From: Candidatus Velthaea sp. | GTDB taxonomy: Bacteria; Vulcanimicrobiota; Vulcanimicrobiia; Vulcanimicrobiales; Vulcanimicrobiaceae | Reading direction: 5' to 3' | NCBI GenBank assembly: GCA_050012475.1 | Contig: JBEKHC010000121.1 | Location: 1 to 25,328, forward strand | DNA: 25,328 nucleotides | Part shown: piece after piece, positions 1-25,328 of the stretch | Layout: each line of letters opens with the position of its first letter | How positions within the stretch are numbered: position 1 is the stretch's first letter | The notes under the pieces: model-generated | Database searches by the model: none | What the model was told of the DNA's origin: nothing | Seen by the model: only the letters and a program-made list of their open reading frames with translations | Made by a program: the position numbers and the translations under genes

Positions 1-276
1 AGCGTAACCAACAACGAAAGTGGAGGATATGAGGTCTATCGCGCAAGCAAGGCTGCACTCAACACACTCATGCGGAGCTTTGCCGCACGACACGCAGGCG
101 ACAATCGAACGCTGCTGCTCTTGGCGCCGGGCTGGGTGCGCACCGACATGGGAGGGCCGAAAGCACGTCTGGGCATCGACGAAAGCATTCCCAGCCTCGT
201 AAACACCATCGAAGCGCAACGTGGGAAGACCGGGCTGCAGTACCTCGACTATCGCGGGCAAACCGTGCCCTGGTAG
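1..276 (+). CDS. Short-chain dehydrogenase/reductase (CsgA/C-factor-like), 5' end outside window
   Basis: Frame open from base 1: SVTNNESGGYEVYRASKAALN (catalytic YxxxK) continuing into LLAPGWVRTDMGG...YLDYRGQTVPW*. Confidence 0.9.
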   Translation, partial: SVTNNESGGYEVYRASKAALNTLMRSFAARHAGDNRTLLLLAPGWVRTDMGGPKARLGIDESIPSLVNTIEAQRGKTGLQYLDYRGQTVPW

Positions 277-910
277 CGATAGAGGCTCCGTTGCCTCGAA
301 CAAAACCACGTCACGCAACATGGTTTTGATCGACCTCGACTCGAAAACCGAAGTCGCGCCTTTGCGGCGGTTAGCGTCCGGTCGTCGAGTGCCACTGGGC
401 TGCCGTCTCGCGCGAGTGCCAGTACGCAGCGATCTCGCCCGCGAACCCTTCGTACGTCCGCGGCGAATGGCCGAGCAGTGCCGTTAGGGGTTCCCGATCG
501 CGTGGGCCGGCCGCGAAGCCGCGCTCGAGATACCCTTGATACATATGCGGATGTCGAAGGCCGACAGGCCGGAGCGCGCACGCAGCACCCTGATGCTCGA
601 TGCAAACTGGTTCTAAACACCGCTGCTATGCTTTCGCCGCCGAGTCTGCAAAAAGCGCTTTCTCTTAAAGGCGAGCGCCGCATCAGCGAAGCGGTGCGCC
701 GGCAAACGGAAGAGTACAGCCCGTCTGATTTTGGGCAGGCTCCGAAAGTGCCGGACTCTCGGCCCGTGCCGCTCTTCCGCAAGAGGGCGAACGGGTCCGG
801 CGAATTCCTTAGCCGGAGCGCGGGCGAGTGCGATTTCTGAGCCGAGCGTGGAGTTTTCGATCAAAGCGCGAAAACACTGACCCGCGAACTTGACGACCCG
901 GAGGTTATCG

Positions 911-2119
911 ATGCGAATGTTGTCCTCACGCGCGCTATGTTTCGTCGCGTGCTTGCTGTTGGGCGCCGCGATGGTGAGAGCTGCATCCGCGCAGCCGTCG
1001 CCGGGAGACCGGTCAGTCCGTGCGGCGATCGATGCGGCCGTGCAAAAGGAGCGTAAGATTTTTGGCGGGCATACGCCGGTTCCCGGCGTGCTCATCGAAG
1101 TCTCGGACAAGACCGGCAACTACGTGCGCACGTATGGTTACGCCGACCTCGCAACGCATCGCAACCTCACCGCCCAAGATTATTTTCGTATCGGCAGTAA
1201 TACGAAGACCTTCGTGATCAGCGTACTCTTACAGCTCGTCGATGAGAAAAAACTCCGCCTTGACGACCCGCTCAGCACGTTTGCGCTGGGTGTGGACATT
1301 CCTAATGCCCAGAACATCACGGTGCGCGAACTGTGCCAAATGCGCAGCGGTCTGTTCGAGGCCTATAATACGCCCGAAATTGCCAAAATGAACATTACCG
1401 GAAAGTCGACGTTTGATGCCCGGACGCTGGTAGGATGGGCCGTGCATCAAAAGCTGCTTTTCGCACCCGGCACGAAATACAACTACAGCAATACGAACTA
1501 TTTGATCCTCGGCCTCATCATCGAAGCCATAACGAAAGATACGGTCGCGCACGAAATCGAAGATCGTCTGCTGCGGAAATTTGCCCTCAGCCATACGTCG
1601 TATCCGGAAACGCAAGAAATGCCGAATCCTTGGGCCCACGGCTACGGCTTGAACGCGAAGAAAGGGTGGGACGATGTCAGTGGCACGATACCCGTTTCGC
1701 TGATGGGTTCCGCTGGAGAGATGGTCTCCGACATGCAGGACATGACGACCTGGACGAAGCTCTACGTCACCGGTAAAACGAACGGTGCGGCGACTCAAAA
1801 AGAGCGGCTGGATTGCATCTACACGGGAAAAGGCAACAACTACTTCGGTTTGGGGATCGGGTGCAGCGCCGGGTACTTCGGCTATACCGGCGGGCTCCCG
1901 GGCTACAACACGGCGAACTTCTACGAGCCGTCCACCGGAACGTTCATCCTCGCGTGGGTGACCGTGCAAAACGATACGCCCGCACCGGGCGTTGCGAATG
2001 CGATCGCTCGCGAGATCGCTCGTATCTTAACCCCGGATCACGTTCCGTTCTTGGTCACCGCCGAGGCGGCGAACACGCGACCCCACCGGCAACCGGCCCG
2101 CTTCGTGCACGGCAGGTAG
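911..2119 (+). CDS. Secreted serine hydrolase, beta-lactamase/D-Ala-D-Ala carboxypeptidase (AmpC-like) family
   Basis: FRIGSNTK (SxxK), YNYSNTNY (YxN), GYTGGLPGY; hydrophobic signal peptide ending ASA. Start set at ATG 911 after GAGG (ORF track begins at 890). Confidence 0.9.
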   Translation: MRMLSSRALCFVACLLLGAAMVRAASAQPSPGDRSVRAAIDAAVQKERKIFGGHTPVPGVLIEVSDKTGNYVRTYGYADLATHRNLTAQDYFRIGSNTKTFVISVLLQLVDEKKLRLDDPLSTFALGVDIPNAQNITVRELCQMRSGLFEAYNTPEIAKMNITGKSTFDARTLVGWAVHQKLLFAPGTKYNYSNTNYLILGLIIEAITKDTVAHEIEDRLLRKFALSHTSYPETQEMPNPWAHGYGLNAKKGWDDVSGTIPVSLMGSAGEMVSDMQDMTTWTKLYVTGKTNGAATQKERLDCIYTGKGNNYFGLGIGCSAGYFGYTGGLPGYNTANFYEPSTGTFILAWVTVQNDTPAPGVANAIAREIARILTPDHVPFLVTAEAANTRPHRQPARFVHGR

Positions 2120-2362
2120 GAAGCCGTTTCTGGCGGCACGTCCGCGAAATCGGCACCGACGCCGGCCGGTGCGCGAGAAGCGCTCAGCAGCTGTGCGCTC
2201 GCAAGCGGCCAGGGGTTCGGACCGACGCCGGCGTCGCCGAGTTTCACGGCGGCCGGACGCTTCTGTCCATCAGGTGTGTTTTGGCGTGGGCCGGGCTGGG
2301 CAATGCGTTGTCGGACCAGCCGGTTAATCCGCTGGCATGCAGGACGATGAGGGAGTTGGACG

Positions 2363-2605
2363 ATGCTTGATGATGACGTTTCCGACAGTGGAGCAGAGGG
2401 TAAGGCCGACGGCGGCGCGAGTGGGATCGCGGGTGTGCATGACGGCGGTGCGGACGGGGGAGCTGAGGGTCCAGCCGACGGCGGCGCATCGGGAAAGCCC
2501 GGCGTGCATGACGGTGGGGCGGACGGCGGTGCCGAAGGTCCAGCCGACGGCGGCGCGTCGGGAAAGCCCGGCACGCATGACGGTGGTGCGGACGGCGGCG
2601 CCTGA
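2363..2605 (+). CDS. 80-aa Asp/Gly-rich tandem-repeat peptide (DGGA repeats); putative substrate/precursor of the adjacent JmjC oxygenase
   Basis: GGGAG RBS 7 nt before ATG; MLDDDVSDSGA + 3 x EGxADGGASGxxGxHDGGADGGA; units 2 and 3 differ at four synonymous positions and one codon (V/T), indicating protein-level selection in this frame. Confidence 0.85.
   Translation: MLDDDVSDSGAEGKADGGASGIAGVHDGGADGGAEGPADGGASGKPGVHDGGADGGAEGPADGGASGKPGTHDGGADGGA
2396..2602 (+). repeat. Three imperfect 69-bp tandem coding repeats (2396-2464, 2465-2533, 2534-2602)
   Basis: Units align by eye without gaps, e.g. gccgacggcggcgc...gcatgacgg.gg.gcggacgg. Confidence 0.95.
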
Positions 2606-2621
2606 CGTCAAGCCGGAGTCG

Positions 2622-2665
2622 CGCGCGGGCAGGCGGCCGTTGCGGCTTTCCCGCGCGTAACTTTT
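2622..2665 (+). terminator. GC-rich stem-loop after the peptide gene (leaky terminator or mRNA-stabilising hairpin)
   Basis: CGCGCGGG (2622-2629) pairs with CCCGCGCG (2650-2657); inner GCCG-ttg-CGGC stem; followed by TAACTTTT. Confidence 0.6.
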
Positions 2666-2714
2666 GCGGCGAGCAGCGCACTCCCGCGAACTCGAAGTTG
2701 GGAGTGATGAGCAG

Positions 2715-3926
2715 GTGACGGCCGATCCTTTACTGCGAGCCACCGGGCTCTCGGTGAGCGAGTTCGCAGCATCGCACTGGGGGAGCGTTCCGCTGCTTCG
2801 TCGACACTCCGAACTCCCCGGCGAGGGTTTTGCCGACTTGCTTACGCTCGCCGCGGTCGATGAGCTGCTGTCGCGACGCGGGCTGCGCACGCCGTTCGTG
2901 CGCATGACGCGGGACGGCAACGTCTTGCCGCCGCGCCGGTTCACGCGCGGCGGCGGGGCCGGCGCGGACATCGCCGATCAAGTCGCCGACGATTTGGTCC
3001 TAAGCGAGTTCGCTGCGGGCGCGACGCTCGTGTTGCAAGGTTTGCACCGCCTGTGGCCGCCGGTACAGGAATTCGCGGTTGCGCTCTCGTCGCAGCTCGG
3101 GCATCCCGTGCAAATCAACGCCTACATCACCCCGCCGCAGAATACGGGCTTCGCTGCGCACTACGATGTCCATGACGTCTTCGTGCTTCAGTTTGCCGGC
3201 ACCAAGCGTTGGCGCATCCACCAACCCGTTTGGCCGGCGCCGCTCCGCGACCAGCCGTGGGACATGCACAAGACGGCCGTCGCTGCACGTGCCGCCGAGA
3301 TACCGCTTCTGGAGAGCGTGCTCGAGTGCGGCGACGCGCTCTACTTGCCGCGCGGCTATATTCACGCGGCCTCGTCGCTGGGTGAGGTTTCCGGACACCT
3401 CACCGTCGGAGTGCACGCCGTAACGCGTCACACGCTGGCAACGCAAGTGTTCGCGGCGCTTTCCGACGACGTCGAGCTGCGCCGGTCATTGCCGGTCGGC
3501 GTCGACTTGTCGGATGCCGACGTCCTTTCCGAAGAACTCGAAGCGACGGTTGCCGCGCTGCGGAGCGCGATCGACCGCCTCGATCGCGGCGCCGTCGCGC
3601 GGGGCGTGGGCAAGCATCTCGCCGAAACCACGCGTCCCGCGCCGCTCCGTCCGCTCGAACAGTTGTCGGCGGCCGCGACGCTGTCTCCCAAAACGCAGTT
3701 GCGCTTGCGCCCGGGACTGCGCCTGACGCTGCGACCCGACGGCGAGCAGCTTGCGATCGAGTTGGCCGATAAAGACGTTCGGGTGCCCGCCGCAGCGGCC
3801 GAAGCCGCGCGTGCTGCAACGTCGGGGATCGCCGTGACCGCCGAGAGCCTGCCGGGCATCGATGTCGCCGCAGCTTTGACCATGCTTCGACAATTGCTCC
3901 GTGACGGGATTCTCGTGCCGGTATGA
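2715..3926 (+). CDS. JmjC/cupin_4 Fe(II)/2-oxoglutarate oxygenase, ROXA(YcfD)/NO66-like
   Basis: GATLVLQGLH, NAYITPP, GFAAHYDVHDVFVLQFAGTKRW (HxD, 2OG Lys), GDALYLPRGYIH (distal His); C-terminal winged-helix-like segment. Start uncertain: GTG 2715 after GGGAG vs TTG 2664. Confidence 0.9.
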   Translation: MTADPLLRATGLSVSEFAASHWGSVPLLRRHSELPGEGFADLLTLAAVDELLSRRGLRTPFVRMTRDGNVLPPRRFTRGGGAGADIADQVADDLVLSEFAAGATLVLQGLHRLWPPVQEFAVALSSQLGHPVQINAYITPPQNTGFAAHYDVHDVFVLQFAGTKRWRIHQPVWPAPLRDQPWDMHKTAVAARAAEIPLLESVLECGDALYLPRGYIHAASSLGEVSGHLTVGVHAVTRHTLATQVFAALSDDVELRRSLPVGVDLSDADVLSEELEATVAALRSAIDRLDRGAVARGVGKHLAETTRPAPLRPLEQLSAAATLSPKTQLRLRPGLRLTLRPDGEQLAIELADKDVRVPAAAAEAARAATSGIAVTAESLPGIDVAAALTMLRQLLRDGILVPV

Positions 3927-3948
3927 TGGTCGCTGAAGCAGGCATCAG

Positions 3949-4872
3949 CTGACCGCGCGCGGCTATCGCTGCGCTGTCCATGCCGAATTGCGCGGCGATT
4001 CCATGCTCGGCACGGCATCGCCGCACGCGCGAGTCTTGCTCGTGCACCAACCGGGGGCGTGGGGGCCGCGCGGTTTGGTCGAGAGCCGATGCGATCCGGA
4101 CGTTGCACGTCGAATCGACCGTGCCGCTGCCGACGCGGGGATGCGCCTACAGGCGATCCGCCGGCCCGGGAAACACGAAGTCGGCCAACCGGCCGGCGGC
4201 TATCTCGTGGGCATCGCTGATACGCGCGGCGAGCCTCCGGCGATCGTGTGGTGGCGCACCGACAGCTTGGCAGATATCGCCGCGGAACTGGCCGGAGGAT
4301 TCCCCCGCCGGCCGCCGGCCGAGATCGACACGGCTCCGATGTATCTCGTGTGTGCTCACGGGCGTCACGACGCGTGCTGTGCGTTGCGCGGCCGCCCCCT
4401 CGCGCAAGCCTTGCAGGTCGCGCGGCCAGGCCGGGTTTGGGAGACGACGCATTTGGGCGGTGATCGCTTTGCGGCAAACCTCCTGGTCTTGCCGACAGGT
4501 GAGCTGTACGGGCGGGTAACGCCGGACGTTGCCGCCGAGTTTGCCGATCGCGTCGACGCAGGCGAAGTGGTGCCCGGACTCATGCGTGGACGCATCGGCC
4601 TTGCACCGATCGCGCAGGCTGCGCTGATCTACGCGCACGACCAACTCGGAATCGTGGCTCGCGATGCGTTATCGGTACGCTCGGTTCACCGTGTCGATGC
4701 CCAGCGCGCGCATGCAAACGTCGTTACCCCGCGGGGCCTGATCGTAGTGACGGTCGGCATCGAAACGAGCGCGGCTGCGCAGTTGACCTGTCGCGGACCC
4801 CAGGGGGCGCGGGCACGCGAATACCGCGGACTCGCAATTACGGAAGTTGACACCGACAGCGTCCTATCATAG
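3949..4872 (+). CDS. Sucrase/ferredoxin-like (thioredoxin-like [2Fe-2S], Apd1/Aim32-related) protein
   Basis: LVCAHGRHDACCALRGRP, WETTHLGGDRFAANLLVLPTGELYGR, C-terminal LTC; frame open upstream of TTG 3988 through GYRCAVHAELRGDSMLGTA to a possible CTG start at 3949. Confidence 0.88.
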   Translation: MTARGYRCAVHAELRGDSMLGTASPHARVLLVHQPGAWGPRGLVESRCDPDVARRIDRAAADAGMRLQAIRRPGKHEVGQPAGGYLVGIADTRGEPPAIVWWRTDSLADIAAELAGGFPRRPPAEIDTAPMYLVCAHGRHDACCALRGRPLAQALQVARPGRVWETTHLGGDRFAANLLVLPTGELYGRVTPDVAAEFADRVDAGEVVPGLMRGRIGLAPIAQAALIYAHDQLGIVARDALSVRSVHRVDAQRAHANVVTPRGLIVVTVGIETSAAAQLTCRGPQGARAREYRGLAITEVDTDSVLS

Positions 4873-5250
4873 CTTGGGTTCGATGCGTTCGCTTTCGCTA
4901 TAGATTTCTATCGGGTAGCCGTCCGGATCGTGGACGCGGCCGACGTACACGGGGCCGCGTTGAACCGGTGCCTCCACGATCGGCACATTCTCTGCGCGAA
5001 AATGCTCGAACCAGGCATCGACGTCCGCAGCGCTGTCGACGCGGAAGCCGAAGTGAAAGCCTCCGCCGATGTGCGGCGTCCCTTGTGCGAGGACGAGCAG
5101 AAACGTGGGCGTGTGAATGCGAATCGTCGTTTCGGTACGTACGGCGGGCAAGGCGAAGACGTCGCGATAAAAGCGTTCGCTTGCGGCGAGGGAGGCGACA
5201 TCGAGATTGAGGTGCGTAACGGAGCGCGCGGCGAGTGATTCCGGGGCCAT
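4867..5250 (-). CDS. VOC/glyoxalase family protein
   Basis: THLNLDVASLAASERFYRDVF, FHFGFRV, DPDGYPIEI. Confidence 0.9.
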   Translation of the reverse strand: MAPESLAARSVTHLNLDVASLAASERFYRDVFALPAVRTETTIRIHTPTFLLVLAQGTPHIGGGFHFGFRVDSAADVDAWFEHFRAENVPIVEAPVQRGPVYVGRVHDPDGYPIEIYSESERIEPKL

Positions 5251-5313
5251 AGCGAGAGCGCTTTACGCGCACCCGATTCGCCGCGCCTTCCGGTCGGTGC
5301 AGGCTTGCCCAAA

Positions 5314-5745
5314 TCAACATACCGAAGGCCCGGGAAGCCGAGGGATTGATCGCTCGAACGTGCAGACGTCGCCAGACATCGAGCGAGACCGCTTGCTGTT
5401 CGCGGGTTGGCCGGGTGCGGACATCAACGGACTCGCGTGCCGCAGCGAATACAGAAGTGGATCGAACGAGTCGGCGATTGCCGCGGCTTGCTGCATGTGT
5501 TCATATGCTTCTTGATTTGCCTGCATCGCTTCGAGCGCAGCCAGGGATCGCCACTGCACATAGTTGGCGATGCGAGAGCCGTCCAGACTCTTGTGCAGCT
5601 TTGCCGAAATAAACCCCGGCTGATGCCGCATCGTGTTTTCGGTCGCGTGCACCAAAAGCGCCAGCAGTTCCTCCGAGCGATCGGGGTGTCCGGTGAACCT
5701 GTTGATGAGGACGATGTGTTCGTCTTCCGGCAGGAGAGCAATCAT
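5314..5745 (-). CDS. Antibiotic biosynthesis monooxygenase (ABM) domain protein
   Basis: VLINRFT...MRHQPGFISAKLHKSLDGSRIANYVQWRS; last ~40 aa look like a non-homologous extension. Confidence 0.85.
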   Translation of the reverse strand: MIALLPEDEHIVLINRFTGHPDRSEELLALLVHATENTMRHQPGFISAKLHKSLDGSRIANYVQWRSLAALEAMQANQEAYEHMQQAAAIADSFDPLLYSLRHASPLMSAPGQPANSKRSRSMSGDVCTFERSIPRLPGPSVC

Positions 5746-5787
5746 AACGGAGCCGGAAACGGGGCGGCGGCCTGTCCGGCGTTCCGT

Positions 5788-6492
5788 TTAAGGCACGCGG
5801 GCGGGAGATCGCTCCGATACGCTGGCGACGAAGGCCCCGATGTCTTCGGTGAAGCGCTCTTTTTCCGCGAAGATCAAGCCGTGCGACGCACCTTCGTAGA
5901 CGAGCAGCGTGCAGCCGGGAATACCCGCGGCCGTACGCTGGGCGGTGAGCGCAAGCGGTGTGAAGGTATCAGCATCGCCGTGAATCACGAGTGTCGGAAT
6001 GGAGAACGTTCGCACGCTCATCAGAAATCGCGAACATTCGATTGAGGTTCGCAGCGGCGTGTTGTGGATCGAGAGGTCGAGTATGCTTGCTGCGGCTTCA
6101 GCCGAGACGCCGGGCGCGAAGAAGTCGCGTGCGATCTCGGCAAAATAGCGCGGGCGATCTTGCTTGGTCGATTCGATGACTTGCTGCATCGCCTGGGCGG
6201 GCACGCCGTCCGGATTGTCGTGAGTTTGAAGCATGAACGGTGTGACGGTTCCGGCGAAAACCGCCGCTGCGACCCGCTCGGTGCCATGGCGTGTGAGGTA
6301 ACGCGCAATTTCGCCTGCTCCCATCGAGTGGCCGACCAACGTCAGATCGCGCAAGTCGAGCTCCCGGATGAGCGCGGCGAGATCGTCGGCAAAGGTGTCG
6401 TAATCGAAACCGTGCCCGACGAGTTCGGAGCGCCCGAAGCCGCGCTTGTCGTAAGCGATACAGCGGTATCCCCGTTCGACGAGCACGGTCAT
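5788..6492 (-). pseudogene. Alpha/beta hydrolase (non-heme chloroperoxidase/arylesterase-like), N-terminally truncated
   Basis: AYDKRGFGRS, LVGHSMGAGE, PTLVIHGDAD, GASHG present; family N-terminus with the HG oxyanion motif absent upstream; segment before IPTLVIHG looks a few residues short. Confidence 0.7.
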
Positions 6493-7352
6493 AATGCCGA
6501 CTGACGAGTTATGCCGCGCAGGCTGTCTTTTTATCAGGTCCTAGCTTATAAGACAGGCGTTATCATTCGGCATAATAAATGCCATTTCGCTTGCGCGCTC
6601 TTTCTGCATCGTGGGGTCTCGCCTCCCTCAATGTGGGCGACCAGAAAGAGCTATGAACATGAAGAGACCAGTAGCGCGCCCCACCGGAACTCTCGCCCGA
6701 CGATCATGGCGCAGCGAGGGTCGGGCGTGTTGACGTTGCTTCGATTGAGCGCACTGCGCGTGCGCAGCGCGATATGGGAAACCCGACGGGAGTATCACCC
6801 GATTCATCGGGCAATTCCGGCAGCAAAGCGGTTCGTGCGAAGCCGTCGCCGAACGGCTAGTAGGTCATTCGCTTGTTTGCACATGATGTTCGTGCAGGGT
6901 TCATGTGCGCCGACGGCCCTCAAAGGAACTGCGCGCGCTCCGATGCACCTACGCGCAAGGTTACCGCTATGCCAAGGCGCTTGACGCCCATGCCGCAGCG
7001 CGCTATCTCATCAAAGCACAGGTGACGCAGCAGTTCGAGCCAGGCGAGCGTCGCCGAATGGTCCGGGGTTGAAAAACCGGCGATTTCTGGCCCTCTGCCC
7101 GTGAGCACGGCGGCGCGTTGACGGCACGTGCTTACGCCTCTTCATAGAACTGACAGGTGGCTCGGCGGCCCTGATACCGGCCAAAACGCACGCGTATGCT
7201 GCGTGATCTGCACCGGCGTGACGTGATACCGTTGCCGCCCGCCGAATGAAGCAAGCAAACGTCCTCTGTCCCGTTGCGGGGGCAAACCGACCGCGGTACC
7301 ATTCAAGAAGCTCCGGCCGCATTTCTCGCATGGCTGCGCGATGTAGCAGATT

Positions 7353-8486
7353 TTGATGAGGTTCTGCGTGTCCTTCGCATCACTGCCCCGGCGTCGTGAC
7401 GTGTTGTTCGGCGGTGGCGCCGTTTTCCTCGGTGGTGTCGCGGTGCCATTTGTCGGGCGCGCAGCCCATGCGGCGCTTCTCCGGGTACCCGAAGTCGACC
7501 GCGTCGCCATACGCGTCGTCACCGACAACATTCAGTTCGCCGTCGCACCGAACGCCGCGGCCGAAAACGTTGTAATCGAACGCTACGGCTGGGGCCTCGG
7601 GACGGCGCCGCCGCAGAAAACGCTCATTAGCGAATTCGGTCTGGCGATGCACGTCGAGGCACAACGCGGCAGCGACGTTCGCAACGTGTTGGTCGACTTC
7701 GGCTACACGCCCGAAGCGCTAAACACGAATCTCGCGTTGCTGGGGATCGACCCGGGAACACTCGACGCGCTCGTGCTCAGTCACGGGCACTACGATCACT
7801 TCGGCGGACTCGTCGGCTTTCTGCAGGCTCATACCGACAAGCTCAAAGCGCGCTTACCCTTGTACGTCGGCGGTGAGGAGTGCTTTTGTTCGCGTCAATG
7901 GACCGGACCGCCGGCGCCGGGAAATTTCGGCGTGCTGGATCGCAACGCCATTCGCGCCGCGAACATCATGATCGTTGAAGCCGACCGGCCGACGCGCGTC
8001 GCCGAGTTCGCATTCACCACCGGTCGAGTCGCTCAATCGAGCTTCGAGAAGACGCTCTCGCCCAGCAAAATGACCATCGGTATGACGAACGGCCTCGGGT
8101 GCGACGCTTCTGCCTACTCTCCCGAACAGCGACAAGCCGGTGTCCTGCCCGATACATTCGGCCACGAGATTGCAACGGCGTTCAATCTTAAAGGGCGCGG
8201 TTTAATCGTGCTGACGTCATGTAGTCACCGCGGGGTGCTCAATGCCGTTGCTGCTGCTCGCGCAGCATCGGGCGTCCAGAAAGTCCACGCCGTCATCGGC
8301 GGATTTCACTTGGCTCCGTATCCCGAGGACTACGTCCGGCAAACAGTTTCCGGACTCGCCGCCGACGATATCGATTACGTCATCCCTTTGCACTGTACCG
8401 GTGACGTGTTCCATGATGTCGCAAAGAGCGAACTCGGACCCAAACTGCTGCGTTCGTACGGCGGAACGCGATTCGTTTTTACGTGA
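7353..8486 (+). CDS. MBL-fold metallo-hydrolase (COG1237-like) with probable Tat signal peptide
   Basis: LSHGHYDHFGGL, SEFGLAM, TSCSHRG, IGGFHL, PLHCTG; N-terminal RRRDVLFGG + hydrophobic stretch + AHA. Exact start uncertain. Confidence 0.88.
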   Translation: MMRFCVSFASLPRRRDVLFGGGAVFLGGVAVPFVGRAAHAALLRVPEVDRVAIRVVTDNIQFAVAPNAAAENVVIERYGWGLGTAPPQKTLISEFGLAMHVEAQRGSDVRNVLVDFGYTPEALNTNLALLGIDPGTLDALVLSHGHYDHFGGLVGFLQAHTDKLKARLPLYVGGEECFCSRQWTGPPAPGNFGVLDRNAIRAANIMIVEADRPTRVAEFAFTTGRVAQSSFEKTLSPSKMTIGMTNGLGCDASAYSPEQRQAGVLPDTFGHEIATAFNLKGRGLIVLTSCSHRGVLNAVAAARAASGVQKVHAVIGGFHLAPYPEDYVRQTVSGLAADDIDYVIPLHCTGDVFHDVAKSELGPKLLRSYGGTRFVFT

Positions 8487-8964
8487 TTCCGGCGATCTGT
8501 CGCGCGGCTACTTTACCGGAATCGTCACGTGTTCGTACGCTGTGCCCGCCCCGATCGACTCGACAACGAGTCTCTGCGGTGGTCTTTGGCGGCGACTCGA
8601 TGTGACACTAACTTCTAGATTTCGGAACTGGCGGGACTTCCAACGCCGCGGGACACGTTCTGGCCGCTCATTTGTCTTATTATTTCGGAATAGGAAGCTG
8701 GGAGCGGGTCCGTTTGCACCGTTTAAGTGGGCTGTCGGTCGCGTTCGGAGACCCGGCTCCGCACTGCATGCCCATACCGCATGCCGCGTCGATATTCAGT
8801 TCGATCGACGCGGCAATACGATATATCAAAGGCCCAGTCTTTGTAGTGAAGTGTCGTCCGTCGGGGCTCTCGAAGTTAGGCATTGGTGCGAACTCCTTTG
8901 TAGCTGCACCCGCATCATCGCATTCGCTGCGGCAATGCGTCCATGACCTCACAGGTCATGCGCC

Positions 8965-9751
8965 TCAGGCGTTCGCCTGCTGACCGGTTCGCTCGGCGAA
9001 GAACGCCCGCGTCTGGGCGTCAGCGGGGAAGAACGACTCCAGCGTTAGTTCGGCGACGGTGATGTCGAGCGCGGTTCCGAAGGTCGTCACCGTGCTCAAG
9101 AACACCAGCTCACGGTCGCCGTAACGGTAGCGAAACGGGATGAAGATTTCCGCTTCCGGCTCCGGCTCGGCTTCGCGTTCGTTCGTCGCCGGCGACAGCG
9201 CCTTCAACTCTCGTTCGAGCGCGAACGGAGCTGGGTCTGCGGTAACCGCAACTTGGTGGCGCAAGCGGCGCAGCACGTGGGCGCGCCACTCGCGCAAGTT
9301 GCAGATCCGCGGCGCGAGGCCATCGGGATGAAGGCTCACCCGAAGGCTGTTCATCGGCGGTGCGAGCAGATGCGATGGCAGGCCTTCGGTGAGCAGTCCG
9401 ACGCCAGCATTCGCCTGGACGACGTTCCAGTGGCGGTCGACGACAACCGCCGGATAGGGATCATGACCCTCGAGCAAACGTGCAATCGCGGCGTGCACTG
9501 CCCCGAGGTCGGGTGCATCGATGCAACAAGACGTTGCGCTCGCGGAGCGGGATCTCGAGTTCGTCGGCGAGATTCAGAAGCATCTCGCGGCTCGGTTGTG
9601 CGCGACCGTTCTCGAGGTAACTGAGGTGACGCGTCGAGACGTCGGCCGCGAGCGCAAGGTCGAGCTGGCTGCGTCGGCGGCGTTCGCGCCACTCGTGCAG
9701 TAAACGGCCCGCTCCGGCGCGGTTGTGGGAGGATGGCGCTGCGCTCGTCAT
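8965..9751 (-). pseudogene. XRE-family HTH regulator with MmyB-like ligand-binding domain, split by deletion/frameshift near 9523
   Basis: HTH (RRSQLDLALAADVSTRHLSYLENGRAQPSREM...LRERNVLL) joins out of frame to IDAPDLGAVHAAIARLLEGHDPYPAVVVDRHWN...ELTLESFFPAD; the usual linker is missing. Confidence 0.85.
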
Positions 9752-9754
9752 AGC

Positions 9755-10699
9755 TTAGGGATCGCGCAGATAGCGTACCGGCGCCTCGATCCCGAAGGTC
9801 GCCCTGATCGGAGAAAGCGAGAGCAGATTGAGGTTCTGGAACGCGATGCTAATTTGCGGTGAAGTGTGACCGATCGCGAGGGGTTCGACCGAATGCGCTT
9901 CGCTCACGAACGTCGCGCCCGCCTGACGATCGAACGTCACGTGCCAGCGCGCCCGATCGAAGGGTGCCCGGTCGCCGACTCCCTGCACGATCGCGTCGCG
10001 CACATACGCCGTTTGAGTATCCATCCACAGTTCGCGAAGTCGATTGCGATAGGGGTCGCGGAGCGGCGTTAGTCCCAGATGGGCGACCCCGCCGCCGGTA
10101 TCGAGCATCGCGACGCGATAGCGAGGGGCCGCCGTGCCGGTTCGGCCGATGATTTGAAGCTCGTCTGCACTCGCGACGATCGTCCGCTCATCGTTTGCCA
10201 CGCGGTACGCACGCGGGCGCGTAAGCCCGAAGTTCTGATCGACCGCCAACGCAACCGGACCAACTTCGTCGCCCGTGCGTTCAGCGTTGACCGGATGGGA
10301 ATTCAGGGTCAGGCTGGTTGACGGATCGAGGCTGGGATTGAGGTTGCGCGGCGCGGATAGCCAAAGACGGCGATGAGCGACGATGTTGGCACCATGCGGC
10401 GTGGTGGGATTGGCGCGTTCCTCTTCGGAGAACGAACTTGCGAGAACGACCTCGTGGCGGATATCCTCGGTCGTTTGCCAGGAGCTGACGGCGCGACGGC
10501 CTTCGTTTGCGACGGTAACGACGACGGTGTAGGTCGCGTACGGACTTCTCGCGTCGTTTTCGACGACCGCGACGGCTCGCGCAAAGAGTGCATCGGCAGC
10601 TGACGGCGGCGCCGGCGTTTGTTGGACGAACGTCAACGCTCCGAGGGCGATGAGGCAGCGGGTAGCCCGCAACACGCGCGCAACGCCTTGGGAGTTCAC
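9755..10699 (-). CDS. Secreted hypothetical protein
   Basis: 314-aa ORF with N-terminal hydrophobic segment and protein-like composition; stop 3 nt before the XRE start. Confidence 0.75.
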   Translation of the reverse strand: MNSQGVARVLRATRCLIALGALTFVQQTPAPPSAADALFARAVAVVENDARSPYATYTVVVTVANEGRRAVSSWQTTEDIRHEVVLASSFSEEERANPTTPHGANIVAHRRLWLSAPRNLNPSLDPSTSLTLNSHPVNAERTGDEVGPVALAVDQNFGLTRPRAYRVANDERTIVASADELQIIGRTGTAAPRYRVAMLDTGGGVAHLGLTPLRDPYRNRLRELWMDTQTAYVRDAIVQGVGDRAPFDRARWHVTFDRQAGATFVSEAHSVEPLAIGHTSPQISIAFQNLNLLSLSPIRATFGIEAPVRYLRDP

Positions 10700-10908
10700 G
10701 TCACCTCACCATCGAGCAGCATTGATTTGTGGCATGTTTCCCGGCGACTGCGTCGCGCCCCCTACCTCCCGCATGCTCGCTTCCCACGTTCTGAGGGGTG
10801 GACAGGGCGAGCTAGTACATGCTGCCTTTGCATCGGCCGCAGCATCGCAGGGCCGGCCGGCTCCGAGTTGACGCCGAGTTCGAGGTGGGTTCTCGCGCCC
10901 TGCCGGGA

Positions 10909-10935
10909 TGTCGAAAAGGGCCTGACGGCTCCGAC
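10909..10935 (+). promoter_or_regulatory. ECF42-type promoter (-35 TGTCGA, 17-nt spacer, -10 CGAC)
   Basis: gaTGTCGAaaagggcctgacggctcCGAC upstream of the VOC-YciI-ECF sigma operon; fits the ECF42 motif as recalled. Confidence 0.65.
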
Positions 10936-10992
10936 GTTAATTCGGAAGCGCGCTCCTTGTGCGCAAGGTCAGTTTCGGAGTGTCCACAACGC

Positions 10993-11439
10993 ATGATTCA
11001 TCGCATTACACCCTTCTTATGGTTTGATGGGAACGCAGAAGCCGCCGCGCGTTTCTACACGTCGGTCTTCCCGGACGCGTCGCTGGATAGCGTGAGCCCG
11101 ATGTCGGTTACCTTCACGCTGCACGGTCAACAATTTTACGGGCTCAACGGCGGACCCGAATACAAGCATTCGCCCGCGGTCTCGTTCTTCGTCAGCGTCG
11201 ATACGCAGGAGGAGGTCGACGCGCTCTGGTCGGCCCTGATCGCGGATGGCGGCGAACCCGGACGCTGCGGCTGGCTCGTCGATAAATTCGGCCTGTCCTG
11301 GCAGATTATTCCGGTCGCGCTCGGCGAGCTGATGAACGACGACGACGACGAGAAGGCCGATCGCGTGATCGAAGCAATGCAGCAGATGAACAAGATCGAA
11401 ATCGCGGGCTTGCGCCGCGCGTACGACGGTGTGTCATGA
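10993..11439 (+). CDS. PhnB-like / 3-demethylubiquinone-9 3-methyltransferase-like VOC protein
   Basis: ITPFLWFDGNAEAAARFY, LNGGP, CGWLVDKFGLSWQIIP, MQQMNKIEI; GGAG at 10977-10980. Confidence 0.92.
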   Translation: MIHRITPFLWFDGNAEAAARFYTSVFPDASLDSVSPMSVTFTLHGQQFYGLNGGPEYKHSPAVSFFVSVDTQEEVDALWSALIADGGEPGRCGWLVDKFGLSWQIIPVALGELMNDDDDEKADRVIEAMQQMNKIEIAGLRRAYDGVS

Positions 11440-11831
11440 AATATATTCTGATGATGAACACGATGACGGCGGATTCCAAGCCCTTCGGGGATTGGGCTCA
11501 GGACGACATCAAGACCCACATTGCCTACATGATCGGTCTCAACAAAGAGCTGAGCGCACGCGGAGAGTTGGTGGGGGCGGAGGGGCTGGCCTTTCCCGAA
11601 CAAGCAAGGCTCGTTCGGGCAGGGAAAAACGGCGAGCCGATCACCGACGGCATCTTCCCCGAGTCCAAGGAGTTTCTCGCGGGATTTTGGATCGTCGACG
11701 TCGAGACGCCCGAGCGTGCTTACGCGATCGCTGCGCGCGCGTCGGCAGCGCCCGGATCCGGCGGTGCACCGCTCAACATGGGCATCGAAGTGCGACCCGT
11801 AATGAGCGGGCCGCCGGCCGACCTCGTCTGA
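11436..11831 (+). CDS. YciI/DGPF-domain protein
   Basis: MKYILMM...GELVGAEGL...ITDGIFPESKEFLAGFWIVDV...IEVRPVM; ATGA overlap with upstream stop. Confidence 0.92.
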   Translation: MKYILMMNTMTADSKPFGDWAQDDIKTHIAYMIGLNKELSARGELVGAEGLAFPEQARLVRAGKNGEPITDGIFPESKEFLAGFWIVDVETPERAYAIAARASAAPGSGGAPLNMGIEVRPVMSGPPADLV

Positions 11832-11842
11832 GCGCCTCACGT

Positions 11843-13145
11843 TTGGACGCCGAAGTCGAGTCGATTCTGCGCGAGCTCGCGCCGCGCGTGCTGGGCTCCG
11901 TCGCGCGGCACTGCCACGACTTCGGCGCTGCCGAAGACGCCGTCCAGGAGGCGCTGCTCGCCGCTGCCGGCCAATGGCCGCGCGACGGCGTGCCGTCCAG
12001 TCCGCGCGCGTGGTTGATCCACGTCGCGTCGCGCCGGCTCACCGACCATCAGCGCAGCGAGGCCGCTCGACGCCGGCGAGAGTTTGCGGAGGTTGCGCAC
12101 TTCGGCTATCTCGCGCCGGCTCCCGAGCGCGATGAGCCGACCGAGGAGGACGACACGCTCGTCCTGCTCTTCATGTGCGCGCATCCTGCACTCACGCCGT
12201 CGTCGGCGATCGCCCTGACGCTGCGAGCCGTTGGGGGCTTGACGACGGCCGAGATTGCCGGCGCCTTTCTCGTTCCCGAAGCAACGATGGCGCAACGGAT
12301 CAGCCGAGCGAAGCGGAACATCAAATCCTCGGGGTTGGGATTTCGTCTGCCGACGATCGACGAGCGGGCGCAACGCTTGCGTGCCGTCTTGCACGTCCTC
12401 TATCTCATCTTCAACGAAGGGTATGCCAGCAGCGCCGGTCCGCAACTGCAGCGTATCGAGCTTTCGCGCGAGGCCATCCGTTTGACGCGTGTTGCACATG
12501 CATCGCTGCCCGAGAATCCGGAAGTCGCGGGACTCTTGGCGCTCATGCTCCTTACCGATGCCCGGCGGCTTGCACGCACGGGTCCTGCCGGGGAGCTGAT
12601 CCCGTTGACCGAACAGAATCGTGCTGTATGGGATGCAGCCCAGATCGCGGAAGGCGTCGCGCTCATTGCCGCCGCGCTCGCAAAAGGTTCGGCCGGTCCC
12701 TACCAGGTGCAGGCCGCCATCGCCGCAGTCCACGATGAAGCGTTGCGGGTGGAGGATACGGACTGGCCGCAGATCCTTGCGCTCTACGAAGTGCTCGAGG
12801 GCATGTCGCAAAATCCGATCGTTGCCCTCAATCGCGCCGTTGCCGCGGCCATGGTCCATGGTCCGGAACATGGTCTCACGCTCTTGCAAGCGCTTGACGC
12901 CGATCCGCGCGTCGCCGGCCACTATCGAGTCGAATCACCTTGCCGCCACGCGCACGGCGAGTATGCCGGAACGAATGTACCTTGCGACTCGGGCCGCGCG
13001 GTTAAACGCAAACGCGCCTTGTCCCGTATCCGATATTTCGCTCGTGCATCCGCCTTCCGGGTCGATCGCAAAGGAAGTCCGCGCTGGATGGACAGTGTTT
13101 TCGTCGAGCCGGGGGCAAGAGGACATCCGGGAGTTACCTCGCTGA
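11843..13145 (+). pseudogene. ECF42-type sigma factor (sigma2/sigma4 + DUF6596/TPR extension) with deletion/frameshift near 12935
   Basis: AEDAVQEALL, LLFMCAHPAL, GGLTTAEIA..FLVPEATMAQRISRAK, LYLIFNEGY, PYQVQAAIAAVH, TDWPQILALY; after GHYRVE the family-like tail AATRTASMPERMYLATRAARL (to ~13004) is in another frame. Start TTG 11843 or CTG 11828. Confidence 0.85.
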
Positions 13146-13242
13146 ACGACGTTGCCGGTCGTTCAAAGGCTCGCCAACACGTGATCGAGCTCCCTTGCTT
13201 CGCAAGGTGCTCGATGAATTTGCCGCCGAAGCAACGCCCCGA

Positions 13243-13479
13243 ATGAGAGATCGTCGTCGGTCCGACGCAACGAACGTTGGCGTCAGCGTCCTTTTCGAGA
13301 CGCTGTGGAAAGATTACCATTGCGGCCCGATAACGGTTTCTACCGATGGCAGTGGCGTGACCCTGCGGTTCGATACTCACACGTTCGAGGACTATTCTCT
13401 CGAAGCTGCCCTCGTCAAAACGGTGGATCATCTCGCCCGGCTCGAGCGATCCGACGAGGAGCCCAGCGGCGCGGACTAG
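13243..13479 (+). CDS. Small hypothetical protein
   Basis: 78-aa ORF with protein-like composition (VSVLFETLWKDYHCGPITV...LEAALVKTVDHLARL); no family recognised. Confidence 0.5.
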   Translation: MRDRRRSDATNVGVSVLFETLWKDYHCGPITVSTDGSGVTLRFDTHTFEDYSLEAALVKTVDHLARLERSDEEPSGAD

Positions 13480-13689
13480 CGCGCACCACTTCGAGCGCAA
13501 TCCCGCGCTGCCCGGGCTTCGGCGAACAAAGCGAGCTGCGTTCGCTGACGTTGGCGCGCTTACCGCGCGGATTTCCGCGCCGCGTCCAGGTTATCGCTTC
13601 GCCCGGTCGATAATGCTCGGATGGCGCGAAGTCGCGACGCATGTTGACGTCGACCGCGCACGCACTTGGTCGCCGAGAGGGACGTTGTC

Positions 13690-14847
13690 ATGCGCTGGCG
13701 CTCGAAGCTCATCCACACCCAAACGGCCGTTCCGCAAGGCTTTCACTCTCTTGCCGCTCCAACGCATCGCGGCTCGACCGTTGTCTTCGGTTCACGCGCG
13801 GAAGCGTCCGATGATTGGCGTCAGGGCGAAAGCGGTTACACCTATGGGCTCTACGGAACGCCGACGACGCTCGAGCTCGGGGCGCGCGTCGCGGAGTTGG
13901 AAGGCGCCTATCACACCTTCGTCACGCCGGGCGGCCAGGCCGCTATCACGCTCATCTACTTCGCGTTTTGCAGCGCGGGCAGTCATGTGCTCCTTCCGAG
14001 TACGGCGTACGGACCCAACGCGGAACTTGCGGATGGAATCCTGCAGCGCTGCGGCATCCGGACTGAACTCTACGACCCCTTGATCGGCAGCGGCATCGCC
14101 GATCTGATCCGCCCCGAGACGTCGCTGATTTGGTGTGAAAGCCCGGGCTCGATCACCATGGAAGTACAGGATGTTCCGGCAATCGTTGCGTCGGCACATG
14201 CCCGGAGCATCCCCGTTGCGTTGGATAACACGTACAGTGCGGGCGTGCTCTTTGACGCTTTTTCCGCCGGAGTAGACGTCAGCATGCAAGCGTTGACGAA
14301 GTACGTCGGCGGTCATAGCGATCTGCTGCTTGGCTCCGTGTCTGCCCGGACGCAAGCCGTGTATCTCAAACTCGGCGATGCGCAGCGTCAACTCGGCATG
14401 GGCGCTTCGCCCGATGATTGCAGTCTCGCACTGCGCGGTTTGAAGACGTTGGGGGTGCGGATGGACGCGCTTGAACGCTCGACGTTGGAGGTTGCACGAT
14501 GGCTCGCCGCTCGACCGGAAATCGAAGCCGTGCTGCACCCGGCATTGCCATCGTGTCCCGGGAATGCGTTCTGGCAGCGCGACTTTACCGGCTCGGCCAG
14601 CATTTTTTCCGTGATATTCAGCGCCCGGGTTTCGCCCTCGAACGTGAACGCATTCGTCGACGCGCTCAAGCTCTTCAAGATCGGATGGAGTTGGGGCGGA
14701 GTAACGAGTTTGGCAATGAGTTATCCGAACCTCAAGCGTCTTCAAGGAGATGCTGCGGGCCGTCTCGTCCGCTTCAACATCGGTCTCGAAGATACGCGCG
14801 ATCTGCTTGACGACCTGGAGAGTGCACTCTCGGTGTGCCCCCTCTGA
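13690..14847 (+). CDS. metC: Cystathionine beta-lyase (Cys/Met metabolism PLP enzyme)
   Basis: YTYGLYGTPTT, ESPGSITMEVQD, DNTY, QALTKYVGGHSD (PLP Lys), LFKIGWSWGG, RFNIGLED; GAGAGG RBS. Confidence 0.9.
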   Translation: MRWRSKLIHTQTAVPQGFHSLAAPTHRGSTVVFGSRAEASDDWRQGESGYTYGLYGTPTTLELGARVAELEGAYHTFVTPGGQAAITLIYFAFCSAGSHVLLPSTAYGPNAELADGILQRCGIRTELYDPLIGSGIADLIRPETSLIWCESPGSITMEVQDVPAIVASAHARSIPVALDNTYSAGVLFDAFSAGVDVSMQALTKYVGGHSDLLLGSVSARTQAVYLKLGDAQRQLGMGASPDDCSLALRGLKTLGVRMDALERSTLEVARWLAARPEIEAVLHPALPSCPGNAFWQRDFTGSASIFSVIFSARVSPSNVNAFVDALKLFKIGWSWGGVTSLAMSYPNLKRLQGDAAGRLVRFNIGLEDTRDLLDDLESALSVCPL

Positions 14848-14928
14848 TTGGCGCTGTTGCGGGCAGCTGCGGCCCAAGTCTGGTAACGAGCATAGATAAG
14901 GACCGCAGTAAGTGGGAAAAGACATACG

Positions 14929-15186
14929 ATGAAACGAGTAATCGCAGCCGCCGCTGCTGTGGCAACGCTATTGGTAACGAGTGCTCCGGCGTTCGCTGAT
15001 GACCGGCACGATCGCGACCACGGAAACGCCCATGGTCGGCACGTCCAGCCGCAGCGCCGCGCACCGGTGCGCCGTTTCCGCGAAGGACAGGTTTGGCACG
15101 GCCATCCCATGCACTACCGCAACGGACACTGGGGCTACTATCAGCCACGAAATGGCGTGCAAGTCTTCATCAACATTCCGCTTTAG
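14929..15186 (+). CDS. Small secreted His/Arg-rich protein
   Basis: Signal peptide MKRVIAAAAAVATLLVTSAPAFA, then DDRHDRDHGNAHGRH...WHGHPMHYRNGHWGYY. Confidence 0.75.
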   Translation: MKRVIAAAAAVATLLVTSAPAFADDRHDRDHGNAHGRHVQPQRRAPVRRFREGQVWHGHPMHYRNGHWGYYQPRNGVQVFINIPL

Positions 15187-15288
15187 AAAAGAAGCGAGAC
15201 CGACTGAGCGGAACCGCGTTCGGGCAAAGGCTATCGGAGACGTGCACGCAGCGCATACGCGTCCGTACGTTCGCGCAGCGCGCTAGGG

Positions 15289-15894
15289 TCAGTGTGATGC
15301 CTGCCCGCGAACCGCCGAATCTATTTTTTCGAGGAAATTGATCACGCGCCGGGTCAAGAGTGCGGCGGCCTCTTGGTCGTATGAAGCGAGGCTGCTGTCG
15401 GCGAAGTAATGTTGATTGCCCGGGTAAAGCAGCAGTTCTGCTTGGGGGGCCGATTCGACCAGCGCGCGCGCAGCATCGAGGTCGCCTTCTTTGACGAAGA
15501 TCGGATCCGCGTCCATCGCGTGAATTTGCACGGGTACGGCGGCCGGCCATGATGAGCCGAACGCCGCCGTGGGCACGCACGAATAAAACAGCAGCGCGCC
15601 GCGCGCGTCCGAGCGCGTCTGCGCCAACTTCTGTGCCGGCAACACTCCTAACGAAAACCCCGCGTAGACCAAGCCGCGCGGGAATTTGCGGGCTGCCCGA
15701 ACGCCGCGCTCGATGATCTCGCCGAACCCGATGCTTTCGGCGAAGCCCAATCCGTCCTGGAGCGTGTTGAACCTGTGACCGTCGAAGAGGTCCGGCGTAT
15801 GGACGGTGTGTCCCGCTTCGCGCAACGTGTCGGCGAAGGCGAAGAACCCCGCGGTTTGTCCCAATGCGTGATGAAACAGCACGACCTCAGCCAT
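15289..15894 (-). CDS. Dienelactone hydrolase family protein
   Basis: MAEVVLFHHALGQT, HTVHTPDLFDG, AGFSLG, VQIHAMDADP, YPGNQHYFAD. Confidence 0.92.
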   Translation of the reverse strand: MAEVVLFHHALGQTAGFFAFADTLREAGHTVHTPDLFDGHRFNTLQDGLGFAESIGFGEIIERGVRAARKFPRGLVYAGFSLGVLPAQKLAQTRSDARGALLFYSCVPTAAFGSSWPAAVPVQIHAMDADPIFVKEGDLDAARALVESAPQAELLLYPGNQHYFADSSLASYDQEAAALLTRRVINFLEKIDSAVRGQASH

Positions 15895-16024
15895 GACCAA
15901 CCCCTATCGGTTACGCCGACGCCAGTCCTACTGCATCGTCCGACGCCGCCAATGAGCGGAGTCACAGCGACCGCGACGCTTGCCGGCGCGGGCCGAGGCC
16001 GGCGTCGCCGTCCACCCGTGACGG

Positions 16025-16444
16025 TTAATTGAATTTTTTGAGGTCGTACCGCATGATCTGCCAACCCATGGTCATCATGCCAAGTGCAAGCCGTATGCCG
16101 AAGGCGATCGAAGCGACACCAGCCAGATAACTCTGGACACTTTCGCGCATGGCATCGTCGAGCCACGTAAGCGGGTCGGCTCCCGGCTCTGCGACGGCTT
16201 GTGGCTCGTACCGGAGGCCGCCGGTGTCCGCACGTCCCAAGACGCGAGGAAAGCCTTGTACGCGCAGCAGGGCGCAGGCCTCGACGAGGCGGCGAGTCGT
16301 TTCGTTGGCTCGCTGTTGTTCGTGCGGCGGCTTTGCGTCGGGATGGTTCAAGCGGATGAGTTCGCGGAAACGCAAACGCACCTCATCGGGTGTCGTTGAC
16401 GATGGATCGAGGCCGAGCGCCCCATACGCCTCTTTGACGGTCAC
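16025..16444 (-). CDS. Small J-domain (DnaJ-domain) protein
   Basis: EAYGALGL...EVRLRFRELIRLNHPD (HPD motif)...TRRLVEACALL; start GTG 16444 or TTG 16462. Confidence 0.75.
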   Translation of the reverse strand: MTVKEAYGALGLDPSSTTPDEVRLRFRELIRLNHPDAKPPHEQQRANETTRRLVEACALLRVQGFPRVLGRADTGGLRYEPQAVAEPGADPLTWLDDAMRESVQSYLAGVASIAFGIRLALGMMTMGWQIMRYDLKKFN

Positions 16445-16707
16445 GAAGGCGAACCGGCGCAAAAAGATGTGCTGATCGAGTCGAACTCCTCACGAGCCGT
16501 CAGCGCCCAGGCGCGATGCCAAGTAGCCTTCAGCCGGGTGAACTTTTAGACGGGATGCGCAAAACACGCCCGCTTTGAACGCCGGGAATCCCTTTCCAGT
16601 AAACTTCACTGGGAAAAAGGCCGCCGCGGAAGCTTGTAATTTCCTTCCAGCAAGCGTCTTCCCTTGTGAAGCCGGACACCAGCAGGGAAGAGCCAGGTGA
16701 CACGGGC

Positions 16708-16736
16708 TTGACGAATGCTCTCGCGCTTGGTATACT
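16708..16736 (+). promoter_or_regulatory. Sigma70-type promoter
   Basis: TTGACG (16708-16713), 17-nt spacer ending TGG (extended -10), TATACT (16731-16736). Confidence 0.75.
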
Positions 16737-16783
16737 TAGCACGAAGCCGCTCACCTGAAGGGCGGCAGGAAGAGCGAAATATC

Positions 16784-17053
16784 GTGACCAGCTATCTCGA
16801 AGTCCTGCAGAAAATCCAGACCCAGACGCTTGAAAACGTCAAGCAAATTCAAGCCGTCCAAATCGCCACGCTCAAGACTGCTCGTGAACTCATCGCCGCA
16901 CTGCCGAGCGCCAAGGGCATGCCAACGTTCGCACAGATCACCGAGTTGAGCTCCTCGTTCGCAAACCAAGTGTTGGATCAACAAAAAGTTTTCGTCGAAG
17001 AACTTGCCGATGTGGTCAAGCCCACGACCGAAGCCAAACCGCTGGCGAAATAA
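16784..17053 (+). CDS. Small amphipathic helical protein, phasin-like
   Basis: MTSYLEVLQKIQTQTLENVKQIQAVQIATL...FANQVLDQQKVFVEELADVV; own promoter and downstream hairpin. Phasin call is inference. Confidence 0.7.
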   Translation: MTSYLEVLQKIQTQTLENVKQIQAVQIATLKTARELIAALPSAKGMPTFAQITELSSSFANQVLDQQKVFVEELADVVKPTTEAKPLAK

Positions 17054-17077
17054 GGCCGTTCTCACGAACGTGCAGTC

Positions 17078-17112
17078 TCGAACCCTTCGCGGCAGCGCCG
17101 CGAAGGGTTCGA
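17078..17112. terminator. Perfect 16-bp inverted repeat between convergent genes
   Basis: TCGAACCCTTCGCGGC-agc-GCCGCGAAGGGTTCGA; no clear U-tract. Confidence 0.75.
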
Positions 17113-17128
17113 CGCGTCGTTCATTTGC

Positions 17129-17935
17129 TCAAATCGTTTGAGAGAGAAATCCGCCGTCGACGCGAAGATCGATGCCGGTAACGAAACCGCTCGATTTTTG
17201 GCTGGCCAAAAAGACCGCGGCACCTGCTAATTCTGAAGGCTCTCCGAAGCGGGCCATCGGTGTGTGTCCGAGGATCGCTTGGCCGCGCGGCGCGGGGCTT
17301 CCATCTGCGTTGAACAGCAGTCGACGATTTTGTTCTCCCGGAAAGAAGCCGGGCGTGATCGCGTTGACCCTGACGTTGTAAGGCGCCCATTCGCGGGCGA
17401 GAAAAAACGTAAGGTTGAGTACGGCGGCCTTGGCGGCCGAATACGCGACGACGTTTGATAGGGGCAGGTGTGCGGAAACGCTCGCGACGTTGATGATGCT
17501 GCCCTTACGAGCGGCCTTCATCCGCGGACCGAGCACCTGACATGGCAAAAGCGCTCCGCCCACAAGGTTGAGGTCGAAATTCGCGCGCCAATCGGCGGCG
17601 TCGATCTCCTCGAAGGTCCGTTTCGGCCCAATGGTGACCCGCGGATCGTTGCCGCCCGCTGCGTTGACGAGGATGGTCGGATTACCGAACCGGCGGGTCA
17701 CCGCATCGAGTGCGGCGCGCAGCGAACCAGCGTCGAGTGCGTCGGCAGAAAAAAATTCGGCGCTGCCGCCTTGCGTTGCAATAGCGCGCGCTCGTTCCTC
17801 CCCGTGCTCGACGTTGCGGCCCAGCACCGCGACCTCGGCGCCGGCGCCGGCCAGCCCTTCGGCGATCGCGCCGCCGAGCACGCCGGTGGCGCCGACAACC
17901 ACGGCAACCTCTCCCGCAAGATCAAACAGGTTCAC
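17129..17935 (-). CDS. SDR oxidoreductase (mannonate/gluconate dehydrogenase-like)
   Basis: VVGATGVLGG, LVNAAGGN, SIINVAS, AYSAAKAA, VRVNAITPGFF, GHTPMARFG, VDGGF. Confidence 0.92.
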   Translation of the reverse strand: MNLFDLAGEVAVVVGATGVLGGAIAEGLAGAGAEVAVLGRNVEHGEERARAIATQGGSAEFFSADALDAGSLRAALDAVTRRFGNPTILVNAAGGNDPRVTIGPKRTFEEIDAADWRANFDLNLVGGALLPCQVLGPRMKAARKGSIINVASVSAHLPLSNVVAYSAAKAAVLNLTFFLAREWAPYNVRVNAITPGFFPGEQNRRLLFNADGSPAPRGQAILGHTPMARFGEPSELAGAAVFLASQKSSGFVTGIDLRVDGGFLSQTI

Positions 17936-18079
17936 GCGTTCCCCGCCCCTTCTCGCCGCGTTTGTTCGTGCGGCTCTTACGGGCGTGCGGTGCGCATTCT
18001 TGCAGCCGCCGATGGCCGGCGCACGAATCCCGCGCGGCGCCCACCGCGAGTCTGGGGCTACCGCACTCCCGTGGTGGTC

Positions 18080-18526
18080 TTAGGGTGCGGCGTACGTGAC
18101 CACGACGGTGCGCGAGCCCCAGTTGAGCGCTCGCGTGCACGAACGCATCGCCAAATCGATGTGCCGCCCGCGAATCAATCCGCCGGTATCGGTTGCCCGG
18201 CCGTACCCGTAGCCGGGCACGTAGAATCGGGTTCCAAAAGGAAAGACGCTGGTGTCGACCGCGATCGTCCCGGGCCCGGCGACCGTGCCGCTCGCGGTCC
18301 GGTTCGTGTTGAGAAAGCATCCGCGGGCGCTGGAGTCGACGACATACGCGGTCGCGCGCACCGCGATGCGCAACCAGGATTTGCGCAAAATCGAGGTGCG
18401 GACGTTGGTTGCGCCGGCAGGCCGGTGATGTGCGACGTGCGCGCGTTTGGCGACGGCAATTTTGTCGGATGAAAAGCCCGTGGTGGAAAAGAATACCGCG
18501 CTGGCCACGATTGCGAGTGTTTTCAT
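18080..18526 (-). CDS. Secreted 3D (Asp-Asp-Asp) domain protein, peptidoglycan lytic transglycosylase-like
   Basis: VRATAY...TASG...IAVDTSVFPFGTRFYVPGYGYGRATDTGGLIRGRHIDL; N-terminal signal. Confidence 0.9.
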   Translation of the reverse strand: MKTLAIVASAVFFSTTGFSSDKIAVAKRAHVAHHRPAGATNVRTSILRKSWLRIAVRATAYVVDSSARGCFLNTNRTASGTVAGPGTIAVDTSVFPFGTRFYVPGYGYGRATDTGGLIRGRHIDLAMRSCTRALNWGSRTVVVTYAAP

Positions 18527-18828
18527 TGGCGTTCACCAAGCGGCGAACAAAGAACCCTCCTTTAGCGAGCGTTGGTGCACTGGGCGCGCCGGATCGAGGC
18601 GAAGCGCGTTGATTGCGCTCGACGATCGGGTCTGGCGAAATGCTGTCACAAGACAGTCAGCGCGCGATGGCAACCGATTGCAGATTGCGAATTCCGTTAT
18701 CAGATTCGCTGCTGCCTGAACGAAGCGGAAAGGGTCGCACTCCGTCGTGGCTAGTCTGCCCGAAGAACGTACCCCATGCTACTGCTTTTGACGCTAACCT
18801 GTCCAAGCCACCGACGCATTGTCAAGGA

Positions 18829-19028
18829 ATTGTGAAGCAGCGCACAATAGATGCATCTCTTCTTACGCGCAGCTCTGCATCACGATGCAGGAACATTTGC
18901 GCTGCCGCAACGCGAACGATTCTTAAATGCAACAAGCGAAACGTTCTTAAAATAAAGCAGCGCGGATTATCTTTAGCATGCACCAACAGGATGCAGCAAA
19001 AGGATGCGGCAACGTGAACGATTCTCAA
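18829..19028. promoter_or_regulatory. AT-richer divergent intergenic region with a CRP-like palindrome and direct repeats
   Basis: TGTGA-N6-GCACA (18831-18846); GCAACG(C/T)GAACGATTCT(T/C)AA at 18907-18926 and 19009-19028; AGGATGC(A/G)GCAA x2. Confidence 0.55.
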
Positions 19029-19167
19029 TAGAGAGAATAGCTGCGCGGCGGTGCGGTGCGAAATCGCGGCGAGTGTTGTGGGCGAATATTCTTGCAGCCG
19101 AAGGCAGTACTGGCGACATTTTCACCGCGCTCTCACCCCGCGCATGGTAGCATTCGCGTTCATCCGG

Positions 19168-19422
19168 ATGGATGAGCGAGTAGCGCGCTGCGACCTTTGC
19201 ATCAAACGTACTGCGGGCCCATCAGGTGGGCGTTTGGCATTGCATGCTCAAGCTGCGCTCGAGCTCGATCGGCCCGGCGCACCGCTGCGATCCGTCGAGC
19301 TGGGACGTTTCGACTACGTCACCGCCGACGGCCGCACGGGAACGTTTACACCCGAGCTCATGGCGCACGGGTTCGCGTTGCCGCCGGCGCTGGTCGTATC
19401 GACGGTGAACGTTCTGCTCTGA
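19168..19422 (+). CDS. Small hypothetical protein with N-terminal CxxC
   Basis: MDERVARCDLC...VELGRFDYVTADGRTGTFTPELMAHGF; no clear RBS. Confidence 0.45.
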   Translation: MDERVARCDLCIKRTAGPSGGRLALHAQAALELDRPGAPLRSVELGRFDYVTADGRTGTFTPELMAHGFALPPALVVSTVNVLL

Positions 19423-19629
19423 ATATTCTCTCGCGCAAAGGATCGCGTTTATGGATCAAAAACGCGACCGGCTGGTTCGTTCCCGCAACACTTTCCGCAG
19501 CGCAATTAACGTCGAACCTGACCATTTGGCGGCATCGGCGGCGCCGGATCGCCGCCGGAAAAAAGGGGCCCGGGAGAGCGCCCCTAAGATGCGCATGGGC
19601 GACTCCGCTCGGCCGCGGGAGAGGCGATC

Positions 19630-20283
19630 ATGAGCATCGATGCCGGACAGCTCAAGATGATCTTAGCGGAACTCGCGGCAACGATCGCGTCGCACGCGAC
19701 CGAATTGGGCGAACTGGACCGGGCGATCGGCGACGGCGACCATGGCATCAACCTGTCCCGCGGCTTCGGTGCGGTCGCCGAGCACCTCGATGAGATCGCA
19801 TTTCTCCCCCCGGACAAAGCGTTGATCGAGGTGGGAAAGCGTTTGGTGATGACCGTCGGAGGAGCTTCGGGGCCGCTCTACGGGACATTCTTCATGTCGC
19901 TGGGCAAGGCGCTCGGCGGCTCCGAGCCGGTCACGCGCGAACGGCTGTTTGCAGCGTTGGATGCAGCCGTCGCTGCGGTGAAGGCCCGCGGTAAATCCGA
20001 GGTCGGGCAGAAGACCCTGCTCGACGTGCTGATTCCCGTTCAGACCGAATTGCACGCCGGCGACGCCGACCTCGTCCGTCGCCTGCGGGCTCGGGCGCAA
20101 GCCGCAGCGGCGGCAACGATTCCGATGCGCGCGCAGCGCGGGCGGGCGGCGTTCTTGGGCGAGCGCAGCATCGGACACCTCGATCCCGGAGCGCGCTCGA
20201 GTCAACTGCTGATCGATGCGGTGTGCGATGCGCTGTCGCGCGACGCTGCAGCAGCCGCCGCGGAACCGCACCGTGCCGAGTGA
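19630..20283 (+). CDS. dhaL: Dihydroxyacetone kinase ADP-binding subunit L
   Basis: LDRAIGDGDHGINL, VGGASGPLYGT, GQKTLLDVL, RGRAAFLGERSIGHLDPGARS; GGGAGAGG RBS. Confidence 0.95.
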   Translation: MSIDAGQLKMILAELAATIASHATELGELDRAIGDGDHGINLSRGFGAVAEHLDEIAFLPPDKALIEVGKRLVMTVGGASGPLYGTFFMSLGKALGGSEPVTRERLFAALDAAVAAVKARGKSEVGQKTLLDVLIPVQTELHAGDADLVRRLRARAQAAAAATIPMRAQRGRAAFLGERSIGHLDPGARSSQLLIDAVCDALSRDAAAAAAEPHRAE

Positions 20284-20674
20284 TTTGGCAAACGTGGGGA
20301 TCGTGATCGTTTCGCACTCGCCGGACGTCGCGCGCGGCGCAGCCGATATGGTTCGGCAAATGGTGGGATCGGACGTCCCGCTGGCCTGGTGCGGCGGCGA
20401 TCCGGCCGGCGGTTTGGGGACCAGCGTAGCGGCAATAACCGCGGCGATCGATGCCGCTTGGTCCGAGCGCGGCGTCGCCGTGCTGGTCGATTTGGGCGGA
20501 GCGGAGACGAACGCCGAGATGGCGATCGAACAGCTGCCCGCGGACCGGCAGTCCCGGGTCGCGATCTGCGCGGCGCCGATCGTCGAAGGCGCCGTCGTGG
20601 CCGCAACCGAGGCCGGCGGCGGCTCGTCACTGGCGGACGTCCGCCGTGCCGCAGAGGAGTTTTATGCACGCTGA
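20273..20674 (+). CDS. dhaM: DHA kinase phosphotransferase subunit M (EIIA-Man-like)
   Basis: VGIVIVSHS, GGLGTS, LVDLGGAETNAEMA, APIVEGAVVAA; start GTG 20273 or TTG 20285. Confidence 0.92.
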   Translation: MPSDLANVGIVIVSHSPDVARGAADMVRQMVGSDVPLAWCGGDPAGGLGTSVAAITAAIDAAWSERGVAVLVDLGGAETNAEMAIEQLPADRQSRVAICAAPIVEGAVVAATEAGGGSSLADVRRAAEEFYAR

Positions 20675-21017
20675 CGGTGAGTCCCGAGGGGCGGATCGGG
20701 CGGCGCCGCTGCGCGCGAGCGGGTCGGCCGTGCTCGCTCATGTCAATGGTCTTCATGCCCGTCCGGCGATCAAGTTGACGCGGCTCGCGAAGCGCTTCAG
20801 CGCGAACATTCGGGTCGCGGCAACGGCCGGTGGGCCATGGACGGATCTCAAGAGTATCGTCAAAGTCATGGCCATGAAAACGCCCAGCGGAGCGACGCTC
20901 TATTTTGAGTCCGAAGGCGACGATGCGCGCGCTGCCGTTGACGCGCTCATCGCGCTCGTCGAGCGGGATTTCGTGACGGGCGAAGACGACGATGCGGCCG
21001 CGGCCCGGCAGGGATGA
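20664..21017 (+). CDS. ptsH: HPr family phosphocarrier protein
   Basis: GLHARPA, DLKSIVKVM, EGDDARAAVDAL; GAGGAG RBS before ATG 20664. Confidence 0.9.
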   Translation: MHADGESRGADRAAPLRASGSAVLAHVNGLHARPAIKLTRLAKRFSANIRVAATAGGPWTDLKSIVKVMAMKTPSGATLYFESEGDDARAAVDALIALVERDFVTGEDDDAAAARQG

Positions 21018-21024
21018 CACCGCG

Positions 21025-22662
21025 ATGACGAGCGAGACGCGGTCGCTGCACGGTACGCCCGCGGCTCCCGGCCTGGCACGCGGGCCAGTCTACGTTCTCG
21101 ATGCGTTCGAAGAGGCACCGGTGGCGGGGACGACGCCGCGAACGCCGGCGCGAACCGCTGCGGGCGAAACGCGTTCGCTGCGTGAAGCGCTGTCGCGCGC
21201 TTGCGCGGAGTTGACCAGGCTGCAAAGCACGGCCGCCGACGCCGACGCGCGGGCAATCTTAGAGTTTCAGCTTGCGATGCTCGAAGACGAATCGTTAGCG
21301 GAACCGGCGTTTGAAGCCATCGACCGCGGCGTCCCGGTCAACGGCGCGTGGCTTACGACGCTTGACGCCCAAATCGCCGATTACGAGGACTCGGCCGACG
21401 AATATTTTCGCGCGCGCGCCTCCGATTTGCGCGACATTCGCGACCGCGTCGCGCGCGCGTTGACGGGCACGGTGCTCGCGGCGATCCCGGCGGGGTCCAT
21501 CGTCGTCGCCGCCGACCTGTTACCCTCGCACTTCTTGGAAATCCGCTGGGAGGGCGGCGGCATCGCGCTCTTCGAGGGCAGTTCGAGTTCGCATTTGGCG
21601 ACGCTTGCACGCGCTCGAGGCGTTCCGATGATCGTGCAGATGGCTCGTGCGGCGTTCGCACCGAACGACGAGGCGCTGTTGGATGCGGATGCGGGGCTGC
21701 TGATTGCAGCACCCGACGAAGAAGCGGTGCGGCTCTTCGACGAACGCTTTGGGACCGCGCAGCGAACCGCGGCAACCGAACAGACGTTTCTGACCGCGCC
21801 CGCGGCGACGGCGAACGGCGAGCGCGTGCAGGTGCTGCTCAACGTTGCGCAGCGTTCCGAGCTCGACGCGATCTCTCCCGCGCACTGCGACGGGATCGGA
21901 GTGGTACGCACCGAGCTCATGCTGGACAGCCTCGCGGACCTGCGCGACGAGGAGCGGCAATACCTCGCGTATCGCGAGATCGTCGATTGGGCGCAGGGCA
22001 AACCCGTGACCTTTCGGACGCTGGACGCGGGCGGCGACAAACCGATCGAAGGATACACGCTGCCGGATGAGTCGAACCCCTATCTCGGCGTGCGCGGTGT
22101 GCGGCTCTCGCTGCTCCATCCGGAGATTGCGACGGTGCAGTTGCGCGCGTTCGCTCGTGTCGCGGTGCTCGGCCCGGTGAAAATCATGGTCCCGATGGTT
22201 ACGCGACCCAGCGAGATGGATCGCATGCGCGAATTGCTGACGGCGGCTGTCCGGGCGTTGCGTGCTGACGGCGCGGCGTGCGCCTTGCCCGAGCTGGGCA
22301 TGATGGTCGAAGTGCCGGCCGCCGCGCTCACCCTCGATTTGTTCGCAGCCGACTTCCTCTCGATCGGCTCGAACGATTTGATTGCGTATCTGACGGCGTG
22401 CGGACGCGACAGCGACCGCCTCGCAGCGCTCGCGGATCCGCTGGCGCCCGCCGTGCTGCGGACGCTCGAAATGATCGTGCGGGCGGCACGTGCGCGAACC
22501 ATCGACGTAAGTTTATGCGGTGATATGGCCAGCGATGAACGCTATCTTCGGCCTTTGCTCGAGACGGGCTTGCGCAGCTTTTCCGTTGCGCCGGCCGCGC
22601 TCGCGCGGGTGAAGGCGACGATTTCGACCGTCGGAGAGCTGCCCGCGCCGCTGCCGGCGTAA
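21025..22662 (+). CDS. ptsI: PEP-protein phosphotransferase (PTS Enzyme I)
   Basis: RARASDLRDI, SSHLATLARARGVP (phospho-His), GIGVVRTE, RTLDAGGDK, ESNPYLGVRG, GMMVEVP, SIGSNDL, SLCGDMA. Confidence 0.93.
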   Translation: MTSETRSLHGTPAAPGLARGPVYVLDAFEEAPVAGTTPRTPARTAAGETRSLREALSRACAELTRLQSTAADADARAILEFQLAMLEDESLAEPAFEAIDRGVPVNGAWLTTLDAQIADYEDSADEYFRARASDLRDIRDRVARALTGTVLAAIPAGSIVVAADLLPSHFLEIRWEGGGIALFEGSSSSHLATLARARGVPMIVQMARAAFAPNDEALLDADAGLLIAAPDEEAVRLFDERFGTAQRTAATEQTFLTAPAATANGERVQVLLNVAQRSELDAISPAHCDGIGVVRTELMLDSLADLRDEERQYLAYREIVDWAQGKPVTFRTLDAGGDKPIEGYTLPDESNPYLGVRGVRLSLLHPEIATVQLRAFARVAVLGPVKIMVPMVTRPSEMDRMRELLTAAVRALRADGAACALPELGMMVEVPAAALTLDLFAADFLSIGSNDLIAYLTACGRDSDRLAALADPLAPAVLRTLEMIVRAARARTIDVSLCGDMASDERYLRPLLETGLRSFSVAPAALARVKATISTVGELPAPLPA

Positions 22663-22675
22663 AAGGAGCAAGACG

Positions 22676-23659
22676 ATGAAGAAGTTTATGAACGGCGTGG
22701 ATACGATGCTGCACGAAAGCCTCGACGGGTTCGCGCATTGCCATCGCGACATCGTTGCGCTCGATCCGGAATATCGCTTCGTGCGCCGAACGAAGGGCAA
22801 GCCCGGCAAGGTCGCGCTCGTTTCAGGCGGCGGCAGCGGGCACGAACCGCTGCACCTCGGATTCGTCGGCACTGGGATGCTCGACGCGGCCTGTCCCGGA
22901 CAGATCTTCACGTCGCCGACGCCCGACCAGATGGTTGCGGCGGCAGAAGCGGTCGACACCGGCGCCGGCGTGCTGTTCATCGTAAAAAACTACGAAGGCG
23001 ATACGATGAATTTCGCGATGGCGGCCGAGCTGCTGGACGACCGGGCGGCGACGCTCATCACGGACGATGATGTGGCGGTCGAGAAGTCGAGTTTCAGCAT
23101 CGGTCGCCGCGGCGTGGCGGGGACGCTCGTCGTCGAGAAAGTCGTCGGCGCTGCAGCGGAGCGCGGCGACGACCTCGCTGCGTTGCGAACGTTGGGCGAG
23201 CTGGTCAACGCTGCGACCCGAACGATGGGCGTGGCTCTCACCAGCTGCACGGTTCCGGCTGCCGGCAAGCCGACGTTCGAGCTAGGTGACGACGAGATGG
23301 AGATGGGCGTCGGCATTCACGGCGAGCCCGGACGGCGCCGCACGGCGCTCAAATCCGCCGACACGATCGCCGCGGAGATCGTCGCGGCGATCGCCGGCGA
23401 TCTCGGCGTACTGGCGCGTGGACCGGTGCTGCTGCTCGTCAACGGTTTCGGCGGCACACCGCTATCCGAACTTTATTTGATGTACAATTCGGCGCGGCAG
23501 CAACTCGAGCAGCGCGGCCTGGAAGTTGGGCGCGGGCTCGTCGGTTCGTTCGTGACGTCGCTCGAAATGGCCGGTTGTTCGATCACCGTCACGGTTTTGG
23601 ACGATACGCTCATCCAACTCTGGGACGCCCCGGTGCACACTGCCGCATTACGCTGGTAA
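22676..23659 (+). CDS. dhaK: Dihydroxyacetone kinase DHA-binding subunit K
   Basis: VSGGGSGHEP, GQIFTSPTP, VKNYEGD, GRRGVAG, GVGIHGEPG, TSLEMAGCS; AAGGAG RBS. Confidence 0.96.
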   Translation: MKKFMNGVDTMLHESLDGFAHCHRDIVALDPEYRFVRRTKGKPGKVALVSGGGSGHEPLHLGFVGTGMLDAACPGQIFTSPTPDQMVAAAEAVDTGAGVLFIVKNYEGDTMNFAMAAELLDDRAATLITDDDVAVEKSSFSIGRRGVAGTLVVEKVVGAAAERGDDLAALRTLGELVNAATRTMGVALTSCTVPAAGKPTFELGDDEMEMGVGIHGEPGRRRTALKSADTIAAEIVAAIAGDLGVLARGPVLLLVNGFGGTPLSELYLMYNSARQQLEQRGLEVGRGLVGSFVTSLEMAGCSITVTVLDDTLIQLWDAPVHTAALRW

Positions 23660-23663
23660 CCCG

Positions 23664-25265
23664 TTAAACCGGAGCGGGTGAAGCGAACGTGCGGCGCAAG
23701 TCTCGTTTGTTGAGCTTGCCGACGCTCGTTTTCGGCAGCTCTTCGGTGAAATAGACGTGCTCGGGAACGGCGAATTTCGAGATTGCACCGAGCGTTACGT
23801 GGCGCATCACTTGCTCGCGGACGTCGGCCGCTTCGAGCTTAGCGCCGAAGCGTTTGACGACGATCGCGGCGGGCCGCTCGCCCCACTTTACATCAGACAA
23901 GCCGATAACGGCAACTTCCGCGACGCCGGGAAGCTGACTGATGATGCTCTCGATCTCGAGCGACGACACCCACTCGCCGCCGGTTTTGATGACGTCTTTG
24001 AGGCGATCGGTAATTTGCAAATAGCCCTGGTCGTTCATCACGCCGATGTCCTGCGTGTGCAAATAGCCGCCTTCCCAAAGCGTTTCCGTTGCCTCCGGGT
24101 TCTTGTAATACGACTGCGTAAGCCAGGGTGCGCGCGCGATGACTTCACCCGGCGTGACCCCGTCGTGCGGAACGTCGGCCAGATCGAAGTCGACGACGCG
24201 CAACTCGACGAGCGGCAAGGCTTGGCCCGCTTTCATGCGCGTGACGACTTCCTCGTCGGTCCCGTGCAAACGTGAAGGTACCGGCGACACCGCGAGCAGC
24301 GGACAGGTTTCCGACATGCCGTAGCCGGTGAATACATCGATGCCGCGTTCGAGCGCGGCCTCGCACAGTGCCCGCGGCATCGCCGAACCGCCAATGATCA
24401 TGCGCAGCCCGCGCAGATCGACGCCGTTGATCGCCGGCGATGTCAACAGCATTTGCAAGATCGTCGGCACGCAATGCGTGATGGTTACTTTTTCGTCGCG
24501 CACGAGCCCGAGTAAGACCTCCGGCACGTAGCGGCCGGGGTACACTTGTTTGCATCCGGCGAGCGTAGCGGTGTACGGAAAGCCCCAAGCATGAACGTGG
24601 AACATCGGTGTCATCGGCATGTACACGTCGTCGTCCCCGGACAGCCGAATCACGGCCAGCGTGGAGAGTGCGTGCAGCACGAGCTGTCGATGCGAGAAGG
24701 AGACGCCTTTGGGCAGACCGGTCGTTCCGGTCGTGTAGAAGCGCGTGGCCGGCGTGTTTTCGTCGAAATCCGCGAAGGCGTGTCGCGGATCGCCGCGTGA
24801 GATGACCTGCTCGTACTCACCCAGTCCCGGCAAGCCGGCGGGGAGCGGACCCGTTTCGCTGATCCAAATGACGCGCTCGACCTTGAGTTCGCTGCGGATC
24901 GCTTCGTACGCCGACAGAAAATCGAGATTGCAGATGAGGATCGACGCTTCAGCGTGATTGATGCAGTACACGATTTGTTCGTTCGACAGCCGCACGTTGA
25001 CGGTCTGAAGGACTGCGCCCAGCATGGGCACCGCAAAGTAGCATTCCAGATAGCGATGGCTGTCCCAGTCCATCATCGCTACCGTATCGCCGGGCCGTAC
25101 GCCCAGTCCGGTTAATGCGCTGCCGAGCCGGCCGATCCGGTCGCGAAGCGTCGGATAACCGTAGCGGCTGCCGTCGCGGTAAACGATTTCTTTGTCGCTA
25201 CCCCGGGTGAGCGGCGTCAGCAGCAGCTTTTTGATAAGCAGAGGAAAGTCGTAGGCAGACATCAT
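23664..25265 (-). CDS. Fatty acid-CoA ligase (AlkK/DmdB-like AMP-binding enzyme)
   Basis: YTTGTTGLPKGV, PMFHVHAWG, GYGMSET, DRLKDVIKTGGEW, LPKTSVGK; AGGAG RBS. Confidence 0.93.
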   Translation of the reverse strand: MMSAYDFPLLIKKLLLTPLTRGSDKEIVYRDGSRYGYPTLRDRIGRLGSALTGLGVRPGDTVAMMDWDSHRYLECYFAVPMLGAVLQTVNVRLSNEQIVYCINHAEASILICNLDFLSAYEAIRSELKVERVIWISETGPLPAGLPGLGEYEQVISRGDPRHAFADFDENTPATRFYTTGTTGLPKGVSFSHRQLVLHALSTLAVIRLSGDDDVYMPMTPMFHVHAWGFPYTATLAGCKQVYPGRYVPEVLLGLVRDEKVTITHCVPTILQMLLTSPAINGVDLRGLRMIIGGSAMPRALCEAALERGIDVFTGYGMSETCPLLAVSPVPSRLHGTDEEVVTRMKAGQALPLVELRVVDFDLADVPHDGVTPGEVIARAPWLTQSYYKNPEATETLWEGGYLHTQDIGVMNDQGYLQITDRLKDVIKTGGEWVSSLEIESIISQLPGVAEVAVIGLSDVKWGERPAAIVVKRFGAKLEAADVREQVMRHVTLGAISKFAVPEHVYFTEELPKTSVGKLNKRDLRRTFASPAPV

Positions 25266-25328
25266 TGCAGCTCCTGGAAGTTCGCGCTTTTTTAGACGCG
25301 CTCACTTCGATCTGTGCAACAAGCCTTC

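Follow-up and report, generated by a model that had tools for sequence, protein, structure and literature searches.

What does a bacterial JmjC oxygenase modify when its gene directly follows that of a small, strongly acidic repeat peptide? The ROX enzymes known so far modify basic ribosomal proteins whose genes lie elsewhere, and, to our knowledge, ribosomal proteins are the single established substrate class of bacterial ROX-type JmjC oxygenases. The window—that is, the whole 25,328-nucleotide stretch of Candidatus Velthaea sp. DNA analysed here—carries a gene for such an enzyme between a peptide gene and a gene for a sucrase-ferredoxin-like (Suc_Fer) protein (Table 1). A preliminary description of this DNA had proposed a RiPP-like system of three co-oriented, closely packed genes, and all of its elements were recovered on one strand. 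The peptide has, in our estimate, about an even chance of being the dedicated substrate of the oxygenase, hydroxylated repeatedly and probably on Asp.

Table 1. Positions of the cassette features in the window
Feature	Position	Strand	Details
Acidic repeat peptide gene	2363..2605	+	80 aa; ORF, repeats, homologues
Tandem repeat inside the peptide gene	2390..2598	+	69 bp, 3.0 copies, in frame, 23 codons per unit
GC-rich hairpin in the peptide-JmjC spacer	2606..2671	+	Core stem CGCGCGGG/CCCGCGCG at ~2621-2658, then AACTTTT
ROX-type JmjC Fe(II)/2-oxoglutarate oxygenase	2664..3926	+	PF08007 (JmjC_2); start TTG 2664 or GTG 2715
Suc_Fer-like protein	3988..4872	+	PF06999; start TTG 3988 or ATG 4003

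The peptide gene and its flanks

The peptide opens with MLDDDVSDSGA, where MLDDDVSDS represents a variant form of the LNDDD[IM]xT motif of the family, and continues with three 23-aa units of the form EG[KP]ADGGASGxxGxHDGGADGGA, the stop codon following immediately on the last repeat. The acidic N-terminus, the three repeats, and the nine DGGA motifs noted earlier are all present; the computed net charge is −13. Tandem Repeats Finder returned a period of 69 for the gene, with 3.0 copies, 83% matches, and a score of 250, and a Shine-Dalgarno-like GAGGGAG lies 7 nt 5′ of the ATG.

A tandem repeat of 69 bp in a GC-rich region with every frame open might be non-coding, and six of six frames are open over positions 2300-2680. 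Furthermore, no Pfam or NCBIfam model matches the window peptide or eight family peptides, and NCBIfam holds no family for any of the three window proteins. In a genome of the same genus (G002), the peptide, JmjC, and Suc_Fer genes are all present in an order identical to that of the window; the two peptide genes differ at 4, 7, and 29 sites in codon positions 1, 2, and 3, respectively, with 28 synonymous and 6 non-synonymous codons. One antisense frame scored 25 synonymous and 9 non-synonymous codons, nearly equal to the sense frame, so that the codon-substitution test alone does not settle the strand of the gene. Support for the sense frame comes from 66 protein homologues found by homology search, with start and N-terminal motif conserved, and from an AGGAGG located 5-7 nt 5′ of the ATG and invariant in all 16 Streptomyces loci aligned. 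Many genera keep the start, the N-terminal motif, the repeat unit, and the stop, at a DNA divergence too high for non-coding conservation, and the excess of third-position changes is met again among population variants in metagenome contigs (three of four). This metagenome comparison, which covered four DNA runs as contigs only and informs on repeat form and variant sites, found the three-repeat gene free of indels in contigs of three studies. On this sequence evidence, the small ORF is a genuine gene rather than a frame left open by chance in GC-rich DNA, and a non-coding repeat is extremely improbable.

As for the hairpin that had been placed between precursor and enzyme, the stem exists, with TTTT after it, but the fold energy of positions 2603-2716 (MFE −53.9 kcal/mol, z −1.28) does not go beyond that of shuffled sequences, 21 of 200 of which fold as well, and a terminator scan gave 2 sites against 2.4 expected, including one terminator-like site at 2641-2655. 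The spacer hairpin is thus confirmed only in part as a feature; it may be an attenuator, though neither test gives this statistical support. A scan with consensus motifs of IdeR/DtxR, Zur, and Rex operators showed no enrichment over the 400 nt that precede the DGGA loci, and this region therefore lends no support to a metal- or redox-regulated role. A PF00144 serine hydrolase is encoded 5′ of the cassette (890-2119) and is not conserved in G002.

The oxygenase and the ferredoxin-like protein

GTG 2715 is the likelier start of the JmjC gene, because it is preceded by GGGAG and agrees with the starts of homologues; the protein then has 403 aa. It matches PF08007 with 88.5 bits (gathering cutoff 22, E 3.3e-25), as well as PF13621, and the HxD...H site described earlier is intact: the triad H149-x-D151...H217 and K164 (numbering from 2715) are kept. 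In a 54-sequence alignment, H149, H217, and K164 are invariant, D151 is found in ≥90%, and an HxT motif (H228/T230) is conserved; K164 is, by analogy, the putative 2OG-binding residue. The predicted model (pLDDT 95.7) comprises a JmjC core, a helical (dimerisation) arm, and a C-terminal winged-helix-like domain. Foldseek placed NO66 first (E 6e-28, TMq 0.71-0.74 across 455-466 columns), followed by MINA53 and YcfD, with 4ccn, 4y33, and 4e4h as the best structures (E ~1e-27) and FIH, also of the JmjC fold, among the distant matches (2cgo, E 5e-9); identity to solved ROX enzymes is only 18-24%. The enzyme looks active, with catalytic triad and 2OG Lys conserved and a full ROX architecture predicted. 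Prediction of a complex of JmjC and peptide, both given as alignments, scored 0.01, a value that speaks neither for nor against an interaction.

The third protein of the cassette had been described as a thioredoxin-like [2Fe-2S] protein, and both its PF06999 match (68.2 bits, cutoff 34.9, E 1e-18) and its fold agree. In its model (pLDDT 93.1), the thioredoxin-like [2Fe-2S] ferredoxin domain (~residues 109-202) is flanked by an N-terminal domain and by a C-terminal alpha+beta domain that carries an invariant Cys. VIA aligned 94 residues to the Aquifex ferredoxin 1f37 (Z 12.3, rmsd 2.7) and gave Z 11.6 to Azotobacter FeSI (5abr); for the C-terminal domain, it returned generic cystatin/NTF2-like matches only (Z ≤ 8.9). 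Foldseek found no match to the whole model at E ≤ 0.001, the best being weak (E 0.03). C117, C125, C126, H150, D154, and C263 are invariant in 35 Suc_Fer sequences, and C117-x8-C126...H150-x3-D154 are the putative cluster ligands. The protein shares the thioredoxin-like ferredoxin fold, the CX8C pair, and the PF06999 match with yeast Apd1/Aim32, Aquifex Fd4, and Azotobacter FeSI, but differs from known Suc_Fer-like ferredoxins in its extra N- and C-terminal domains, its invariant C-terminal Cys, and JmjC as its genetic partner. It also lacks the canonical HX3H: the second pair is HX3D, its Asp invariant in the 35 sequences, whereas the accessible text on Aim32/Apd1-type proteins gives CX8C...HX3H as the canonical ligand motif, with HX3H in Aim32 (PMC8482512).

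Linkage, distribution, and rival roles of the enzyme

The pair of peptide and JmjC genes occurs in many soil bacteria. Linkage was examined in 80 public loci with the peptide motif (the DGGA loci), drawn from 14 or more genera of Actinobacteria. A JmjC homologue is encoded directly 3′ of the peptide gene on the same strand in 79 of the 80, and the remaining locus ends at a contig edge; the peptide-JmjC pairing is almost obligatory. Suc_Fer is next in 45 loci and missing in 35, including all those of Micromonosporaceae and Rhodococcus. Thus, Suc_Fer does follow, as had been supposed, but as an accessory of the DGGA branch, a frequent but dispensable partner. Absence of the peptide gene beside close JmjC homologues, which had been named as an argument against the system, did not occur: nine of the ten closest homologues in a 401-genome Actinomycetota sample have the peptide, and an HMM of the DGGA peptide matched nine genomes of that sample, each match directly 5′ of one of the ten best JmjC matches.

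A wider set comprised 60 further JmjC loci with 31-48% identity. With a detector for leader plus acidity, a small acidic same-strand ORF, differing from the DGGA peptide, was found 5′ of JmjC in 49 of them; the detector fires just three times elsewhere in 487 kb of strand-bases, an enrichment of ~150-fold. Seven of its 11 misses are near-variants by eye and two lack upstream DNA, bringing the by-eye count to 56 of the 58 loci having upstream DNA; L088 and L146 have no recognisable peptide of this kind. The peptides of the further loci combine a leader-like L-x-D-[DE]-[DE]-I motif with DGTD-type repeats, and Suc_Fer follows JmjC in 51 of the 60 loci. A quick IQ-TREE tree groups the enzymes partnered with DGGA peptides in a single clade (SH-aLRT 99) and separates them from the partners of DGTD-type peptides. 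The DGGA system belongs to a much larger family, in which it forms one branch beside others whose acidic repeat cores differ.

That pairing of JmjC with Suc_Fer, conserved in both locus sets, would also suit an unmodified peptide: a disordered acidic protein for cation binding or stress that merely shares a transcript with a JmjC-Suc_Fer pair directed at a different small molecule or protein. Family members have between 2 and 7 repeats, a variability that many disordered proteins show, and DxDG-like acidic runs and the His/Asp/Ser runs of L127 appear to resemble metal-binding sequences. However, the peptide-JmjC linkage is tighter than that of JmjC with Suc_Fer and persists without Suc_Fer in Micromonosporaceae, and known ROX-type JmjC enzymes, the group to which the fold match points, act on proteins rather than on small molecules. 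An unmodified peptide is accordingly considered improbable.

The distribution of the JmjC clade is patchy. It was found in 74 of the 401 sampled Actinomycetota genomes (a tally that takes in three unpublished genomes, G313, G133, and G093) and in 2 of 41 relatives of the window. JmjC homologues of ~30% identity in the relatives L003-L007 belong to another subfamily; tblastn with the window peptide and Suc_Fer gave no match in any of these five, and a full reading of L003 revealed no such peptide or Suc_Fer near its JmjC. The window's copy looks horizontally acquired from Actinomycetota. The closest named homologues for the window lineage come from Candidatus Eremiobacteraeota assemblies, and the copy would document transfer of the cassette into that lineage.

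Distribution bears on a more conventional role, in which the enzyme hydroxylates a ribosomal or other cellular protein, as YcfD, NO66, and MINA53 do, and the peptide serves as a regulator, inhibitor, decoy, or acidic chaperone or adaptor for a basic substrate. These three are the best structural matches, the three-domain architecture is complete, and automatic source annotations of the homologues read NO66 or L16 Arg81 hydroxylase; each of five carrier genomes checked has a single ROX homologue, namely the cassette JmjC. The nearest solved relatives act on ribosomal proteins, an observation that counts against the peptide as substrate. Nor is the enzyme basic: its pI is mildly acidic (median 5.8, window copy 6.1), which rules out overall charge complementarity to the peptide. 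The accessible part of Iyer et al. (2010; PMC2938197) lists the HxT motif, present here, for bacterial versions near eukaryotic MINA/NO66. Yet presence in so few genomes and relatives of the window is unexpected for a housekeeping modifier, as is travel between phyla as a cassette; identity to solved ROX enzymes is low; and the peptide core changes with the JmjC clade, as one would sooner expect of an enzyme and its substrate than of a generic adaptor. The genomic context points to a substrate other than a ribosomal protein, and we regard the conventional role as unlikely.

The peptide as candidate substrate

The L-x-D-[DE]-[DE]-[IM] motif is present at the N-terminus of 36 of the 80 DGGA peptides and of 49 of the 60 others, and the acidic cores vary. 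The remaining 44 DGGA peptides, of Streptomyces type, start with MTNPEQDPNQ and have no leader-like motif, so that recognition cannot depend on this motif everywhere. Either Asp or His had been suggested as the modified residue. Hydroxylation of the His in each HDGG unit would match NO66 and MINA53, which modify ribosomal His, and the nearest solved structures are those of protein histidyl and arginyl hydroxylases; the window peptide has one His per repeat in a Gly-rich context, and His is the commonest residue at this position across the family. The closest actinobacterial cassette, L075 (Marmoricola), has Gln instead of this His in each of its three repeats; His is also replaced by Gln or Ser in P0004, L049, and L071, by Glu or Arg in L011, and by Arg or Gln in terminal repeats of Micromonosporaceae, and most DGTD-type cores have no His at all. 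Therefore, this His cannot be the general target, and His hydroxylation as the function of the system is distinctly improbable; of the two suggested residues, Asp is the likelier.

For Asp, we infer a two- to three-gene operon that would encode a repeat peptide, made by the ribosome, intrinsically disordered, and strongly acidic, together with an enzyme dedicated to its modification. This enzyme, the ROX-type JmjC encoded directly 3′, would recognise the peptide, possibly via the L-x-D-[DE]-[DE]-[IM]-x-T motif where one is present, and would hydroxylate the repeated core several times. The likeliest site would be C-beta of Asp in the A-D-G motif, since Asp is the sole residue common to all core types. 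Suc_Fer may keep the iron of the oxygenase reduced or couple its activity to the redox state. The product is probably full-length and intracellular, given that no leader protease or exporter is linked, and the poly-hydroxy-aspartyl peptide may bind metal cations.

The window cassette was confirmed to contain no peptidase, exporter, or signal peptide, and no protease, exporter, or immunity gene was found linked by window search and neighbourhood clustering. Within 6 kb on each side, no other conserved neighbour family occurs in more than five genera, the clustering being noisy, as ORFs taken from stop to stop run several frames together when the DNA is GC-rich. The cassette therefore shares with RiPP systems a short precursor gene adjoining a co-oriented modifying enzyme gene (79 of 80 DGGA loci and, with the strict detector, 49 of 60 others), but not a leader peptidase or exporter. 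The absence of linked protease, exporter, and immunity genes is atypical for RiPPs and counts against the peptide as a modified substrate.

FIH β-hydroxylates Asp and Asn on ankyrin repeats, and known ROX enzymes share with the cassette JmjC the JmjC_2 Pfam family, the HxD...H triad, the 2OG Lys, and the three-domain architecture (NO66/RIOX1, MINA53/RIOX2, and YcfD/RoxA); the cassette enzymes differ from the latter in being patchy and mobile-looking, with an acidic repeat peptide gene 5′ and usually Suc_Fer 3′. According to the accessible text of its description, SmaO, an unrelated Fe/2OG enzyme, forms β-hydroxy-Asp in a RiPP (PMC12186529). FIH and SmaO resemble the cassette in the chemistry, which for the cassette peptide is only proposed, but belong to other subfamilies and have substrates with single sites, as against 9 or more repeated sites in the peptide. 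Similar in gene arrangement, as far as the accessible texts describe them, are BipG of biphenomycin, a JmjC hydroxylating ornithine (PMC12707348), and CzlI of curacozole, a JmjC hydroxylating Phe (PMC11575548), each a JmjC-type Fe/2OG enzyme encoded beside a short RiPP precursor gene. In those texts, both act as tailoring enzymes within large clusters that also encode cyclases, proteases, and transporters, and the closest structure given for CzlI is YxbC, not NO66, which by description sets the cassette JmjC apart. In the cassette, JmjC is the sole enzyme besides the Fe-S protein, the precursor is long, acidic, and multi-repeat, and no protease or exporter is linked.

The name "BatC protein," mentioned in the preliminary description, is indeed borne by relatives, on some family members and ESM Atlas clusters, and in Actinobacteria these relatives do have cupin and sucrase-ferredoxin genes as neighbours. 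BatC proper is a TPR-repeat protein of the batA-E operon. The eight family peptides contain no Pfam or NCBIfam domain and their neighbours are JmjC and Suc_Fer, not bat genes; a true BatC was accordingly rejected, and the name carries no functional information for this family. The accessible literature on BatC concerns Bacteroidetes or Leptospira bat operons, fungal aminotransferases, and unrelated acronyms. JmjC enzymes in RiPP pathways are already known from BipG and CzlI; this peptide-JmjC family was not found described, the literature search yielding no description of these peptides or of a JmjC-Suc_Fer link, although the association may be mentioned beyond the scope of that search, in the supplementary lists of bacterial neighbourhoods of MINA/NO66-like enzymes by Iyer et al. 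(2010; PMC2938197).

In its widest form, the proposal is of a new, widespread class of ribosomal peptides. Acidic multi-repeat precursors with a shared N-terminal motif and DGGA, DGTD, DADA, or other cores would be converted into poly-β-hydroxy-aspartyl peptides by dedicated NO66-like JmjC enzymes, with a specialised Cys/Cys/His/Asp [2Fe-2S] ferredoxin serving as their redox partner; left uncleaved inside the cell, the product would chelate or buffer metals, or else it would be a signalling peptide that responds to oxygen, iron, or 2OG, and the clade would be the bacterial lineage closest to eukaryotic NO66/MINA53. Taken as a whole, this is tentative, its chances well short of even.

About one in five sampled Actinomycetota genomes (74/401) holds a ROX-like enzyme whose gene is tied to that of a hypervariable acidic repeat peptide, which offers a concrete candidate substrate for it, and the hosts of the family include Streptomyces, Micromonospora, and Salinispora, which are in culture and amenable to genetics. 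Should hydroxylation of the peptide be the case, the system would represent a large RiPP-like family encoded by a minimal set of genes; thioredoxin-like ferredoxins would have a new use, as partners of an oxygenase, and metal ligands of the poly-hydroxy-acid type might be reached by a ribosomal route. If, moreover, the clade is the closest bacterial lineage to NO66/MINA53, ROX enzymes would have begun as peptide-specific modifiers.

The peptide, JmjC and Suc_Fer genes

The preliminary description placed genes for an acidic repeat peptide, a JmjC oxygenase and a Suc_Fer protein (a PF06999-type thioredoxin-like [2Fe-2S] protein) in one cassette, a layout that the ORFs and Pfam matches confirmed and that is extended here to a family. 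The three ORFs have little space between them and share one strand, and NCBIfam holds no model for any of their proteins. The peptide begins with MLDDDVSDSGA, followed by three units of EG[KP]ADGGASGxxGxHDGGADGGA with nine DGGA motifs in total, and the stop codon lies immediately behind the final unit; at the DNA level, Tandem Repeats Finder reported a 69-bp period with 3.0 copies and 83% matches. The remainder of the window is a mixture of metabolic and regulatory genes. Neither the window genes nor neighborhood clustering of the family loci revealed a protease or exporter linked to the cassette. With regard to the ECF-type ORF listed in the table, its initial 140 residues have no match, and its listed start may therefore be too far upstream.

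Features of the cassette, its flanks and two other regions of the window
Feature	Position	Strand	Assignment
ORF 1, peptide	2363-2605	+	80 aa; three 23-aa units
ORF 2, JmjC	2664-3926	+	PF08007 JmjC_2 (E 3e-25) and PF13621
ORF 3, Suc_Fer	3988-4872	+	PF06999 Suc_Fer-like (E 1e-18)
Serine hydrolase	upstream flank of cassette	same as cassette	PF00144; unrelated gene
Glyoxalase, ABM monooxygenase, alpha/beta hydrolase	downstream flank of cassette	opposite to cassette	unrelated genes
Long ORF	11429-13246	+	ECF-type sigma-70 regions 2 and 4 plus DUF6596
Dihydroxyacetone kinase-type cluster	19630-23659	+	all one direction; Dak2 domain, PTS EIIA-man-like, PEP-utilising enzyme I-like and Dak1 domain proteins

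Since all six frames are open at the small ORF, its open frame by itself proves nothing. The same three genes occur in the same order in a same-genus relative (G002), whose 86-aa peptide ends in the same repeats. Over 70 alignable codons, the two peptide genes differ at 4, 7, and 29 sites in codon positions 1, 2, and 3, respectively, and of the differing codons 28 are synonymous and 6 non-synonymous; since the corresponding figures for one antisense frame are 25 and 9, the codon test alone cannot fix the strand. Strand and gene status were settled by the wider peptide family, in which 66 protein homologues have an architecture in common. Furthermore, AGGAGG is found 5-7 nt ahead of the ATG in all 16 aligned Streptomyces loci, and the three-repeat form was found again, indel-free, in metagenome contigs from three studies, with three of the four variant sites in the peptide gene falling at third codon positions. 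Overall, conservation at the sequence level indicates that the small ORF is a real gene. A hairpin reported earlier in the spacer between the peptide and JmjC genes does exist as a structure, but folds no better than shuffled sequences (z -1.28), and a terminator scan stayed at chance level.

Several variants were also observed. A 72-aa version of the window peptide (P0001), encoded on a 218,670-nt contig, is identical as far as the middle of the third repeat and then continues in another reading frame to a basic C-terminus, which would be explained either by a true frameshift or by misassembly within the repeat. In Streptomyces sp. WAC8241 (L051:5821-7074), a peptide frame with seven repeats runs into the N-terminal region of JmjC, and the JmjC match continues, split, in another frame. 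Possible explanations are a frameshift, a fusion, or a sequencing error. Upstream of the peptide, at a distance of about 100-60 nt from the ATG, a block TC[AC]GGTTGC[CT]G...GTGAGCGAGCTTGGTG recurs in 8 of 16 aligned Streptomyces regions (L040, L043, L044, L058, L070, L072, L073, and L083) and may be a promoter or operator. No metal or redox operator was found upstream of the DGGA loci.

Linkage and the wider family

The association was counted first from the side of the peptide. A scan for [HQ]DGGADG[GS]A, with one genome per species, confirmed at least 238 loci among 600 candidates, and linkage was determined for the best 80 of these by tblastn with the window proteins as queries. All of the best 80 are from Actinomycetota. 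A JmjC homologue (43-61% identity) lies directly downstream of the peptide, on the same strand, in 79 of the 80, and in the 80th (L045) the sequence stops 142 bases past the peptide match. A Suc_Fer homologue directly behind JmjC was detected in 45 of these best 80, including loci of Streptomyces, Nocardioides, Cellulomonas, Marmoricola, Brevibacterium, and Curtobacterium, among others, and in none of the Micromonosporaceae or Rhodococcus loci among them; Suc_Fer is a frequent accessory of the peptide-JmjC pair. Cultured organisms with a homologue of the peptide include Streptomyces albidoflavus and Micromonospora. Across the same best 80 of at least 238 loci, the peptides contain two to seven repeats and have one of two N-terminal types, M-x-L[ND]DDD[IM]-x-T (36/80) or the Streptomyces type MTNPEQDPNQ (44/80).

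Counted from the enzyme, JmjC proteins of the window clade were detected at E <= 1e-20 in 74 of 401 genomes drawn evenly across Actinomycetota, a tally that is the only one to include three genomes flagged unpublished (G313, G133, and G093). A peptide HMM matched in nine of the 401, and in each the match lay immediately ahead of a JmjC gene ranking among the 10 best. Thus, nine of these 10 JmjC homologues do have a peptide gene upstream, and the converse outcome raised in the preliminary description, that close homologues usually lack it, was not observed. Sixty of the remaining JmjC loci were then analyzed, leaving aside G313, G133, G093, G335, G439, and G340. Suc_Fer lies directly behind JmjC in 51 of these; of the other nine, two end soon after JmjC (38 and 243 bases to the contig end) and seven have no Suc_Fer within 1.6-2.8 kb of downstream DNA. 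Unexpectedly, 49 of the 60 contain a different small ORF just upstream on the same strand, with a conserved N-terminal motif (e.g., LTDEDIxT, LSDEDI, VEDEDI, or LRDDDI) followed by strongly acidic repeats (e.g., DADGTD, DGDATD, DTTDTD, or DADA[AS]D). The detector used, which required the N-terminal motif and at least 20% Asp+Glu, matched 0.95 times per kb upstream of JmjC versus 0.006 per kb elsewhere, with only three matches elsewhere in the 60 loci. Its 11 misses comprise two loci without upstream DNA, seven near-variants (LDDEDI, ISNDDI, LTDGDI, VVDEDI, LHDDDM, LTEADI, plus a copy with an apparent frameshift), and two true exceptions, namely a degenerate acidic ORF (L088) and a locus with no such ORF (L146).

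Given these acidic ORFs and Suc_Fer genes, the DGGA cassette of the window belongs, as a single branch, to a larger family whose members combine a leader-like motif with a variable core of acidic repeats, JmjC, and usually Suc_Fer. A quick, unrooted IQ-TREE run placed the enzymes linked to DGGA peptides in a single clade (SH-aLRT 99), apart from those linked to DGTD-type cores. Further core types behind a similar N-terminal motif were seen upstream of JmjC at five loci (L099, L100, L119, L127, and L130), including DADA[AS]DADA runs, a His/Asp/Ser run (HDSHDSHDS...), GDAAGAGAG repeats, and a doubled GPTEDDENLDAPGEHSQDTGDE core with no Suc_Fer downstream.

As for the window's copy, a comparison with 41 genomes related to that of the window found the cassette only in G000 and G002. 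Four other relatives encode JmjC proteins of about 30% identity, the outgroup of the tree; the whole L003 locus, one of these distant JmjC loci, has no peptide of this kind nearby, and the window peptide and Suc_Fer gave no tblastn match in any of L003-L007. JmjC has at least 5,838 homologues; among the named ones, MAG proteins of Candidatus Eremiobacteraeota come nearest (71-76% identity), ahead of those of Actinomycetota (59-64%). In the quick tree, the window and G002 enzymes fall inside the DGGA clade of Actinomycetota, with Marmoricola as sister (SH-aLRT 99), and the GC content of the cassette (window 2001-5000) is 0.67-0.69 versus 0.56-0.62 in the flanks. Tree position and GC step suggest acquisition from Actinomycetota, with the direction read from the unrooted quick tree, and the whole cassette has likely moved between phyla.

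Enzyme, iron-sulfur protein, and candidate modified residue

With residues numbered from GTG 2715, H149, H217, K164, and H228 of JmjC are invariant and D151 and T230 near-invariant in 54 aligned sequences. The confident AlphaFold model (pLDDT 95.7) aligns over its whole length with NO66 (E about 1e-27, TMq 0.71-0.74), followed by MINA53 and YcfD and, more distantly, YxbC, JMJD5, and FIH; a full ROX-type protein hydroxylase fold is thus predicted, at 18-24% identity.

The Suc_Fer model (pLDDT 93.1) contains a central thioredoxin-like [2Fe-2S] ferredoxin domain, matched by VIA to Aquifex 1f37 (Z 12.3) and Azotobacter FeSI (Z 11.6); matches by Foldseek alone were weak. C117, C125, C126, H150, D154, and C263 are invariant in the window protein and 35 homologues, and C117, C126, H150, and D154 form a putative ligand motif, CX8C...HX3D. 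Aim32 is described as having CX8C...HX3H; that is, CX8C occurs in both, whereas the second pair is HX3D here and HX3H in Aim32 (PMC8482512). The subfamily has an invariant HxGGD where an HxGGH-type second ligand pair would be expected; C125 and C126 make up a CC doublet, and an extra alpha+beta domain contains a C-terminal LTC motif whose Cys is invariant. These features suggest unusual cluster ligation.

JmjC enzymes acting on RiPP precursors include the ornithine hydroxylase BipG (PMC12707348) and the Phe hydroxylase CzlI (PMC11575548). Also on record are fusions between RRE-like folds and PF08007 domains, together with bacterial homologues in RiPP-like settings, in a statement whose references concern cyanobacterial systems (PMC12710340). 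A widespread bacterial MINA/No66-like group was described by Iyer et al. (2010; PMC2938197), whose main text names no ferredoxin partner and no small peptides. The literature search found neither the peptide motifs, nor a JmjC-Suc_Fer link, nor an actinobacterial "BatC", which for relatives of the peptide is a database label only.

The peptide and oxygenase very likely constitute a functional pair, and the interpretation in the preliminary description is supported in part. Of the two target residues it named, Asp and His, the latter does not hold as a general target: the closest actinobacterial cassette, that of Marmoricola (L075), has Gln for the His of HDGG in all repeats, other members of the family have Gln, Ser, Arg, or Glu there, and DGTD cores mostly lack this His. 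A point for His is that the closest solved JmjC relatives are His hydroxylases. Every core type contains Asp, often within A-D-G, and no other residue is common to them all. FIH, which has a JmjC fold, is known to hydroxylate Asp at C-beta. The same reaction is known for Fe/2OG enzymes of RiPPs (PMC12186529). Judged from the cores, the modified residue would more likely be Asp than His. With a pI of 6.1 (5.8 as the median of the family), JmjC is mildly acidic, and no charge complementarity between it and the peptide was found. The main rival explanation, in which the ROX enzyme modifies another protein and the peptide is an accessory, appears improbable; hydroxylation of the peptide by JmjC is the best explanation, at roughly even odds. 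A new RiPP-like class is less likely than not but a serious possibility, and the system is classed here as a JmjC hydroxylase of peptides or proteins together with its cognate small peptide.
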